From Patescibacteria group bacterium (GTDB lineage: Bacteria; Patescibacteriota; UBA1384; JBBRAU01): 63,491 nucleotides of DNA. The position numbers and the translations under genes are program-made. Below, piece by piece: positions 1 through 63,491 of this stretch (position 1 is its first letter; each line of letters starts with the position of its first letter). A model generated the notes under the pieces. It had not been told where the DNA came from and made no database searches. It saw only the letters and a list, made by a program, of their open reading frames with translations. Location of the stretch: NCBI GenBank assembly GCA_038206475.1, contig JBBRAU010000004.1, positions 1 through 63,491 of the forward strand, read 5' to 3'.

Positions 1-522
1 GGTGACAACCCATCCTATGCCAGCACCAACGAGGGCGGCATTGTCAGCGGCAGCATCGCCACCGACAACGGCCGGCACATCTATCTGCAGGATCGCAGCG
101 CCGAATGGTCTGGCTTCATCGATTCATCCGACTGGACCGGCCAGACCAAAATCCACGTGCTGAGCGACGATCCAGCCAACAACTACCCGGAGGTGGGCGT
201 TACTAACCTTCAGTACCTGGAGAAGGTGCCTGAGTCAGGCTGTGACACCATCACCGAAATGTACCATGCTTTGGGGGGGTTGCTCTTCAAGCTCGGCACC
301 GGTGGCCTGGTATTCCTCAACACCCAAACCGGTCAAACCAGCTATCTGAGGCCGAACCTTCATTGGCAGGTGCGAAACATCGCCGTGTCGCCGGAGCAAA
401 CTGCGGTCGACCTGGTGATGTATCATCTTAATGGCAATGGCCTGACGGATGGTGTGTTCATAGTTCCGCTGCAAGCTAAAGTTGTACCGCTTGTGGCGGG
501 CGGATTGGCGGCGACTGGATGA
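1..522 (+). CDS. hypothetical protein, C-terminal fragment (5' end outside window)
   Basis: Frame 1 is open from nt 1 to the TGA at 520-522. The track ORF 157..522 is only its GTG-initiated tail. A strong hairpin terminator follows. No family recognised. Confidence 0.5.
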   Translation, partial: GDNPSYASTNEGGIVSGSIATDNGRHIYLQDRSAEWSGFIDSSDWTGQTKIHVLSDDPANNYPEVGVTNLQYLEKVPESGCDTITEMYHALGGLLFKLGTGGLVFLNTQTGQTSYLRPNLHWQVRNIAVSPEQTAVDLVMYHLNGNGLTDGVFIVPLQAKVVPLVAGGLAATG

Positions 523-547
523 CCGTTGCCTACCATGGCTCCACACA

Positions 548-578
548 CCCCCTCTTCGGTTTCCGAAGAGGGGGTTTT
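548..578. terminator. intrinsic terminator hairpin between convergent genes
   Basis: Perfect 12-bp stem ccccctcttcgg/ccgaagaggggg with a 3-nt loop, then TTTTATT. It lies between the stop at 522 (+) and the stop at 580 (-). Confidence 0.6.
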
Positions 579-579
579 A

Positions 580-2040
580 TTAACAATTGTTGGTGATGCA
601 AATCGGGGCGGCACCGCTGTAGATGGTAAAATCATAGCCTTCTTGGACCCGACGGTCAGCCCGATTAACCATGGTTGTGAGCGTGCGCTGCGTTTTGCCA
701 AATTGACCAATGGCCTCAATAACCGTTTTGCCAGCGTCCAGGCGCTGAAGCAGAATATTGGTCTGATTACCGTTTTTGTTGGATAGTGGGTCTCCCCAAC
801 CAATTAACCAAACATCGGCGCCTACCGCCCGGAAGCGTATAAGCTCCGACCCTCTATAGCCCGCTGGGTCATTGGCACTGTTTAACAATATAGAGTTAGG
901 CGCAAAACCTGATTTATCATTTGATAAACTGGTGTGTGGTAAAAGTAAGCTCGGCTGAGGGTCATTAACTAAGGTGGTTTGCCTAACTTGGCCCGCTCCA
1001 TCAGCATGAATTACCTCTAGTCCATACATTACGCTGCCGAAAACACCGTTTAAGTCTGCCTCCCAGGAAAACTTAAATGTGCCATAGCCAACCGGCTTTA
1101 ACTGCGTTGGATTGTTAACATCAGGAACATCGGGGAAGGCCACGGTAAAAGCCGTATCTTTGGGAATTTTTATGGCATTCATTTTTTTTTGCAAAATGCA
1201 CAAAATGTAGTTTTGTGCTGTAGGCGTGGTGTCACCTGCCAAACCACAGAAGGTCTTTGCCTCGCCTGCATTGGCATTAAACTGGGCCAATTGGTCAGAA
1301 ATATAGGTACTCATATTCGTATCCGACGGAATGGGCTGTCCGGGGATGCGACCAATCATTTGCTCGCGGAATGAGATTTTTAAATCGTAGTAGCGGTCAG
1401 TCGGCTTCACGTCAGCTCCAACGGCATGAAGATAATCTTGATTATTGATGACTTTGGTACTGGTGCACGACCGGTCGAACGGTTCAGACATTTTTGGCTG
1501 CATGGCGCCACTGTTTGGACCTAAGTAGCTTAAGTTAACCCGCACGTAATACGGCGTCTCTGAGGTTGGAATGCTGGCATTTTCTTTCGACGATTGAGTA
1601 ATTTGATCGCCATTGAACGTCATGGTATATGAAGCTGCCACACAGCCAAAATCAATGGCTTTCTGACCGGCACTACTGCCGGCTGGGCCGCCGGGTAGTT
1701 CGACTTCGGGGTTGTAGCGGTAGCGCAGCAGGCCGTCTTCGATGCCGGCCTGGGCGGCGGCCAAAGCGATGCTCCCCTCCTCTACCTTGGTGGTGTTCTG
1801 CAGCTCCAGATGAACAATTTGGGCACCGCTAACCGTGGCCATACCAATAATGCCGACGATGATAAGCGTGGAAATAAGGGCATTAGCCCTTTTTGCTTGC
1901 GCAATAGGGGCATTAGCCCTTTTTGCTTGCGCAATAAGGGCATTAGCCGGCAATAGTGCCCTAGACCGGCGAGATGTGACTGTTTTGCTTATCTTTGTCA
2001 CACTTTTCACTAGCGTGATGACGGTAGGGAAAAACTTCAC
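580..2040 (-). CDS. type IV pilus-associated protein with PilX-like N-terminal membrane anchor (function tentative)
   Basis: 486-aa ORF, last gene of the pilin operon, with a 4-nt overlap with the upstream minor pilin. It has a single N-terminal hydrophobic helix (ISTLIIVGIIGMATVSGAQIVHLELQ) like PilX_N-type proteins. The rest has no recognised domain. Confidence 0.55.
   Translation of the reverse strand: MKFFPTVITLVKSVTKISKTVTSRRSRALLPANALIAQAKRANAPIAQAKRANALISTLIIVGIIGMATVSGAQIVHLELQNTTKVEEGSIALAAAQAGIEDGLLRYRYNPEVELPGGPAGSSAGQKAIDFGCVAASYTMTFNGDQITQSSKENASIPTSETPYYVRVNLSYLGPNSGAMQPKMSEPFDRSCTSTKVINNQDYLHAVGADVKPTDRYYDLKISFREQMIGRIPGQPIPSDTNMSTYISDQLAQFNANAGEAKTFCGLAGDTTPTAQNYILCILQKKMNAIKIPKDTAFTVAFPDVPDVNNPTQLKPVGYGTFKFSWEADLNGVFGSVMYGLEVIHADGAGQVRQTTLVNDPQPSLLLPHTSLSNDKSGFAPNSILLNSANDPAGYRGSELIRFRAVGADVWLIGWGDPLSNKNGNQTNILLQRLDAGKTVIEAIGQFGKTQRTLTTMVNRADRRVQEGYDFTIYSGAAPICITNNC
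1877..1948 (-). repeat. 30-bp in-frame tandem repeat, about 2.4 copies
   Basis: 1877-1906 and 1907-1936 match at 29 of 30 positions: (a/g)gggcattagccctttttgcttgcgcaata. A third, truncated copy follows. The repeat encodes the reiterated ALIAQAKRAN/APIAQAKRAN in the cytoplasmic N-terminus of the 486-aa protein. Confidence 0.85.
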
Positions 2041-3182
2041 GGGGCCTCCCGGTTAATTTGCAGCGGTGCGGCGTCAGCTTCTAGGTGGGTCACTTGTCGC
2101 AGACGCTCTGGCACTTGCTCTATAGCGCCATCGGAGGCAATCCGTTTGGTAGGCTCGGTGGTTAGCGCAATGTGCACGGTTGGTTTAAGCGGCGTCATGG
2201 TGTGGGTAGCGTAGCAACGGCCAACCAGCCGTTTATCGTCATTATTGTCGAGCTTAATGCCATTGCCTGGCGCAAAGCTGGAGGTATTGCTGATGGTGTT
2301 ATTGCTAAAACTGCGCCAAATAAAGCCACCCTCTCTTAACTCAACCCAACGTGCCTGCGGCGTGACCGTCGCCGAAGTCGGATTATCCGGTGGCCAGAAG
2401 TAGTAAATAAAGCGATGGATATCGGTGCTGCCCGAACCCGCTTCTAATTTAGCAAGTTCCGTTGCCGTTAGGCCGCTTTCGTCACGGACGCAGCTGACCG
2501 GCGCACCAGTCAAGGCAAAACTACTGACCGTAATATTATCAGACGACAACTGCGTCTCAACCTGGGAGGCATTAGCTCTGACCACAACGTCAAAATATGG
2601 GCTGCCGGGGATGTCTATCAAAATGTCCTTGGCCACACTAGAGTTTGCGATTGTTTGCGTGGGAGTGTTGCTTTGTTTATACTGCCGAGTTTGCAAAAAT
2701 AAAGCATTGTGCTTATCAAAACCGTTGCCAGCTGCTACCATTTTGACGTAGTAGCGATGCTCGGTGAGCAGCTCCAAACCGTCAGAGCCTGCCGTTGAGT
2801 GGTAGATCATAAGCGGTGCGGTGGCCGGGGTCGTGCAACTGGGGTCAAGCTGGCTGCTGTTTGCGCCCAGCGGGCAAACCGGAGGGTTAGTGTCAAAGAC
2901 GAAACTAGTTGCTGTGTTGGGCAAGATTGCGGCAAAGGTGCCGCCCAGTCGCACCAAGGCCTGGCTACCATTGGCGCCGCTAATATCGTCTGTGAGCTGA
3001 CTCATCACATTGCGTGCGCCGGAGCGACCAGTACTTTTAGCAGACAAGGTTTGCTGGCCCGCGATGGCCTGGCCAAGGGCGCCGATAGCAATAACTAAAA
3101 CCGCCGAGAAAATGCCAGTCGCAATAACAACCTCAAGTAAGGTAAAGCCGCGTCTGGACGGGATGTGTGTTTTATCCATCAC
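2037..3182 (-). CDS. minor pilin / pseudopilin with prepilin-type N-terminal cleavage-methylation motif
   Basis: N-terminus SRRG|FTLLEVVIATGIFSAVLVIAIG matches the class III signal (G|FTLxE plus hydrophobic helix). Lies in the pilin operon. Confidence 0.75.
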   Translation of the reverse strand: MMDKTHIPSRRGFTLLEVVIATGIFSAVLVIAIGALGQAIAGQQTLSAKSTGRSGARNVMSQLTDDISGANGSQALVRLGGTFAAILPNTATSFVFDTNPPVCPLGANSSQLDPSCTTPATAPLMIYHSTAGSDGLELLTEHRYYVKMVAAGNGFDKHNALFLQTRQYKQSNTPTQTIANSSVAKDILIDIPGSPYFDVVVRANASQVETQLSSDNITVSSFALTGAPVSCVRDESGLTATELAKLEAGSGSTDIHRFIYYFWPPDNPTSATVTPQARWVELREGGFIWRSFSNNTISNTSSFAPGNGIKLDNNDDKRLVGRCYATHTMTPLKPTVHIALTTEPTKRIASDGAIEQVPERLRQVTHLEADAAPLQINREAP

Positions 3183-3969
3183 TTCTCCAGTTGGTCAAAA
3201 CCGTGTCGGCCGCTTCTTGTCGACCATCCGCCCCACCCTGCCAAGTGACCACCACGTGCACCAACATGGCCGGTGGGTTTATCGTGTCGCTAAATACCAC
3301 GGGCTGCTTGGTAGCTTGATCGGTAATCGCCTGGTGATTGTAGTCGCAATTGCTGCTGCACGGATTACCAAGATAATCTTTACCGCTTGTAGTTGGATTA
3401 AACGGGGCCAGCGTAATGTAGCGGTGAAACTCTTGGCCTGAGCCGGCCACGTCGGTGGCTTGCACTTTGATAATTTCCACCAGACCACGGACAACGCCTG
3501 ACACCTCTGAGACAATTTGGCTTTGCACGGCGATTAGCCCTGGACTGCAGGTGCCGAGCTGACTGCTTAGCGTACTAACCAGGCCAAACCAATCTACTGT
3601 CCCCGCCACCACACAAGAAGATACATCAGAGGCCGTGACCACCCGCCAGCGCGGATTAGTGAGATCAGTTTTATCGTACATAAATGCCTGCGAAGCAGCA
3701 CTGTCCGTGAGATTAAATTTATGAGTACCGTTTCCAAGCCAAAAACCATCCACTCGCCAGTTTTCGTCACGAATAGCCTTAACTTCGTCAACGCCGGCTA
3801 AAGTTAGCGCATGTGCCTGGTTGCGCTGATCGGTGAAATTTGATGTTTTCTGGGCTGAGCTGGACAGTGTGGCCATAGAGCCAATAACCATAGCTAAAAT
3901 ACCGGAGGCAATAATAACCTCAGCCAGCGTGAAGCCCCCGTGAAAAGCTGATCTAGACACAATTGCCAC
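3172..3969 (-). CDS. minor pilin (PilV-like) with prepilin-type N-terminus
   Basis: N-terminus FHGG|FTLAEVIIASGILAMVIG. Overlaps neighbouring pilin genes, consistent with an operon. Confidence 0.75.
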   Translation of the reverse strand: MAIVSRSAFHGGFTLAEVIIASGILAMVIGSMATLSSSAQKTSNFTDQRNQAHALTLAGVDEVKAIRDENWRVDGFWLGNGTHKFNLTDSAASQAFMYDKTDLTNPRWRVVTASDVSSCVVAGTVDWFGLVSTLSSQLGTCSPGLIAVQSQIVSEVSGVVRGLVEIIKVQATDVAGSGQEFHRYITLAPFNPTTSGKDYLGNPCSSNCDYNHQAITDQATKQPVVFSDTINPPAMLVHVVVTWQGGADGRQEAADTVLTNWRSDG

Positions 3970-4819
3970 CGCTAAGGTTTCTGGTGCTCACGCCTGGTCG
4001 CGACAACCAAATAGTTACCTCTCGACAGGAGCCTGAGTAATTACTGCGTTTGACGATAAGGCGAAGAAATGGGTTGTAGCCATCGTTTAGTATTGCCGTA
4101 CCAGTATCAGTACTGGCTTGGCGATATGTTGGTGGTTCAAACAACGCTAAGCTGGGCCGCCCGCTTTGGGCAGACGCAAAAGCCACAGTTGCTATTGGTG
4201 GCACTAATTGGTTACTGACCGCCGGATCAGTAATAGATTCATCTTTGGCCGGGAAAGCCGACGTGTTGCCGGCGACCGTGCGGAAGTATCCTGACGGTAA
4301 CAAGGCTTGGGTTCGGACATTACGCGGCGTCTGAATATAAATCGTACTCGGCAAGTGGAAGCTTTTGACCTCCGGGAAGTAACCTGAGTCGTCACTTAAA
4401 CTCTGGGGTTGTTGGCTACTTTTGCCGGGGTCGGCTGGCTCTTGCCACTCGCGAATGGAGATGGTGTCCCACTCAGTTGGTGTAGACGTGCTACTCGGAC
4501 CTAATAATAAGACGGTGCCAACATAATGGTGACCGGCATAGCTGAGGGTGGTGTCTTGAATGCCACCATTCACCTGCGATTTATCAGCATCAGTAAACTG
4601 GCTAGGTGCCGAGGCCAAGGCAGAGGCTGAATTGACCGCTTGCTCAATGGTCTGGGCAGCATTGTCTAGTTGTTGTTCGCGCTGCAGCACAGCCAAGCGA
4701 GGCACTGAAGCCGCCAAAAGCCCAGCCATGATGCCCAACACCACTAGCAGTTCAACTAATGTGTAGCCTGGACGCCCCACCTGCGCCTTTCTAATTGACA
4801 ATTTCGCCCAGCACATCAA
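3953..4819 (-). CDS. minor pilin (GspH/FimT-like) with prepilin-type N-terminus
   Basis: N-terminus GRPG|YTLVELLVVLGIMAGLLAA followed by the LDNAAQ helix typical of GspH/FimT-type pseudopilins. Confidence 0.7.
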   Translation of the reverse strand: MMCWAKLSIRKAQVGRPGYTLVELLVVLGIMAGLLAASVPRLAVLQREQQLDNAAQTIEQAVNSASALASAPSQFTDADKSQVNGGIQDTTLSYAGHHYVGTVLLLGPSSTSTPTEWDTISIREWQEPADPGKSSQQPQSLSDDSGYFPEVKSFHLPSTIYIQTPRNVRTQALLPSGYFRTVAGNTSAFPAKDESITDPAVSNQLVPPIATVAFASAQSGRPSLALFEPPTYRQASTDTGTAILNDGYNPFLRLIVKRSNYSGSCREVTIWLSRPGVSTRNLSGGNCV

Positions 4820-5417
4820 AGAAGTGGTCAGAGCACGGTGTAGCGTCTTGACTGGCCTGATTGTCCGCTAGCCGCAACGGCGTACCCAGCCGATAGCCGT
4901 AGGTGCGAGTGCCACTTCCACGCAGATAGGCGCAAGCAGTTTTTTTAGTCTCAAAACCAGTAAACACGCCGGTGGTGGGATAGGCATACGTTTCAAGCTG
5001 CGCAGTTGTCTGGTCCAGCTTGAAATACTGTTCAGCAACTTCTTCGCCTGATCTATCAACTGATTGAACCCACTGCGTAACAGCGTTGCTGAATAGGTAG
5101 TCTTTTTGGTACAAATACTGACCAGACGTGTAGTCCCCTCTGGTCCCCCGGAATGTAGCGTACGGCGGGGTCGGTAGTTGATCAATGTAGCCCCCCGTTT
5201 GCAAATCTGACAGCTGGTCGGGGTATGTCCTGTTTCGGGCAAAATAGTTGTCCAAGGCCCCTTGAATTTTGACAATGTCGGCGATCATTTTCGTTTGCTG
5301 GGCGCGTTTGCGGGCCGAAATGTAGCCGGCTGAAGCCCAAGCCGTGAGCACGGCGATAATGCCCATAACCACCATTAATTCAATGAGGGTGAAACCAAAC
5401 CGGCGACGTGAGAACAT
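4791..5417 (-). CDS. type IV pilin / pseudopilin (PilE/GspG-like)
   Basis: N-terminus RRFG|FTLIELMVVMGIIAVLTAWASAGYISARKRAQ, a canonical pilin N-terminal helix. Confidence 0.75.
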   Translation of the reverse strand: MFSRRRFGFTLIELMVVMGIIAVLTAWASAGYISARKRAQQTKMIADIVKIQGALDNYFARNRTYPDQLSDLQTGGYIDQLPTPPYATFRGTRGDYTSGQYLYQKDYLFSNAVTQWVQSVDRSGEEVAEQYFKLDQTTAQLETYAYPTTGVFTGFETKKTACAYLRGSGTRTYGYRLGTPLRLADNQASQDATPCSDHFFDVLGEIVN

Positions 5418-5454
5418 GCGCCTCCTTTATGAGCATTATTATATGCTAACTAGG

Positions 5455-6210
5455 CTAAAAAAGCAGCTGGATGGGCTGGCCGGGCCAATGCATCATCAGC
5501 CAAACGGCCAGCGTGGCCAAAATGAGAAACGGGCCAAACGGCACCGCGGTATTAGCTTTGGTCTTTTTGCCCACAATGAGCATGATGCCGACTATTCCGC
5601 CAGCTATGCAAGCCAGGAGAAGGACATCAACCATCGCTGGCCAGCCGACAACAAGACCAGCCATTCCGCCCAACCATATATCACCGTCACCCATTCCCCT
5701 GCCTCGCGTAACAAACACTAAGACCGCCGGCAAAGCAGCGCCCGCTAGCAGGCCAAGCAGCGATGCGGCGTATTGCTGGCTAGCGAGCACCATTAAAGCG
5801 GCGGCAACGGCGGATGTTTTGAGCAGGACGTCGGGCAGGAGCATCGCCTCAAGGTCAGTCAGCAACAACGCGCCGAGCAGCGAGAAAACGATTGTGGCCG
5901 CGGCGAGCGGTTGCCAGGTCGGCGTCACATACGCCAGCAGACCAAAAAGGGCGGCGTAGCCAAGCTCTGCCAGTGGATAGCGCCAGCTGATTGGCTTATG
6001 GCACTGCCGACAGCGGCCACGTTGGAGTGCAAAAGAAACGATGGGCAACAACTCAAACCAGCGAAGATTTTTTTTGCAGCGTGGACAATACGAGCGACCC
6101 TGCCAAAACGACTCGCCGTTTAAACTGCGGCCAGCAACAACATTAGCAAACGAGCCGATAAATAAACCAAAAAGCGACCAGACTATAACCATGCGCTCAC
6201 TATAGCCCAA
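5455..6210 (-). CDS. pilD: prepilin peptidase (A24 family)
   Basis: Polytopic membrane protein with CPRC...CRQC zinc motifs and the GMGDGDIWL aspartyl-protease motif. Located between pilin genes. Confidence 0.9.
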   Translation of the reverse strand: MGYSERMVIVWSLFGLFIGSFANVVAGRSLNGESFWQGRSYCPRCKKNLRWFELLPIVSFALQRGRCRQCHKPISWRYPLAELGYAALFGLLAYVTPTWQPLAAATIVFSLLGALLLTDLEAMLLPDVLLKTSAVAAALMVLASQQYAASLLGLLAGAALPAVLVFVTRGRGMGDGDIWLGGMAGLVVGWPAMVDVLLLACIAGGIVGIMLIVGKKTKANTAVPFGPFLILATLAVWLMMHWPGQPIQLLF

Positions 6211-6272
6211 AAATCAGGCCGAAGCCTGATTTTTGGAACTGCATGTGCGAAAGCAATTACTTGTCGATTACA

Positions 6273-6692
6273 TTAACTACTAGTGAACGTGAGCGGCTGT
6301 GACGGATCAGTATGGGCCTCACACTGCAATTTGCCAGTCGTACCAAGTTTTTGACTGCCGACGGTCACGTTAGCATAGCTAGGACCGCCCGAAATCGTCA
6401 AACCAGAACCGAGAACTGTGGAGCTTGGAGATACTGTCCACCCAGTGGGGATCTCGTTTGTTGCACTTCCCGTACTCGTAAAGTCAGAGAAACCGGCAGT
6501 CGTATTATTGGCGCTAGCAAAGTCTTGGTAGCGTTGGCAAAGGGAACTGAATGCTTGTATGGCAGCATTGGCCGCCGAGCGCTTGCGGGCGTTGGTAATG
6601 GTTGGTACCAACAGCGCCGTTAGAATGGCAATGATGCCGATGACAACCAAGAGCTCAATTAAGGTGAACCCTTTTCGTAGACCTATAGACAT
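6273..6692 (-). CDS. pilA: type IV pilin, probable major subunit
   Basis: 139 aa with N-terminus LRKG|FTLIELLVVIGIIAILTALLVP. Short, with its own promoter-like sequence and a strong SD (AAGGAGAG). Confidence 0.75.
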   Translation of the reverse strand: MSIGLRKGFTLIELLVVIGIIAILTALLVPTITNARKRSAANAAIQAFSSLCQRYQDFASANNTTAGFSDFTSTGSATNEIPTGWTVSPSSTVLGSGLTISGGPSYANVTVGSQKLGTTGKLQCEAHTDPSQPLTFTSS

Positions 6693-6734
6693 GTGTCTCT
6701 CCTTTTTTGCCCGCGGGGCATATTTTATATCTTT

Positions 6735-6762
6735 AGTGTACCGCGCATTGGCTCGCCGTCAA
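6735..6762 (-). promoter_or_regulatory. candidate sigma70-type promoter for the pilin gene
   Basis: The minus strand reads TTGACG (6762-6757), a 16-nt spacer, then TACACT (6740-6735), about 40 nt upstream of the ATG at 6692. Confidence 0.35.
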
Positions 6763-6771
6763 TAGGGTGCG

Positions 6772-7977
6772 TCATCCGCTAATGTTTTGAGTGGCAGCAA
6801 AGATTGGACCCAAAATAGCAAATACCAGGAAGGCGACACCGGCACCCATGAAAACAATAATGACTGGCTCAATCAATGAGGCAAAGGCCTTGATTTTGGT
6901 ATCCGTCTGCTCCTCATAGAAACGCCCAAGTGTCTCCAGCACATCATCCAGTTTACCGGTTTGCTCGCCGACCAGAATCATTTGGCTGATCAAAATGGGG
7001 AAATCGGGTGTTTCCGAGAGCGGTGTTGACAACGGTACGCCCTTTTCAACCTTGCTGACAGTGTAGAGCAAAATGCGCTGGTAGACGCGGTTGCCAATAG
7101 TATCGGCTGTGAGTTTAATTGCCTCGACAATCGGGATGCCGGAGCGAATTAACAGGGAAAAGGTTTTTAAGAAGTTGGTCATATAAGCGCCCTGCATCAG
7201 TCCACCAATAGGCGGTGTTTTTAAGATAGCGACTGCAAACCAGTTTTTGCCAGTTTCAGTGCGCAGGAATAGCCGAATGGCGGTAGCTAAGACGATGACC
7301 AGGGCCAGAGCCAAGTACCACTGGTCAGTCAAAAAGTGCGACAGCCAAATAAGGAAGTGTGTAGAGATGGGCAGCGCCGTTTTAGTATCGGCGAACAGCG
7401 GGATGAGCTGCGGAATAATTTTTGTCGTCACATAGACACCCATCACCACCATGACAACCAAAATGACGGCCGGATACGCTAAGGCGCCTTTGACCTTGGA
7501 TTGAAAGTTCGTGTCATGCTCCAGTCGGTCAGCCAACGACAGTAGCACTTTCTCTAGCTGGCCAGAGGCCTCGCCAGCCCTAACCAGCGAGATAAAGACT
7601 TTGTCAAAAATTTGATTTTGCCTAGCCAGCGCAGCCGAGAAACTTTGACCACCCTCAAGGTCTCGGATCATCTCTGCAATAGCGGCTTTGAATTTTTTGC
7701 TCTGGACCTGGCGGTCAACAATACGCAGGCCTTGAATAATCGGCACGCCGGCTGAAATCATCGTCGCCAGTTGGCGAGCAAACATGGCCCGATCTTTTAA
7801 GGAGACTTTGCCAAAGGGGTTGAAGTGTGCCAAAATCGAAGCCTTTTTCTCGATGGCCAGTGGCCGCAGTTTGTTGGCGGAGAGTAATTTTTGGGCATCA
7901 GCAATAGTCGACGCTTGTAAAACGCCGCTCAAGGTATTGCCGTATGGATCAAGGGCTTGATAAGAAAAAGTTGGCAC
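6772..7977 (-). CDS. pilC: type IV pilus platform protein PilC (GspF family)
   Basis: 401 aa with the duplicated T2SSF domain architecture and three TM segments. Adjacent to pilT and pilB. Confidence 0.92.
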   Translation of the reverse strand: MPTFSYQALDPYGNTLSGVLQASTIADAQKLLSANKLRPLAIEKKASILAHFNPFGKVSLKDRAMFARQLATMISAGVPIIQGLRIVDRQVQSKKFKAAIAEMIRDLEGGQSFSAALARQNQIFDKVFISLVRAGEASGQLEKVLLSLADRLEHDTNFQSKVKGALAYPAVILVVMVVMGVYVTTKIIPQLIPLFADTKTALPISTHFLIWLSHFLTDQWYLALALVIVLATAIRLFLRTETGKNWFAVAILKTPPIGGLMQGAYMTNFLKTFSLLIRSGIPIVEAIKLTADTIGNRVYQRILLYTVSKVEKGVPLSTPLSETPDFPILISQMILVGEQTGKLDDVLETLGRFYEEQTDTKIKAFASLIEPVIIVFMGAGVAFLVFAILGPIFAATQNISG

Positions 7978-8088
7978 AAAAACCTTTATATATAACTACT
8001 TATTAAGACGGGTGAGTAGTGGTCTCTGAAGGGGGAAGCATCTACCACCGGCAAAAACATCGGCAACAAAAAATTCATGGTTACCATA

Positions 8089-9153
8089 TTAATAAATCAA
8101 ACTCTTTAAAGTGGCTGAATCATTAGCGTGAGACATCGCCTCTTCAAATGTAATGTCGCCCTTGCTTACTAGGTTGGCTAGCACTTTGTCCATGGCAATC
8201 ATCCCTTCTCCATTTGAAGTCGAGATGACGTTGTCGAGTTGGTGTGTTTTGCCCTCACGGATACTCGTCCGTACGGCCGAGTTAGCCAACATCACCTCGG
8301 TAGCCAGTACCCGTCCGCCGTTAATACGCGGCAGTAGTCGCTGCGACATAACGCCCAGCAACACCGCGGCCAGCTGCGTGCGTACTTGCTGTTGCTGATG
8401 TTGAGGGAAGACCGAGATAATGCGATCTGCCGTCTGGGCGGCAGAATTTGTGTGCAAGGTCGACAGTACGAGGTGGCCAGTTTCAGCCACGGTCAGCGCA
8501 GCTTCGATCGTCTCTTGGTCGCGCATTTCACCGATCAACACCACATCTGGGTCTTCTCGCAGGGCGGCCCGCAGGCCGCGACTAAACGTCAGTACATCGG
8601 CGCCCAGTTCGCGTTGGGTGACCATGCCTTGCCTGTGCTCAAAGAGAAACTCGATCGGATCCTCAAGGGTGATGACATTGGCTGAGCGCTCCGACAGAAT
8701 TGCATCAACGATCGAGGCGAGGGTGGTTGATTTACCATGCCCCGTTGGGCCAGTCACGATCACCAACCCTTTGCTCTCGGTAGTGAATTTTTGCACAATT
8801 GGCGGTAAGCCAAGCTCCTGCATATTCCAAATTTTAAGCGGAATCAGGCGGAAAGCGCCAGACAAAGCATTTTTCTCGTGAAAGACGTTGACGCGGAACC
8901 GAATTTGGCCAAAGCCAAAGGAGAAGTCAACATCGCGCTTGGCCTGCAACTCAGCGCGCCGTGCGTCCGACAACAACGGCAGCAGCATTTGCTCAGTCAA
9001 TTGCGGCGTCAGCGTTGCTTCACCTGGAACGGTGTAGAGCTGACCGTCAATACGTAAAACCGGCGGTCGACCGACAGTTACGTGAATATCCGAAGCCCGG
9101 CGCTCCATTGCCATCGTAAATAAAGTGGTTAACGCTGAGTTCAACGTGGCCAT
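8089..9153 (-). CDS. pilT: twitching-motility retraction ATPase PilT
   Basis: 354 aa with Walker A GPTGHGKST, Asp box, Walker B LIGEMRD and His box (TGHLVLSTLHT). Length is typical of PilT. Confidence 0.92.
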   Translation of the reverse strand: MATLNSALTTLFTMAMERRASDIHVTVGRPPVLRIDGQLYTVPGEATLTPQLTEQMLLPLLSDARRAELQAKRDVDFSFGFGQIRFRVNVFHEKNALSGAFRLIPLKIWNMQELGLPPIVQKFTTESKGLVIVTGPTGHGKSTTLASIVDAILSERSANVITLEDPIEFLFEHRQGMVTQRELGADVLTFSRGLRAALREDPDVVLIGEMRDQETIEAALTVAETGHLVLSTLHTNSAAQTADRIISVFPQHQQQQVRTQLAAVLLGVMSQRLLPRINGGRVLATEVMLANSAVRTSIREGKTHQLDNVISTSNGEGMIAMDKVLANLVSKGDITFEEAMSHANDSATLKSLIY

Positions 9154-9223
9154 AATGCCCCATTTCTCATCTTTTTTCGTGCTGATCTTAGTATATCAGA
9201 GGCTAAGCGAAGTGGAACCAACC

Positions 9224-11869
9224 TCATGTTTGAGCCTCACGCAGGACCTCTTCAACCGTGGTGATGCCGGCCAGGGCCTTCAGGTAACCATCCTGTTTCA
9301 TAGTGATCATACCCTCGGCTTGGGCGGTAGCCAAAATTTGATCGGCTGGCTGGTTTTTGTTGGCCAAAGTCTCAATCCCGACAGACATCGGCATCACCTC
9401 GTAAATGCCGATTCGGCCGTGGTAGCCGCCGTTGCAGCTAGCACAACCCTTACCAGCGTAGACTATCAGCTCGGCCGGAATGCGAGCGCGGTCGGCCTCA
9501 TTGCTGGCTGGAATTTTGGCTAGTTCCCGTTGTATATCGGCCAAAATGCCAGGGTCAAGCGGTGCTTCAGTTTTGCAGTCTTGGCAGACTTTACGCACCA
9601 AGCGTTGGCCAATAACGGCGTTAATTGAGGAAGTGATGAGGAAGGCCTCCACGCCCATATCAATTAAGCGCGGCAGCGCACCGGCGGCGTCGTTGGTGTG
9701 CAGTGTGGACAACACTAAGTGGCCGGTTAGCGCGGCCTGGGTAGCATTCTCCGCCGTTTCACGGTCACGAATCTCTCCCACCATAATGATGTTCGGGTCT
9801 TGGCGCATTAAGCTCCTCAGCCCTTCGGCAAAGGTGTAGCCAATCTGCGGGTTCACCTGTGATTGGTTAATGCCAGGGATTTCAAACTCAATCGGATCTT
9901 CTAAGGTGGAAACGTTGACACCTGGCTTAGACAATCCGCCAAGCAGCGCGTAGAGCGTGGTCGATTTACCGGAGCCGGTCGGACCGGTGGCTAAGACAAT
10001 GCCGTACGGCTTAGCGACCGCATGTTGCAATTCAGTCAACGCTCGACCCATAAATCCAAGCTCCGTCACAGTTAAGACTCCCTTGTCTTTATCCAGCAGT
10101 CGCATGACGATTTTCTCCCCGTGGGCGGTCGGTAATATGGAAACACGAATGTCCACTTGACGCTTTTCAAAGTTAACGTCAAAGCGGCCATCTTGTGGCA
10201 GGCGCGTTTCGTCAATTTTTAGACTGGACAGAATTTTGATACGCGAGACAACGGCAGGGTGCATCTCGTGCGGTAGACGCATAATTTCCTGCAGAATGCC
10301 GTCAACACGAAACCGGATGCGCTCGTCGTCATCTTCTGCCTCCAGATGAATATCGGAGGCTTCGAGGTGCAGCGCATAAGAGATAAGGGCGGCAACAATT
10401 TTCGGTACCTGACCCTCAAGGGCAATCTCTTCGAGACTCTCTGGCGCATCAATATCGTGGTCGAGCAGCTGACCGAGGTCGGTGGCAATCTCTTCAACCG
10501 GCGCTTCATTAGTCTTTTGCTTGGCAACTGACTGTATTTTATTATGGTCAAGTTGAAAGTGGACGTTTAAAATTTTCTGACCGTCTTTGCCGGTGACGTA
10601 ACGCTCCATCGAAACCGGCGGCGCGACTGTTACTGGTTCGGCCGACGCCACTTCAGCCTGTGCCGGCGCAACCGTCGCCTGCGGCGTCTCTGCTTCTGGC
10701 CGCGGCGGCACTGTTGGCGGCGGAACGGAGTGCGCCTCAGAAGCTGTCTTTATAATAGTTGGTGGCGGCAGGACTCCGGGTTTTTCAGCATGGAAGAGGT
10801 GGCGTAGGAAATCAAAAATACCCGGACTCGGTTTCATAACATCACTGACCGGCGCTGGTGGTGGTGGGGCCGGACCAAGGGCTGGCGGAGCGGCAATCGC
10901 CAGCACATTCGGGCCTTGGGCTTTGATAATGTCAGCAACGGTTTTGTGACTATCAGCCGGCTGCTCCAGCAGCAGGTCGTATATATTTAAAGTCACGTCT
11001 AAGTCTTCGCGACTGGTTTGGTAGAGGGCGAGCGAGACACCGTTTTTCTCCTCAATTTGACGGATTAAACGGTCAAACGGCCGACTCTTGGCTTGGTCAG
11101 TCGCTACCCGAAAAATCGGCGTGGACCCAAAAATAGTCGGTACTTGTTCGTAGACTACTAGGCGCAATTTTTTGGCGCTCCCCTGGTCAAGACGGGCCAA
11201 CGCCGTCGGGTCAAGGTGGCGATCAAACAAGCGCACCCGACCAACCGGCCGCTGCCACTTATACCAGTTCATCGCCTCTTTCAGTTGCTCTGGTGAGGTA
11301 ATGGTTAACTGAACCGCTACCCCGTGGGCGGCGGCCAAGTCAGCAAAGATGCCCTGATGGTCACCGCGTAGCAGGGCTGGCCTGGCAATGGCTACGGAGA
11401 TGGTTTTACCCTCAGCAGCAAAGGCGATAACTCCATATTTCTCCGCCACGCGGCGGGGAATGATCTCGATCACTTCTTTCGGAATTTCCTGTTGGCCAAC
11501 AGCCACATATGGCAGCTGCCAATAGTAGGCGTAGGCCTGCGCTAGAGTGTCTGACCCGATATAGCGCTTTTTTAGTAAATACTTTTCAATAAGCAGATTC
11601 GGCTGCTGGCTGGCTGGCAGTTTGGCGTCGAGCGCGGCATGCGCCTCTAAAATGTAGCCGTCCGGCATTAGGTGATGTTGAGCAATGATGTCGAGCAGTG
11701 TTGGTGGTGGTGGTGGATCACCCAACAGGTGCTCCTCCGCGTTCGGTGACCCTGGGACAACCGAAACTTCAACTGGAGCGCTTTGCGGCTCTGCCGGAGA
11801 CATTAAATTTGGCTCAACTGAGGCGGGTTGAGCTTGAACAGCGGCAGCAGGCGGAACGGTCTCGGCCAA
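9224..11869 (-). CDS. pilB: type IV pilus assembly ATPase PilB (GspE family) with long N-terminal extension
   Basis: C-terminal about 440 aa is a canonical GspE core: GPTGSGKST, MVGEIRD, TGHLVLSTLHTN, tetracysteine CQDC...CASC. N-terminal about 440 aa holds two T2SSE_N-like segments and Pro/Ala-rich linkers. Confidence 0.9.
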   Translation of the reverse strand: MAETVPPAAAVQAQPASVEPNLMSPAEPQSAPVEVSVVPGSPNAEEHLLGDPPPPPTLLDIIAQHHLMPDGYILEAHAALDAKLPASQQPNLLIEKYLLKKRYIGSDTLAQAYAYYWQLPYVAVGQQEIPKEVIEIIPRRVAEKYGVIAFAAEGKTISVAIARPALLRGDHQGIFADLAAAHGVAVQLTITSPEQLKEAMNWYKWQRPVGRVRLFDRHLDPTALARLDQGSAKKLRLVVYEQVPTIFGSTPIFRVATDQAKSRPFDRLIRQIEEKNGVSLALYQTSREDLDVTLNIYDLLLEQPADSHKTVADIIKAQGPNVLAIAAPPALGPAPPPPAPVSDVMKPSPGIFDFLRHLFHAEKPGVLPPPTIIKTASEAHSVPPPTVPPRPEAETPQATVAPAQAEVASAEPVTVAPPVSMERYVTGKDGQKILNVHFQLDHNKIQSVAKQKTNEAPVEEIATDLGQLLDHDIDAPESLEEIALEGQVPKIVAALISYALHLEASDIHLEAEDDDERIRFRVDGILQEIMRLPHEMHPAVVSRIKILSSLKIDETRLPQDGRFDVNFEKRQVDIRVSILPTAHGEKIVMRLLDKDKGVLTVTELGFMGRALTELQHAVAKPYGIVLATGPTGSGKSTTLYALLGGLSKPGVNVSTLEDPIEFEIPGINQSQVNPQIGYTFAEGLRSLMRQDPNIIMVGEIRDRETAENATQAALTGHLVLSTLHTNDAAGALPRLIDMGVEAFLITSSINAVIGQRLVRKVCQDCKTEAPLDPGILADIQRELAKIPASNEADRARIPAELIVYAGKGCASCNGGYHGRIGIYEVMPMSVGIETLANKNQPADQILATAQAEGMITMKQDGYLKALAGITTVEEVLREAQT

Positions 11870-11877
11870 CTGCCTCC

Positions 11878-12144
11878 TTACTGGCTGCTAAACGGATTAT
11901 CTCGCGAGAGGGATCCGGCTGGCAGACTGATGGGCCAGTCTACATTGGCTTGGTACTGCGGCAGTTGCTTAAACACCGGGCTCGTGAGCGCGTTCAGCGC
12001 AGCAACGTCCACCGGCGGTTTGGCAGTAGCGACAACCTTAGTCAAACTGGTGGTGATGAACAGGTAGAGAAAGCCGCCAACGATGACGAAACTAGCAATG
12101 AATGCTAGGAGAGTAGAGCTGTGGAGTGAGCTTTTCATTTTCAT
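11878..12144 (-). CDS. small single-pass membrane protein in the pilus operon
   Basis: 88 aa with an N-terminal TM helix (LLAFIASFVIVGGFLYLFI). Lies between the pilO-like gene and pilB. No family recognised. Confidence 0.5.
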   Translation of the reverse strand: MKMKSSLHSSTLLAFIASFVIVGGFLYLFITTSLTKVVATAKPPVDVAALNALTSPVFKQLPQYQANVDWPISLPAGSLSRDNPFSSQ

Positions 12145-12153
12145 AGCGCTTCC

Positions 12154-12750
12154 TTACGGTACGATATTATTGGCTGCAGGGGCAGGCTGAGCCGTTAGGC
12201 TGGATGTTGCTGCTGGCGTGCCGGCATCGCTGGCCAAGATCGTTGTCCCCTGCAACTGAACAGTGATGGCCCCGTTGTTTTCTTGACTGCTCCAATTAAT
12301 AGAGGTGGTGGTGATCAGACGTAAGTTGAGGTACAGCGCATCAATGTAGTTACGAATCGAAGAAAGCGGGCCTGTCACACTAACCGAAACCGGCACAGAC
12401 TTACCGCTGGTCTGCAAACTTGGCGCAAAATTAGCCATTGTGACGCCGGCGCGGTCAGCCAAACCTTGCATCTGCAGCAACATAATCGGGATGCCGTCGC
12501 TCGCGGACGGTACGGCAATATCCAGTGTACTCAGGTCTTTCTTTTTGCCGTCCAGTTGGTTGGCGGCAGTGTCTAGCTGCGTCACAGCCGTTTGCTTAAC
12601 TGTCTTTTCGGCGATTTTTTGCACCTCGTCGGTTTTGACTTGCATATACGCCGGCAACTGCCAGTGCCAAAAGGCGTAAAGGCAACCGAAACTGGCCACA
12701 TACAGCAGCAGACCGATAATCATTGGCGTGGATGAATTTTTGGGCATCAT
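12154..12750 (-). CDS. pilO: PilO-like pilus alignment protein
   Basis: 198 aa with an N-terminal TM, a coiled segment, then a ferredoxin-like C-terminal region (IPIMLLQMQGLADRAGVTMANF). 4-nt overlap with the upstream pilN-like gene. Confidence 0.6.
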   Translation of the reverse strand: MMPKNSSTPMIIGLLLYVASFGCLYAFWHWQLPAYMQVKTDEVQKIAEKTVKQTAVTQLDTAANQLDGKKKDLSTLDIAVPSASDGIPIMLLQMQGLADRAGVTMANFAPSLQTSGKSVPVSVSVTGPLSSIRNYIDALYLNLRLITTTSINWSSQENNGAITVQLQGTTILASDAGTPAATSSLTAQPAPAANNIVP

Positions 12751-13814
12751 GGGGCAACCAATCCGCTACTCGTAGGTAACGAATTTGTCGCTGGCGAAGA
12801 ACTAGCAGATGGGACGGCTGATTGACCTGAACAATAATCGCTCTGGCTAAGCGGCGGTAACTCAAATAAACTTTTTGAGGGTGTAACGGTGAAGCTGACG
12901 GCGCTGGAGGTTGACGCACTAGTCGTTTGGCCGCTTGCGCCTGATTGTGTATCGGTACTGGGTGGTGAAACGTTGGCAAACGTCACACCAGAAAACACTG
13001 GTCGTGGCGTACCGAGTGTATAGCCGGCCTGATTTAAGTTGCTGGTCAGCACGATGTTGCTACCCGGCGCAAGCGTGCTGTCAGTTGGCTTACTATAGCG
13101 AATAATGGCTTTACAGCCGAGCATCAGGCTGGCAGTCGCATCTTGGATGTTTGTGGCTGTGAATGACTGTTTAATGAAGGCTAAATCAGAGCTGGAAAGC
13201 AGATGTGGCGTCTTGGTTTGAGTCAACTCAACTTCTTGGTAGTCCCTAAGCGCCAGGTAAAAGTAGGCAATATCTTTGAGAGTTTTGGTTTTGGCGTCCA
13301 CTTTAACGGTACTCGAGGTCTGATCAATGCTCAACGTGGTGAGCTGAACCGTTTTTGGTACGCGAGCCGAAACCGCCGTTAAAGCTCGGCCCAGGTAAGG
13401 ACGGTTCTGCGCTCCCTGAAAAATAGTCAACTTTTCAGCGATTTGGTTGAGCCGCGTAGCAGTTTGACTTAGACGTGGCGTAGCCAGCTTGATGTTCAGT
13501 CCCGCGATAGTTTCGTTGAGACCGATCAGGTTATTTTTTTTATTGACGGTAACGCCAAAGGTGAGCAAACAAACCACCGCTGAGATAACAAGAGTGACTG
13601 TAGCGATCAGTAGCACGTGGTCATTGTTTTTTGGCGTTGAGTAAAACACGGCCTGAGGCTGGCCTGAGGCTGGCGGCGCACCCGACGCGCTACTATTACC
13701 CAAAACGGGCGACGATATCGATGCGGGAGCTTGAAGCGATGGCGGAATCAAACCAGCTGGCGTAGCGCCAACAGATGGTGTCAAAACTGGCCTCGGTAGT
13801 CCCGTTTCAGCCAT
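12747..13814 (-). CDS. PilN-like membrane protein with Ser/Pro-rich extensions
   Basis: 355 aa with a low-complexity N-terminus, one TM (LLIATVTLVISAVVCLLTFGV), a coiled region and a Ser/Thr-rich tail. Position immediately upstream of pilO fits PilN. Confidence 0.5.
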   Translation of the reverse strand: MAETGLPRPVLTPSVGATPAGLIPPSLQAPASISSPVLGNSSASGAPPASGQPQAVFYSTPKNNDHVLLIATVTLVISAVVCLLTFGVTVNKKNNLIGLNETIAGLNIKLATPRLSQTATRLNQIAEKLTIFQGAQNRPYLGRALTAVSARVPKTVQLTTLSIDQTSSTVKVDAKTKTLKDIAYFYLALRDYQEVELTQTKTPHLLSSSDLAFIKQSFTATNIQDATASLMLGCKAIIRYSKPTDSTLAPGSNIVLTSNLNQAGYTLGTPRPVFSGVTFANVSPPSTDTQSGASGQTTSASTSSAVSFTVTPSKSLFELPPLSQSDYCSGQSAVPSASSSPATNSLPTSSGLVAP

Positions 13815-13873
13815 TTGCCTCCTCCTTTACATGTCTCAATTAGTATAACTGGCCTGATATGGGTTGTATATGG

Positions 13874-16800
13874 TTACCGGTTAGACAGTACTGGGCTGAC
13901 TAAACGGCAGAAGTGTGGCGGACAAATTTGCGCGGATATTTGGTCAAAGGTCAAGTACATGACGTCCGCATCATTGGCTGTGCGATTAAAGCGAAGTGCA
14001 GCGGCAATCAACGCGCCATTGAGGTGAAAGGTTCCGCCACTCGTGCCAATATTGGCACTGCCGAGCGGGGCGAAGAAGCTGCCGGCAACTTGGCTTGCAC
14101 CATCAAACGACAGTGCGCGGATAATGGGCTGGCTTTTAAAACTCTCCAAGTTCAGCAAAGTGGATAGGGTGTAGCTGCCCACAAAACTATTGGTTGAGGC
14201 TGGCGCTTGTTTCCAGCCGAGTGGTAAGCCATATTGGTCAGGCTTGCCATCTGCGGTCGGCTGGCGCTGAGCAGTCGTTGCTGTTGCCGAGCAGGTTTCC
14301 TGAGCTGGAGCCACGTATGGCCGGCCGCTTGGCTGGACTGACGGTGTCGGACTACTGCCGGAGAGAGCTCTTTTGCCCGGATCACAAACCAGGTCGCCGC
14401 GCAGGGCGGCAATACCAACGGCCGTCCGATTATCCGACCGGTCCTGCTGGCCGGCCGGATCTGTCCCATCCATAGCCATTGGAGTAGCAGCATTACCGAA
14501 AAGATAGGTTTGGGCATTGCTTGAGCTCAAATAACCGTTGGCCTTGCCGAGGACCTGGATGCTCTTGGCGCTAACCAAACTACCACGGCCGAAAAAGACC
14601 ACATTGTTTAATATAAGTTCATTTTGCGTAAACCAGATGCGACCTTCGGGGTTTGTTTTGTCGTTCATGAGCCCCGAAATAGAGCAGTTGCTTCCGGGAT
14701 TATTGAATTTATTAAGCTGATTCAGGGTCTCGGCGTATGGACCATACAGACCGGCCGTGCCGCCCAAAACGCTGCACGTGGCCCGTGCCGGATTGAGATA
14801 AAGCAGATAGGGATGAACCGCATCTTTACCGCGGATAACCAAAGCTTGCTCGCCCGTAAGGCTGTCCGTTTGGTAGCAAATACCGTAACTACTCTCTGAA
14901 CATGGCAGGGTTGTTGTGTTGGCAATATCCGTTGAGTTGCTGGCCTTAAAACGAAGCAGCTGGGTTGCTTGATAATCTAAGTTAAAGTGATCGTTTGCCG
15001 CATCGCCGTGGCTGGCGGCAAACTGACGGAAGCGATCAAGAATAACCGAGTGCTCAAGCGATAAATTAGCGTACTTCGCATTTGATAAATCTGGTGAGTC
15101 AAAGGTGTACGCCGCCAACTGCTTCAAGGTCTGTTCAGTTCCATGCAAATCGCTGGTTCCGCCACGCCCCACGACTACGATGCTATCATCACTGATTGGT
15201 TTAAATTGAATACCCGCTGATCTAATATTGGTGCCGGTATACACATCACCTTCAATAATGACCCGGAACGATTTAACGCAGCCAGCCAGGCCAAAATAAA
15301 CCGGCGGATACGCCGCAAGCTTGGTATTGGTCGGGTCAAAACTAGCGCGCACAAATGAGGTCATATAGGCATTGCGGCTAGATATGCTGGGTGTAAGAGT
15401 TTGGACAACCACGTGATTTGTAGCGTGCTGATTGGGCAGGAAAGCGGCCAGCCAGTCAATTTTCCAAGTGTGATCGGAGATAATGCCGCCACTAGACGGT
15501 GCTTTTGTTACGACAAACGTATGCGGCTCGCCATCGGTACCAGATAGGTTGGGCTGCACAGGCGAGAGTGCTTGGTCTTTAAAACTGGCAATGCGATCTA
15601 TGGGGTACATCGCAAAGGGAAAGTCGTTACCAGATAGTGTCGTTTGGTTGTCTAACTTGTCATAAAAGTCTTGATCAACTGATTTTTTCTGCTGGAATGC
15701 TTCGTCCACCGTACTGCGTGGCCAATCCTTGGCCGCCAGCTGCTGCTGAGTAATGCCAAGATAGCTGTCGAGTTTGGTCCGCTCCGGTGCGGTGATGACA
15801 GCTGATGCCTGGCTTTGGTAGGAATTTTGATTGTCGGACGCGGTGCCTGTCGCCGTGTTAACCAATTCACCTTCAGCCGGTCCATCGATACTCCAGTCAT
15901 ACGTTAACGTCTGGCCGCCATACAGTGAACTATTGGCGTCGCAAATGCCCGCCACGGCTTGATGATTAACCGTATACAGCGTGCCCGCCACATTCCAAAT
16001 GGCCAGATTGTGGCTGGCAGATGTTCCGACTATCCCCTGTGGCACACTCGGCATGTTGCCGCTGTATTTGGCTGAGACGGCAGCGATACCGGTCTGGTGA
16101 CTGGCGCCACCAAACTGCACAACATAGTGCATCTGGTCGGCCGTTGGCGTTCCCGCCGGAATAACATTCACATCAGAAGTTGACCAATCAAGTTTATCCA
16201 GCGGTTCGGGAATAGTTACCAGCGAGCCAGTTGCGTCCCTGATCGTCACCGACGTCACAAAAGTTATTTGGCTAGCCGCGACTGTACCGTCCGCATTCTT
16301 TTGTCCGAACGGTAACTCGTAGCCGTTACCGGCTAAATTGACCGAGCTGTTGCTGCCATTTGTAAACACAGCTTGGTATGTCCCATCCGGAATCACGCTG
16401 GCAAGTCCACCAAAATAGAGCGGCGTGACATGAACGTACAGCTTAGTGGTTACAACGCTTGGTGAGTCTACGGGGGCGCAAGTGCCGTTGCTGAGGTGCT
16501 GCGGCTGAGCCTGAATGGTGTAGGTCAGGGTTTTGGTGGGGGCGGCGTAGCTGAGCGTATTGGTAAAGGTAAGCGTACGACTAGTCACCACACCGCTCGC
16601 AGTGGTGTTGGTTACGATCATGTCGTTTGGGTCAGATGCGGTGTAGCCTTGGTCGGTAATGATGTCGGGGCAGCCATCAGAGGAGATGCCGGTGTAAATT
16701 TCAGGCTTCAATGGCAAGGGAATGGCTAGGCCGCGTCCGACTGAGGCTTGACCAAGGTAATCATTAACCCCCTGACTCTCGGTAAAGCTAACCAATGATT

Positions 16801-17230
16801 GGGTATAACTGCCACTTTTAGCCACTTTGATCATTTGGCTGGCCGTCAGCGGACCGCCGGTGCCGGAGTAGGTGGCTTTGACTATGTTAATTTTGCTGGT
16901 AGAGCTATCGCTCCAATTAAGGCTCAGTGCCGCAGAAGTGGAGCCATTCACCATCCATGACAGTGCTGGATTAGTAATTTTTTCAGCAATGCGCTCGTAC
17001 GACTGGCCGTCATAGATGCTCTGACAAACTTGATGGCGATACAGCGTAGCCGTCAAGGGCACGCTGTCAGTTGATTTGATGTAGAACGACCGGTTGGTAA
17101 TGTGCAACGAGTAGCTATCACTGCCGCAAGTAGCCGCCCGGGTTGTATTTACCGGTACCCCAAAGCTCAACAAGCCCCCCAAAAGTAGAACAGCCAGCAC
17201 TTTAATACCGACCGCTCTGATATATGTCAC
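13874..17230 (-). CDS. large secreted protein, unknown function, co-oriented with the pilus operon
   Basis: 1118-aa ORF with a Sec-type signal peptide (KVLAVLLLGGLLSFGVPVNTTRAA). 4-nt overlap with the upstream DUF11-like gene. No recognised domain. Confidence 0.7.
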   Translation of the reverse strand: MTYIRAVGIKVLAVLLLGGLLSFGVPVNTTRAATCGSDSYSLHITNRSFYIKSTDSVPLTATLYRHQVCQSIYDGQSYERIAEKITNPALSWMVNGSTSAALSLNWSDSSTSKINIVKATYSGTGGPLTASQMIKVAKSGSYTQSLVSFTESQGVNDYLGQASVGRGLAIPLPLKPEIYTGISSDGCPDIITDQGYTASDPNDMIVTNTTASGVVTSRTLTFTNTLSYAAPTKTLTYTIQAQPQHLSNGTCAPVDSPSVVTTKLYVHVTPLYFGGLASVIPDGTYQAVFTNGSNSSVNLAGNGYELPFGQKNADGTVAASQITFVTSVTIRDATGSLVTIPEPLDKLDWSTSDVNVIPAGTPTADQMHYVVQFGGASHQTGIAAVSAKYSGNMPSVPQGIVGTSASHNLAIWNVAGTLYTVNHQAVAGICDANSSLYGGQTLTYDWSIDGPAEGELVNTATGTASDNQNSYQSQASAVITAPERTKLDSYLGITQQQLAAKDWPRSTVDEAFQQKKSVDQDFYDKLDNQTTLSGNDFPFAMYPIDRIASFKDQALSPVQPNLSGTDGEPHTFVVTKAPSSGGIISDHTWKIDWLAAFLPNQHATNHVVVQTLTPSISSRNAYMTSFVRASFDPTNTKLAAYPPVYFGLAGCVKSFRVIIEGDVYTGTNIRSAGIQFKPISDDSIVVVGRGGTSDLHGTEQTLKQLAAYTFDSPDLSNAKYANLSLEHSVILDRFRQFAASHGDAANDHFNLDYQATQLLRFKASNSTDIANTTTLPCSESSYGICYQTDSLTGEQALVIRGKDAVHPYLLYLNPARATCSVLGGTAGLYGPYAETLNQLNKFNNPGSNCSISGLMNDKTNPEGRIWFTQNELILNNVVFFGRGSLVSAKSIQVLGKANGYLSSSNAQTYLFGNAATPMAMDGTDPAGQQDRSDNRTAVGIAALRGDLVCDPGKRALSGSSPTPSVQPSGRPYVAPAQETCSATATTAQRQPTADGKPDQYGLPLGWKQAPASTNSFVGSYTLSTLLNLESFKSQPIIRALSFDGASQVAGSFFAPLGSANIGTSGGTFHLNGALIAAALRFNRTANDADVMYLTFDQISAQICPPHFCRLVSPVLSNR

Positions 17231-17895
17231 GCTCCCCCCGAACCGACGCTCATGGTGATGCGCAAATACAAGCTTTGATTACTGCCGTTATTAAGCGCTG
17301 GAACGAGGTTTTGCAGAGTCAAGGTGTGACCGGCAATGTTCCACAAGTAGCAACCTGTTGAATTGGGATTCTTCTTGATTTGCTCGGCACAGTTGTTGTC
17401 GATGGGCTGCCAACCGGTCAAAGCCGCTAAACCGGCGGCCGTTAATCCACTAGATTGGTTACCAATAAAGGCTAACAGTTTATTAGTCGTCAAGCTGTAA
17501 GCAATCGGCGGAGTCGGTTGGTTAGACGGCACGGGAGAGGGGCTATAATTGACATTTGGCGTGTAGTTCAAGGCGTCTGGATAAGCATCAGTAATGGTGA
17601 TGTTTTGGGTTAGGGCATGGTTGGCTTGATTCGCTAGTTCAATATAGTAAACCACCTGGTCGCCACGCTCAAATTGCAAACTGCCGTCCTTCGGGTTGGG
17701 AGCGGCAATTTTACGCACAAACACCCCTGGGTTATCACAGGCACCAACAAAAATGATGCAGACGCGGCTACCGTACGGCGCCATCGCCTGTGTTGGGTTC
17801 TGCCAGGTGACTGAAAAGAGGAAGGCAACAAGCACCACAAAAGCCAACAGTAGCCGACTGCTTTGTCCACGTCCAAATCGTTTTAGGCCGTTCAT
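17227..17895 (-). CDS. secreted protein with DUF11-like (conserved repeat) domain
   Basis: 222 aa with a signal peptide. The segment GDQVVYYIELANQANHALTQNITITDAYPDALNY resembles the DUF11 repeat consensus. Confidence 0.5.
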   Translation of the reverse strand: MNGLKRFGRGQSSRLLLAFVVLVAFLFSVTWQNPTQAMAPYGSRVCIIFVGACDNPGVFVRKIAAPNPKDGSLQFERGDQVVYYIELANQANHALTQNITITDAYPDALNYTPNVNYSPSPVPSNQPTPPIAYSLTTNKLLAFIGNQSSGLTAAGLAALTGWQPIDNNCAEQIKKNPNSTGCYLWNIAGHTLTLQNLVPALNNGSNQSLYLRITMSVGSGGA

Positions 17896-18123
17896 ACCTT
17901 TGCCCTGCTCCTATACTCAGAAAATGCCGGACATTCTCCGAGGCCCCTGCTGCTTGTCATCTTCTCCAGTGTACTGGTGGCCCAGTCTAACTGCAACCGG
18001 CAAATGATCTCTGCGCCAAACACAAGAGCGTTTAGTTGCGCATCATAATATGCTGCTGTGTACCCCGAATTGCACTCGTGCAGTTCCGCTTTGCACCTCA
18101 ACATCGCCTAAAGGAAACTGCCC

Positions 18124-18681
18124 TTGGAAATCTATCCGAACCAACAGCGGTTCAGTAAAAAGTTCGTCTCCGACTACGGCAAACTCGGCAAACTGGTTGA
18201 AGGTCTCAAGTCCGTAGACCTGGTCGTCGTCATGACCATCGGCAGTTGGGACGGACTCCACGTCGGACACACTCGCTATCTCGAAGAGGCCAAAGCGAGG
18301 GGTGACTGTTTGATTGTTGGTGTCGACACCGACCGAGCAATCGAACTGTACAAAGAACCAGGCCGGCCACTTGTCGCTGAAGAATTCCGGATAGAAATGC
18401 TAGCCAATCTGGAGTGCGTTGACTACATCACGCTGGTGGGTGATGTCGATGACCAAGGCAACTGGCAATACGGTCTTGTCAAGGCGACGCGCCCGAACAT
18501 CTTCATCGTACAGGGCTATCCGCCAGAACAAGTCGCCCAGCTCCAAACGTACTGCGACCAGGTCATCGAACTGCCCCGCCAGGAATTGGCCTTTTCGACG
18601 ACAAGAATGTTCCGCAAGGCCGGCCAGGCGTATTTGGCAAAAATACTGCGCGCCGCTCAAGAGGAGGATAGCGGTGACTAA
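18124..18681 (+). CDS. cytidylyltransferase-fold nucleotidyltransferase (RfaE domain II / TagD-like)
   Basis: TTG start preceded by AAAGGAAA. The motif GSWDGLHVGHTRYLEEAKARGDCLIVGVDTD...GRPL fits the HxGH nucleotidyltransferase family. Confidence 0.7.
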   Translation: MEIYPNQQRFSKKFVSDYGKLGKLVEGLKSVDLVVVMTIGSWDGLHVGHTRYLEEAKARGDCLIVGVDTDRAIELYKEPGRPLVAEEFRIEMLANLECVDYITLVGDVDDQGNWQYGLVKATRPNIFIVQGYPPEQVAQLQTYCDQVIELPRQELAFSTTRMFRKAGQAYLAKILRAAQEEDSGD

Positions 18682-19510
18682 CCTGCTTGCCCACATCCCC
18701 GTGCTCAGCCAGGCTCAGCTGGGTTTGTTTGTCCGTCTCAACGGTCGGGTAGATCGGCTGCTACTCATCGGCAGCTCACTCCTCCAGCAGTTCCAGCCGA
18801 AGTGGCAGGAGATCCGGGCGATTGCTCCGTCTGAAATGGCCGACATCCTCCGTCGCCTCAACTACTTTCCGGTGGTTGAGGTGATAGAGACAACATACGC
18901 ACCAGACCTAGCCGGCCAAGAGCTGGTTGCCGCCCGCGATGCACTAACTGTGGCGGTACTCAACCACTTCTACCCACAGCACCTGGTAACCTGGGAGACT
19001 GCTTTCCTTCGTTGGCACACCGACAACGTCAAAAGCAGTCTGCCGGCCGTCTTCGATCGAGAGTCACACGACACCTTTGATCAAGACGTGGTGAGGCAGG
19101 CCATTCAGGTTGCAGCACTCAGTTCCGACTGGTGGCGTCATGTCGGCTGTGTGGTCGTGAAGGGGGGTGAGAACATCCTGAAAGGGTACAATCACCACCT
19201 ACCATCAGACTACACGCCATACATAGACGGCAGCCCTCGAGACTTCGTGCCTCCTGGCCAAGACCGCATGATCGATTCGTCAATCCACGCTGAGAAATCG
19301 GTCATCGCCGTTGCGGCACGGTACGGCATCGCCTTAGAAGGCAGCAGCTTCTACGTGTCAGTCTTCCCCTGCCCCGTCTGCGCGCGCGACATGATCACCG
19401 CCGGTGTTCACCGGTGCTTCTTTCCGTCAGGCAACGCCTGGCTGGGCACCGATGAAGCCTTCCGAACCGCAGGTGTGGAAATGATCTACGTACCACTCAA
19501 AAACCCCTAG
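18674..19510 (+). CDS. deoxycytidylate (dCMP)/cytidine deaminase-family protein with about 140-aa N-terminal extension
   Basis: C-terminal zinc motifs HAE...PCPVC. Proposed GTG start at 18674 is preceded by GAGGAGGA and overlaps the upstream stop (GTGACTAA). The track ORF start at 18419 lies inside the upstream gene in another frame. Confidence 0.7.
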   Translation: MTNLLAHIPVLSQAQLGLFVRLNGRVDRLLLIGSSLLQQFQPKWQEIRAIAPSEMADILRRLNYFPVVEVIETTYAPDLAGQELVAARDALTVAVLNHFYPQHLVTWETAFLRWHTDNVKSSLPAVFDRESHDTFDQDVVRQAIQVAALSSDWWRHVGCVVVKGGENILKGYNHHLPSDYTPYIDGSPRDFVPPGQDRMIDSSIHAEKSVIAVAARYGIALEGSSFYVSVFPCPVCARDMITAGVHRCFFPSGNAWLGTDEAFRTAGVEMIYVPLKNP

Positions 19511-19533
19511 CCGTATGGCTAGGGGTAGTTTTT

Positions 19534-20529
19534 TTAACCGATTGGAAAGGTGACCGGGATAGCGCGACCGGTGGTCGCGTCAAGCTCTGGCTCAATGAGA
19601 TGAAAGTGTAGATGCCTGATGGTCGCCCCAGTCCGTGTTGTGTCGCCGAAGCGCAACGCGAACCCGCCACCAGCCAGGCTGAACTCACGAATCGCCCACC
19701 CGACCAGCTCGCGAACAGAAGCCAGGTCTTCCACGGTCAACTCGCAGAAGGTCTCTTTATGCTCTTCGCCAATGATCAACAGCTGGACCCGAGCGTTTGG
19801 GTAGGGCTCGTTAATCCGGGTGATGAACCACTTGCCCTCGTGACGCAGGATCGGGTGCGGATGGTAGATAAAGCTGCCTGGGCAGAAGGGACAGTGGCCG
19901 GCGGCGAGGATCTTGGCCATAGTCTCTCGGTAGCTCACGCTTCGGACATACGTCGGATCAACGAAAGCGCCCGTCCCTCCCGGACGCTTTTGGTCAAGCG
20001 TGGTGAAGGTGTAGGCATAGCGGTGACGCTGGTCAGCCAGATGCTCCTCTCGGTGCACCACCTGCCAATCAGCCGCATCGAAGGCGGGGAAGTACGCATC
20101 TCCAGGCGGCTGAGCGTGCACCTCTGTCAGGTAGAGCCGTTCGGCCCGCGGTAGCGCTTGGGTGTATATTTCCGCGCCACCGGCAATCATCACCTCTATC
20201 TTCTCAGCTGAATTAGCCGGCAAGCCACGCAGAGCGTCGTCGAGTGAGCCGGCAAGCCGGCACGATGTAGTGCTACTCATCTGCCGCAAAGCTTGATTGG
20301 CTTGTTCCGAGAGCAGACCGGCTCGACTGAGGATAATCGTTTGACGATTTGGCAGCAGACCACCAAGCCGGTCAGTGATCGACTCGAATGTTCTGCGGCC
20401 CATAATAACCGTCTTGCCGATCGTTAACTCCTTGAAGTGGCGAAGATCGGCCGGGAGATGCCATGGAATCTTCCCCTGGTCCCCGATCACACGGTTATCC
20501 GCCACCGCTGCAATAATGGCAATGTTCAT
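19534..20529 (-). CDS. folA: dihydrofolate reductase fused to a C-terminal HIT-family domain
   Basis: N-terminal about 190 aa aligns with DHFR (MNIAIIAAVADNRVIGDQGKIPWHLPADLRHFKELTIGKTVIMGRRTFESI). C-terminal about 135 aa has the HCPFC and HLHFHLI histidine-triad motifs. Start moved to the ATG at 20529 (MNIAI). Confidence 0.8.
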   Translation of the reverse strand: MNIAIIAAVADNRVIGDQGKIPWHLPADLRHFKELTIGKTVIMGRRTFESITDRLGGLLPNRQTIILSRAGLLSEQANQALRQMSSTTSCRLAGSLDDALRGLPANSAEKIEVMIAGGAEIYTQALPRAERLYLTEVHAQPPGDAYFPAFDAADWQVVHREEHLADQRHRYAYTFTTLDQKRPGGTGAFVDPTYVRSVSYRETMAKILAAGHCPFCPGSFIYHPHPILRHEGKWFITRINEPYPNARVQLLIIGEEHKETFCELTVEDLASVRELVGWAIREFSLAGGGFALRFGDTTRTGATIRHLHFHLIEPELDATTGRAIPVTFPIG

Positions 20530-20585
20530 GGCGCCCTCTCTGTGCTTGAAAAAATAGGGAGCGACTTGCACTCCCCGTAGAGGTG

Positions 20586-21530
20586 TTAGTATCCCACCGG
20601 AATGCCTTTGATCAGCGGGTGCGGATCGTACCCCTCCAGGCTGAAATCTTCCAGCTTGAAGGCGAACAGATTCGTTATCTCGGGATTGAGCGTGACGGTC
20701 GGCAGTGGCCTCGGCTCACGGGACAGGATCTCCTTGGCGAAAGGGACATGCGGCAGGTAGATGTGCGTATCGGAAGTGTGGTACACCACCTCCCTCGCCC
20801 GCAGACCAGTGACTTGGGCCACCATCAGCAGAAGCAGTGCGTACTCGGCGATATCGAACGGGAGACCGACCACAGCGTCGGCACTCCGCTGGAAGACATC
20901 GACGCTGAGTTCGCCTTGGGCGTGGAAGAACTTGAAGAAGCAGTGGCAGGGTGCGATAAATACCCGGTCACTGTCCAGCGGGTTCCAGGCCGTCACGACC
21001 AAGCGCCGCGAGTCGGGGTTGCGCCTCAGCTCTTCGACCAAGACCTTGATCTGGTCCACTGGCCGTGCAACCTCGATTAAATGCTGCTCGATGAGGTGCG
21101 CGATGTCATCTTTAGTCCAGTCCGGGGTGATCGTGTCAGCAATCAGCCGGGCGATTTGCTCGGGTGTACTGCGCAGTCCAGCGTTGAAGCTGCGCCACTG
21201 GGCGCCGTAAATGCGTCCCAGCTCACCGACCGGAAGCGGCGGCGAGACGAGGTTGCTGGTTTTTTCGTCAGCCCACTGATCCCAAATCTTGGTCGGATAG
21301 ATTGCTTTGAGATCAGCCAGGTTGGTACTGCCAGACAGAAACCAGAGCAGCTCGGCGCACAAGGGCTTAAACGAGCTTTTGAAGCTGCGGGTGGTACTGA
21401 GCGGAAAGCCGTCCTGGAGGTTGAACCGCATGGTTTGGCCAAGGGTGGCGAGGTTGCCCATCTGTTGCGGATCAGACTTGGGCTTGCCCTCACTGAGCAC
21501 GCGCTCAATGAGATTAAGGTACTGCTGCAT
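20586..21530 (-). CDS. thyA: thymidylate synthase (ThyA) family enzyme with atypical active site (Asp at the invariant Asn position)
   Basis: End-to-end ThyA similarity: AELLWF, IWDQWAD, IYGAQWR, DSRRLVVTAWNP, IAPCH, FQRSADAVVGLPFDIAEYALL, and an about 50-aa insert as in L. casei-type TS. See findings for the deviations. Confidence 0.85.
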   Translation of the reverse strand: MQQYLNLIERVLSEGKPKSDPQQMGNLATLGQTMRFNLQDGFPLSTTRSFKSSFKPLCAELLWFLSGSTNLADLKAIYPTKIWDQWADEKTSNLVSPPLPVGELGRIYGAQWRSFNAGLRSTPEQIARLIADTITPDWTKDDIAHLIEQHLIEVARPVDQIKVLVEELRRNPDSRRLVVTAWNPLDSDRVFIAPCHCFFKFFHAQGELSVDVFQRSADAVVGLPFDIAEYALLLLMVAQVTGLRAREVVYHTSDTHIYLPHVPFAKEILSREPRPLPTVTLNPEITNLFAFKLEDFSLEGYDPHPLIKGIPVGY

Positions 21531-21658
21531 GGGCGGATCCTTTCAGAATTTTCAGGGACAGAACATACACTCCCCGGCATGGTAGCAAATCCCGTCTATT
21601 TTGCAATGAAATACACGGCTCTCTAGCCATTCAACCGAACTGCGGGTACAACAAAAGC

Positions 21659-22381
21659 ATGGACTCCATTTTAACCGTGGCACGTCTTAAAAAAGACTAC
21701 GGCCAACTGCACGCTGTGCGCGGCATTAGTTTTGCCGTCCAACCTGGCGAAATATTGGCCTTGATCGGCCCAAATGGCGCCGGCAAATCAACTACGCTTA
21801 AAATGGTCGCCACATTGCTGACGCCGACCGGCGGCGAAATTACCTTGGCCGGCACCGATGCTATTTGCCATCCCGACCTCGCGCGCCGCGCCCTGGCCTA
21901 CTTGCCTGAAGAGGCCGGCGCCTACAAGAACCTAACCGGCCTGCAGTACCTACAATTTATGGCCGGCCTCTATGCCGATTCGGTCAACCAGGCAGTGGAA
22001 TATGTTGAGCGAGCAACGAGCGTGGCCAGTTTGGGCGCCCGACTGAGGACAAAGGTTGGTACCTATTCTAAAGGCATGACCCGAAAGTTACTGTTGGCCC
22101 GAACAATGATGACTCGGCCGCAATTGGCTATTTTAGACGAACCGACCAGCGGCCTGGATGTTTTAAATGCGCTTGATATTCGCCAAACCATCCGCGCGTT
22201 GACCAAAGACGGCGCCGGTGTACTGCTGTCCAGCCACAACATGCTGGAGATTGAATTTTTGGCCGACCGTGTGGCGATAATTGATCAAGGTAAAATTCAC
22301 GAAACCGGGACAACCGCCGAGTTAAAAAAGAAGTACCACGCCAACAATTTAGAAGAAGTCTTCGCCAAGGTGGCCGCATGA
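21659..22381 (+). CDS. ABC transporter ATP-binding protein
   Basis: Walker A GPNGAGKST and Walker B ILDEPTSGLD. ATGA overlap with the downstream permease. Confidence 0.9.
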   Translation: MDSILTVARLKKDYGQLHAVRGISFAVQPGEILALIGPNGAGKSTTLKMVATLLTPTGGEITLAGTDAICHPDLARRALAYLPEEAGAYKNLTGLQYLQFMAGLYADSVNQAVEYVERATSVASLGARLRTKVGTYSKGMTRKLLLARTMMTRPQLAILDEPTSGLDVLNALDIRQTIRALTKDGAGVLLSSHNMLEIEFLADRVAIIDQGKIHETGTTAELKKKYHANNLEEVFAKVAA

Positions 22382-23670
22382 ATCATTTTGTCGTCCTGCT
22401 GAAAAAAGAGCTCCGCGAGCTCGTCACCTGGCAAACACTCCTGCCATTAATAATTACCGTGATTTTATTTGCCGGCCTCGGCAAGGTCATCGGCAGTGAA
22501 GTCAAACGCGAGCAAACGGCTCAGCCGATTATCGTCCTGGACCACGACCGCTCAGCCGCCTCCACTCAGCTCAAACAGGCCATCAATCAAAACCATTTTA
22601 CCGTCGTCGACCGTGACGAAGCGACAGTCGGTGCCATTCCTCTCCAGGATTTTCCCAAGGTCAAACTGGCATTGGTTATTCCGGCTGGCTTTGGCCAAGC
22701 CGTTATCAGCAACCACTCACCAACGCTTGAAACCTACACTATTCAGCGGAGCTTCTCAGCCACCGGCTTGGTTGGTCCTGCTATGTTAAAAGGCGTGCTG
22801 GAGGCCGTCAATGGCCAACTGTCGCAAACGCTCATTGCCGACAAACTGCCTGGCAGCGATCCCGCCAGTCTACGCATCCCAATCGCCAGCCAAAGCTATG
22901 TCATTGTTGGTGATAAAACCGCCCAGATTGACCCGAATGTTGTTGCCACCTTTATTAGTTCGCAAACCACCTTCATTCCGATCATCCTCTTCGTCGTCAT
23001 CCTGTTTGCCGCCCAGATGGTAGCCACCGCAATTGCGAACGAGAAAGAGAATAAGACGCTGGAAACGCTGCTATCAACGCCTGTTAGCCGACAGAGCATT
23101 GTCGCTGCCAAAATGTTGGCGGCCGGCATTGTGGCGGGCATCTCGTCGCTGATCTACATGCTCGGCCTGCGCAATTTCCAGAGTGGCTTAACCGGCGGTC
23201 AGGCTATCCCACAGACAGCACAGCCGGCGCTGCATCAACTTGGCTTAGTCATGACGCCGCTGATGTACGTCGTTATTGGCCTGGCCCTATTTTTGGGCAT
23301 TCTGGGCGCGTTGGCTATTGCGCTCATCTTGGGCGCCTTCGCCGAAAATGTGAAAAGTATTCAGGCCCTCCTGACACCACTGACGGTGCTGTTGTTAATC
23401 CCCTACGTTTTCACCCTGATATTAGATTGGAGCACGCTGCCCACAGCTTTGCATGTACTCATTTACGCCATTCCTTTCTCGTATCCATTCCTGGCCGCCC
23501 AAAACCTCTTTTTGCATCAGTATCACGTGATTGCCTACGGCATGATTTACCAACTGCTGTTCTTTTTGGCCTTCGTCTGGTTAGCTGCCCGGCTGTTCTC
23601 CTCTGAGCAGATTGTTGGCTTGAAGCTTAACTTCGATAAACTCAACAAATTGCGCAAACTGCGCCGATAG
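22378..23670 (+). CDS. ABC-2 type transporter permease
   Basis: 430 aa with an N-terminal TM, a large extracytoplasmic loop, then about 5 C-terminal TM helices. Translationally coupled to the ATPase. Confidence 0.8.
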   Translation: MNHFVVLLKKELRELVTWQTLLPLIITVILFAGLGKVIGSEVKREQTAQPIIVLDHDRSAASTQLKQAINQNHFTVVDRDEATVGAIPLQDFPKVKLALVIPAGFGQAVISNHSPTLETYTIQRSFSATGLVGPAMLKGVLEAVNGQLSQTLIADKLPGSDPASLRIPIASQSYVIVGDKTAQIDPNVVATFISSQTTFIPIILFVVILFAAQMVATAIANEKENKTLETLLSTPVSRQSIVAAKMLAAGIVAGISSLIYMLGLRNFQSGLTGGQAIPQTAQPALHQLGLVMTPLMYVVIGLALFLGILGALAIALILGAFAENVKSIQALLTPLTVLLLIPYVFTLILDWSTLPTALHVLIYAIPFSYPFLAAQNLFLHQYHVIAYGMIYQLLFFLAFVWLAARLFSSEQIVGLKLNFDKLNKLRKLRR

Positions 23671-23679
23671 CTACTGATC

Positions 23680-23709
23680 AAAAAAAAGAGCCTTTGGGCT
23701 CTTTTTTTG
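23680..23709. terminator. bidirectional intrinsic terminator
   Basis: aaaaaaagagcc tttg ggctcttttttt: a GC stem flanked by an A-run and a T-run, 10 nt after the permease stop. Confidence 0.7.
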
Positions 23710-23860
23710 AGAGTCAATACTTTGTGGCAGAGCAAATCGACCTGAACTGAATTGGCAGCTGCGGCCTTCGTAAGATATTGGCCACGTTTTGGTAGAAGTA
23801 TGCTAACAGGTGGAGTTGTCAAAGAAATGTGGTCATTGTAAAGCTATCGTCGGTTATTTT

Positions 23861-24319
23861 TTAAATCTGTTCTAGACGGGTGTATGTTAAATCCAGGTCT
23901 TTTTCCCAGCCAGAACCTTCTCTGCGCATTTCGCCTTTGCCAATCATCGTATTACCGTCGCTCTCGATGGTTACCACGAATCGCTGTGAAAACTTGGGGG
24001 CATCTCGTTGCCATTTCCAATGGCTGCCCTCAACTTGGACAGTTTGTTTCCGGGAGACGCCACGCTCATCAAAGTAAAGCATGCAGATCTCTCCGCCCTC
24101 GTTATCGCTGCCGAAAATAGCTAAACCGTCAGGAAATTCAGGGTGGTAAATTTCCGAAGACATCTTGAAGAACGCGCCTCCTTCAATCCATTCGAACACA
24201 GTGCGGCCTAGAAGCTCTGTGCCAGGGAGGAGAGGGTGGGTTCCGACCGTCTTCCATTTTCCCACGATCATGGCTAGTGATTGAAGATAGGTATTTGGAA
24301 TCAATGCCTTGTTTCTCAT
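23861..24319 (-). CDS. hypothetical protein (small beta-rich, lipocalin/DUF1579-like guess)
   Basis: 152-aa ORF with no signal peptide. GC is lower than surrounding genes: two 60-nt lines counted by hand give about 47 percent. The family assignment is a guess. Confidence 0.55.
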   Translation of the reverse strand: MRNKALIPNTYLQSLAMIVGKWKTVGTHPLLPGTELLGRTVFEWIEGGAFFKMSSEIYHPEFPDGLAIFGSDNEGGEICMLYFDERGVSRKQTVQVEGSHWKWQRDAPKFSQRFVVTIESDGNTMIGKGEMRREGSGWEKDLDLTYTRLEQI

Positions 24320-24517
24320 GATTTGACAATATCAGAAAGAAGTAGGTTGGTGCCGATTCTTCACACATAAGCAAAGAGAGTGTCATATCTATCTGTGATA
24401 ATTTCTACAAGCTTCTTTACGTCGTGCTCCAAAATTGGTGAGGTAACCTCTTTGATTGAATTTCGGTGCGAGAAAAGCCGACTCCTCATTGGCTGAGGAA
24501 ATTAACTGCAATATCAC

Positions 24518-24550
24518 AAAAAACTCCCTCGGGGTCCTGACCCGAGGGAG
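24518..24550 (-). terminator. intrinsic terminator of the dockerin-protein gene
   Basis: 10-bp stem ctccctcggg/cccgagggag with a 7-nt loop, followed on the minus strand by TTTTTT. Lies 22 nt after the stop at 24572. Confidence 0.7.
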
Positions 24551-24571
24551 AAAGTTGGTTGACGGTGGCCG

Positions 24572-25858
24572 CTAGCCGCGGCCGTCCTTTGTGTTGTCTG
24601 GGTTGATACCCACCACGGCCTTTAGAATCAAGACCGCGTCGACAACGGTCACCAGACCGTCGCCGTTGATATCAGCCAGCTTGTTGGCTTGCTGGCTTAA
24701 GACGTCACCTTGGTGCGTGACGCCCTTCAGCACCAGCACGGCGTCGACGATGGTCAGGTAGCCGTCCTGGTTGACGTCGCCTGGCCGGAAGGCCGGTGCC
24801 GTTACTGGCACCTCCTTCCGGCCGTAGCTGACCGGGAGCTCGTACAATTCGCCATCACGATTGACAAAATCAATCGTTTGGCCGAACCGCACCGGGCGGA
24901 CCGTCGTGTCGACGGCGACCGACAACCAGTCAATCCAGCCTGTTCCTGGCACGTGGATTTCGATCAGGTTGCCCGAGAAGGCAACCAGCCCGAACCCGGT
25001 CACCGCCAGCTGTGAGTTGGCGGCTATGACGTGCCCGCTCAGCTGGAATGACTGTTCCAGGTCGTGGGAGACTAGAATGTTGCCGCCCGCTTGCGGCTCG
25101 ACCGCGTACCAGGCCAAGCCGTCTTGGACCAAGCTGGCGTAGTAGCTAAGATTAGAGCTACCGCTCCAGCCAGATCCACGCATGACGCCGTCCGGATCGA
25201 GGGCAAAAATAATTTGCCAGTCCCCACCCGAGTCATCTTGGCCGACGACCCGAATGGCGCCGGTCACCGGGTTGGGCTGGACCAGTGCTACCTGGCCCCA
25301 CTCAACCGGCTGGATGTGCCAGTCACTGAGGTTGGCGGAGTCGGCGGTGATGTGGCCAAATGACCACAACCGACCGCGGAAAGCCAACACCCGCTGAACG
25401 TTGCCGAAGCTGGTTGGCTGGCCGCGCCAATCGGCGTACTTCAGCTCGGTCCAGTTGAAACCATCAATGGACTTGAACAGCCCATTGTTGGTTCCGATTA
25501 TGAATTGGTAACCCGTGTTCGTGCCATCCGGCCATATGGTGGCCGCAGTGTTGATACGGCTCACCTGGCTGAGTGATGGGACTTCCACCACGAAGTCGCT
25601 GCCGTCGAAAAACCGGTAGCGGCCCACGTGGTGCCACTTGTCGTGGCCATTGTTGATGGTCACGATCTGGCTTTGGTAGCCAGTCCCCCATGTTTCGACG
25701 GGGGTGACCGACATGATTTTGGCTGCCACGTATTGAGGCAGCGTGACCCGGTTTGGCGTGCCGAGCAGCGGACCTTCGGCAAGCCCGCCGGCCAGCGCTT
25801 GGCCGGTGATGCAGAGTGCGGCCACGAAGGCCGCGAAGAGCACGCGAAGAGCGCGCAT
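24572..25858 (-). CDS. secreted protein with C-terminal dockerin (type I-like) module
   Basis: Signal peptide MRALRVLFAAFVAALCITGQALA. The C-terminus carries paired Ca-binding repeats DVNQDGYLTIVDAVLVLK and DINGDGLVTVVDAVLILK. GC is high: about 63-67 percent in two lines counted by hand. Confidence 0.8.
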   Translation of the reverse strand: MRALRVLFAAFVAALCITGQALAGGLAEGPLLGTPNRVTLPQYVAAKIMSVTPVETWGTGYQSQIVTINNGHDKWHHVGRYRFFDGSDFVVEVPSLSQVSRINTAATIWPDGTNTGYQFIIGTNNGLFKSIDGFNWTELKYADWRGQPTSFGNVQRVLAFRGRLWSFGHITADSANLSDWHIQPVEWGQVALVQPNPVTGAIRVVGQDDSGGDWQIIFALDPDGVMRGSGWSGSSNLSYYASLVQDGLAWYAVEPQAGGNILVSHDLEQSFQLSGHVIAANSQLAVTGFGLVAFSGNLIEIHVPGTGWIDWLSVAVDTTVRPVRFGQTIDFVNRDGELYELPVSYGRKEVPVTAPAFRPGDVNQDGYLTIVDAVLVLKGVTHQGDVLSQQANKLADINGDGLVTVVDAVLILKAVVGINPDNTKDGRG

Positions 25859-25953
25859 TGTCGTCTCCTTTCAAGAGACGTCGTGGCGCTGGGAAAGCGC
25901 CGAAGGATGTTCAGGTAGATACTGCTTCCCAGGCAGCATCGTTTAGCATGTTT

Positions 25954-25983
25954 ATATTACGTCAAAAATAATGATAGTGTCAA
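25954..25983 (-). promoter_or_regulatory. candidate promoter of the dockerin-protein gene
   Basis: The minus strand reads TTGACA (25983-25978), an 18-nt spacer, then TAATAT (25959-25954), about 95 nt upstream of the ATG. Confidence 0.35.
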
Positions 25984-26007
25984 GTGTTTATACCCCTTGG
26001 CCGAAAA

Positions 26008-26551
26008 CCCCAGGCTTTAGCCTGGGGATGAAGGCCTGCCTGGAGCGAGTCACGTGAAAACACGTGGCGAGCGGAAGCTGCTTGTGGCAGACTGGCGATA
26101 TGAGCAGCAACCAGCCAGAGTTTTGGACCGGCGCGCATACGAAACATCGTTTGGTACACCACCTGTGCTGGATCCCAAAGTATCGCTGACGAATATTGCG
26201 CGGAGAACTGGCGCGCCGTCTGGTTGAACTTTTCCAACAGGCGGCAGAGGTGAACCAGTGGGGGTTGTACGAGTGTCAAGCCCTGCCGGACCACGTCCAC
26301 CTCTTCCTCCAGTTCAGCCCCAGTGAATCCGTCGCTGAGGTGGTTCAGAAATTCAAGGGTGGGTCCAGCTTCACACCACGGAAAGAGTTTGCTGAACTGG
26401 AGGAATTTCTCTGGGGAGATCAGTCTTGGTCGGACGGCTACTTTGCCGAAACAACCGGCAGGACGGATGAGCGCGTCATCCGTCGATATATTCAGAACCA
26501 GCGAGCCAGCGCTGCCACAGCCTAGACAAAGCCGCGGGCTTTAGCCCGCGG
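26008..26551 (+). mobile_element. IS200/IS605-family (IS200-type, tnpA only) element; ends approximate
   Basis: A Y1 (HUH) transposase gene is flanked by two subterminal hairpins of the same design. Left: ccccaggc-ttta-gcctgggg at 26008-26027. Right: ccgcgggc-ttta-gcccgcgg at 26532-26551. Confidence 0.7.
26100..26525 (+). pseudogene. tnpA: IS200-type transposase TnpA interrupted by an in-frame TGA
   Basis: ATG at 26100 gives MSSNQPEFWTGAHTKHRLVHHLCWIPKYR, then TGA at 26187-26189, then the same frame continues RILRGELARRL...DHVHLFL...WSDGYF...YIQNQ (track ORF 26196..26525). HUH and catalytic Tyr motifs are intact. Confidence 0.75.
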
Positions 26552-26722
26552 AAGTTTACAAGAAACTTCTTCCAGTCTAGGGCTAACTATATTCATATTA
26601 TGGATCTCCGCAGTTACGCTACACAGGGGTGAATTTGCTTTATTGATTTTACTGAGATCTTTTCCTCACGCAAGAAATTAATCGCTTCCTGAAAACTAAC
26701 AATTATCAGGTTTGGAGAGTAT

Positions 26723-26747
26723 GAAAAAACAGGCATTTGAACCTGTT
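26723..26747 (-). terminator. intrinsic terminator downstream of tRNA-Trp
   Basis: The minus strand reads AACAGG ttcaaatg CCTGTT followed by TTTTTTCAT, starting 10 nt after the tRNA 3' end. Confidence 0.6.
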
Positions 26748-26756
26748 CTTTCATCT

Positions 26757-26830
26757 TGGCAGGCCCTGAGCGAATCGAACGCCCGACCGTGGTTTTGGAG
26801 ACCACTGTTTTGCCACTAAACTAAGGGCCC
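26757..26830 (-). tRNA. trnW: tRNA-Trp (anticodon CCA), CCA end encoded
   Basis: Cloverleaf read by hand: GGGCCCT/AGGGCCT acceptor, D arm GTTT..AAAC, anticodon stem GTGGT/ACCAC with loop CTCCAAA, T arm GGGCG TTCGATT CGCTC, discriminator G plus CCA. 74 nt. Confidence 0.9.
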
Positions 26831-26894
26831 GCACTTCATTCGGCCCTTTTTAGTCGCTTACGCGCCTAATAGGGGCCCGCACTTCATTTGGCCC
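26825..26894 (-). repeat. 48-nt-period duplication of the tRNA-Trp 5' end plus leader hairpin
   Basis: gggcccgcacttcattcggccc (26825-26846) and gggcccgcacttcatttggccc (26873-26894) match at 21 of 22 positions. The first copy includes nt 1-6 of the tRNA. Confidence 0.8.
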
Positions 26895-27004
26895 TTGCCA
26901 CTCACTACATGCTTATGATAAGGACTACGCGTACACAGTAGCATATTTTAGCTATTTCTGACATCAAAATGCCGGTGGTAACCGGCATTTTCCCGCTTTA
27001 AACC

Positions 27005-27199
27005 TTAGCGCTTTTGCGCTTGTGGTTTAGTGTTCGGCATTTTTTTCTCGTCGTGCTTGGTTAGCGCGTGATCGTGTTTACAGTACTTATCGCGGGAGAG
27101 TTTACCTTCCACGTTCCTTGTCTTGGGGACAAAGTAGTTGGTGCTGTTACACGTTGCGCAAACAAGCATGACGAGCGTGGCGCCTTTACCTTTAGCCAT
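27005..27199 (-). CDS. rpmG: 50S ribosomal protein L33
   Basis: MAKGKGATLVMLVCATCNSTNYFVPKTRN...KYCKHDHALTKH matches the L33 pattern. SD AAGGAG. Embedded in the tRNA cluster, as in many bacteria. Confidence 0.85.
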   Translation of the reverse strand: MAKGKGATLVMLVCATCNSTNYFVPKTRNVEGKLSRDKYCKHDHALTKHDEKKMPNTKPQAQKR

Positions 27200-27233
27200 A
27201 TAGCTCCTTGCTGCTTCTAAACATAAATAACGA

Positions 27234-27309
27234 TGGAGCTGAAGACGGGGATCAAACCCGTGACCTCGCCCTTACCAAGGGCGTGCTCTATCAACTGAGC
27301 TACTTCAGC
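27234..27309 (-). tRNA. trnT: tRNA-Thr (anticodon GGT), CCA end encoded
   Basis: GCTGAAG TA GCTC AGTTGATA GAGC A CGCCC TTGGTAA GGGCG AGGTC ACGGG TTTGATC CCCGT CTTCAGC T CCA. 76 nt. Confidence 0.9.
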
Positions 27310-27469
27310 GAACGCAGTGAGCTGAGGCAAGGTTCTGACGCAACGCGGCAGGTTCTTACTTCAGCGAACGCAGTGAGCTGAGGCAAGGTTCTGCTCTGCA
27401 AGAGCAGGTTCTTACTTCAGCACGAATGAAATGAGTGCGAAAGAAACGTTCTCATGCAGCGCATGAGGT
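27301..27469 (-). repeat. tandem array (period 56 nt, 3 units) reiterating the tRNA-Thr(GGT) 5' end with structured spacers
   Basis: 27301-27337 and 27357-27393 are identical at 37 of 37 positions (tacttcagcgaacgcagtgagctgaggcaaggttctg). A third, diverged unit starts at 27413. Each unit carries a 7-bp stem / 3-nt loop hairpin at 27335-51, 27391-407 and 27451-67, each with a different stem sequence. Confidence 0.85.
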
Positions 27470-27525
27470 GGTTATTCAGTCTGTATAAGGTCACGAGCTC
27501 CGCTTATCAAATGAGCTACTCACCC
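27470..27525 (-). pseudogene. decayed tRNA 5' half (tRNA-like fragment)
   Basis: The minus strand reads GGGTGAGTAGCTCATTTGATAAGCGGAGC. It shares GTAGCTCA(G/T)TTGATA with tRNA-Thr(GGT), but no anticodon arm, T arm or 3' acceptor strand follows. Confidence 0.4.
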
Positions 27526-27573
27526 TCTCCTTTGTACGGCATTTTAACCTTTTTGTCGAGAATCGCTTATGTT

Positions 27574-27593
27574 TGGTGGGCCGGGGAAGAACC
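27574..27593 (-). repeat. partial second copy of the tRNA-Tyr 3' end
   Basis: tggtgggccggg at 27574-27585 is identical to 27666-27677 (the complement of tRNA-Tyr nt 75-86). It then reads gaagaacc versus taggattcgaacc in the real gene. Confidence 0.7.
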
Positions 27594-27631
27594 TCTTGCT
27601 TCACTCGAGAACCTTGCTAGTCTGCACAGAA

Positions 27632-27662
27632 GAAAATACCCGAGCTTGGCTCGGGTATTTTC
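27632..27662 (-). terminator. intrinsic terminator after tRNA-Tyr
   Basis: 14-bp perfect stem gaaaatacccgagc/gctcgggtattttc with a 3-nt loop, beginning 4 nt after the tRNA-Tyr 3' end. T-rich 3' side on the minus strand. Confidence 0.7.
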
Positions 27663-27665
27663 TTC

Positions 27666-27751
27666 TGGTGGGCCGGGTAGGATTCGAACCTACGAAGCCG
27701 AATGGCAACAGATTTACAGTCTGCTCTCGTTGACCACTTGAGTACCGACCC
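27666..27751 (-). tRNA. trnY: tRNA-Tyr (anticodon GTA), long variable arm, CCA encoded
   Basis: GGGTCGG...GACTGTAAATC...long variable arm TGCCATTCGGCT...GGTTCGAATCC...CCGGCCCACCA. 86 nt, a class II tRNA as expected for bacterial Tyr. Confidence 0.9.
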
Positions 27752-27762
27752 TTAACATGTTC

Positions 27763-27838
27763 TGGAGCCGCCTCGCGGATTTGAACCGCGGACCTTTTCT
27801 TTACGAAAGAACTGCTCTACCACTGAGCTAAGGCGGCC
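27763..27838 (-). tRNA. trnT: tRNA-Thr (anticodon CGT), CCA encoded
   Basis: GGCCGCC TTA GCTC AGTGGTA GAGC A GTTCT TTCGTAA AGAAA AGGTC CGCGG TTCAAAT CCGCG AGGCGGC T CCA. 76 nt, 11 nt upstream of tRNA-Tyr. Confidence 0.9.
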
Positions 27839-28030
27839 TCACTTCGTTCGGCCTCTTGCCACTCGCTACGCTCGTGGTAAGGCGGCTCATTATACTCGCC
27901 TACCTTTTCTCTCGCGTTGATCGAGATAAGGCGGCGCGTTGTTTCACTGGTGTGCCTTTTTGCTCCCTACGGTTGCAATAACGCGGCATGTTTCAATCGC
28001 GTTAAACCAGCTCGGCATGCCTTAAACTAG
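27829..28030 (-). repeat. tandem array (period 49-52 nt, 4 units) reiterating the tRNA-Thr(CGT) 5' end
   Basis: Units start with taaggcggc at 27829, 27878 and 27927, and with taacgcggc at 27979. The first overlaps tRNA nt 2-10. Each unit folds into a hairpin whose stem differs between units. Confidence 0.7.
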
Positions 28031-28053
28031 CATAAAAAGGTCATTTATTAAAG

Positions 28054-28764
28054 TTACTTCCCTATCCGCTTCGTCAGCGTTTTGTGCTGTTCGTCTTTTT
28101 GCTTAGCCTCATCTAACAGCTCTTTCATCTCGGCGTTGCCCGGCTCAAGCGCTACAGCCCGGCGCAGCGCAGAGACAGCCCGGCCGTACTGGCGCAGCGT
28201 TAAGTAGCAAACGCCCAAATTGGCGTAGCGCAGCGCATTCTTGCTACCACCCTCCAGCGACAATTCGAAGTAGCAGGCAGCCTCAGTGTAGTGGTTGGTT
28301 TTAAATAAGGCCAAGCCTAGATTATGGGCCAAGTAGCTGTTTTCCGGATCGAGCTTAAAGGCTGCCTGAAACGCCTCGAGCGCATCAGCATATTCGTGCG
28401 TTTCATCGAGGTAAATGATGCCGAGCCGATTGAGGGCATGGACACTGTGCGGGTCAGAGGAGGCGGCTTTTAAGTAGCGACGCTCGGCCAAAGCAATCTT
28501 GCCCTCGTCAAACAGACGGTCGGCGTCATCAAGCAGTGCCTGCACCTCCGATGCGACCGGCTTGCCCGGCGGTGACTGCAGCAGCTCAGCAGCGTCTTCA
28601 ATACTGGCCTCTTCATTTAGAATTGGCGGTTTCACTTCAGCTGGCGACGCCTGTTTTGGCGGACGCGGCATCGGCAAAGTAGGCGTTGACCGGCTTGAGC
28701 GGCGAGTACTCCACCAGAAGGCAGTGACTAAGAGCGCCAGAAAACCAACTTCAAGCATAGTCAT
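28054..28764 (-). CDS. membrane-anchored TPR repeat protein
   Basis: N-terminal TM (VGFLALLVTAFWW) and a C-terminal run of TPR-like repeats (AERRYLKAASSDP..., ALEAFQAAFKLDP..., AVSALRRAVALEP...). Confidence 0.75.
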   Translation of the reverse strand: MTMLEVGFLALLVTAFWWSTRRSSRSTPTLPMPRPPKQASPAEVKPPILNEEASIEDAAELLQSPPGKPVASEVQALLDDADRLFDEGKIALAERRYLKAASSDPHSVHALNRLGIIYLDETHEYADALEAFQAAFKLDPENSYLAHNLGLALFKTNHYTEAACYFELSLEGGSKNALRYANLGVCYLTLRQYGRAVSALRRAVALEPGNAEMKELLDEAKQKDEQHKTLTKRIGK

Positions 28765-29434
28765 GATGAGTCTGTAGAATGACGGCTAACTGCTCGGCTT
28801 GCAGTCGTTTTGAGGCGGTGCTGCCAGCGGCTCGCCAAGCGTGCAGCAGCGCTGTGAGCACCTGCGGACGCAGAACCGTCTCTTGCCGCGCAACTTCAAG
28901 CATCTGCTGGAGGAGTTGGCGGTAATCATCACGGCCGGCTAGCTCGGCAGCCGCTTGAAAGGCCGCTGACAGCGGGGGCTGCTGCAGCGCTTGCCAGTAG
29001 TGCTTTGTGTCAGTCGTCTCGGTCTCATTTGCCTGATTGTAGATAACCCGCAACCTCGACAAGGTTGTCGGCAGCAAATCCAGTCGCGGCGTGGTTAGTA
29101 AAAACCGGGTGTTCTTCGCCGGCTCTTCTAACGTCTTCAAAAAAGCCTGCTCAGCTTCTGGTAGCAAATCTGCGGCGTTATCAATTATGCCCAAACGAAA
29201 AGGGCTTGTAAGCGGCCTCAATGCCGCTTGGCTGATGAACTGGCGCATGGCGGCAATATTTACTTCGAGCAGCTGAAAGCGATCGACAAGAGCGACGCCG
29301 AGCGCATCGGCCACAGCGGCCGTGTCCAGTCCGGCGCCAACCACACAATAGGCATGGTGTAGCCGACCGGCCGCAAGGTCGGCCTGGAGCCGTTCAATGA
29401 CGCGAGAACTATCTGCCATCTCACTCCCGAACAT
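28751..29434 (-). CDS. holB: DNA polymerase III delta-prime-like (clamp-loader) protein, short and without P-loop
   Basis: RLHHAYCVVGAG and FLKTLEEPAKNTRFLLTT match HolB signature regions. There is no GxxGxGK(T/S), and the protein is only 227 aa. Confidence 0.55.
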   Translation of the reverse strand: MFGSEMADSSRVIERLQADLAAGRLHHAYCVVGAGLDTAAVADALGVALVDRFQLLEVNIAAMRQFISQAALRPLTSPFRLGIIDNAADLLPEAEQAFLKTLEEPAKNTRFLLTTPRLDLLPTTLSRLRVIYNQANETETTDTKHYWQALQQPPLSAAFQAAAELAGRDDYRQLLQQMLEVARQETVLRPQVLTALLHAWRAAGSTASKRLQAEQLAVILQTHHDYA

Positions 29435-29459
29435 ACGGCAGTTCTGTTATATTGACCAT

Positions 29460-29867
29460 ATGATAGACGACACAAACTCTAGCGCCGTCAACATGGAAAT
29501 AGCGGCCGAGGGTCCTTTGGTTGACCAAACGCTCGAGTGCCGCGACTGTGGCGACCTTTTTTTGTTTACCGCCGTCGAGCAGGCACACTACCGGGAGAAG
29601 GGATTAAAACATGCCCCCAGCCGCTGTCCGAGCTGCCGCAAAAAAAATCGCGAAGCGGTTCAGGCGACGATGGTCCAGGTTGACTGCCGCCGCTGCGGCC
29701 GACGCGGCTTCATCCCACACGTACCGGACGGCAGTATTGATGCGCTCTGCGAGTCATGTTTATTGGCGATCAAACAAAAAGTCGGCGTCTCTCCCGAGCC
29801 CGCCGACTGGTCACAGTTACAAGCACTAAATCCGCCTGCGGAGACAAACAGAGTCTCCTCGCAATAG
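29460..29867 (+). CDS. zinc-ribbon domain protein
   Basis: Start set to the ATG at 29460 (MIDDTN). CRDCGDLFLFTAVEQAHYREKGLKHAPSRCPSCRKK resembles the zinc-ribbon family that has the EQxFY motif. A second CxxC...CxxC follows. Confidence 0.6.
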   Translation: MIDDTNSSAVNMEIAAEGPLVDQTLECRDCGDLFLFTAVEQAHYREKGLKHAPSRCPSCRKKNREAVQATMVQVDCRRCGRRGFIPHVPDGSIDALCESCLLAIKQKVGVSPEPADWSQLQALNPPAETNRVSSQ

Positions 29868-30059
29868 CTAGGCTACGGTGGGATGTGCGGACAGCTCCGC
29901 CAGTTGCAGCCGGCTAACCGTACGACGACAACTTGAACAAAGCATCATGCCGCTGGCGCGCTGCAAGTTTGGCTTGACGCGCGTAATGGTGCGATGCTGC
30001 GAGTGCGGACGGTTAAATTTTTTTTGCGCTGATTTCAGGCAGAGTGTGCAGATAGCCAT
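29868..30059 (-). CDS. rpmB: 50S ribosomal protein L28
   Basis: MAICTLCLKSAQKKFNRPHSQHRTITRVKPNLQRASGMMLCSSCRRT fits L28. Start moved to the ATG at 30059 within track ORF 29868..30125. Confidence 0.85.
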   Translation of the reverse strand: MAICTLCLKSAQKKFNRPHSQHRTITRVKPNLQRASGMMLCSSCRRTVSRLQLAELSAHPTVA

Positions 30060-30210
30060 GGCGATTCCTTCTATTTTTTGATGTAGACTGAGAGCTAGGT
30101 GATTATCGCCGAAGGCAATGTTCACATAGGACTCCTTTTAATTACGTCAGTCTTCACATATTGTATGGAAAATTGGCCTTCCGGTCAAGCAATCAACTCA
30201 CAAGGAGCCC

Positions 30211-30837
30211 ATGGGTCTGCTCGCAACATTTTTGGCCAATCCCACCGCCGGCATTACGATTGCCCTGGGTTTAGTTATTTCGCTGTCCGTACACGAATTT
30301 GCTCATGCCTATGCGGCACACAAGCTGGGTGACAACACGGCCGAGCATCTTGGTCGCCTGACACTTAACCCATTGGCTCACCTTGACCCAGTGGGTACGA
30401 TCGCCTTGCTACTGCTGGGCTTTGGGTGGGGCAAGCCAGTACCGTATGATCCGCGCAACTTAAAACGCCAAAGTGATCCAATTGTGATCGCTTTGGCTGG
30501 GCCGTTGTCCAATATTCTGATCGCCGCCTTGATGGGGCTGGCTCTGCGCCTGGTCTTAATAAACCCGACGCTTCTAAACGGACCGGCGCCGACCATTTTG
30601 ATTACCGTCGCCTCAATTAACCTATTTTTGGCCGTTTTTAATCTGATCCCTATACCACCCTTGGACGGCAGCCGCATTTTGTCGGTCTTTTTGTCCGTTC
30701 GGCAACAGTTGCAGCTTGAACAGTACGGCTTTGTTTTACTACTCGCGCTGGTTTTTTTCGGCCAGAATCTACTGCAAGGTGTCCTCGGACCGATTGTGGC
30801 CGCGCTTGGCCGCTTGGTTGGTGTCCCGGGCCTCTAG
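30211..30837 (+). CDS. site-2 protease family (peptidase M50) membrane metalloprotease
   Basis: HEFAHAYAAH (HExxH) lies in the first TM region. Polytopic, with the downstream NLIPIPPLDG motif. Confidence 0.85.
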   Translation: MGLLATFLANPTAGITIALGLVISLSVHEFAHAYAAHKLGDNTAEHLGRLTLNPLAHLDPVGTIALLLLGFGWGKPVPYDPRNLKRQSDPIVIALAGPLSNILIAALMGLALRLVLINPTLLNGPAPTILITVASINLFLAVFNLIPIPPLDGSRILSVFLSVRQQLQLEQYGFVLLLALVFFGQNLLQGVLGPIVAALGRLVGVPGL

Positions 30838-31974
30838 GGACTTCCGCTCCAAGTACTGCCGATTTTGCAGCTTCTCTGGCAGATAGCTCTTTTGGTCATA
30901 TTTGTTGTAGCCCCGACCATAGCCCAACTCTTTCATTAGTTTGGTTGGCGCATTGCGAATGTGCAGCGGAATCGGCAAATTGCCGTGTTTTTTGACGTCG
31001 GCCTGGGCTGCCCGCAAAGCGTCATATGCCCGACGGTCTTTTTTGGCTTCCGCTAAATAGGCGACACCATGAGCCAGGTTTATCGCGCACTCCGGATAAC
31101 CTATTATTTCGACCGCCCGGAAAACGTCGTTGGCCACCACCAGCGCCGTCGGCTGGGCCAGACCAATATCTTCAGAAGCAAAAATAACCATCCGGCGGGC
31201 AATAAACTTTGGATCTTCCCCCGACTCGACCAAGCGTGCCAAGTAGTACAGCGCCGCATCCGGTTGGCTGGCCCGCATGCTCTTGATGAAGGCGGAGATG
31301 GTATTGTAGTGCTCCTCGCCTTTCTTATCAAACCGCAGGGTCGAAGATTGCAGCGTTTGGGTCAAAGTCGCCACAGTTACGTTGTCATACAATTTGACAG
31401 TATTTTCTATCATGGTTATTAATTGTCTGGCGTCACCATTGGCCATCTGCACCAGCCAGTCGGCGGCTGCCGGTTCAAGCGCAACACCGGTGCGGGCAAT
31501 AATTTGCATTATTTCCGGCTCATGCAGTTCAGAGAGCGTAAATATGCGACAGCGCGAAAGCAGCGCCGGGATAACCTCAAAGCTCGGATTCTCAGTAGTG
31601 GCGCCAATTAAGTTTAGGCGACCCTGCTCAACATAGGGCAACAAAAAATCCTGCTGGGCTTTGTTGAAGCGGTGAATCTCATCCAAGAACAAGATGAGCG
31701 GCCGTTGGTCTAGCCGCGGCGTTTCAACCAGCTTGCGGATATCCTCCTTGCCAGCCGAGACAGCCGACAGCTCCACTAAATCGCCATTCATGGCTGTGGC
31801 GTAGATGCGCGCCAGGGTAGTTTTGCCAACGCCCGACGGCCCCCACAAAATAAAGGAGAAGAGATGCTTTTGCTCAATCGCAACTCGGAGCGGGCCGCTT
31901 GGACCAACTAAATGCGTTTGGCCGGCAAACTCCTCAAGCGAGGTTGGCCGCATTCTGGCGGCTAGTGGCTCCAT
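30769..31974 (-). CDS. rarA: replication-associated recombination protein A (AAA+ ATPase)
   Basis: MRPTSLEEFAGQTHLVG, Walker A GPSGVGKTT, Walker B LFLDEIHRFNKAQQD and the MgsA C-terminal domain (ISAFIKSMRASQPDAALYYLARL). Confidence 0.9.
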   Translation of the reverse strand: MEPLAARMRPTSLEEFAGQTHLVGPSGPLRVAIEQKHLFSFILWGPSGVGKTTLARIYATAMNGDLVELSAVSAGKEDIRKLVETPRLDQRPLILFLDEIHRFNKAQQDFLLPYVEQGRLNLIGATTENPSFEVIPALLSRCRIFTLSELHEPEIMQIIARTGVALEPAAADWLVQMANGDARQLITMIENTVKLYDNVTVATLTQTLQSSTLRFDKKGEEHYNTISAFIKSMRASQPDAALYYLARLVESGEDPKFIARRMVIFASEDIGLAQPTALVVANDVFRAVEIIGYPECAINLAHGVAYLAEAKKDRRAYDALRAAQADVKKHGNLPIPLHIRNAPTKLMKELGYGRGYNKYDQKSYLPEKLQNRQYLERKSLEARDTNQAAKRGHNRSEDTLQ

Positions 31975-32011
31975 CCGTTTAGTCTAGCATAAACCGAACA
32001 GATGCCATAAG

Positions 32012-32032
32012 AAAACCCGGCGCTCGGCCGGG
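32012..32032 (-). terminator. intrinsic terminator downstream of tRNA-Pro
   Basis: The minus strand reads CCCGGC cgagc GCCGGG followed by TTTTCTTAT. Confidence 0.5.
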
Positions 32033-32100
32033 CTGCCTTATTTGACGGACATAGCCCTGAAGACCGGGAAGACATTCAGGGCACAGAAGTGGTTAATTTT

Positions 32101-32176
32101 TGGTCGGGGTGGTGAGACTTGAACTCACGACCACCGGACCCCCAGCCCGGTGCGCTACCAACTGCGCCACACCCCG
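32101..32176 (-). tRNA. trnP: tRNA-Pro (anticodon GGG), CCA encoded
   Basis: CGGGGTG TG GCGC AGTTGGTA GCGC A CCGGG CTGGGGG TCCGG TGGTC GTGAG TTCAAGT CTCAC CACCCCG A CCA. 76 nt. Confidence 0.9.
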
Positions 32177-32397
32177 TCCGATTCAGCAGCCATGCGAAGC
32201 ATGGTGGCTGGAGCGGAATGGATGGAGGAGCGTGATTGGCAACGTTCTGGCCGCAGGCCAGGTTGTTACCAACTGCGCCACACCCCGCACCACACAACTG
32301 GTCCACACAGTGGGCCGGTTGGGCGGTGTAGAACGTGCGCATGTTGGCAAGGTTACCGAACGAAGTGAGGTGTTCTTACCAACTGCGCCACACCCCG
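32156..32397 (-). repeat. three perfect copies of the first 21 nt of tRNA-Pro at about 110-nt period
   Basis: taccaactgcgccacaccccg occurs at 32156-32176 (inside the gene), 32267-32287 and 32377-32397. The intervening sequence is diverged but keeps a GGCAA(G/C)GTT-hairpin-GTTNT module. Confidence 0.85.
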
Positions 32398-32711
32398 ACA
32401 ACTTTCGTCTGCTTCCGAAGGGCCGGGCGGAAGGTGCTGATCGTGGCAAAGTTGGCAAGGTTTTCGAGCGGAGCGAGAAATCCTCGTATGGACATCGCTT
32501 CGCCTTATCCCCGCCCCGGAAAATTGGCGTTCAAACACCAAGTGGGTGCCCGCAGCCGACAGACCACGGTCCGCCGGCAATCTAGAGCGTTGTTTTAACG
32601 CACCGAAGTGGAAAAACAGCGCCGGTCAGAGACCTGCTCCCATAAATAAAAGTAGAACCCAATTTTCCGAGTGCGAGGTACGCTTACATTAGCACATTTT
32701 CATCGAAATTA

Positions 32712-32740
32712 CTGCGCTAGTAAGCGTCTGACTAGCGCAG
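32712..32740 (-). terminator. hairpin overlapping the stop codon of the NurA-like gene (weak terminator candidate)
   Basis: 10-bp perfect stem ctgcgctagt/actagcgcag with a 9-nt loop. The TAG stop (32732-32734) lies inside the stem. Only a short T-rich tail follows. Confidence 0.35.
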
Positions 32741-33724
32741 GCCGCGCCTAGTTTTACGCAAGCCTTTAGCTGAGCCGACTAGCACTTGGCTCAACAGTCG
32801 TTCCTCCATTTTTTTGAGCAGCAGACGATCGCTGCCGCGAATGATCGCCCTCTCATGGGCTTCAGACAGTGCGGCTGGATAACCCTGGCCGTCCGTCGCT
32901 TGGGCCAGAATGAGCGGCAATACGGTCGTCAACCAGCTTGATTGCTCAGCCAGCCATTCGAGCCGCACCCACTCGTTATCGACATGCAGATACAACATTT
33001 TGATTTGCGGTAGCGGCGATTTTTTGCCGAAGCTGAGTGTGAAGATTGGGCTCCAGATTCTACCTTCTGCGGGCGTCATCAGATGCCGATCTAGGAGATC
33101 GACACTGGCAGCTTTGCTCGCCAAGCCAAGTGCTTGCAGCGTTCGCACACACTCACTGGCCCCGGACTGGCTAATATATCCCACCACCGGCTGGCCAATA
33201 AATGAGCTCGTCATGGTATGCCATTCTGCCAGTGCCGCTGTCCGAACAGCCCCGTTCAGCCGAATAAGCGACCACGGGATAAGACTACCATCCAGCAGCA
33301 AGAGTGTTGGCAGCTGACTGCTTTTCATCACGTTTGATGCCAAGCGCCATTCAGCGGCAGCCCGGGCGCGACTGACCGCCTCTACAGTTACCTCAGACAG
33401 CTCCGGCACTTCCACTTGCTCCACCACCTGCGATGGCGCACCAAAACCAAGCTGCACCGCCGCGACGGTCAAAACCGGCAACGCCAACGCTTCGTGATGG
33501 CTGAGGAGGGCCTCTGAGCCGTCGAGACCTACTACCTGGAAGGGCGGCGGCCAGGCTGGCACCGGCGTAACCTCGGTCACCTCAATCACTAGTGGCTCTC
33601 GCAGCGTCGATTGGTAAATAAGCTGCTCGGCGTCAACTGTGGCAAAGTCTAATTCTCGCCAGACGGCTTGCAGTGCCAGACGGCGGGCTTGCCAATCGAG
33701 TAGCCGCGACTCTTGCGACTGCAA
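32732..33724 (-). CDS. NurA-domain-like 5'-3' nuclease (tentative)
   Basis: Two DGS motifs (VVGLDGSEAL, LLLLDGSLIPW) and a C-terminal GYPAALSEAHERAII segment resemble NurA catalytic motifs. No herA-like ATPase lies adjacent. Confidence 0.45.
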   Translation of the reverse strand: MQSQESRLLDWQARRLALQAVWRELDFATVDAEQLIYQSTLREPLVIEVTEVTPVPAWPPPFQVVGLDGSEALLSHHEALALPVLTVAAVQLGFGAPSQVVEQVEVPELSEVTVEAVSRARAAAEWRLASNVMKSSQLPTLLLLDGSLIPWSLIRLNGAVRTAALAEWHTMTSSFIGQPVVGYISQSGASECVRTLQALGLASKAASVDLLDRHLMTPAEGRIWSPIFTLSFGKKSPLPQIKMLYLHVDNEWVRLEWLAEQSSWLTTVLPLILAQATDGQGYPAALSEAHERAIIRGSDRLLLKKMEERLLSQVLVGSAKGLRKTRRGLR

Positions 33725-33857
33725 ATACTGCTCAACTGTTTTGGCCGCTTTCTCGATATTTATATCGCTCCTCGCTTTTTCCCCTTGATGTACTGAGGCA
33801 AATCAATGAAGGCCCTGCGCATGAGGCTAGTTTCTGGATATACTAGAGTGGATAATC

Positions 33858-35963
33858 ATGTCACAACCACTTTACCTGACCAGCGCTCGCCTGGCGACGA
33901 ACGACCGTCTGCCGGATCGTTTTCTGCGCAGTGGGTTAGTGGCCGCGGACGGCCCCAACACTGAAACACTCGGACATCTGCTATATGTCATTGAAGTGCA
34001 AAATCCTCTCTACGCTGATTCCAAGGTAACTGACCTGATCGTGTCAACGCTAACCGAGGCCTATTTCCAGGCCGAAGTCGCCAGCGGTTCGGCGCTCTAT
34101 CGATTTGAGCAGGCTGCTCGCAGCGTCAACCAGGCCTTAGCCGACCTGACTAAGACCGGAGAGACCGACTGGATCGGCAACCTACATGCCGTGCTAGGCG
34201 CGATTGTAGAGCGCGAGTTACTGCTAGCCCAAACCGGCACCGCGCGGGCCTATCTGTTTCGCCAGTATAAAATTAGCCACATTACCGAAGGTCTATCAAC
34301 TGAACGAGCACCGCATCCCTTAAAGACCTTTTCCAACTTAGTCAGCGGCAAACTAACCGAAGGCGACCGTCTCGTGGTGGCTAATCAGACTCTGTTTGAT
34401 TACTTGCCACTCGACCAGCTGCGCCAGCTCCTGCTCAGCGGCCCGCCGCGGCGGGCCGCTGAGCAGATTGCACGCACCTTGCGCCGCGAGCACGTTAAAG
34501 CGGTTGGCGCCATCACCTGCCAGTTAGACGAAGAGCCGCATCCGGAGGAGCCTCCCATCGTCATCTATCTTGATCAACCGGGGCGACAATGGTTACAACA
34601 AGGTTTGACGGCGACCATGCCACTAGCTAAGCGGACTGTGGCCGGCATGCGTGCCGCGACTATCTGGGCCGGGCCAAAAGTAGCTGTTAGCTGGCAGAAG
34701 CTGCGCAGTTTCAAGCCAGCTGTCGGCACAGCTTTAAGCTCTCGGCATTCGACCAAATCGTATGCTCCACGACCCAAGCATGGCAATAACACGAAATCCA
34801 CATCGGTTGACGCTCAATCTATCTGGCGAGAGACGGTAGCACTGTTGCGCCTGCCGAAGCTGACGGCATTTTGGCGCGCTCATGAGACGACCTGGCTAAA
34901 AAACCGGCGTCGGCCGATACTGCTCTTACTCGGCGCCATTTTATTGTTGCTCATTTTTGTGCTACTCATCCGTTTTAACCATAAGCAGGGCAAACCAGCC
35001 GCAGCCACAACATCAGCGAGTAGCAGCCAAGCAAGTGATCTGATTACCGCCGGCAGCCAAGCCCTGGCTAACAATGATGAAACAACTGCCCGGGCCAAAG
35101 CTATGGAGGCCAGTTTAGCCCTGTCCAAGTTGTTGCCAGGCGACCAAGCAACAATTAGAAGCGCGCTCGCTACCTTAACCGATCAGCTCGATCACATTAC
35201 ACGCCTGAGTGATGTCCCTGCCGCATTGAATCTAGGTGACAAAAACATCGCTACTCTCTACGCCGACGATAAAGTAACCCTACTCTATGAGCCGAAAAGC
35301 GGCACTGTTTGGCAGTGGACAGGCGGCAAATTGAGCCCGCAGACCACACTGGCTCCACCACCGACGGCCTTAACAATTGCTCGCAATAACCAAGAGTTGT
35401 ATGGCTTTGATCAAAGCGGGAAGCTGTGGAACCTGAGTAAATCTCCAGCGACGCCAGTGACCTTGGCTGGGCAGAGCCGCTGGAGTAGCCAAGTGCTCGA
35501 TTTTGGTTTCTTCCAATCAAATCTCTATCTGCTTGACCAAAGCGCCACGATTACCAAAATCAGCGTCGTAGACGGCGTCTTCTCGGCCAGTACTACATAC
35601 ATGAAGAATGGCCACCCAAGCCCTGATGCCCAAGCTATGACCATTCCAAGCAGTATTTGGCTGCTGGGCAAAAGTCAGCTTGAGCAGTGGACGCGCGGCA
35701 GCCAAACCAAAACGGTGGCTTTAGCCAGCCAGCCCGCGCTCGCTGACACCACATGGACCGGCCTCACCACCGACGGTAGTACACTATTTGCTACAACCAA
35801 GCAGGGTCATGTGATAGAATTTGGAGGAGACGGCGCAACTCTTAAGCACCTCGCTATCCCTGTTACTCTTGGCCAACCAACGGTCAGCACCGTTGACGCC
35901 ACGCATCGGGCACTGTGGGCGGTTGTAGGCGGATCACTCTACAAATTTAATCTGCCAAATTAA
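33858..35963 (+). CDS. large membrane protein: cytoplasmic N-domain, one TM, extracytoplasmic beta-rich C-domain
   Basis: 701-aa ORF with a central TM (ILLLLGAILLLLIFVLLI). The N-domain is vaguely PPM/SpoIIE-fold-like, but metal-binding Asp motifs were not identified. The C-domain looks propeller-like. Confidence 0.6.
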   Translation: MSQPLYLTSARLATNDRLPDRFLRSGLVAADGPNTETLGHLLYVIEVQNPLYADSKVTDLIVSTLTEAYFQAEVASGSALYRFEQAARSVNQALADLTKTGETDWIGNLHAVLGAIVERELLLAQTGTARAYLFRQYKISHITEGLSTERAPHPLKTFSNLVSGKLTEGDRLVVANQTLFDYLPLDQLRQLLLSGPPRRAAEQIARTLRREHVKAVGAITCQLDEEPHPEEPPIVIYLDQPGRQWLQQGLTATMPLAKRTVAGMRAATIWAGPKVAVSWQKLRSFKPAVGTALSSRHSTKSYAPRPKHGNNTKSTSVDAQSIWRETVALLRLPKLTAFWRAHETTWLKNRRRPILLLLGAILLLLIFVLLIRFNHKQGKPAAATTSASSSQASDLITAGSQALANNDETTARAKAMEASLALSKLLPGDQATIRSALATLTDQLDHITRLSDVPAALNLGDKNIATLYADDKVTLLYEPKSGTVWQWTGGKLSPQTTLAPPPTALTIARNNQELYGFDQSGKLWNLSKSPATPVTLAGQSRWSSQVLDFGFFQSNLYLLDQSATITKISVVDGVFSASTTYMKNGHPSPDAQAMTIPSSIWLLGKSQLEQWTRGSQTKTVALASQPALADTTWTGLTTDGSTLFATTKQGHVIEFGGDGATLKHLAIPVTLGQPTVSTVDATHRALWAVVGGSLYKFNLPN

Positions 35964-36019
35964 TTCGTCAAACAAATATAAGGGGCGCTGCAGCATAAGG
36001 CAGCATCAAAGGACGGGCC

Positions 36020-36337
36020 GTGCAACAAACACTGACGTTTTTACAGTTTTTGAAACTCAATGCACCAGCTAATCTGGCGTTGTTGTTTTTGGCAGGTGTC
36101 TTTGTTGGTATGGCCGTTTGGCAGTGGAGCAAAAAACTATTCATCATCGCGGTAGGTTTAGCCTTTCTGTTTGCCGGCGGCAAACTACCGAGGCTGCAAC
36201 ACGCCTGGCCCTTCTCTATCTGGAATCGCGATAAAATCACCAACACGATCAGCCAGCAGACCGACCAGGTCGTCGGCGGCATCATTAAACAACAGGCCGA
36301 TCAGGCACTGGAAGGCAGTCATGCGCCGACGCCTTGA
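36020..36337 (+). CDS. small two-TM membrane protein
   Basis: 105-aa ORF with a GTG start and two hydrophobic helices. Overlaps the sortase start by 17 nt. Confidence 0.45.
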   Translation: MQQTLTFLQFLKLNAPANLALLFLAGVFVGMAVWQWSKKLFIIAVGLAFLFAGGKLPRLQHAWPFSIWNRDKITNTISQQTDQVVGGIIKQQADQALEGSHAPTP

Positions 36338-37214
36338 CGGTTTAACTGACGCACCCGACTGGCCGCGACCACAGCCACAGACGGCGGCCACACCACCGCA
36401 ATCCGTAGAGAGTAGCGGCTACTTTTGGCCCAAAGAAACGGTGCAGGCGATGTCAACTGCCTTAGCCGAAGTTGAAACACTTGTTCAAGCCACATCCCCA
36501 AGACCACGGACACGTCAAACCGGCAAGCCAAAAATCATTCGCGTGTTTGAACGTGGTGGTACGCTGGCCGCGGAGTTGACAGTGGCTGCCGTCATTATGT
36601 TTGTCGTATTGAGTTTGCCATCATACTTAGATCAGATAAAAAACAAGTTCACCCTGGTGAGTCACGCAGACAGCCTGCCAGCTCCGACCGCCTTTCCACT
36701 CTCAGCCGAGGCGAGCAATCGATTTGATCCGTTCGGTCAAGCTGGCACGACTATCCCCGGCTCAGCGGATGCTCCCGCGCCCAATCCTGTCGCCGGTGAG
36801 CCTGACCAAGGCGACAACAGACTAATGATCTCCAGTCTCGATATTGACACGCCGCTGTTGACCAAAGTGCCGCTCGATCAAGCTGATGACGCCCTACATA
36901 AAGGAGTAGTTCAGTTAGATTCAACCAGCGATTTTAGCGGCTCTGGCGCGACGTTAGTTGCCGGGCATAGCTCAACCTATCCGTGGGACCAAAGCCAGTA
37001 TGGACGTGTCTTTGCAAGCCTGCCGAATATTGCAGTCGGCAGTGAAATCAGTGTCCGGTCTAACGGCCGCCGCTACACTTACAGGGTCAGCCGAACCGAA
37101 ACGGTCAAGCCAGATGCTATCATCTTGCCGGGATCGCGCAGTCTCGTTCTCATGACCTGCGTACCAGTTGGCACTACTAAAAATCGGCTACTCGTGATTG
37201 CCGACCCCGTTTAG
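36321..37214 (+). CDS. sortase family transpeptidase
   Basis: Start set to the ATG at 36321 (MRRRLDG). TM anchor (ELTVAAVIMFVVLSLP). Catalytic signatures VAGHSS (His), LVLMTCVP (TLxTC-type Cys) and NRLLV (Arg). Confidence 0.8.
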   Translation: MRRRLDGLTDAPDWPRPQPQTAATPPQSVESSGYFWPKETVQAMSTALAEVETLVQATSPRPRTRQTGKPKIIRVFERGGTLAAELTVAAVIMFVVLSLPSYLDQIKNKFTLVSHADSLPAPTAFPLSAEASNRFDPFGQAGTTIPGSADAPAPNPVAGEPDQGDNRLMISSLDIDTPLLTKVPLDQADDALHKGVVQLDSTSDFSGSGATLVAGHSSTYPWDQSQYGRVFASLPNIAVGSEISVRSNGRRYTYRVSRTETVKPDAIILPGSRSLVLMTCVPVGTTKNRLLVIADPV

Positions 37215-37366
37215 GAGGGCACCTAGACAGACAAGCAAAATAGTTTTAGGCTGGATACAAAGCATAAAAAAGAAGGGCCGAAGTTGCGGCAGTTGACGGA
37301 TTCAAAAGCCGTCGACCAAGAAGGTGAACGTTTTTGCTTACTACGTTCGCAAGAAGGAGGAGGAGC

Positions 37367-37678
37367 ATGCAAGAAACTGATGTAACCAGCGCCCGCGGCC
37401 TAGGCCGACACGGATTTTTGGTGCTGCTAGCAGCCGTAGTGCTGCTGGTGGGCGCCCCATTAGTGCGGGCGGATGATTCACCGCCAGCTATTCCAGGTGC
37501 CGAAACAACCACCGCAACCAGCCCAGCGGCGACCGATACCACTACGCAGGCCGCAACCACTACCACTACGACAACGTCGGCCCCAGTCACTGGGCCAGGC
37601 TCGGTTATCGCCGTCTCTCTGGCTGGCGGTCTGCTCATGATGATTTTCCGCCGCATTGCCACCACGAGCAAGGAGTAA
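37367..37678 (+). CDS. small secreted Thr-rich protein with C-terminal sorting-signal-like tail (APVTG + TM + RR)
   Basis: ATG at 37367 is preceded by AGGAGGAGGAG. It has a signal peptide (FLVLLAAVVLLVGAPLVRA), a T/A/P-rich stalk, then SAPVTGPGSVIAVSLAGGLLMMIFRRIATTSKE. Confidence 0.6.
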   Translation: MQETDVTSARGLGRHGFLVLLAAVVLLVGAPLVRADDSPPAIPGAETTTATSPAATDTTTQAATTTTTTTSAPVTGPGSVIAVSLAGGLLMMIFRRIATTSKE

Positions 37679-37679
37679 G

Positions 37680-40361
37680 ATGCCGGACAATACTAACAAA
37701 CAACGCACCCGCCTACGTTGGCTCGGTGCAAGCACGGCCGCGCCCGTAGCCATTTTAGCCTCCGCTGTGCTTGCGGACGACGAGCAGCCGCCAGTCTTGC
37801 CTGGCGATGTTTCCGCCGCACCAGTCTCAAATGACGCCGCGGTCGCCATCCAGCCGATCTCAGTCTCTGGCAGCTCCGTTCGCTCCACCGCCGCCCAAAC
37901 GGCCGTACCCTTTCAAACGCTAGTTTTCTCAATATTGGCGCTTCTATTCTTGTTCTCGCTGGTAATGTCACTGTCCAGCCGACGCAGCGAGTCGAAGCGG
38001 CTTGGTATTCAGTTAGCGCTGTTTTTTGGCCTCATCGGTATTTTGTTGTTTTTCGCTCGCGGTTCGCTATTTCCAAACGCTGATCAAGTTAAAGTGGTTG
38101 GCACCAGCCTACGGCCCGAGTTAACCTTTGAGACAATCGACACGCAAATTCAGCCGAGCAGTACCGTTCACGTTACGTTAAAGATCAAAAATAACTCGTT
38201 GGCCAAAAGTAGCGCCGGCAAATTAGAGGTTTCCGCGGTTGACGGCCGCGACGATCCATCTAACTATCAAGCTGCCGCTGTTGATGTTTCCGATTTGGCA
38301 GTTGGTCAAGAAGCCAGCATTCCAGTCGCCATTCCGGTGCCGGCAAGCGCCATAGGTAAGTTGTATATTCATGCCGTAGTTAACTGGCAAATTAGCGGCA
38401 AGCAGTACCCTGGCCGCTCTGAAGTTGACTACCACATTCCAATTACATCGCCGCGCTTAACCATCAATAAAGGCTACAACATGGTTAGCCTGCCGTATCT
38501 CCTGTCTGCTGACAGCACGGCGGATGTCTTCCTGTCTAAGCTTTCCTTTAATAAATATATGTACTGGTACGACCCGACATTGCCGGGTGGCGTCAATGAC
38601 AAGTGGGTGAACGGTTTTGATAAGCAGTCGGCAATGTCCAAGAGCCCGATTGGCCAACATGCATATATTCTTTACACCCGCGCCGACAGCGAGTCAGTCA
38701 GTGTACCAGTTTCGGCCACTAGCAATTCAGGTGCTTTTTACCCGACCATTTTGAAGCCAGGCTGGAACATGGTGTCTAACCCGTACCCTCGTCCGGTCAG
38801 TTTAGCTAATGCGACCATCCACCAGTTCCCCTTCCCGTCTCTCCCGAAAGAGTATGCTGACGAGTTTACCTTCGCAATTCCCTTCACGCCGCTTGGTAAT
38901 GCCCAAAATAGCGGGGAAATTTCAACTATTTGGTTCTTAACCAATAAAGACGGTAAGCAACAGTACGATGCCTACACCGCCCCCGTCTGTGACGTCAAGA
39001 GTACCGACGCCAACTTCGTCAAGTGCGTCGACCGAACAATTCCGGTTGGTCAAGCAATCTGGATTAAGAACAAAACAGATCACGATCTTAAGGTGCAGTT
39101 CCAATCTCCACGGGAACCGAAAAACAATACTTCAAGCGCCAGCCTGACGGCCGGCCTGCACAAATTCCAAGCTAAAGTACTGTACGGCGATGTTAACAAT
39201 GATGGCAAAGTTGATAGTACAGACGCCTTATTGCTTCTGGCTTACGTCAAAGGCAATGCCCCGGCCGGCCTCACACTAAATACCACTAACGCCGACTTAT
39301 CGCCGGTCTACTCAGATGGCAGTTTTGGCGATAGTCAGCTTACACTTGACGATGTAGATATACTGCTGTCGGCGCTTGATCAGACCAATCCCGGACAGAT
39401 CGTACCAGGCATGACCTTGGCCCAGCTGCTCGCTCAGTTCGCCGTCGACACCGCCCCAACATATAAATTCCCGGTCACCAAAGGTCATATCTACGGTGAT
39501 GCCAACCAAGACGGTAAGCTAGACATGGTTGATGTCAGTACACTTAACAAGATGATTCGGGGTGAGATTGCCGCTCCAAAGATTACTGACACGCTATTCG
39601 AACTCCTCGATATCGACAGTTACGGCTATGAAAACGGAGGCTTGCGCCACGGAGATGGCAAGCTAAACGATGAAGATGCCATTACTTTGATCAGTATGAT
39701 TCAGGGCGACCAGTTGCAACGAAAAGTCTATGGTTTGCCCGATAGCGTCTTTGTCGCAATCGCAACGCCTGTCCAAGCCCCTGCTGGCACCGGCAGCAGC
39801 CTGAAGTACGCGGTTGAAGCCAATGCACCATCCTCAACCGCAGGTCCTTATGGTGATGCCAACGGTGACCGCGTAGTCAACATTCTTGACGGTGTAATTG
39901 AGCGCCAATATGCCACCGCTTTGGCCGCAACCCCTTCGCATGAAGCGCCCGCCCCTGACTCAGCCTGGTTCGAACGTCTTGACCTTGCGCCCTACGACAC
40001 TGCGACAAAACGTCATGGTGATGGCAAAATTGATCTCGCCGACGTCAATATTCTATTGAAAATAGTCAGCGGCGGTAGCAGCGGCAAAGGCAGCTCTGAT
40101 ATAACCGCTATCAACACTCTTTTCGGTGGCAGCAATAAACCGACCGCCCAAGATATCAAGGGTGACCTCAATCACAACCAGATATATGACATATCAGATT
40201 CGGTAATTCTGCTTGCTTATCTTGCTAAAGTGACTGCCTGCAAAGCTGGTCAAGGCCCATGCCCAGCCTATAGTTCAGCGATGGACATTCACTTTGACGG
40301 CGTCATTAATCAGCAAGACAACGTTGATTTGCTTAGCCTGATTGCCAGTAAGCCGATATAA
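37680..40361 (+). CDS. large surface protein with seven dockerin-like Ca-binding modules
   Basis: ATG at 37680 follows AAGGAG. It has a signal peptide plus two hydrophobic segments and a CARDB-like region. From about 39180 come repeats such as YGDVNNDGKVDSTDALLLLAYVKG, YGDANQDGKLDMVDVSTLNKMIRG, HGDGKLNDEDAITLISMIQG, YGDANGDRVVNILDGVI, HGDGKIDLADVNILLKIVSG, KGDLNHNQIYDISDSVILLAYL and FDGVINQQDNVDLLSLI. Confidence 0.8.
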   Translation: MPDNTNKQRTRLRWLGASTAAPVAILASAVLADDEQPPVLPGDVSAAPVSNDAAVAIQPISVSGSSVRSTAAQTAVPFQTLVFSILALLFLFSLVMSLSSRRSESKRLGIQLALFFGLIGILLFFARGSLFPNADQVKVVGTSLRPELTFETIDTQIQPSSTVHVTLKIKNNSLAKSSAGKLEVSAVDGRDDPSNYQAAAVDVSDLAVGQEASIPVAIPVPASAIGKLYIHAVVNWQISGKQYPGRSEVDYHIPITSPRLTINKGYNMVSLPYLLSADSTADVFLSKLSFNKYMYWYDPTLPGGVNDKWVNGFDKQSAMSKSPIGQHAYILYTRADSESVSVPVSATSNSGAFYPTILKPGWNMVSNPYPRPVSLANATIHQFPFPSLPKEYADEFTFAIPFTPLGNAQNSGEISTIWFLTNKDGKQQYDAYTAPVCDVKSTDANFVKCVDRTIPVGQAIWIKNKTDHDLKVQFQSPREPKNNTSSASLTAGLHKFQAKVLYGDVNNDGKVDSTDALLLLAYVKGNAPAGLTLNTTNADLSPVYSDGSFGDSQLTLDDVDILLSALDQTNPGQIVPGMTLAQLLAQFAVDTAPTYKFPVTKGHIYGDANQDGKLDMVDVSTLNKMIRGEIAAPKITDTLFELLDIDSYGYENGGLRHGDGKLNDEDAITLISMIQGDQLQRKVYGLPDSVFVAIATPVQAPAGTGSSLKYAVEANAPSSTAGPYGDANGDRVVNILDGVIERQYATALAATPSHEAPAPDSAWFERLDLAPYDTATKRHGDGKIDLADVNILLKIVSGGSSGKGSSDITAINTLFGGSNKPTAQDIKGDLNHNQIYDISDSVILLAYLAKVTACKAGQGPCPAYSSAMDIHFDGVINQQDNVDLLSLIASKPI

Positions 40362-40380
40362 ACTGCAAACAGTCAAACCA

Positions 40381-40410
40381 AAAAAAGTGCCCCCTGGGGC
40401 ACTTTTTTTT
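40381..40410. terminator. bidirectional intrinsic terminator
   Basis: aaaaaagtgcccc ctg gggcactttttttt, 20 nt after the stop at 40361. Confidence 0.7.
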
Positions 40411-40462
40411 GGTGCTTATCAGCAGGCTAGCGAACTGAATTTGCTTGCCGTATACTTGAAAT

Positions 40463-43372
40463 ATGGCAAAACCTTCAAAAAAACCGGTCTGGGGAAAATT
40501 TAATAATCCACTGAAGCCACAGATAACGCCCAGCAAAACACTGTCACGGGCTGAACGACGACGGCGCTTGTGGCGAAAGATTGGCCGGGGCAGCTTGATT
40601 GCGCTCGGTGTTTTGCTGCTAGCTATCGCCATCGCCTTTGCCTGGTTCTCCAAAGACCTACCGGGTCCTAGCACTATCGCCAACCGCCAACTACCGGCTT
40701 CAACCCGCATATTCGACCGCAGCGGCACATTGCTCTACGAAGCGTTTGGTGACCAGAAGCGGACGATTTTGAAGCCGGCGGAGGTGCCTGAACTAGCCAA
40801 GCAAGCCGCCGTCGCCGCTGAAGACAAGAACTTCTACAAACATCACGGTATCTCTTTTACCGGCATTGCTCGGGCTATTTTGGTTCGCCTGCACTTGCTG
40901 CCCAACCGTGAAGCCGGGGGCGGCTCAACTATTACTCAGCAGTACGTTAAAAACGCCATCCCAGAAGTTGGCAATGCGCACAGTCTGACGCGTAAAATTA
41001 AAGAGGCAATCCTAACTATTGAGCTTGAACAGGTCTATTCCAAAGATGAGATTTTAGCCGACTACCTGAATGTCATCCCATACGGCAACACAGCCGCTGG
41101 CATCGAGTCAGCCACGGAGACCTATTTCAGTAAGTCCGCTACAAAAGAGGGCTTATCGGTCGATGAAGCGGCCTTCCTGGCGGCCATTCCGCAACGGCCA
41201 ACCTACTACAACCCATGGGGGGCGCACACTACCGAGTTAGTTGACCGACGCAACTACATCCTTGGCCAAATGAAGACGCTCGGTTACATCAACCAACAGC
41301 AATATGACAGCGCCAAAGCAACCGATACCCTAGCCAAACTCGGTAAGCGACGAGAGAACATTCAGGCTCCACACTTTGTCTTTTATATTAAAGAGTTGCT
41401 AGCCCAAAAGTACGGCGATACCGCCGTTGAAAGCGGCGGCTTGCAGGTGACGACCTCGCTTGATCTAAATATTCAAAAAATGGCTGAAGACACTATTGCT
41501 GAGCGCTTCCCAGCCGTAGCCAAGAATACGAAGGCCAGCAACGCTGCCATGGTGGTAATGGATCCGACGAACGGACAGGTGCTAGCAATGGTTGGCTCAG
41601 TTGATTTTTTTGACGTCAGCAAGCAAGGCAATGTGAACGTGGCGACCTCGCTCCGACAGCCCGGCTCGTCTTTCAAGCCAATTGTCTATTCTGCCGCCTT
41701 TAAAGATAAGTGGAATCCGGGTTCAACCGTCTTTGACCTGACAACTGACTTTGGCGGCGGCTACAAGCCGTCGAACTATGATGGTAAGACTCACGGCCCG
41801 GTCTCTATTCGCACGGCTCTGTCGAACTCCTTAAACATTCCGGCGGTCAAGATGATCTCACTGGTCGGCGTTGACAATGCCATCAAACAAGCTAAATCGA
41901 TGGGCATTACATCACTTAACCGTGGCGCTGACTTTTACGGCCCGCCATTGGTTTTGGGCTCCGGCGAGGTGCGATTGTTAGATCTGGTCTCCGCTTACAC
42001 CACTTTTGCCAACCAAGGCCGACACATGCCGGAATCGCCAATCCTGAAAGTGACAGACCAAACCGGCAAAGTGCTCGACGAGACCAAAGACGAGAAAGGC
42101 GATCAGGTGCTTGACCCGGCCATTGCCTTCCAGATCTCAGACATTTTAGCCGACAATGTCGCCCGCAGCACTGAATTCGGTATTCGCTCGCTGTTGAACA
42201 TCGGCGGCCACACAGTGGCGGCCAAAACTGGGACTACCTCTGACTATAAAGACGCTTGGACACTGGGCTTTACTCCGTCTGTTGCGGTCGGCGTCTGGGT
42301 GGGCAATAACAACGGTACACCAATGGTACGCGGCTCAGCCGGCGCCATGGCGGCAGCGCCGCTCTGGAACGGCATGCTGACCAGATACCTGTCCGACAAA
42401 CCGGACCAGGCGTTTACGCGGCCTGACTCTGTTCAAAAAGTAACCATAGAGAAATTCTCTGGCAAGTTGCCTACCGACCAAACTCCGAACGACGATAAAA
42501 TCACCGATTGGCTGGCCCCCTGGCAGTTGCCTAAAGATAAGGCCGATGCGGTTGTTCGGGTGAAAGTATGTCGAGACAGCGGCTTGCTGGCGACTGATAA
42601 CACGCCGCCTGACCAAGTCGAAGATCGCCTTTACGCCAACATCCATTCAGAAATGCCCAATAACCCCAATTGGGAGGACCCGGTTCAAGCATGGTTGCAA
42701 CAAAACGGCTTCGGCTCCAGCCGACCACCAACGGAGCAGTGCACAACCGTAGCGCCAGCGCCAACGGTAGCTATCACATCACCGTCCAATAACCAAACGA
42801 TTACCGGCGATAGCGTTCATTTGGCTGCCAGCGTTCAGAGCGCCTTCGGCGTCAGCCAAGTGGAATTCTTGATTGACAACATTTCGGTTGGTCGCAGTCA
42901 GTCTGAGCCGTACACTCTGACCTACCCAACGAACCAACTCTCCAACGGCGCCCATGAGATGGCTGCTGTAATGACCACCATAGACGACAAAACCGCCAGA
43001 GACAGCGTCTCCTTTATTGTGGACAAGACAGGCAGCGGCAGTACCTCAAATGGCGGCCCCAGCAATGGAGGCAGCACTACCGGCGGAGGCGGCAACCAAA
43101 GCACGGTCATTGTCATCTCTAACATCGGTGCCCAGAGCAGCAAAACCGGTGCTGTCATCAGCTGGCAAACCAACACTCCGGCCACCGGAAGCGTCGACTA
43201 TGGTACAACACCGGTCTTTGGCAACAGTACTCAGGCCGGCGGGATTGCAACCAGCCAGTCTGTGACTTTAAGCAACTTAAAACCGGGCAGCACCTACTTC
43301 TACCGCATTACCGCGCGCGCCGACGGCAGCAGTACCACATCTGGCATCCGCTCCTTTACGACCCAAAATTAG
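40463..43372 (+). CDS. class A penicillin-binding protein (PBP1A: transglycosylase + transpeptidase) with C-terminal Ig-like/FN3 domains
   Basis: GT51 motifs EDKNFYKHHGI and GGSTITQQ. Transpeptidase motifs SSFKP, SNS and KTGTT. C-terminal Big-like and FN3-like modules (GSTYFYRITA). Confidence 0.9.
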   Translation: MAKPSKKPVWGKFNNPLKPQITPSKTLSRAERRRRLWRKIGRGSLIALGVLLLAIAIAFAWFSKDLPGPSTIANRQLPASTRIFDRSGTLLYEAFGDQKRTILKPAEVPELAKQAAVAAEDKNFYKHHGISFTGIARAILVRLHLLPNREAGGGSTITQQYVKNAIPEVGNAHSLTRKIKEAILTIELEQVYSKDEILADYLNVIPYGNTAAGIESATETYFSKSATKEGLSVDEAAFLAAIPQRPTYYNPWGAHTTELVDRRNYILGQMKTLGYINQQQYDSAKATDTLAKLGKRRENIQAPHFVFYIKELLAQKYGDTAVESGGLQVTTSLDLNIQKMAEDTIAERFPAVAKNTKASNAAMVVMDPTNGQVLAMVGSVDFFDVSKQGNVNVATSLRQPGSSFKPIVYSAAFKDKWNPGSTVFDLTTDFGGGYKPSNYDGKTHGPVSIRTALSNSLNIPAVKMISLVGVDNAIKQAKSMGITSLNRGADFYGPPLVLGSGEVRLLDLVSAYTTFANQGRHMPESPILKVTDQTGKVLDETKDEKGDQVLDPAIAFQISDILADNVARSTEFGIRSLLNIGGHTVAAKTGTTSDYKDAWTLGFTPSVAVGVWVGNNNGTPMVRGSAGAMAAAPLWNGMLTRYLSDKPDQAFTRPDSVQKVTIEKFSGKLPTDQTPNDDKITDWLAPWQLPKDKADAVVRVKVCRDSGLLATDNTPPDQVEDRLYANIHSEMPNNPNWEDPVQAWLQQNGFGSSRPPTEQCTTVAPAPTVAITSPSNNQTITGDSVHLAASVQSAFGVSQVEFLIDNISVGRSQSEPYTLTYPTNQLSNGAHEMAAVMTTIDDKTARDSVSFIVDKTGSGSTSNGGPSNGGSTTGGGGNQSTVIVISNIGAQSSKTGAVISWQTNTPATGSVDYGTTPVFGNSTQAGGIATSQSVTLSNLKPGSTYFYRITARADGSSTTSGIRSFTTQN

Positions 43373-43405
43373 AACTCACTCTTCAAACCAACCGCGCAGC
43401 GCTTT

Positions 43406-44701
43406 TTACTGCGCAATGATTGCTGCGCGCAGCGTGGCCGTCTTTGGCATTGGCTTCAAGCCAGCCCGTTCAATTTCCAGCCGGCGACGATCTTCCAATG
43501 CCACACGGCGAATTTCTCCAGCTAAGCCAAGTTCGCCAAAGTAAACGACATCGCTGGGTAAGTTTTTGTTGGCCGCGGCACTGGCAATCGCCATTGCGAC
43601 CGCCACATCGGCACCGCGGTCTTTTACGGGGATGCCGCCGACGATATTGATATAAACGTCACGACTAGCCAGCTTGACACCGGCCCGCTCCTCAAGCACC
43701 GCAAGTAGTACGTGCAAGCGCGACAAATCAAAACCTGAGGCCGCCCGCCTGGGGCTGGCAAAACTAGACGGCGCCACCAGTGCCTGAACCTCCAACAAAA
43801 ACGGCCGTGTGCCCTCGAGTACGCAGGCCACTACCCGGCCCGGTGCCGGTGCGTGTTCGGCGTCGAGAAAAATGCGGGCCGGGTCGGCCACGTCTTTTAA
43901 GCCGTGCTCGGTCATCTCAAGCACGCCCACCTCACCGCTTGGGCCGAAGCGGTTTTTCACACACCGCAGTAGGCGCGCCTCGGCGTAACGATCCCCTTCA
44001 ACATACAAAACCACATCAACTAAGTGCTCAAGCAGGCGCGGCCCGGCGATAGTGCCCTCTTTTGTCACGTGACCAACTAAAATCAGCGGTAGCTCCAACT
44101 GTTTTGCAAACTGTACGAGTGCCATGGCCGATTCGCGAATTTGGACAATTGAACCAGGTGTAGACGGAAAATCCGGATGATAAACGGTCTGAATCGAGTC
44201 AACAACCAAAAGTGGCGGGTTGGCCTGCCGAGCACCAGCGATAATCTCTAAAACATTCGTACTGGTAGAAAAGACTATCGCCGCACTGCCCGCGCCCAGA
44301 CGGCGGGCGCGTAGGGCAATCTGTGATAGCGACTCCTCGCCGGCCACGTAGGCCGTGCCCGGCAATCCGGCCGCCAGTTGCAAAGCCAGGGTTGATTTAC
44401 CGATGCCCGGATCGCCACCGAGCACCACCGCCGCTCCTGATACCAAACCGCCACCTAAAATAGCCGTCAGCTCGGTTGAGAAGGTCGGCAGACGCGGCGC
44501 CTCGGCTGCAGAGCCAATGCGCAGCGGTTGAAACTCGGCCACTGGGGTGGCATTCGTTGCACCGCGGACGCTACCGCTGGCAGTCGGCTCCCGAAAAACA
44601 GTCAGCGAGTTCCAGGCACCGCAACTTTGACAGCGGCCACTATAGCTGGCGAAACTGTCGCCACACTCCGAGCAGAGGTACGTCGTATGCGCTTTGACCA
44701 T
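43406..44701 (-). CDS. radA: DNA repair protein RadA
   Basis: N-terminal zinc finger CSECG...CQSCGAWNS, Walker A GDPGIGKST, the KNRFG motif and a Lon-like C-terminal domain. Confidence 0.9.
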   Translation of the reverse strand: MVKAHTTYLCSECGDSFASYSGRCQSCGAWNSLTVFREPTASGSVRGATNATPVAEFQPLRIGSAAEAPRLPTFSTELTAILGGGLVSGAAVVLGGDPGIGKSTLALQLAAGLPGTAYVAGEESLSQIALRARRLGAGSAAIVFSTSTNVLEIIAGARQANPPLLVVDSIQTVYHPDFPSTPGSIVQIRESAMALVQFAKQLELPLILVGHVTKEGTIAGPRLLEHLVDVVLYVEGDRYAEARLLRCVKNRFGPSGEVGVLEMTEHGLKDVADPARIFLDAEHAPAPGRVVACVLEGTRPFLLEVQALVAPSSFASPRRAASGFDLSRLHVLLAVLEERAGVKLASRDVYINIVGGIPVKDRGADVAVAMAIASAAANKNLPSDVVYFGELGLAGEIRRVALEDRRRLEIERAGLKPMPKTATLRAAIIAQ

Positions 44702-46356
44702 TAGCTTGCCTCGGCCGGCCGGCCGTCTTGAATAACCAGCTGAACACGTCCCTCACCCATGTAGTCGTCCGGCTCTAGCTGAAACGCCACGTCCAGCGCC
44801 GTCCCCGGCCGCAACCAATCGGGCACGGCCGTATCCCAGCTGACTGCCCTCAAGCCCGATACCATCAATTGCAGATGGTTTTTCTGCTTACCGACCAAAC
44901 GAATTCTCTCTGCTTGCAGATTTTTTAGACAGAATAACGGCACGGCATTACCAACCCCAAACGGCTGCAATTGCCGCAGTAGCTGGAGCGTGCGGCCGGA
45001 CGCCTCAGACAGCTCCAGTAGGGCGTCAATCGCCAGCTCCGGCAGCGTAATTGTAGGCGCAACTGCCGCTTGCTCACACAGGGCAACAACCGCCTGCTCA
45101 AACTTCTCGGCCGCAATGGCCAAACCGGCCGCTTGCTGATGGCCGCCAAAAGAGTGCAGCTGCAAAGCCGCACCCGTAAGCACCGGCAAAACCGGGTGGC
45201 CGTCTACGCCGCGGGCGCTGCCGCGCCACAACTCGCCCTCTTTGGTTAGGGCCACGGCCATTTTTTGGTACTGACGTGACAGGCGACTGGCAATTAAGCC
45301 GACTACACCGGCCGGCCAGCTGCCGTCAGCCACCACCAGCACCGCGGCGTCCATTTGATTGGCCAGCTGGGCTTCTACCGCCGGCCACAGCCGATCGATC
45401 ACCGTCCGACGGGCACTGTTGGCCTGACCAAGCTGGCTAGCCAGCAACCGAGCTTCGTGAGGCTTTTGGCTAAGCAGCAACTCGACTGCGACGCTCGGCT
45501 GCAGCATGCGGCTGGCAGCGTTCAGCCAGGGTGCCAGCACCATACTAATCTGTACAAAGGTCAATCCTGCCGGCTTGAGTCCAGCTTGCTCACAAATAGC
45601 AGCCAGCCCAAGGCGGCGGCCGCGCTGCAAGACCTGTAAGCCAAAGCGGGCCAATACGCGCGATTCATCCGAGAGCGGCACCATATCGGCCACCGTGGCG
45701 ATCGCTACTAAATCGAGTAGCCACTTGAGCTCTTTCTCGGTTGGAGCGCCGGTGGCGATCGACAGGGCCTGCAGCAGCTTCCAGGCGACCGCGGTGCCGG
45801 ACAAGCCGCTGAACGGATAGCCCAGATCATGCTTAGGATTGATAAGAGCTACGGCTTGTTCAGGAAGCAGCTCGGCTTGTGGTTCATGGTGATCGGTCAC
45901 GATCACGTCAATGCCCTGGAAGGTAGCGGCCTCAACCATCGCCCGGCCGGTAATGCCGCAGTCGACGGTCACAATCAGGCTGGCTCCTTCAGACTTGAGC
46001 GCCTCAATACCGGCCGCTGACAGGCCGTAGCCGTCGGTACGGTTTGGAATATACCAGACGGTGTTGACGCCAAAATGGGCTAAACCAAGCTTCAAGAGCA
46101 CTGTGGCCGGAATGCCGTCAGCGTCGTAGTCGCCAAAGATGCCGACCGTTTCGCCGTGCTTACGCGCCTGTTCGAGCCGCGCCACCGCCGTCTTCATTTG
46201 GCTGAACAAGAACGGGTCATGAACATCACGGCTAAAGTTGGGCGACAAAAAAGCCGCCTCTGCTTCCTTGGCCACGCCTCGGCTCCGCAGCAAGTGTTTG
46301 AGCAAATCAGTCTCTTGCCGCGGGCGAATCTGCCAGCGACGCTCGCTCCAAGTCAT
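44701..46356 (-). CDS. recJ: single-stranded-DNA-specific exonuclease RecJ
   Basis: DHH family motifs (GDYDADGI, VTVDCG, VIVTDHH) plus a DHHA1 region. 1-nt overlap (TAATG) with radA. Confidence 0.9.
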   Translation of the reverse strand: MTWSERRWQIRPRQETDLLKHLLRSRGVAKEAEAAFLSPNFSRDVHDPFLFSQMKTAVARLEQARKHGETVGIFGDYDADGIPATVLLKLGLAHFGVNTVWYIPNRTDGYGLSAAGIEALKSEGASLIVTVDCGITGRAMVEAATFQGIDVIVTDHHEPQAELLPEQAVALINPKHDLGYPFSGLSGTAVAWKLLQALSIATGAPTEKELKWLLDLVAIATVADMVPLSDESRVLARFGLQVLQRGRRLGLAAICEQAGLKPAGLTFVQISMVLAPWLNAASRMLQPSVAVELLLSQKPHEARLLASQLGQANSARRTVIDRLWPAVEAQLANQMDAAVLVVADGSWPAGVVGLIASRLSRQYQKMAVALTKEGELWRGSARGVDGHPVLPVLTGAALQLHSFGGHQQAAGLAIAAEKFEQAVVALCEQAAVAPTITLPELAIDALLELSEASGRTLQLLRQLQPFGVGNAVPLFCLKNLQAERIRLVGKQKNHLQLMVSGLRAVSWDTAVPDWLRPGTALDVAFQLEPDDYMGEGRVQLVIQDGRPAEAS

Positions 46357-46404
46357 ATGTTCTTACAGTAGCAGAGACCACCGCTCTGACTAGCCTCTTA
46401 GCCG

Positions 46405-47247
46405 TTACTTCACAAACGCCAAGCCTTGCACACGTAAATCAATGTACTCGTGAATAAGGTCGTGCTTCTCCTTGAGAATGCTCTGCAGCGAGCTAATTTG
46501 CGGATGCAAGCCGCGGTCGGTTGCCAACATCACCTGCCAGCCTTCCTTGGCTTGAAAGGAAACATCAAAGGTAGTTTCGATGAAATGAGCACCGGTGATC
46601 GTCAAGCCGGCATCCTTCTCTAGACTGCTTTTGGCGTTCAAGACAAAACTAATCACTTGTGGCGTCGCCACTGGCTGGCCGAGTGTGACTGCCACATTGG
46701 CGGGGTCGGTGATCAGTAAGGTGTCTGACGGGGGACTACTGAGCTCACCGTAAGCCACGCCCTGACCATCCACTGCATACAACTTGCCGCCGCTCTGCCA
46801 ACCAACGGCCAGGCTGCGTTCTAAAATAGTGACCTTCAATTGGCTGGGTAAGCCTTTGTCGACGCTGACGTCTTGAATCGCCGGATAAGCGGCCCGCAGC
46901 TGGTCTTCAAACGCAGATACCGGTACCCGCCAAATATTCTGGCCGAGCGGCAGTTTCTGCTTGATATTGTCTGAGGGTAACGAAACCGTGCCGCTGACCG
47001 ATATAGCGCTCACAGCAAACAGCGGCGACAGCAAGACGGCGGCCAAGACGGCGACAAGCGCCAGCAGACCAAGAGTCTGCCAGAACCAGCGCGGCAATGG
47101 CCGTCGCGACGGGGCACTGCGTTTTGGCGTAAATAATCGTGAGCCGCGACTCAACTGACTTGGCCGACGCACCCGCGCATTAGTTTTGTCGCGCCAAATA
47201 CGCGGCAGCTGTTGGCTTTGCTGCTTATTGGGCGGTCGGCGCCACAT
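46405..47247 (-). CDS. ftsQ: cell division protein FtsQ/DivIB-like
   Basis: Basic N-terminus, one TM (TLGLLALVAVLAAVLLSPLF), then a POTRA-like domain (ISVSGTVSLPSDNIKQKL). Start set to the ATG at 47247. The longer track ORF runs through the murB 3' end. Confidence 0.65.
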   Translation of the reverse strand: MWRRPPNKQQSQQLPRIWRDKTNARVRRPSQLSRGSRLFTPKRSAPSRRPLPRWFWQTLGLLALVAVLAAVLLSPLFAVSAISVSGTVSLPSDNIKQKLPLGQNIWRVPVSAFEDQLRAAYPAIQDVSVDKGLPSQLKVTILERSLAVGWQSGGKLYAVDGQGVAYGELSSPPSDTLLITDPANVAVTLGQPVATPQVISFVLNAKSSLEKDAGLTITGAHFIETTFDVSFQAKEGWQVMLATDRGLHPQISSLQSILKEKHDLIHEYIDLRVQGLAFVK

Positions 47248-48220
47248 TCGGCCCCCACTCGCCGACGTACTCGACCTCTTCTTCAAGTTCCGTGTTGTAT
47301 GTTTCTCTGACTGTAGCCTTGACCAGCTCGGCCAGGCGGCGAATATCGCTGGCTGAGGCTTGGCCTTGATTGACGATGAAGTTGGCATGGTCACGCGAGA
47401 CGATAGCGTCGCCAACGCTCAACTTTTTGCCACCAGCCTGATCAATTAAATAGCCAGCCGTCTCCTCCGGCGCTAAGCCGCGTTCGCCGTGGGAAGAGCC
47501 GCCGGGGTTACGAAAGAAACTGCCGCTGCAGAAGCGGCCGATTGGTTGATGTGCCTCATGGCGCTTGTCCCGCCAAACTTTCATGTCTGCTAGCACTGCT
47601 TCGCGTGGTTTTTGGCGCAGTTTAAAGCGAGCGGACAAGACAATTGGTTTGCCGTGGCTATTGGACATCCGCTTCAACTTGCTTGAGCGGTAACGGTAGC
47701 TAAACCACTCTGGCTCGACCGATAAAATTTGCGCCTCGGCGCTGTTGCTAGGAACCAATACTGTCGCTCGGTCCAAAAAATCAGAGACAGCACTGCCCCA
47801 GCACTCAGCGTTGCCATAGAGCGCGCCGCCAACCGTGCCCGGCAGGCCGGCCAATTTCTCCATACCGCCGAGACCACGCACAGCCGCTTCGTTGAGCATC
47901 CGGGCCACAGTCACGCCGGCGTCGGCCAGGACGGCGTTTTCTTCTGGCAAAACAACCACCTTAGCCGCCATATTGCGAATAAACAGGCCGTGGTAACCCT
48001 CATCAGCGACGACAATATTGGAGCCGCTGCCAATCACCTGATACGGTAGGCGCAGACGAATAGCCGCCGACACCGCCGCCAACAGCTCTTCAATGGTTGT
48101 CACCTGAATGAAACCGGCGGCCAAGCCACCAACATGCATTGTTGTGTAGTCGCGCACCGGTTGATCAAATTTGACAGCTGGCAATAGCGCCTGAAGCGCC
48201 TGCTTATTGTCGTCAATCAC
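47225..48220 (-). CDS. murB: UDP-N-acetylenolpyruvoylglucosamine reductase
   Basis: FAD-binding domain (YTTMHVGGLAAGF), a GSGSN motif and the C-terminal MurB domain (GSFFRNP). Proposed GTG start at 48220 overlaps the murC stop (GTGATTGA). The track ORF extends to 48280. Confidence 0.85.
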   Translation of the reverse strand: MIDDNKQALQALLPAVKFDQPVRDYTTMHVGGLAAGFIQVTTIEELLAAVSAAIRLRLPYQVIGSGSNIVVADEGYHGLFIRNMAAKVVVLPEENAVLADAGVTVARMLNEAAVRGLGGMEKLAGLPGTVGGALYGNAECWGSAVSDFLDRATVLVPSNSAEAQILSVEPEWFSYRYRSSKLKRMSNSHGKPIVLSARFKLRQKPREAVLADMKVWRDKRHEAHQPIGRFCSGSFFRNPGGSSHGERGLAPEETAGYLIDQAGGKKLSVGDAIVSRDHANFIVNQGQASASDIRRLAELVKATVRETYNTELEEEVEYVGEWGPNVAPTAQ

Positions 48221-49556
48221 GCTGCGCCTCCTGTTTGCCGCCCACCAGTGTCTCGGCCACCTTGTGCACTGCCGTGGCACCCATCGTCAATACTACTATT
48301 TTACTACTTAGTCTATTTTGAATATTTTCTATGCAGTCATCATAGTTTTGGAGAGGCAAAGAACAATTCGTCATTTTGCGAATGAGCTGCTGTTGTAAAT
48401 CGGTCGACGTTGGAAAATCGGCATCGCGGCCGGGAACCTTGTAGACCGGCAGCAGCAATGTTTCATCCGGTAGCGACAAGGCGGCCGCAAATTGGTCTAA
48501 GAGATGTACCGTGCGGGATATTTGGTGCGGCTCGTAAACGAGCACCAGCTGGCGCTCAGGATAGCGAGCTTTCAGCGCTGCAACCGTCGCGGTAATTTCG
48601 GTTGGGTGGTGGCCGTAATCATCATAAACTTTGGCGCCGCTTCTCTCGCCGAGATACTCTAAACGGCGCTTGGCCAATTGCAAATTGCCCACCATGGACA
48701 GGGTTTGACTGAGCGGGAAGCCCAGGTGCTTCAAGAGCAGCAAACTGCCGGTAAGGTTAGCGGCTTGATGACTGCCGGTCAACGCTGTCTCGACACGGTG
48801 AGTTTGACCCTGCTCGTCCCGCAGTGAAAAGGTCATGCTCTCGGGATGAATATCAACCGCCGTCCACCGGAGTTCATCGCGTTCGCCGCGGCTGCCGTAC
48901 CAATGCACCTGACCGGGAAAACGGCCAAGTACATCGGCCAGGCGTGGCTCATCCGAGCAAACAACCAAGTGACTGTCTTTCTGAAAAGTCGCCAGCCATT
49001 GACGGAAAGTCTCCATCAGCTCAGCTTCCGTGGCGTAGGTGTCAAAGTGATCCGGCTCAAGAGAAGTAATCAAAGCATGCTTAGCCGGAAAATCGAGCAG
49101 CTGGCGCTCGTATTCGCAGGCCTCCAGCACAAAATAGCCGCTTTGGCCCAGGCGCAGTCCGCCGTCCCAGCCAGGCACACTGCCGCCGACCATGACTGTC
49201 GGATCAGCGCCCAGTTTTTCCAGTAAGCGGCCGAATATGGTTGTCGTTGAAGTTTTGCCGTGTGTACCGGCAATGGCAATACCAATTTTGTCCCGCATCA
49301 ACTCGCCGATCACCTCGGCGCGGCGCTTGACCGGAATGTGCAACTTTTTAGCCGCTTCTACCTCAACCCAGCCAGGCGAATCCGGGCTGACTGCTGAGGT
49401 GATAATCAGGCGAGTGATGTCAGGTGTGATATGCGCGGTGCTGTGGCCGGTGGATGACACGTCTGAGCCGCCAACTTTATGCCCAGCCTGACGCAACAGT
49501 TCGGCCAACCCGGACATCGAGACGCCGCCGATGCCCACCAAAAAATCGTATTCCAT
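48213..49556 (-). CDS. murC: UDP-N-acetylmuramate--L-alanine ligase
   Basis: Mur ligase with P-loop GTHGKTSTT. Position between murG and murB. Confidence 0.9.
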   Translation of the reverse strand: MEYDFLVGIGGVSMSGLAELLRQAGHKVGGSDVSSTGHSTAHITPDITRLIITSAVSPDSPGWVEVEAAKKLHIPVKRRAEVIGELMRDKIGIAIAGTHGKTSTTTIFGRLLEKLGADPTVMVGGSVPGWDGGLRLGQSGYFVLEACEYERQLLDFPAKHALITSLEPDHFDTYATEAELMETFRQWLATFQKDSHLVVCSDEPRLADVLGRFPGQVHWYGSRGERDELRWTAVDIHPESMTFSLRDEQGQTHRVETALTGSHQAANLTGSLLLLKHLGFPLSQTLSMVGNLQLAKRRLEYLGERSGAKVYDDYGHHPTEITATVAALKARYPERQLVLVYEPHQISRTVHLLDQFAAALSLPDETLLLPVYKVPGRDADFPTSTDLQQQLIRKMTNCSLPLQNYDDCIENIQNRLSSKIVVLTMGATAVHKVAETLVGGKQEAQRD

Positions 49557-49562
49557 ATACGC

Positions 49563-50693
49563 TCAGTCTAGCAGATTTGACTGGCCGGAGTCGGTTTTTT
49601 GCTGTCCCGGATGTGGGCCGACCAGGTCGTCGACAATGGCGACGACGGCATTCTTGGGCATCAATCGACACGCCTGATGAGACAACTTAGTTAATTCCGC
49701 CTTGTCCGCCAGTAATTTCAAAATAAAACGGCCCAAGAGGTCGGGCGTTGCGACTTGCTCGTTGACAGCCAGGGCAGCACCATGACGCGTCCAGTAGGCT
49801 GCGTTATGCGCTTGGTGGTCCGCGGCTGAAGTTGAGAGCGGGACAAAGATGGTCGGCACACCTGCCGACAGCAGCTCGATGCCACCGCTGCCCGACCGCG
49901 AGACAGCCAGCGTCACCTGAGGCAACAGATCGAGCAGCTGCTGGTGAGGCAATTGCGCCGCCGGTAGATAGCGATAGGGCGCCCGCTTGAGTTGACGCTT
50001 GAGCGGCTGAAAAGTCGGGTAATCTAATGGGCCAGTGCTATGAATAACGGTTGCTACTTCAAGCAGTTCAGGCAGAATGGGCCGAATTAACTCATTCAAA
50101 CGTCGAGCGCCCTGACTGGCACCGATTATCAGCACGAGCGGATCGGCTGGCACACCCTCCCAAGCAGATAGCTCGCCGGCAATCGGCAAGCCAAGCGGCC
50201 GGACTTTCGGCCGCAGCGTTTCGGGATAAAACTCGGCCGGAAAAGCGGTATAGACGCGAACGGCAATGCGGGCCGCGAGCCTGTTGGCCAAGCCCATAAC
50301 TGTGTCTGACTCATGGACGACAATTGGCAGGCTACGCAGCCAAGCGGCCACAGCCACCGGCAGCGAGACATAACCGCCCTTGCAAATAACCAAGGCCGGC
50401 CGCAACCGACCGAGCAAGCGGTAACTTTCGATAATGCCACCGAGTAGGCGAAAGGGCATGCTGAAATTACTCCAATTAAAGTGGCGGTGCAGCTTGGCTG
50501 CCGAGATGGGCCAAAATGGCAGGCCAGCGGGCGGAACAAGATCGGCCTCTGGGCCCCCGCGCAAGCCAATATAATGCACCTCGTACTGATCGCCGCGCCG
50601 GCGCAATTCTTCAGCCAGCGCCAACAGCGGGTAAATGTGGCCGCCGCTGCCACCACCAGCCAAAACGATGCGAACCTGCTCTGGCTTAGTCAC
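49563..50693 (-). CDS. murG: undecaprenyldiphospho-muramoylpentapeptide beta-N-acetylglucosaminyltransferase
   Basis: GT28 N-terminal motif AGGGSGGHIYPLLALAEEL. dcw position. Confidence 0.9.
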   Translation of the reverse strand: MTKPEQVRIVLAGGGSGGHIYPLLALAEELRRRGDQYEVHYIGLRGGPEADLVPPAGLPFWPISAAKLHRHFNWSNFSMPFRLLGGIIESYRLLGRLRPALVICKGGYVSLPVAVAAWLRSLPIVVHESDTVMGLANRLAARIAVRVYTAFPAEFYPETLRPKVRPLGLPIAGELSAWEGVPADPLVLIIGASQGARRLNELIRPILPELLEVATVIHSTGPLDYPTFQPLKRQLKRAPYRYLPAAQLPHQQLLDLLPQVTLAVSRSGSGGIELLSAGVPTIFVPLSTSAADHQAHNAAYWTRHGAALAVNEQVATPDLLGRFILKLLADKAELTKLSHQACRLMPKNAVVAIVDDLVGPHPGQQKTDSGQSNLLD

Positions 50694-51789
50694 GACCGGC
50701 CTGCTTACTGATGCTCAGCAGAATGCCCACTGCCAACAGATTCATAAGCAAACTGGAGCCACCGTAGCTCATAAACGGCAGCGGTACGCCCGTCAGCGGT
50801 ACCAGCTGCAGCATAGCCGCAATATTTAAGATAGCTTGACCAATCAACCAAACGGTGAGGCCGGCCGCCAACAACTGGCCAAAACGGTCCGGCGCCCGGG
50901 CGGCAATAGCGTAACCGCGCCAGGCGATAATTGCGTAAAGCATAAGCGGCAGCAGTGAGCGGATATAGCCGAGTTCCTCAACCGTGACAGCAAAAATCGA
51001 GTCCGTTTGCGGCTCCGGTAGGTAGCCGGTTTTTTGGATGCTGTGCCCAAAACCACGGCCGAACAGCCCGCCCGAGCCAATCGCAATCAAGGCTTGTTGG
51101 TTGTGGTAGCCAGTATTTTGGACATCCGCCATCGGATTTAAGAAGGCTTTGAGGCGGTTGACGCGATACGGCTCAACAATGATCAACAGTGACACCAAAG
51201 CCACCATGACCGATAGGCCAAGGCCAAGTTGCCAAACTTTGGCGCCGGCGGCATAAAAGATGGCAAAGCTAATCAATACCACAATCAGCAGCGTGCCGAG
51301 GTCGGGTTGGCGCATGATAAACAGGCCAATCAGCGCCAGCGTGCCGGCAAACGGCACCACCGTGCGCTGCCAGGCGGTCATTTCACCGCGGCGGTTGGTA
51401 AACAGAGCGGCCAAGTAGCAGGTGAAGCCTAATTTCAGCACCTCGGTTGGTTGTAAGTTAAAAATGCGTAGATCGTACCAACGGTAAGCGCCATTAATCG
51501 GCCGCACCAAGTGCAGCGCTAACGGCAACAGCAGCAGCATCGAGGCGGCGAACAGCCACACACCCCACCTACGCCAGTTGTGGTAATCAACCATGGCGGC
51601 GACGAGCCACAACAAACTGCCTGCTAGCAGAAACAGCAGTTGGCGGCTTAAGAAGTAAGTACTTTTGCCGGACAGATTGATCGCCGCTGAAATGCCGGCC
51701 GAGTAGACCATGGCCAGCCCAAACAACACTAGAATGAAGACCGCTAAACTCAACCAGAGGTCGGCCCTCGGCCGTAGGCGCTCCATCAT
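50686..51789 (-). CDS. ftsW: SEDS-family peptidoglycan polymerase FtsW
   Basis: Ten-TM SEDS protein (PTEVLKL, GSGGLFGRGFG, ...PFMSYGGSS). dcw position. Confidence 0.9.
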   Translation of the reverse strand: MMERLRPRADLWLSLAVFILVLFGLAMVYSAGISAAINLSGKSTYFLSRQLLFLLAGSLLWLVAAMVDYHNWRRWGVWLFAASMLLLLPLALHLVRPINGAYRWYDLRIFNLQPTEVLKLGFTCYLAALFTNRRGEMTAWQRTVVPFAGTLALIGLFIMRQPDLGTLLIVVLISFAIFYAAGAKVWQLGLGLSVMVALVSLLIIVEPYRVNRLKAFLNPMADVQNTGYHNQQALIAIGSGGLFGRGFGHSIQKTGYLPEPQTDSIFAVTVEELGYIRSLLPLMLYAIIAWRGYAIAARAPDRFGQLLAAGLTVWLIGQAILNIAAMLQLVPLTGVPLPFMSYGGSSLLMNLLAVGILLSISKQAGRD

Positions 51790-53177
51790 TGACTGCCGCC
51801 ATTTTTGGCTAGTGCGGCAAATCGCTCACCGCGGTCGGCTGCTGACCGAAATTGATCGAAGCTGGCGCAGGCGGGCGACATCAACACAACGTCTCCAGGC
51901 ACAGCCAGCCGCTCAGTGGCGGCCATCGCCCGCTCCAGCGTACCGCACAACTCAAAGCAATTGCCGAGCCCCTGCAGCGCCAAAGCGGCACCAATACGCT
52001 CGGCCTCTTGGCCAATGCCAAAAATGCGTTTGGGTCTGACTTGGCGCAGCGCCTCGGCCAGCGGGGAAAAATCGGCGCCTTTGGAGGAGCCACCGACAAT
52101 CATCAGTAGTGGCTGCCCGATAGCCTGAGCGGCAGCAATTGCTGTCGCCGGATTAGTGCCGTAGGAATCGTCAATATAGCGCACACCATGGTGCTCAGCG
52201 ACGGTCTCGAGGCGATGCGGCAGTGGCTGAAAACTCTTGAGGGATGCTGCCACTTGTCGGGCCGGTAAGCCACATTGTAAGGCAACGCCGACGGCGGCAG
52301 CAATATTGGTCCAGTTGTGCCGGCCAAGAAGAGGTGAATCGGCCTCATCAGCCAGGTGAACAATGCGTTTGCCGTGCATCAATCGTAGCTCATGGTAGTA
52401 GAAACAGACCGAACCGGGCCCAAGTTGATGTTGGCCAGAGGTCAGCATCAGACGGCCGCGTACGCGACGGGTGTAGCGGCGCCATGATGGTCCGTCGGCA
52501 GAGATGACAGCTATATCAGATAGGCGCTGGTGCCGCAAAATGTGTTCTTTGGCCAGACGGTAGGCGTCCAGATTAAGATGAAAGTTAGGGCTCTCTGGCG
52601 ACAACGGGGCTAGATGGTCCGCTGATACCGGCAGCACGACGGCGATTCTAGGCGATGTCTCCATATCCTCTAACTGAAAACTGGACAGCTCCAGCACCAC
52701 AAAGTCACCGGTAGTAGCCTCGGTTTGGTTAAAAATGGCGGTGCCGATATTACCGGCCAGCTGGACGCGGCGGCCGGCCTGTCGTAAAAAGTGCACGATT
52801 AAACTGCTGGTGGTGCCTTTGCCCTTGGTGCCGGTGACACCGATAGTCGTCGCTTGCGTGCGCAGCAAAAATAGCTCCAGCGGCGTCATAACCAGACTGC
52901 CGCGGCGACGAGCAAATATCAGCGCCCGCGTGCGTGTCGAGACGCCCGGTGTACGGAAAATGAGCTGGTACGGCTTGAGGTTATGCAGATACTCTGGACC
53001 ACCAAGGTAATTCACCCCTTCGGGCAATGCGCTGGGCAAAGTTATCTCGGTCCGCTGGTCGAGTACCGTGACCGCGGCGCCTTCAGCCAGCAGCACCGGG
53101 AGCAGATGACGGTTTTCTTGGCCAAAGCCAAGGAGCGCCACCGCCACGGCGCGGAGACTGCCGTGGCGGCGAAGCAT
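51786..53177 (-). CDS. murD: UDP-N-acetylmuramoylalanine--D-glutamate ligase
   Basis: Mur ligase with P-loop GVTGTKGKGTT and an N-terminal Rossmann-like LLGFGQENR...VTVLD. Start set to the ATG at 53177. The track ORF reaches 53231, inside mraY. Confidence 0.85.
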   Translation of the reverse strand: MLRRHGSLRAVAVALLGFGQENRHLLPVLLAEGAAVTVLDQRTEITLPSALPEGVNYLGGPEYLHNLKPYQLIFRTPGVSTRTRALIFARRRGSLVMTPLELFLLRTQATTIGVTGTKGKGTTSSLIVHFLRQAGRRVQLAGNIGTAIFNQTEATTGDFVVLELSSFQLEDMETSPRIAVVLPVSADHLAPLSPESPNFHLNLDAYRLAKEHILRHQRLSDIAVISADGPSWRRYTRRVRGRLMLTSGQHQLGPGSVCFYYHELRLMHGKRIVHLADEADSPLLGRHNWTNIAAAVGVALQCGLPARQVAASLKSFQPLPHRLETVAEHHGVRYIDDSYGTNPATAIAAAQAIGQPLLMIVGGSSKGADFSPLAEALRQVRPKRIFGIGQEAERIGAALALQGLGNCFELCGTLERAMAATERLAVPGDVVLMSPACASFDQFRSAADRGERFAALAKNGGSQ

Positions 53178-53202
53178 GTTCCGGGTCAGTCCTGCGGGCA
53201 CG

Positions 53203-54231
53203 CTAGCCTCGGTGCAGAATTGCCAGGCCAACTGCCATTAAAGTGGCCACGGCTCCAATAATCCAGGCGCGCATCGTCACTTTGGTCTCCGGCCAACCAA
53301 TCGCCTCAAAATGGTGATGAATGGGAGCGGACAGAAAAATTTTACGCTTCAAGAGCCGCTTTGAGCCAAGCTGCAGCACCACCGAGGCGGCCTCTATCCA
53401 GAAAACTAGGCCCAGGACAGGCAAAATAGCGACTGTGTTAGTTAGCAAACAGAGTACGCCAAGCGCCGTACCGAGCGCCATGGCGCCGGTGCCGCCCATA
53501 AAGAAGCGGGCCGGGTAAATATTAAACCAGAGAAAGGCCAGCAGTGAGCCAAGCACGGTGCCGGCAAAGGCAGCCAGGCCGTATTGGCCTTGCAGGTAAG
53601 CGATGACGACCAGTCCCAAAAAGGCTAAGCCCAGAAGACCAGCAGCCAGGCCGTCTAGCCCGTCGGTAATATCAACGGCAAAGGCGGTAGCCATGACGGC
53701 GACGAAGAAGACAACAGCGACGGCCGGACCAATAACAGCGCCGCCGGTGAAGGGGATGTTAACCGCGCGATGCAGCCAGTCCAACTTGACAGTGAAGTAG
53801 TAAGCCAGTCCGGCGGCGATGACGGTGTAGATGAGCAGCCGCTCACGGAAGCGCATGCCGCCGCGGTGCGGACCAATGCCAAAGATATTCATCAGGTCAT
53901 CGATTACCCCTAGTCCGCCGGCGAGCAGCATCGCAACGAGCGGCAAGAGCGTCGTCTGTTTGTGCAAATTAAACAAGATAGTCAAGATGGCCGTCGTACC
54001 CCAAACTAACACTCCACCCATCGTCGGCGTCGCCTCTTTACCCTTGTGCAGCTTGTTAAAGTAGGTGGCCTTCTCTCCGCTGTGAGCGGTGTCACGAATT
54101 TTCTTGCCCAGCTTAAAGCGGTAGAGCACGTCTGTCCAAACCGGCGTGATCAGCATCGCCACCGCAAAAGCCATCACCGCCAACCAAAAAATACGCGCCA
54201 GCGCAACCGGATCAAGGGTGATTGTTTCCAT
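53203..54231 (-). CDS. mraY: phospho-N-acetylmuramoyl-pentapeptide transferase
   Basis: Polytopic membrane protein with MraY motifs (PTMGG, DDxxN-like IDDLMNIFG, HHHFE). Confidence 0.92.
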   Translation of the reverse strand: METITLDPVALARIFWLAVMAFAVAMLITPVWTDVLYRFKLGKKIRDTAHSGEKATYFNKLHKGKEATPTMGGVLVWGTTAILTILFNLHKQTTLLPLVAMLLAGGLGVIDDLMNIFGIGPHRGGMRFRERLLIYTVIAAGLAYYFTVKLDWLHRAVNIPFTGGAVIGPAVAVVFFVAVMATAFAVDITDGLDGLAAGLLGLAFLGLVVIAYLQGQYGLAAFAGTVLGSLLAFLWFNIYPARFFMGGTGAMALGTALGVLCLLTNTVAILPVLGLVFWIEAASVVLQLGSKRLLKRKIFLSAPIHHHFEAIGWPETKVTMRAWIIGAVATLMAVGLAILHRG

Positions 54232-54273
54232 GACCTTACTGTACCCGAATAGCCTGCCCCGCGGCCAGCCGTA

Positions 54274-55572
54274 TCATGGCCTATCCCAAGCTCGTCCTTG
54301 ACGTGTGAGCAGCCGTGCCGCATCAGCCGGGTTTTTCATCAACACCTTAACCAAGCGCTCGAGACGCATACCGTTCTGTGAGGCTTTGACGAGCACGGTG
54401 TCTTTGGCCTTCAGCAGCCGCGGTAGCTCAAGAATGGCCTCTTCTGGCGTGGCGAAGTGGCGGTGTTTGCCGGCCGAAAAGCCGTGCTCAATGGCCGCTT
54501 CGGCAATCCACTGGCCGCGCTCACCAATCGTAATCAGCGAATCGGGCTTCATTTCGGCAACTGCCTGGCCAACTTCAGCGTGGCCAGCCTTGGCATAAGC
54601 GCCCAGTTCATTCATATTGCCCAGCACAGCAACGCGACGGCCGGTCGCTGGCAAGGTGACTAAGCTGTCCAACGCCGCCACCATGCTGCCCGGACTAGCG
54701 TTGTAGCTATCATCCAAAAGTGTCATCTGCCGCTTGCCGCTGATCCGCTGCAATCGTCCGGGCGTGCCGGGGAAGCGGGCCAGCCGCTCGGCAATCGCCT
54801 CGGCAGACACGCCTAACTCCCGGGCCACAACAATGCTGGCCAAAATAGCCGGCACAAACTGGCGGCCCAGCAGCGGCACCTGGATGGGCAGCAGGCTGCG
54901 GCGATCGGGCAGACGAATAGACAATGCGAGACCGGCAGCGGCTAAGTTAACTTTCTTAGCCTGGACCAGAGCCTCGCGGCCGCTACCAAATGTCACAGTC
55001 CGCGCTGGCGTTTTGGCACAGCTGCGGCGCACTAATGCGACATCCGCATTTATAACGGCCAGGCCATCCTTCGGCAGTGCCAGCAGTAGTTCAGCTTTTT
55101 CCTTGGCCACTTCCTCCGGCGTGGCAAACTGGCCATGCTCAGCGTCCATGTGCGCCGGTATCGGCAAAACGGTAACGAAAACAGCTACCCTTGGTCGAGC
55201 AATTTTGAGCAGCGCTGCCATATCGCCAGGCGCGTCAACACCGTATTCCAGTACCAAGCAGTCAACCGCCGGCTCGGTGTATGCCCGCAACCAGGCACTA
55301 AACGGCAGGTTCAGCCAGCCCAGCAAACTGTCAGGGTGCGGCAACCCAAGCACCGTCAAAGCCAGACCAAGCGGGGTATTCAGACTCTTTTTGGTCACCC
55401 GTAACCGCTTGTCTGGTGCAACTAGGCAAGCAATGAGCTCTTTCGTGGTTGTTTTACCGGCTGAACCGGTGATGCCTATAATTTCTGGCCGCGTTCGCCG
55501 CAAATAAATACGAGCCGCAGCCGCTAATTCTTGCTCGAGCCAGGTCAGTATTTTTTGGCGCATAGCACTCAT
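54274..55572 (-). CDS. murF: UDP-N-acetylmuramoyl-tripeptide--D-alanyl-D-alanine ligase
   Basis: Mur ligase with P-loop GITGSAGKTTT, length and position upstream of mraY. 4-nt overlap with ftsI. Confidence 0.85.
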   Translation of the reverse strand: MSAMRQKILTWLEQELAAAARIYLRRTRPEIIGITGSAGKTTTKELIACLVAPDKRLRVTKKSLNTPLGLALTVLGLPHPDSLLGWLNLPFSAWLRAYTEPAVDCLVLEYGVDAPGDMAALLKIARPRVAVFVTVLPIPAHMDAEHGQFATPEEVAKEKAELLLALPKDGLAVINADVALVRRSCAKTPARTVTFGSGREALVQAKKVNLAAAGLALSIRLPDRRSLLPIQVPLLGRQFVPAILASIVVARELGVSAEAIAERLARFPGTPGRLQRISGKRQMTLLDDSYNASPGSMVAALDSLVTLPATGRRVAVLGNMNELGAYAKAGHAEVGQAVAEMKPDSLITIGERGQWIAEAAIEHGFSAGKHRHFATPEEAILELPRLLKAKDTVLVKASQNGMRLERLVKVLMKNPADAARLLTRQGRAWDRP

Positions 55573-57374
55573 TTTATTTTATCAGGCGCGACCCGATAAT
55601 AGGACAACAGGAAGGCGGCAATTTCAGAGAAGGTGGGCGCGGCCGAGCTCTCGGCAAACTCAACCGTTTTTGGCCGGTCAAGCTTAACAATGATGGCGTA
55701 TTGCGGATCAGAGATCGGCACGAGGCCGGCGAAGGAGCCCACGTGGTCGTTCGGATCATATCCGCCGTCAGCTGACGGAATTTGGGCGGTACCGGTTTTC
55801 CCGCCAACGCGGTAACCGGCCACAGCGGCTTTTTTGCCGTGACCGAACAGCACAACGTTTTCCAAGTACTGCGTTACGGTGGCAGACGCATCATCGGAGA
55901 CTACTTGGCGCACGGTTTGCGGCACGGCCGCCGTCCGTTTACCGTCAGCGCCAATCGTCGCGCCAACTAAGTACGGCTTCATCAGTTTGCCGTGATTGCC
56001 AATGGCCGCATAAGCCATGACAATCTGCAGCGGTGTGACGGTTATGCCTTGGCCAAAGGAGACGGTCGCCCGCCGAATATCACTCCAGGGATTTTTCGGC
56101 AGATCACCGGCAATCTCGCCGGTGACGTCAATGCCGCTTTTTTGGCCAAGGCCAAATTTATCTAGCTCAGCGCGCATACGGTCGTTGCCGAGATGATTGG
56201 CAATGTCCACCATAGCCACGTTATCTGAATGCTCAAGAATTTGTGAGAGCGTCTCTTTGCCGAAGGCAATGTTGGTGGCGGTATGAATTTCTCGGCTCTG
56301 AATGGTGACCGATGAGCCATAGACACCGGTAAAATCTTTTGGTACTGCGCCGGTATCAAGTGCGCCAGCAATCACCAACGGCTTCATTATTGAGCCTGGC
56401 TCCCACGGCGCGCTAACCGACTGATTGCGGTAGGCCTGTGTCTGGCTGGCCGGCACTTTACTGAACTCGTTTAGGTCAAAGCTTGGCTCCTGAGCCATAG
56501 CAACAATGGCTCCCGTTTTTACCTCAACGACAACTGCCTCGCCAGCGACGGCCTGGAACTTATCAATGGCCTGGCGCAATTTATCTTCAACCACAAATTC
56601 AATATTGCGGTCGATAGTTAACTCGTAACTACGACCGTCCTGCGGCGGCTCAGCATGGGCGATCGAGACAAAACCGCCGCCTTTGGCCACCAATCCAACT
56701 TGCTTACCGGCCTGGCCGGTTAGCTCATTATCGTAGGTTGCCTCAATACCATAACCGCGTCTCTCGCTGTTTAAGAAACCGATCACTTGGGCGGCTAAAT
56801 TTTTCTCCGGGTAGACACGTTTTGGCTCCCGGACAAAGGTTAAACCGGCCAATTTTTTGGCTTCCAAACTATTTTTTTGCCCTTCCGCTACATCGTGCTG
56901 TAGTGGCGGCAGATACCACTTGCTCGTAGCACGTGCAAAAGCGGCTTCGGTAGTTGCAACCTCTAAACCGACTGTATCGTGCAAGGCGACCGCCACAGCG
57001 TGAATATCTTTGACCTGCACCGGAATAACACTGACTGCATAGGCATCGCGGTTTTCGGCCACAGTAAAGGTCGCTTTTTTGTCCGGGCTGTCAAGCAGCT
57101 GAATCTCGCCGCGGGTCGCCACCACCTCGCTCTGCCCGGTCTGTTGCCCGTCAGCTAAGGCTAAAAAGGCCTGGTGATCGGCAATGGCCGTCTTGGCTAA
57201 GCGCAGCCCCAAGAGCAGTATAATGAGCACCGACAGTCCGGTCATGAGCTGAAACCGGCTGGCGCTGCTGCCTTGGTCATGGCCATTGACCGGAGAGGTG
57301 CGGCCAGGCTGACGTCGAACATAGAGCCGTCTCCGCTCTCTTTGTCCGCCGCGCCTGAACCGGTAAGCTGGCAT
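55569..57374 (-). CDS. ftsI: class B penicillin-binding protein (FtsI/PBP2-type transpeptidase)
   Basis: N-terminal TM and PBP dimerisation domain. Transpeptidase motifs GSIMKP (SxxK), HSDN (SxN) and KTGTA (KTG). Confidence 0.88.
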   Translation of the reverse strand: MPAYRFRRGGQRERRRLYVRRQPGRTSPVNGHDQGSSASRFQLMTGLSVLIILLLGLRLAKTAIADHQAFLALADGQQTGQSEVVATRGEIQLLDSPDKKATFTVAENRDAYAVSVIPVQVKDIHAVAVALHDTVGLEVATTEAAFARATSKWYLPPLQHDVAEGQKNSLEAKKLAGLTFVREPKRVYPEKNLAAQVIGFLNSERRGYGIEATYDNELTGQAGKQVGLVAKGGGFVSIAHAEPPQDGRSYELTIDRNIEFVVEDKLRQAIDKFQAVAGEAVVVEVKTGAIVAMAQEPSFDLNEFSKVPASQTQAYRNQSVSAPWEPGSIMKPLVIAGALDTGAVPKDFTGVYGSSVTIQSREIHTATNIAFGKETLSQILEHSDNVAMVDIANHLGNDRMRAELDKFGLGQKSGIDVTGEIAGDLPKNPWSDIRRATVSFGQGITVTPLQIVMAYAAIGNHGKLMKPYLVGATIGADGKRTAAVPQTVRQVVSDDASATVTQYLENVVLFGHGKKAAVAGYRVGGKTGTAQIPSADGGYDPNDHVGSFAGLVPISDPQYAIIVKLDRPKTVEFAESSAAPTFSEIAAFLLSYYRVAPDKIK

Positions 57375-57379
57375 GTCGC

Positions 57380-57790
57380 TCAGCGGTTGGCCAGAAACCC
57401 TCCGCTTACGCCCACAACTAAATCTGGCCTGGTTACCGGCTGCAGATTAAATTTGTCGCGGCTGGCTTCAATGTTTTGCAACGATTGGGCCGATGCTTTC
57501 TCTGTTTCTAACTCACGCGTTTGGCGCTGCAGACTATCTAACTGCGCATTCAAGGCCGATAGCGCTTTGGTTTGTCCGGCACCGCTGGCGGCTTGATGCA
57601 GATAGAACAGGCTGGCCAGGCCAAGCAGGGCTACCAGCAGAAACCGGCCAGTCACGCGACCAATGCGTACGCCAAACTGGCGCTGTTCGGTGCGCGTACT
57701 AATGGCGCCAGTTTGGTTACTGATCGTGCCCATACCGGCATAAACGAAGCTTTTTACTCGCTGCGGCTCGTAATTCGTTAGACGTGCCAT
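57380..57790 (-). CDS. ftsL: FtsL-like cell division protein
   Basis: 136 aa with a single TM (FLLVALLGLASLFYL) followed by a coiled-coil (LNAQLDSLQRQTRELETEKA). Lies between rsmH and ftsI. Confidence 0.55.
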   Translation of the reverse strand: MARLTNYEPQRVKSFVYAGMGTISNQTGAISTRTEQRQFGVRIGRVTGRFLLVALLGLASLFYLHQAASGAGQTKALSALNAQLDSLQRQTRELETEKASAQSLQNIEASRDKFNLQPVTRPDLVVGVSGGFLANR

Positions 57791-57814
57791 GATGCTCCTT
57801 TTTTTCAGTTTTCG

Positions 57815-58732
57815 TTATAATGCGAGTTTCTCGACAACCCGCAGACGAGCGCTGCGCGAGCGGGGATTTGCCAACTGCTCCTGGCGGCTGGCTTGGACGG
57901 CGCTTTTGGTAATCAGGCGAAATTCGGCTTTGCCAGGGCAGGTGCAAACTGGTTGCTCAGGCGGGCAAATGCAGCGCCGGCTCCAGTCGCGGAACGTCTG
58001 TTTGACTAAGCGGTCTTCGCCGGAGTGAAAGCTGATCACGGCCAGACGACCGTGCGGCGTGAGGCACGTTTTGACCGCCGTCAGTGCCTCAGTCAGGGCG
58101 GCAATTTCGTCATTGACGGCCATCCGCAGCGCTTGAAAAGTCTGGGTAGCCGGGTGATGGTGGCGGAAACCGCGACCTTTGACCGAGCGCACCACTTCAA
58201 CCAACTGGTCAGTGGTTGTCGGCAATTCTGCCTTCATGGCTTTGGCCAACCGGCGGCTTTGCGGCTCTTCACCGTACCGCCAGAGGATATCGGCCAGCTC
58301 GGCCTCCGGTGTGGTTTGAATCAGGTGAGCCGCCGTTTGACCTCTCTCTGTACTGCCTTGCCGCATATCCAGCGGTTCAGCGTACTGAAAGGACAAACCC
58401 AGTCCACTTTTCTCTATCTGCCAACTGGCTAGACCCAGGTCTAAGAGCACGCGGTCAACGTGGCCGCCGAAATAGTCGTCAATCACCTGGCCAATCTGGC
58501 GAAAATTGCGCTGGAGTAGGGTAATGTCCGGCAGCGCCGCCAATGCCTCGGTGGCCGCCGCCAGCGAACGAGCATTGTGATCAAGAGCAATTAATTTGCC
58601 GCCGGGCTGAATGCCTTCGGCAATCCGCTTGGCATGGCCGGCTAGACCAACCGTCCCGTCAACTACCTGCAGTCCCGGCGAAAGCTGGAGCAGACGAATC
58701 GTCTCGTCCAGCAAAACCGGCGTGTGTTCCAC
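57815..58732 (-). CDS. rsmH: 16S rRNA (cytosine1402-N4)-methyltransferase
   Basis: MEHTPVLLDE..., SAM motif VDGTVGLAGH, DLGLAS, and ISFHSGEDR. Confidence 0.9.
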   Translation of the reverse strand: MEHTPVLLDETIRLLQLSPGLQVVDGTVGLAGHAKRIAEGIQPGGKLIALDHNARSLAAATEALAALPDITLLQRNFRQIGQVIDDYFGGHVDRVLLDLGLASWQIEKSGLGLSFQYAEPLDMRQGSTERGQTAAHLIQTTPEAELADILWRYGEEPQSRRLAKAMKAELPTTTDQLVEVVRSVKGRGFRHHHPATQTFQALRMAVNDEIAALTEALTAVKTCLTPHGRLAVISFHSGEDRLVKQTFRDWSRRCICPPEQPVCTCPGKAEFRLITKSAVQASRQEQLANPRSRSARLRVVEKLAL

Positions 58733-59179
58733 TTAAATACCAAGTTCGGAGAAGCGGTCGGCCAACTGCGCCGGATCTTCTGACCAGGGGAGTGTTTCAG
58801 CTTTCCAGCCCGCCTCCGACCACAGTTCCACTTTGTCACCAACGCCGGCCACAACAACCCCGGTTTTGATACCGGCGTAGTCACGCAAGTAGGCCGGCAG
58901 ATTAATACGGCCCTGGCGGTCCAGCTCAACTTCCATCGCACCCGACAGCATCAAACGCTGAAAGCCGCGCGAGGCGCGGTCAGTCATCGGCAAAGTTGAC
59001 AACTGGTCGGCGATGTTCTGCCAGGCCGTTTTGGTGTACAGCGCCAAACTTTGGTCTAAGCCGCGTGTGACAACGGCACCGTCCGAGAGTTGCAACCGAA
59101 ATTTGACCGGAATCATTAACCGGCCTTTATCATCCAATCGGTTTTGGTACTCGCCCAGAAACACCTTGCGTCCGTTCAA
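58733..59179 (-). CDS. mraZ: transcriptional regulator MraZ
   Basis: Duplicated SpoVT/AbrB-like domains with DDKGRLMIP and DRQGRINLP motifs. First gene of the dcw cluster. Confidence 0.9.
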   Translation of the reverse strand: MNGRKVFLGEYQNRLDDKGRLMIPVKFRLQLSDGAVVTRGLDQSLALYTKTAWQNIADQLSTLPMTDRASRGFQRLMLSGAMEVELDRQGRINLPAYLRDYAGIKTGVVVAGVGDKVELWSEAGWKAETLPWSEDPAQLADRFSELGI

Positions 59180-59418
59180 GCAAAGCTGATTTTTAGCCGC
59201 CGAGCCCGCGTTGGCTCCCCCACCACCTCAAGCAAACGACCAGTCAAATCAACCGGAGCTTGTGCCGCCGGCTGAACGTCAATAATCAGTGCCTGGCGCT
59301 TCGCAACTATCCCCCGCTTTGGTTTGCTCATACTTCCCTTTTCCGAGGTTGCGCCGATCGTTTATGCATCCTCCTCTGGCGCATAACCGACCGGCGCTCG
59401 CCTATTTCCCTGAGTTTT

Positions 59419-59455
59419 CCCCAACTTTTACCACTTGTCCCCATAGTAATCCCCA
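59419..59455 (-). promoter_or_regulatory. candidate MraZ operator: four direct (T/G)TGG(G/T) repeats at 9-12 nt spacing
   Basis: The minus strand reads TGGGGAttactaTGGGGAcaaGTGGTAaaagtTGGGGA, about 240-275 nt upstream of the mraZ ATG and downstream of an AT-rich stretch. Confidence 0.4.
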
Positions 59456-59531
59456 GGCCGAGAGTCGTCAAGAGAGCAGCTCCCACTTTGTGCTTCGTAT
59501 CGTAGCTTGAATAATGTAGTATTTATGGTAT

Positions 59532-59557
59532 CAAAAAGACCGCTCTGTAGCGGCCTT
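59532..59557 (-). terminator. intrinsic terminator of glyQS
   Basis: The minus strand reads AAGGCCGCT acag AGCGGTCTT followed by TTTTGAT, 16 nt after the stop at 59573. Confidence 0.6.
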
Positions 59558-59572
59558 ATATGACCAGAGGGG

Positions 59573-60961
59573 TTAGCCCAGACGAGAGTGAATGAGGCTG
59601 GCCAGCTCGGAAACCGGCACGCGGGTCTGCTCCATCGTGTCTCGGTCGCGCAGCGTGACGGTTTGATCCTCAAGCGTTTGGAAGTCAACTGTAGCGCACC
59701 ACGGCGTGCCAATTTCGTCCTGGCGGCGGTAGCGCTTACCTATATTGCCGCTGTCATCAAATTCGCAAAGAAAGTCCTGCTTCAGTTCGTCAAACAGCTT
59801 CGTCGCCTGCTCGACTAAGTCTGGTTTATTACGCAACAGTGGAAAGACCGCCACCTTGACTGGCGCCAACCGCGGCGGCAACTTCAATACCGTCCGGGTG
59901 TCCTCGCCGGTTTGCTCGACAACATACGCCTCGGTCAACATGGCGAGCAACATGCGACCAACGCCAACCGACGACTCAATAATGTGCGGCAGATATTTCT
60001 CCCCACTCTGCGGATCGGTATAGGAGAGGTCTTGGCCGGAAAATTTTTGGTGCTGGGTTAAGTCGTAATCGCCGCGGGCGTGCACACCCTCAAGCTCTTT
60101 AAAACCAAAGGGGAATTTGTACTCAATGTCGTAGGCCTCTTTGGCGTAAAAGACCAAATTCTCATGCTTCTGCCAGCGCAGATTGTCGGGATTCATTTGT
60201 AAGATGTCGAGATAAAATTGCCAGCGGTACTGGCGCAGCTTCTCGTACTCCGTCATCTCGGTCTCGACGTTGGTGAAGTACTGCATCTCCATCTGCTCAA
60301 ACTCGCGGGTGCGGAAGATAAACTGGCGGGCGGTGATTTCATTCCTGAAGGCTTTGCCGATTTGGGCAATACCAAACGGCACTTGCACTCGCACCGAGTC
60401 CAGCACATTTTTAAAATTGACATAAATGCCCTGGCAGGTTTCTCCGCGCAGGTAGACCGGTGTCTTTGTCCAATCGCCTTCAAAATTGCCTAGATTGGAT
60501 TTGACCAGCAGGTTAAAGCTCTTGGCCTCCGTAAAGTCAGTTTTGCCGCAGTGCGGGCATTTGACCTCGGCTTTGTGGGCGTCAAACAGCTGGTTAATTT
60601 CCGCTTCAGACATTTTTTCATCGGCCGTGGCGCCGACCGATTCCAAGGCATGATCAACTCTAATTCGGGCGTGGCAGTTTTTGCACTCGGCCAGCGGGTC
60701 AGCAAAGCCGGCCACGTGGCCTGAGGCTTCCCACACTCTGGGTGCCATAAAAATGGCGGCATCCAAGCCGACGATATCGCGCCGCAGCTGGACCATATAC
60801 TTCCACCAGACCGCCTTTAAGTTATTGGCCAACTCGACGCCGTAGGGACCAAGGTCATAAACGGCAGCAAACCCGCCATAAATTTCACTGGACGGGTACA
60901 CAAAACCACGCCGCTTCAGGAGCGCCTGCAGTTCGTCCAGTGATACCGTGTCTTCTGCCAT
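59573..60961 (-). CDS. glyQS: glycine--tRNA ligase (dimeric class II GlyQS type)
   Basis: 462 aa with RGFVYPSSEIYGG at the N-terminus, class II motifs (FRNEITARQFIFRTREFEQMEMQYF) and a C-terminal anticodon-binding domain. Confidence 0.92.
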   Translation of the reverse strand: MAEDTVSLDELQALLKRRGFVYPSSEIYGGFAAVYDLGPYGVELANNLKAVWWKYMVQLRRDIVGLDAAIFMAPRVWEASGHVAGFADPLAECKNCHARIRVDHALESVGATADEKMSEAEINQLFDAHKAEVKCPHCGKTDFTEAKSFNLLVKSNLGNFEGDWTKTPVYLRGETCQGIYVNFKNVLDSVRVQVPFGIAQIGKAFRNEITARQFIFRTREFEQMEMQYFTNVETEMTEYEKLRQYRWQFYLDILQMNPDNLRWQKHENLVFYAKEAYDIEYKFPFGFKELEGVHARGDYDLTQHQKFSGQDLSYTDPQSGEKYLPHIIESSVGVGRMLLAMLTEAYVVEQTGEDTRTVLKLPPRLAPVKVAVFPLLRNKPDLVEQATKLFDELKQDFLCEFDDSGNIGKRYRRQDEIGTPWCATVDFQTLEDQTVTLRDRDTMEQTRVPVSELASLIHSRLG

Positions 60962-61003
60962 ACTTGCGCTTAGCCTAGCCGATTTCCGTCCGCTTGGCGA
61001 GTG

Positions 61004-61030
61004 AAATAAAAACCAGGCCGCTGGGCCTAG
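61004..61030 (-). promoter_or_regulatory. terminator-like hairpin + U-run inside the glyQS 5' leader (possible attenuator)
   Basis: The minus strand reads CUAGGCC cagc GGCCUGG (7 bp including one G.U that would be A.C on the plus strand), followed by UUUUUAUUU, 43 nt upstream of the ATG. Confidence 0.5.
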
Positions 61031-61188
61031 TGAAACTGCAAGCGCTTACGGCGAGATTCTCGAGATACGTAGCGTTAGCCTGCGCTGTTTAAATCAACAC
61101 CTTCTTGTATCAAGGCTTCCAGCAGCTATTTTCCTGCTGGCGAACTGGACCACTCGCAAAACCGCAAGTTGTTGTCTTACTTAATTAC

Positions 61189-61217
61189 ATTATACAATTT
61201 AATCATATGTACGTCAA
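61189..61217 (-). promoter_or_regulatory. sigma70-type promoter of glyQS
   Basis: The minus strand reads TTGACG (61217-61212), a 17-nt spacer, then TATAAT (61194-61189). This implies a leader of about 220 nt. Confidence 0.55.
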
Positions 61218-61229
61218 TTACGATTTTAA

Positions 61230-62330
61230 TTACTCGCTGTATCGGCGAGGAATGGTTGGATCAAGGTGGCTGACAATTTCGTAGCTAATAGTATCCATCG
61301 CCTCGGCCATGTCTTTCGCTGTCAATTCAGCGTGGCCCTGGTTGCCAAAAATAACGACCTCCTCGCCGATTTGCGGCAACACTGGCAGGCCAGAAACATC
61401 GATCATGGTCATATTCATACAAACGCGGCCAACCACTGGACAACGCCGGCCGGAGACGAGAACCGAGCCCTTGTCAGATAAGTGCCGCCTAAAGCCGTCA
61501 GCATAGCCAATCGGCAGCACGGCTAGGTGTATCGGTTTTTCGGTTTTGTAGGTGCGGCCGTAGCCGATCGTTTCGCCGGCTGCTACCTTGCGCACCAGGG
61601 CAACCCGCGTCTTCAGGCTCAACACCGGCGCCATGCCCGGAAGTACCGGCGACAGGCCGTACAAGATGCGGCCGGGGCGAACAGCGTCAAAATACGCTTC
61701 GGATAGTTCGAGGGTGGCTTGCGAGTTTGCCAAGTGTACCAACGGCGGTGTCATACCGTGGCGCTGCAGCTCAAACAGCACGCTCTGAAAACGGCCGAGC
61801 TGCTCGTCAGAAAAATCACGGTCGGCGACGTCGGCAAAATGTGAGAAAATGCCGTTTATTTGCAGGCCAGGTAGGGTGCGCACCTCGGCATAGCTATCAG
61901 CCGCCTCCTCTGGCGCAAATCCCAGCCGATGCATACCGGTGTCAATCTTAATATGCACCAGCGCCGGCGTCTCGGTATGGCTGGCCAACTGACTCAGATA
62001 GCTGGCGGTTTGCAGTTCTGAGATGGTCAGGTCGATGCCTTGGCGCAGCGCCTCGGGCAGTTGTCCGGCCGGCACATAGCCAAGCACTAAAATTGGTGCC
62101 TTTAAGCCCGCCGTTCGCAGCTCCAACGCCTCCTCAATTTTGGCGACGGCAAAACGCTCAACACCCGAGGCCCACAAACTCATGGTGCACGGTATCAAAC
62201 CATGACCGTAGGCATTGGCCTTCACCACGGCAATCAGTGAGACATCTGGCCCAATGTGTTCGGCAATTAGGCGGGCGTTCTCGGTTAGTTGACGCAGCGA
62301 CACCTCTGCCCAGACGCTTTCATCTCTCAT
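61230..62330 (-). CDS. alr: alanine racemase
   Basis: PLP-lysine motif AVVKANAYGHG and a C-terminal beta domain with YGRTY. 366 aa. Confidence 0.9.
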   Translation of the reverse strand: MRDESVWAEVSLRQLTENARLIAEHIGPDVSLIAVVKANAYGHGLIPCTMSLWASGVERFAVAKIEEALELRTAGLKAPILVLGYVPAGQLPEALRQGIDLTISELQTASYLSQLASHTETPALVHIKIDTGMHRLGFAPEEAADSYAEVRTLPGLQINGIFSHFADVADRDFSDEQLGRFQSVLFELQRHGMTPPLVHLANSQATLELSEAYFDAVRPGRILYGLSPVLPGMAPVLSLKTRVALVRKVAAGETIGYGRTYKTEKPIHLAVLPIGYADGFRRHLSDKGSVLVSGRRCPVVGRVCMNMTMIDVSGLPVLPQIGEEVVIFGNQGHAELTAKDMAEAMDTISYEIVSHLDPTIPRRYSE

Positions 62331-63103
62331 AATGCTCGTTTCTCCCCCAGGTCAGGCGTACCGTAGCGATTGAAAAAGCCGGCCGCCCGGCGGCCCGGTC
62401 GCTCTGTATGGTAGTTGAGTAGCGTCTGAACAGCAAGATGGACCGATTCGCGGTCAGCGGACGCAAGCCTCAGCTTGCCGAAGTCGGTAACCGGCCGCTC
62501 GGACAGCAGCTTCAAAACAGCTGCTTGCTGCGGCGACAACGGCAGCGTGGCGTCGCTGCCTGAGGTGTGCGTATGGCAAACGAAACCGCCGCGCTGCGTG
62601 TCAAGCCCGACCACGGCTGCTTTCGTCAGTGGTTCACCGCCGAGGCTACAGGAATTGAGACTAGGCTTAAAACCAAGCTCAGAGAGTAGCTGCAGCCGAA
62701 ACCAGGCTACCACCAGGTAGCTGTCGACGCTCGGCAGCGCTTGGAGCGCCTGCAACAACCGAGCATACACCGCCGGTTGCGAGGCGTGCTCTGGTAGAAT
62801 GGTTTGAATGAGCTCTGACAGCACATACGCACCAGAAACCTGCTCCAGCGGTGCCCCGGCCGAGACAAAAACGGCTTTGACACTGGCCGCGACCAAGCGC
62901 GAAAAGCCGCGGCCGGTGGTCTCATAGTCAAGCTCTAGCCAAGAGAACGGCTCAACCGCGCCCACCCACTGGCTGTGCGGCCTTCTGACCCCCTGGACCA
63001 ACACATCAAACCAGCCGACCTCCGGTGTCATGACGGCGATCATCCGGCCATGCTCCTGAAAATCTCGCCGGCGCAAGACAACGGCGTCTGTTTTATGTTT
63101 CAT
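62327..63103 (-). CDS. recO: DNA repair protein RecO
   Basis: 258 aa. N-terminal OB-fold pattern (DAVVLRRRDFQEHGRMIAVMTPEVGWFDVLVQGVRR) and RecO-like length. 4-nt overlap with alr. Confidence 0.75.
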   Translation of the reverse strand: MKHKTDAVVLRRRDFQEHGRMIAVMTPEVGWFDVLVQGVRRPHSQWVGAVEPFSWLELDYETTGRGFSRLVAASVKAVFVSAGAPLEQVSGAYVLSELIQTILPEHASQPAVYARLLQALQALPSVDSYLVVAWFRLQLLSELGFKPSLNSCSLGGEPLTKAAVVGLDTQRGGFVCHTHTSGSDATLPLSPQQAAVLKLLSERPVTDFGKLRLASADRESVHLAVQTLLNYHTERPGRRAAGFFNRYGTPDLGEKRAL

Positions 63104-63115
63104 GGGTCATATATA

Positions 63116-63144
63116 TTGACATTTTAACTATAATCTTGTATATA
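63116..63144 (+). promoter_or_regulatory. candidate sigma70-type promoter
   Basis: TTGACA (63116-63121), a 17-nt spacer, then TATATA (63139-63144), in the AT-rich recO-divergent intergenic region. Confidence 0.5.
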
Positions 63145-63216
63145 TTAACCAGGATTTGTATGGGATACCTGTGCTGAGCGTACCACACTCAGCCCCTTGC
63201 GACACGGAGGTGAATA

Positions 63217-63491
63217 TTGACTGAACAAGCCCAACAGCTCGGGGCACTCGAAGAGCTGGTCCCGCTCTTGACGAAGGAAAAGTGTCGTCAACTGCGACGA
63301 GACCTGGCCCGTGTTCGCCAAAACCCAGAAGCATTGCCAGAGTCTCTTCTCGGCAAGCTTCACGCCAGCGCCGTCGAGTTTCAGGCCGCGCTGAGCAAAC
63401 TGTCGGAGTTGCTTGCTGCGGCGAATTCCGCTGCCGATCGGCCCGATCGAAATACGTCCTCGACAGCGACAGGAACCCCGACCTCGCCCCA
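63217..63491 (+). CDS. hypothetical protein, N-terminal fragment (runs off the window)
   Basis: Open frame from the TTG at 63217 to the window end, with GGAGGTG 7 nt upstream. It is not in the ORF track because it has no stop. Coiled-coil-like sequence (TEQAQQLGALEELVPLLTKEK...). The overlapping minus-strand track ORFs have no support. Confidence 0.4.
   Translation, partial: MTEQAQQLGALEELVPLLTKEKCRQLRRDLARVRQNPEALPESLLGKLHASAVEFQAALSKLSELLAAANSAADRPDRNTSSTATGTPTSP

Follow-up and report, generated by a model that had tools for sequence, protein, structure and literature searches.

The array under study abuts a functional tRNA-Thr(GGT) gene on a contig from an uncultivated CPR bacterium. The whole of the 63,491-nt stretch analysed is called the window here. 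The features at this locus are as follows.

27005–27199: rpmG (L33; Pfam L33), 35 nt downstream of tRNA-Thr(GGT)
27234–27309, minus strand: functional tRNA-Thr(GGT) (ARAGORN; Rfam RF00005, 66.2 bits), CCA encoded
27305–27325, 27361–27381 and 27420–27438, plus strand: three G.A/GNA hairpins (motif scan)
27310–27365, minus strand: unit U1, 56 nt, made of tRNA nt 1–9, AGAAC-C, a 17-nt hairpin (6/7 pairs), ACC-TTGCC and CCTCAGC-T-CAC-TGCGTTC
27335–27351: inner hairpin of U1, ctgAcgc-aac-gcgGcag, with an A.G mismatch and so missing from the list of perfect hairpins
27366–27421, minus strand: unit U2, 56 nt, equal to U1 but for 10 consecutive bases of the central hairpin, which is a perfect 7 bp
27391–27407: inner hairpin of U2, ctgctct-gca-agagcag, perfect 7 bp, flagged terminator-like on the plus strand
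27422–27484, minus strand: unit U3, older and diverged, with a degenerate tRNA piece (ACTGAATAA), a perfect 7-bp hairpin and AAC/GTT for AAG/CTT (compensatory)
27451–27467: inner hairpin of U3, ctcatgc-agc-gcatgag, perfect 7 bp, flagged terminator-like on both strands
27485–27524, minus strand: U4, a degenerate tRNA-Thr(GGT) 5′ part including the D-arm (GGTGAGTAGCTCATTTGATAAGCGGAGC...), with a 16-nt BLAST match of 93.8% and alignment z 4.9
27541–27546, minus strand: TAAAAT (context GGTTAAAATG), a candidate −10 box suggested by relatives and separated from U4 by 17 nt

The preliminary description of this DNA had reported a 56-nt repeat that carries the tRNA 5′ end, and this was readily confirmed. 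The string tacttcagc, the reverse complement of tRNA-Thr(GGT) nt 1–9, is found at 27301 (within the tRNA), 27357 and 27413, and TRF returns 27301–27421 with a period of 56, 2.2 copies and 91% matches. The 37-mer said to be identical in U1 and U2 is borne out, and an identical 18-mer was also found. U1 and U2 agree at 46 of 56 positions; all 10 differences are consecutive and fall in the central hairpin (27338–27347 versus 27394–27403), indicating replacement of a block and not scattered substitutions. The array reaches approximately 27524, with two near-identical units, a diverged third and a degenerate fourth copy of the tRNA-Thr 5′ part. U3 was assigned from its alignment to U2 (z 4.6) and its score of 42.3 bits with the covariance model R1 (see below); its acceptor-like pairing is gone. 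The hairpin flanks, described as conserved, are so in units 1 and 2 and degenerate in unit 3 (GAAACGTT ... GTGGTTA).

A unit forms one long imperfect hairpin of near-equal stability on both strands. U1 folds at −18.6 kcal/mol (z −2.7) and scores 49.8 bits with R1 on the plus strand; U2 folds at −22.8 kcal/mol on the minus strand versus −24.8 kcal/mol on the plus strand and scores 51 bits. The 21-nt arms GCTGAGGCAAGGTTCTGCTCT and AGAGCAGGTTCTTACTTCAGC (inverted repeat I3) are 76% complementary. The strand asymmetry claimed for the outer helix, G.U against A.C, is present: three A.C mismatches on the tRNA-sense strand of I3 are G.U pairs on the opposite strand. Counts of this kind favour the plus strand 3 to 1 in the Thr units and the opposite strand in the Pro modules described below; strand assignment on this basis was dropped as uninformative. 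The 3′ part of a unit, CCTCAGC-T-CAC-TGCGTT, resembles the tRNA 3′ end with its trailer, CTTCAGC-T-CCA-TCGTT. The units are thus related to tRNA, as had been thought, through nt 1–9, the acceptor-like outer helix and this 3′ part.

Each unit had been credited with a 7-bp hairpin closed by a 3-nt loop, with unrelated stem sequences and fully compensatory changes between them. Hairpins of this form are perfect at 27391–27407 and 27451–27467, but that of U1 (27335–27351) pairs at only six of seven positions. There a27338 stands opposite g27348, an A.G mismatch (C.T on the other strand), and the stem changes are therefore not fully compensatory. Nor are the stems unrelated, two closing pairs (C-G and T-A) being common to all three and to other family members. 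Singly, 7-bp triloop hairpins are not rare (7 in the window versus 4.0 ± 1.9 expected), and triloop hairpins show no window-wide enrichment (24 versus 18.8 expected); only their clustering at tRNA flanks is unusual. Two perfect hairpins and one 6/7 hairpin in the same repeat register are rare by chance. Across six family members 91.5% of cells pair, versus 71.2% in shuffles (0/500), and both sides have changed in 9 of 12 pairs of the module, with slid controls pairing at 31–54%. The earlier claim of a conserved, structured hairpin is supported, and more strongly than the preliminary description could tell: the covariation is real, and there are seven copies at three tRNA loci. Since it is a palindrome, it pairs on either strand, and covariation cannot separate RNA from DNA; pairing in a palindromic DNA insert can persist without selection on RNA. 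No donors for the hairpin centres of U1 and U2 were found elsewhere in the window, and a search with U1 and U3 was also empty.

The covariance model that had been proposed as a check was built (R1) and scanned over the 63-kb window. It recovers a family at tRNA flanks only, comprising six copies at 42–51 bits and a seventh, P0, at 17.2 bits (E 0.035), with no copy in the window beyond those seven. They flank tRNA-Thr(GGT) and tRNA-Pro on the upstream side and tRNA-Tyr on the downstream side. The features at the other tRNA genes are as follows.

26822–26900, minus strand: 48-nt repeat upstream of tRNA-Trp, with a copy of the tRNA 5′ end and a leader hairpin GGGCC-RAATGAAGTGC-GGGCC
27574–27626, minus strand: module copy downstream of tRNA-Tyr (CTAGCAAG GTT CTCGAGTGAAGCAAGAG GTT CTTCC), R1 47.7 bits (repeat D7, inverted repeat I1; 12-nt BLAST match)
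27835–27853, 27859–27877 and 27960–27978: G.A/GNA hairpins at Thr(CGT) (motif scan)
27838–27987, minus strand: Thr(CGT) array, units of 49, 49 and 52 nt, each with tRNA nt 1–9 (9/9, 9/9 and 8/9) and then a hairpin at the place of the D-arm
32177–32500, minus strand: tRNA-Pro(GGG) array, with P2 at 32177–32287, P1 at 32288–32397 and P0 at 32398 to about 32500

Every first-in-operon tRNA in the window has the same architecture, with partial tRNA copies upstream. Copies of nt 1–9 stand at −56 and −112 for Thr(GGT) and at −49 and −98 for Thr(CGT), the latter with a degenerate third about 52 nt further upstream; for tRNA-Pro, copies of nt 1–21 stand at −111 and −221. Tandem repeats that abut a tRNA gene and contain a terminal piece of it occur at Thr(GGT), Thr(CGT), Pro and Trp, and on the 3′ side at Tyr, where the module adjoins a 17-nt copy of the tRNA-Tyr 3′ end and lies 92 nt downstream of the gene, past a terminator (27627–27667). 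At Thr(CGT) the acceptor-like pairing falls with distance from the gene, from 7/7 in the tRNA itself to 5/7, 5/7 and 3/7, as expected for pseudogenes, and the middle unit has TATAAT at its 3′ end (about 27888–27893).

The Pro array reveals a hybrid make-up. P1 and P2 both begin with tRNA-Pro nt 1–21 (21/21), followed by tRNA-Gly(GCC)-like sequence split by a hairpin. In P1 the Pro piece is joined at GGTA to a body, AGAACACC[15 nt]ACCTTGCCAA, that equals tRNA-Gly(GCC) nt 20–37 at 18 of 18 positions. tRNA-Gly(GCC) is the best of 63 tRNAs for this body, scoring 26.5 versus a median of 12.5 (500 shuffles: mean 13.2, maximum 22.8). P2 has ACGTTGCCAA and the Gly-type TTCCGC-T-CCA in the right order, and the period of 110–111 nt is about that of one tRNA plus a spacer of ~32 nt. 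By homology to the Pro modules the Thr(GGT) units would share the tRNA-Gly origin; taken alone, their similarity to tRNA-Gly is no better than to other tRNAs. The conserved flanks are tRNA-Gly(GCC)-like pieces parted by the hairpin and need not be a selected internal loop.

A second type of hairpin, with tandem G.A pairs and a GNA triloop, occurs 8 times in the window versus 0.12 expected. These hairpins are confined to the arrays upstream of tRNAs, in both orientations. At Thr(GGT) their stems consist of the antisense copy of tRNA nt 1–7 and an inverted partner, with the cores GAACGCAGTGA (twice) and GAATGAAATGA.

The suggestion that a unit is a tRNA-like RNA found no support, no tRNA model recognising any unit (ARAGORN, Rfam RF00005, even at E≤10). 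ARAGORN detects only 5 true tRNAs in the window. The Rfam tRNA clan (CL00001) gives nothing in 27310–27530 and 32177–32500 at gathering score or E≤10, and the known RNA families of Rfam, at gathering and E≤10, return only tRNAs and noise. Resemblance to a tRNA minihelix also fails in detail: the 3′ tail is U-CAC and not NCCA, the distal loop has 3 nt, there is no T-loop motif, the acceptor-like helix pairs at 6/7 on the tRNA strand and a 3×3 internal loop parts the two helices. Moreover, related modules are found in both orientations relative to the adjoining tRNA, which speaks against a role on the pre-tRNA strand. A sigma-70 promoter within each unit was considered and rejected, as TTGCC followed by 17 nt meets no acceptable −10 and the minus-strand scan was empty.

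The array is missing from the relatives compared. In L004 and L007 the gene order is conserved (TPR gene, tRNA-Thr, tRNA-Tyr, ..., tRNA-Thr, L33, tRNA-Trp), and the GGTTAAAAT box 17 nt before U4 has a counterpart, TGTTAAAATAA, 20 nt upstream of their intact tRNA-Thr; a promoter scan around the array found no full two-hexamer site. Neither these two nor L008 has an array at the orthologous locus, so that a comparison of unit copy number, which the preliminary description had proposed, yields three relatives without any array. L024 and L025 have no tRNA, a word-based search detected no L33 relatives, HolB has its nearest relatives at only 48% and 40% identity, and none of the window proteins has an exact match in the protein collections searched.

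Searches with the module sequence gave few matches. The motif CCTCACTTCGTTCGG...CTTGCCA has 0 matches in GTDB genomes and occurs in 3 metagenome contigs, of which L002 alone is convincing. In viral contigs there were 0 matches to TTGGCAAS-GTT...GTT-STTACCAA and 0 to an otherwise intact tRNA-Gly(GCC) interrupted where the module would lie. Phage matches to GGCAAG..CCGAACGAAGTGAGG were set aside as coding or unrelated, as they fall within the ORF of a DUF1376 replication protein (peptide SSLRSDxCPE); the hairpin there also has a compensatory stem change. Debris of this kind is also present in other CPR assemblies (L018, L019 and L012), where truncated tRNA copies beside an intact tRNA are cleanly interrupted by hairpins in D, anticodon or T loops. 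All module copies in the window have the insert at one and the same site. A literature search on the motif strings and on tRNA insertions in CPR bacteria returned nothing relevant.

We interpret the 56-nt repeats, with a probability of about one half, as decayed mosaic remnants of duplicated tRNA genes, each with a short palindromic insert. Similar debris adjoins other tRNA genes of this bacterium. The array would form the proximal part of a ~215-nt stretch (27310–27524) between an old promoter position and the working tRNA-Thr(GGT). Short tandem duplications that straddle the gene's 5′ border, or unequal crossing-over there between adjacent tRNA genes, would always yield one intact downstream gene and truncated or hybrid upstream copies, with crossover points presumably in segments common to tRNAs (G-T-A at nt 7–9; GGTA in the D loop). 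A 56-nt unit would then comprise tRNA-Thr nt 1–9, a tRNA-Gly(GCC)-like D-stem/anticodon-arm piece (A-GAAC-C ... ACC-TTGCC) and an acceptor-3′-like end (CCTCAGC-T-CAC) with its trailer, and this descent from tRNA sequence would account for both the acceptor-like outer helix and the conserved flanks. The hairpin of 15–17 nt may have been inserted as a palindrome, always at the same position of the Gly-like anticodon stem, and may be the sole part that turns over. Its arms could stay complementary if one arm templated the other through snap-back or template-switch synthesis or, alternatively, if whole blocks were exchanged between family members; selection on a tRNA-like RNA would not be needed. 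The transcript of tRNA-Thr and rpmG probably includes the array as a long, passively transcribed 5′ leader, which RNase P would remove at the tRNA 5′ end.

Several observations sit uneasily with descent from decayed tRNA copies. Whereas the tRNA pieces match exactly (9/9; 21/21), the bodies of P1 and P2 are nearly random relative to each other (z 2.4); plain decay is insufficient to produce this, and one has to invoke gene conversion, repeated new events or selection as well. Perfect hairpins in old decayed units (U3 and the Thr(CGT) units) count against this reading, as does the difference of U1 and U2 at 10 of 10 positions in the hairpin centre beside 46 identical ones; with no donor for either centre in the window, the replacement mechanism is a proposal. 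The non-Watson–Crick positions of the G.A/GNA hairpins, kept over 8 or more copies with different stems, look like a mark of recognition and not like neutral debris.

Such recognition could belong to a miniature mobile or recombination element that targets tRNA borders, a reading we consider unlikely; an enzyme such as an HUH/Y1 transposase or an integron-integrase-like recombinase, or one of another kind, would recognise the modules in their folded single-stranded form. Equally unlikely is the mode of growth it would entail, whereby insertion at G-T-A or GGTA sites in tRNAs duplicates the tRNA end and repeated insertion builds the arrays. In its favour are modules at five tRNA loci in both orientations and nowhere else in the window, and junctions that in the Thr(GGT) and Pro arrays always follow GTA. 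Unpaired positions (G.A pairs, GNA triloops, a C×A mismatch) are kept while stems vary, and the same 11-nt cores recur with other stems in the unrelated metagenome contig L002 (GAACGAAGTGA then ACCTTGCCAA, plus GAGCGTAGCGA). The clean insertions in L018 and L019 break tRNA segments 100% identical to the intact copy nearby, and 230 nt separate tRNA-Trp from a gene for an IS200-like TnpA. That gene, however, has an in-frame TGA, leaving no intact candidate enzyme, the hairpins at its ends, with 8-bp stems and a TTTA loop, do not resemble the modules, and no integrase was found among the 28 larger ORFs scanned with Pfam (about half of those ≥150 aa). The duplicated 'target' measures 9, 21 or 17 nt and is no fixed target-site duplication, the attC consensus is not matched, tRNA-Gly descent explains the conserved flanks and there is no match to the modules in 152 kb of other CPR loci.

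We think it quite improbable that the units are selected structured RNAs, either minihelices freed from the pre-tRNA leader by RNase P/Z or leader hairpins that control tRNA folding or processing by pairing with the tRNA 5′ strand. The array lies between the likely promoter and the tRNA, and the minus strand is therefore probably transcribed; in three tRNAs an arm of the leader hairpin is the tRNA's own 5′ nucleotides. Strong covariation and stable unit hairpins (z about −3), in which the acceptor-like helix is followed by U-CAC compared with U-CCA in the tRNA, also speak for this reading. Set against this are the lack of a tRNA-model match, three A.C mismatches in the helix on the tRNA-sense strand that become G.U on the other, the mixed orientation of modules relative to tRNAs, the position of two of the three Thr(CGT) units upstream of the likely −10 box and the missing arrays in relatives with the same synteny; covariation in palindromes that pair on both strands, moreover, cannot tell RNA from DNA. 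Taken more broadly, the data might reflect an undescribed class of miniature CPR hairpin elements (tandem G.A, GNA triloops, variable stems) that work in folded single-stranded form and specifically invade or rearrange tRNA genes and copies of these, with pseudo-tRNA arrays here and in Uhrbacteria-like MAGs as footprints, or else mini-tRNA-like units processed into functional small RNAs; this is a minority view to which we give some weight while doubting it. Intrinsic terminators or pause sites for antisense transcription into the tRNA genes, with a U-rich run after each hairpin on the plus strand, are very improbable. A consensus scan does flag 27390–27408 (+TTCTTACTTC) and 27450–27468 (+TGGTTATTCA) on the plus strand, and 10 terminator-like sites lie in 1.8 kb versus 2.3 expected in this lax scan, but the tails are weak and interrupted, no nearby plus-strand gene or promoter feeds the array and no plus-strand unit ends there. 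The Tyr-downstream copy and the Thr(CGT) and Trp hairpins face the opposite way, and canonical strong terminators exist in the same region (27627–27667; 26966–26991). An artefact of short-read metagenome assembly, in which the copy number or the U1/U2 pair arose from two strain variants strung in tandem, has a similarly slight chance of being correct. The contig is 63 kb long, its proteins lack exact matches in the collections searched, and U1 and U2 differ in one 10-nt block only, as alleles might. A tandem, however, needs reads across the junction ...GCGTTCGCTGAAGTA|AGAACC, which a 9-nt repeat cannot create at usual k-mer sizes, and the diverged U3 and U4 with independent arrays at four other tRNAs show the tandem structure to be genuine in this genome.

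If the repeats are remnants of tRNA genes, they are mostly a caution that compensatory-looking hairpins in palindromic tRNA-derived repeats are not by themselves evidence of a selected RNA. Hybrid pseudo-tRNA remnants would then trail every first-in-operon tRNA gene in at least one CPR genome. Small CPR genomes typically have single-copy tRNA genes, and the arrays would bear on the instability of tRNA gene borders in them, on tRNA annotation and on the choice of integration-site markers in MAGs. Should the minority view hold instead, the strongly enriched G.A/GNA motif, strictly tied to tRNA flanks, would point to a tRNA-targeting mini-element or a leader RNA of a new kind. To our knowledge, almost nothing is known of mobile DNA or RNA processing in this phylum.

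The closest parallels include tandem repeats at tRNA genes. In Escherichia coli tyrT a 178-bp unit is reportedly repeated 3.14 times, contains the last 19 nt of tRNA-Tyr and is the source of rtT RNA; the repeat is co-transcribed with the tRNA, and its origin is ascribed to unequal recombination over the border of the gene. Both systems have a tandem repeat adjoining a tRNA gene with a terminal tRNA piece in each unit. Unlike tyrT, the repeats here lie on the 5′ side (tRNA nt 1–9 or 1–21), have units of 48–111 nt that are hybrids with another tRNA plus a palindromic insert, and occur at several tRNA loci in one genome. A tRNA-Pro/tRNA-His cluster of Photobacterium phosphoreum is said to have repeated pseudogenes formed by unequal crossing-over. 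It shares with our locus repeated tRNA-derived units, some non-functional, in a tRNA operon, with a period of about gene plus spacer (110–111 nt at tRNA-Pro here), whereas hairpins interrupt the upstream copies here, which are Pro 5′/Gly 3′ hybrids and have undergone heavy deletion (45-nt mini-copies at Thr).

Palindromic repeats and attC sites offer further comparisons. REP, BIME and REPIN sequences are proteobacterial palindromic repeats associated with RAYT (IS200-like) transposases, found genome-wide at gene 3′ ends and with a conserved GTAG head. Short imperfect intergenic palindromes whose stem variants keep pairing, with an IS200-like gene nearby, are common to both, but the modules have tRNA-derived sequence as their basis, lie only at tRNA flanks in the 63 kb scanned and have no GTAG head. 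The nearby IS200-like gene itself has an in-frame stop and ordinary IS-type end hairpins (CCCCAGGC-TTTA-GCCTGGGG and CCGCGGGC-TTTA-GCCCGCGG); a link to it was rejected because these are unlike the modules. Integron attC sites have RYYYAAC and GTTRRRY boxes, an IntI and cassettes. Like them, the units stand in arrays and combine conserved flanks that contain unpaired bases with a highly variable terminal hairpin. Unlike them, there are no such boxes and no cassettes: the flanks (GCAAG-GTTC ... G-GTTCTTAC) are tRNA-Gly-like, GTTCTTA does not fit GTTRRRY, and no IntI or other integrase was found among the ORFs scanned.

Genomic islands usually displace the 3′ part of a tRNA. An exact copy of a tRNA segment beside a regenerated intact gene is a feature that the arrays share with island att sites; islands, however, span kilobases and carry an integrase, whereas here 39–90 nt separate the copies, the 5′ part is copied and no integrase was found in the ORFs scanned. 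Displaced tRNA fragments at the ends of integrase-borne islands are the subject of the Islander database (PMC4383910). Mitochondrial GC clusters, double-hairpin elements and repetitive hairpin-forming elements are inserts of about 15–50 nt that invade non-essential DNA (PMC4478555, PMC2800124). Those are organellar, whereas mobility here is only a candidate property; the clean hairpin insertions in the pseudo-tRNA copies of L018 and L019 look alike.

The array 5' of tRNA-Thr(GGT) on the minus strand is real and reaches well past the 27301-27469 at which it was initially placed. As described there, the 9-mer tacttcagc recurs at 27301, 27357 and 27413, TRF returns the same 56-nt period, and U1 and U2, the units nearest the gene, share the identical 37-mer, to which we add a common 18-mer. 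Read base by base, U1 and U2 agree at 46 of 56 positions, all 10 differences being consecutive and lying in the hairpin centre. Two of the three 7-bp triloop hairpins reported are perfect, and that of U1 carries a central A.G mismatch. Two further units, U3 and U4, lie farther from the gene, and in minus-strand order the locus reads as follows.

27837-27763, minus strand, tRNA-Thr(CGT)
27751-27666, minus strand, tRNA-Tyr
27627-27667, strong terminator hairpin between tRNA-Tyr and the array
27524-27485, U4, degenerate tRNA-Thr 5' part with D-arm retained (16-nt match; z 4.9)
27484-27422, U3, diverged unit (z 4.6 versus U2)
27309-27234, minus strand, tRNA-Thr(GGT), directly after the array
27199-27005, minus strand, rpmG (L33)
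26830-26757, minus strand, tRNA-Trp

On the plus strand a unit is GCTGAGG-C-AAG-GTT-[CTGCTCT GCA AGAGCAG]-GTT-CTT-A-CTTCAGC followed by an 11-nt linker. Each unit thus reads as a palindrome, and U2 is predicted to fold as a single long hairpin on both strands (-22.8 kcal/mol on the minus and -24.8 kcal/mol on the plus strand, z about -3). The related CPR loci L004 and L007 keep the gene order TPR - tRNA-Thr - tRNA-Tyr - ... - tRNA-Thr - L33 - tRNA-Trp, and neither has repeats at the syntenic tRNA-Thr locus. In both, the intact tRNA-Thr begins 20 nt downstream of TGTTAAAATAA; in the window, GGTTAAAAT lies 17 nt upstream of U4. Serial duplication would have pushed the working tRNA-Thr gene ~215 nt from its old promoter.

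The hairpin insert and its conserved flanks form a module found at other tRNA loci too. Upstream of tRNA-Pro(GGG) it follows two 21-nt stretches that copy the tRNA-Pro 5' end exactly and repeat at a period of 110-111 nt, with a third, degenerate unit farther upstream; an inverted module adjoins 17 nt copied from the 3' end of tRNA-Tyr. In a six-copy alignment, hand-made, fitted to the structure and composed of palindromes that pair on either strand, 91.5% of cells pair versus 71.2% in shuffles (0/500) and 31-54% in slid controls. In nine of its 12 pairs both partners are changed, and AAG/CTT has twice become AAC/GTT. Run with filters off over the whole window, a covariance model built from these copies returns the six and a seventh, P0 of the Pro units (17.2 bits), and nothing more; it has no match in other CPR loci totalling 152 kb. 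The 3'-end spacers of the three Pro units (32177-32210, 32290-32320 and 32400-32440, all minus strand) each hold one small hairpin, CCATGC-TTC-GCATGG, CCAC-TGT-GTGG and CTTCCG...CGGAAG, in similar places and of unrelated sequence.

The module flanks resemble tRNA-Gly(GCC). Without its 15-nt insert, the body of Pro unit P1, AGAACACC[TCACTTCGTTCGGTA]ACCTTGCCAA, equals nt 20-37 of this tRNA (18/18), which is the top match among 63 tRNAs (26.5 versus a median of 12.5) and scores above 500/500 shuffles. P2 retains ACGTTGCCAA and, farther along, a Gly-type 3' end, TTCCGC-T-CCA; P0 retains ACCTTGCCAA. These matches mark the Pro units as hybrid pseudo-tRNAs in which nt 1-21 of tRNA-Pro run, at the D-loop GGTA, into Gly-like sequence, the outcome expected if neighbouring Gly and Pro genes underwent unequal crossing-over. 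The Thr units, GCTGAAGTA|A-GAAC-C[hairpin]ACC-TTGCC|TCAGC-T-CAC, appear to be the Pro-type module placed after tRNA-Thr nt 1-9, in the position that glyT occupies in thrU-tyrU-glyT-thrT operons. Given this Gly-like module, the 'conserved internal loop' probably consists of the Gly-derived GAAC and ACC that flank the insert, and the 'acceptor-like helix' is probably an inheritance from a tRNA.

Pseudo-tRNAs with hairpins are recurrent among CPR genomes, and the module sequences are not the same from genome to genome. In one assembly (L018), a truncated tRNA-Tyr copy that has lost the 3' acceptor strand (996-1123, minus strand) precedes the intact gene by 272 nt. It keeps three segments, of 20, 16 and 32 nt, that match the gene at 100% identity, and G+C-rich hairpin inserts interrupt it at the D loop, within the anticodon (anticodon loop) and at the T loop. 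Of these inserts, two are mutually homologous (CCNCCAGAGGCGGAT plus a variable hairpin). In L019, two pseudo 5' copies of tRNA-Thr (GCCGTCGTAGCTCA..., 2448-2540) precede a tRNA-Thr(GGT) whose own 5' end differs (GCCACTG...), and the D loop of the second is interrupted after GGTA by an inserted double hairpin; both copies are closer to tRNA-Thr of other MAGs (L012, L014) than to that of their own contig. In the Uhrbacteria MAG L012 (541-990 and 2868-3340), tandem repeats of 130 nt that contain nt 30-75 of tRNA-Thr(GGT) come after this tRNA, and a tRNA-Tyr 5' fragment with a hairpin insert is followed by a GIY-YIG-like ORF and then intact tRNA-Tyr; a CCCGCC...GGCGGG double-hairpin module occurs there only at tRNA-fragment junctions. 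HNH-endonuclease-like ORFs lie in or beside the Thr-Tyr-Thr-Trp tRNA cluster of the related CPR genomes L008 (2700-3120, between tRNA-Thr and tRNA-Tyr) and L004 (2800-3195).

We consider the array most likely to be a series of remnants of hybrid pseudo-tRNAs that carry palindromic inserts (probability about 0.5). A tandem duplication with one breakpoint in the gene and one outside always leaves an intact gene and a truncated copy, which would explain, without selection, why the working gene is always last. Simple decay does not account for exact tRNA pieces beside almost randomised unit bodies, for hairpins surviving in old units or for the fact that U1 and U2 differ by block replacement of the hairpin centre. 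These features may reflect gene conversion from the adjacent tRNA together with template-switch revision or exchange of the palindromic inserts. The preliminary reading of the units as tRNA-like minihelices was partly right about ancestry and finds no support as to function. The live alternatives are much less likely: a mini-element targeting tRNAs and, slightly behind it, a functional RNA.

Both recognition-based readings, mobile element or functional RNA, are kept alive by the conserved non-Watson-Crick positions of a second hairpin type, whose stem leads through G.A, A.G and two base pairs to a GNA triloop and then runs back in mirror image. The window holds eight, versus 0.12 ± 0.34 expected, and 8/8 lie within tRNA-upstream arrays, on the tRNA strand at Thr(CGT) and Trp and on the opposite strand at Thr(GGT) and Pro. 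One hairpin arm is the tRNA's own 5' end in three tRNAs. The core pair GAACGAAGTGA then ACCTTGCCAA, and the core GAGCGTAGCGA, both recur with different stems in a single unrelated metagenome contig. This contig has no tRNA; its two 11-nt cores lie at 2790-2970 and 222-242, one within a nested palindrome of ~150 nt that separates divergent genes, alongside several CGAAG mini-hairpins, and the other overlapping a stop codon. Phage matches (L020-L023; for example 5357-5383 of L021; Rhizobium phage RHph_N28_2, MN988516) share a conserved hairpin, GGGCAAG-N3-[CATCC GAACGAAGTGA GGATG], in a poorly conserved linker of a DUF1376 replication protein, where it encodes SSLRSDxCPE; from phage to phage its stem varies in a compensatory way (AATCC/GGATT). 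By analogy with lambda O, the hairpin may be a DNA element of origin type within the gene.

The source organism is a Patescibacteria/CPR bacterium: its RarA shares 77-78% identity with many CPR proteins, and a tRNA-Tyr 26-mer search returned mostly Uhrbacteria, Yanofskybacteria and other Patescibacteria MAGs. The lineage is very poorly sampled, the closest HolB relatives being 48% and 40% identical. The 64-aa L33 (27005-27199, minus strand; Pfam 5.3e-08) had no relative besides itself at E<=1e-5 in a word search of 5.8 billion proteins. The tRNA-Thr anticodons are CGT (27763-27837) and GGT (27234-27309) in the window and GGT and TGT in the syntenic genes of L004 and L007; anticodon switching is suggested because Thr(CGT) of the window and Thr(GGT) of L004 have the same T-arm. 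A 30-nt tandem repeat (1873-1948; 2.5 copies, 95%) with an AAGGGC-ATTA-GCCCTT hairpin lies in frame (10 codons) in the 5' part of a 486-aa ORF (580-2040, minus strand). About 230 nt downstream of tRNA-Trp, an IS200/IS605-type element carries a Y1 transposase gene (26064-26525, plus strand; Pfam Y1_Tnp, 6.8e-26) with one in-frame TGA (26187-26189, PKYR*RILRGE). Its flanking hairpins, near 26010-26030 and 26532-26551, are CCCCAGGC-TTTA-GCCTGGGG and CCGCGGGC-TTTA-GCCCGCGG, and their differences are compensatory.
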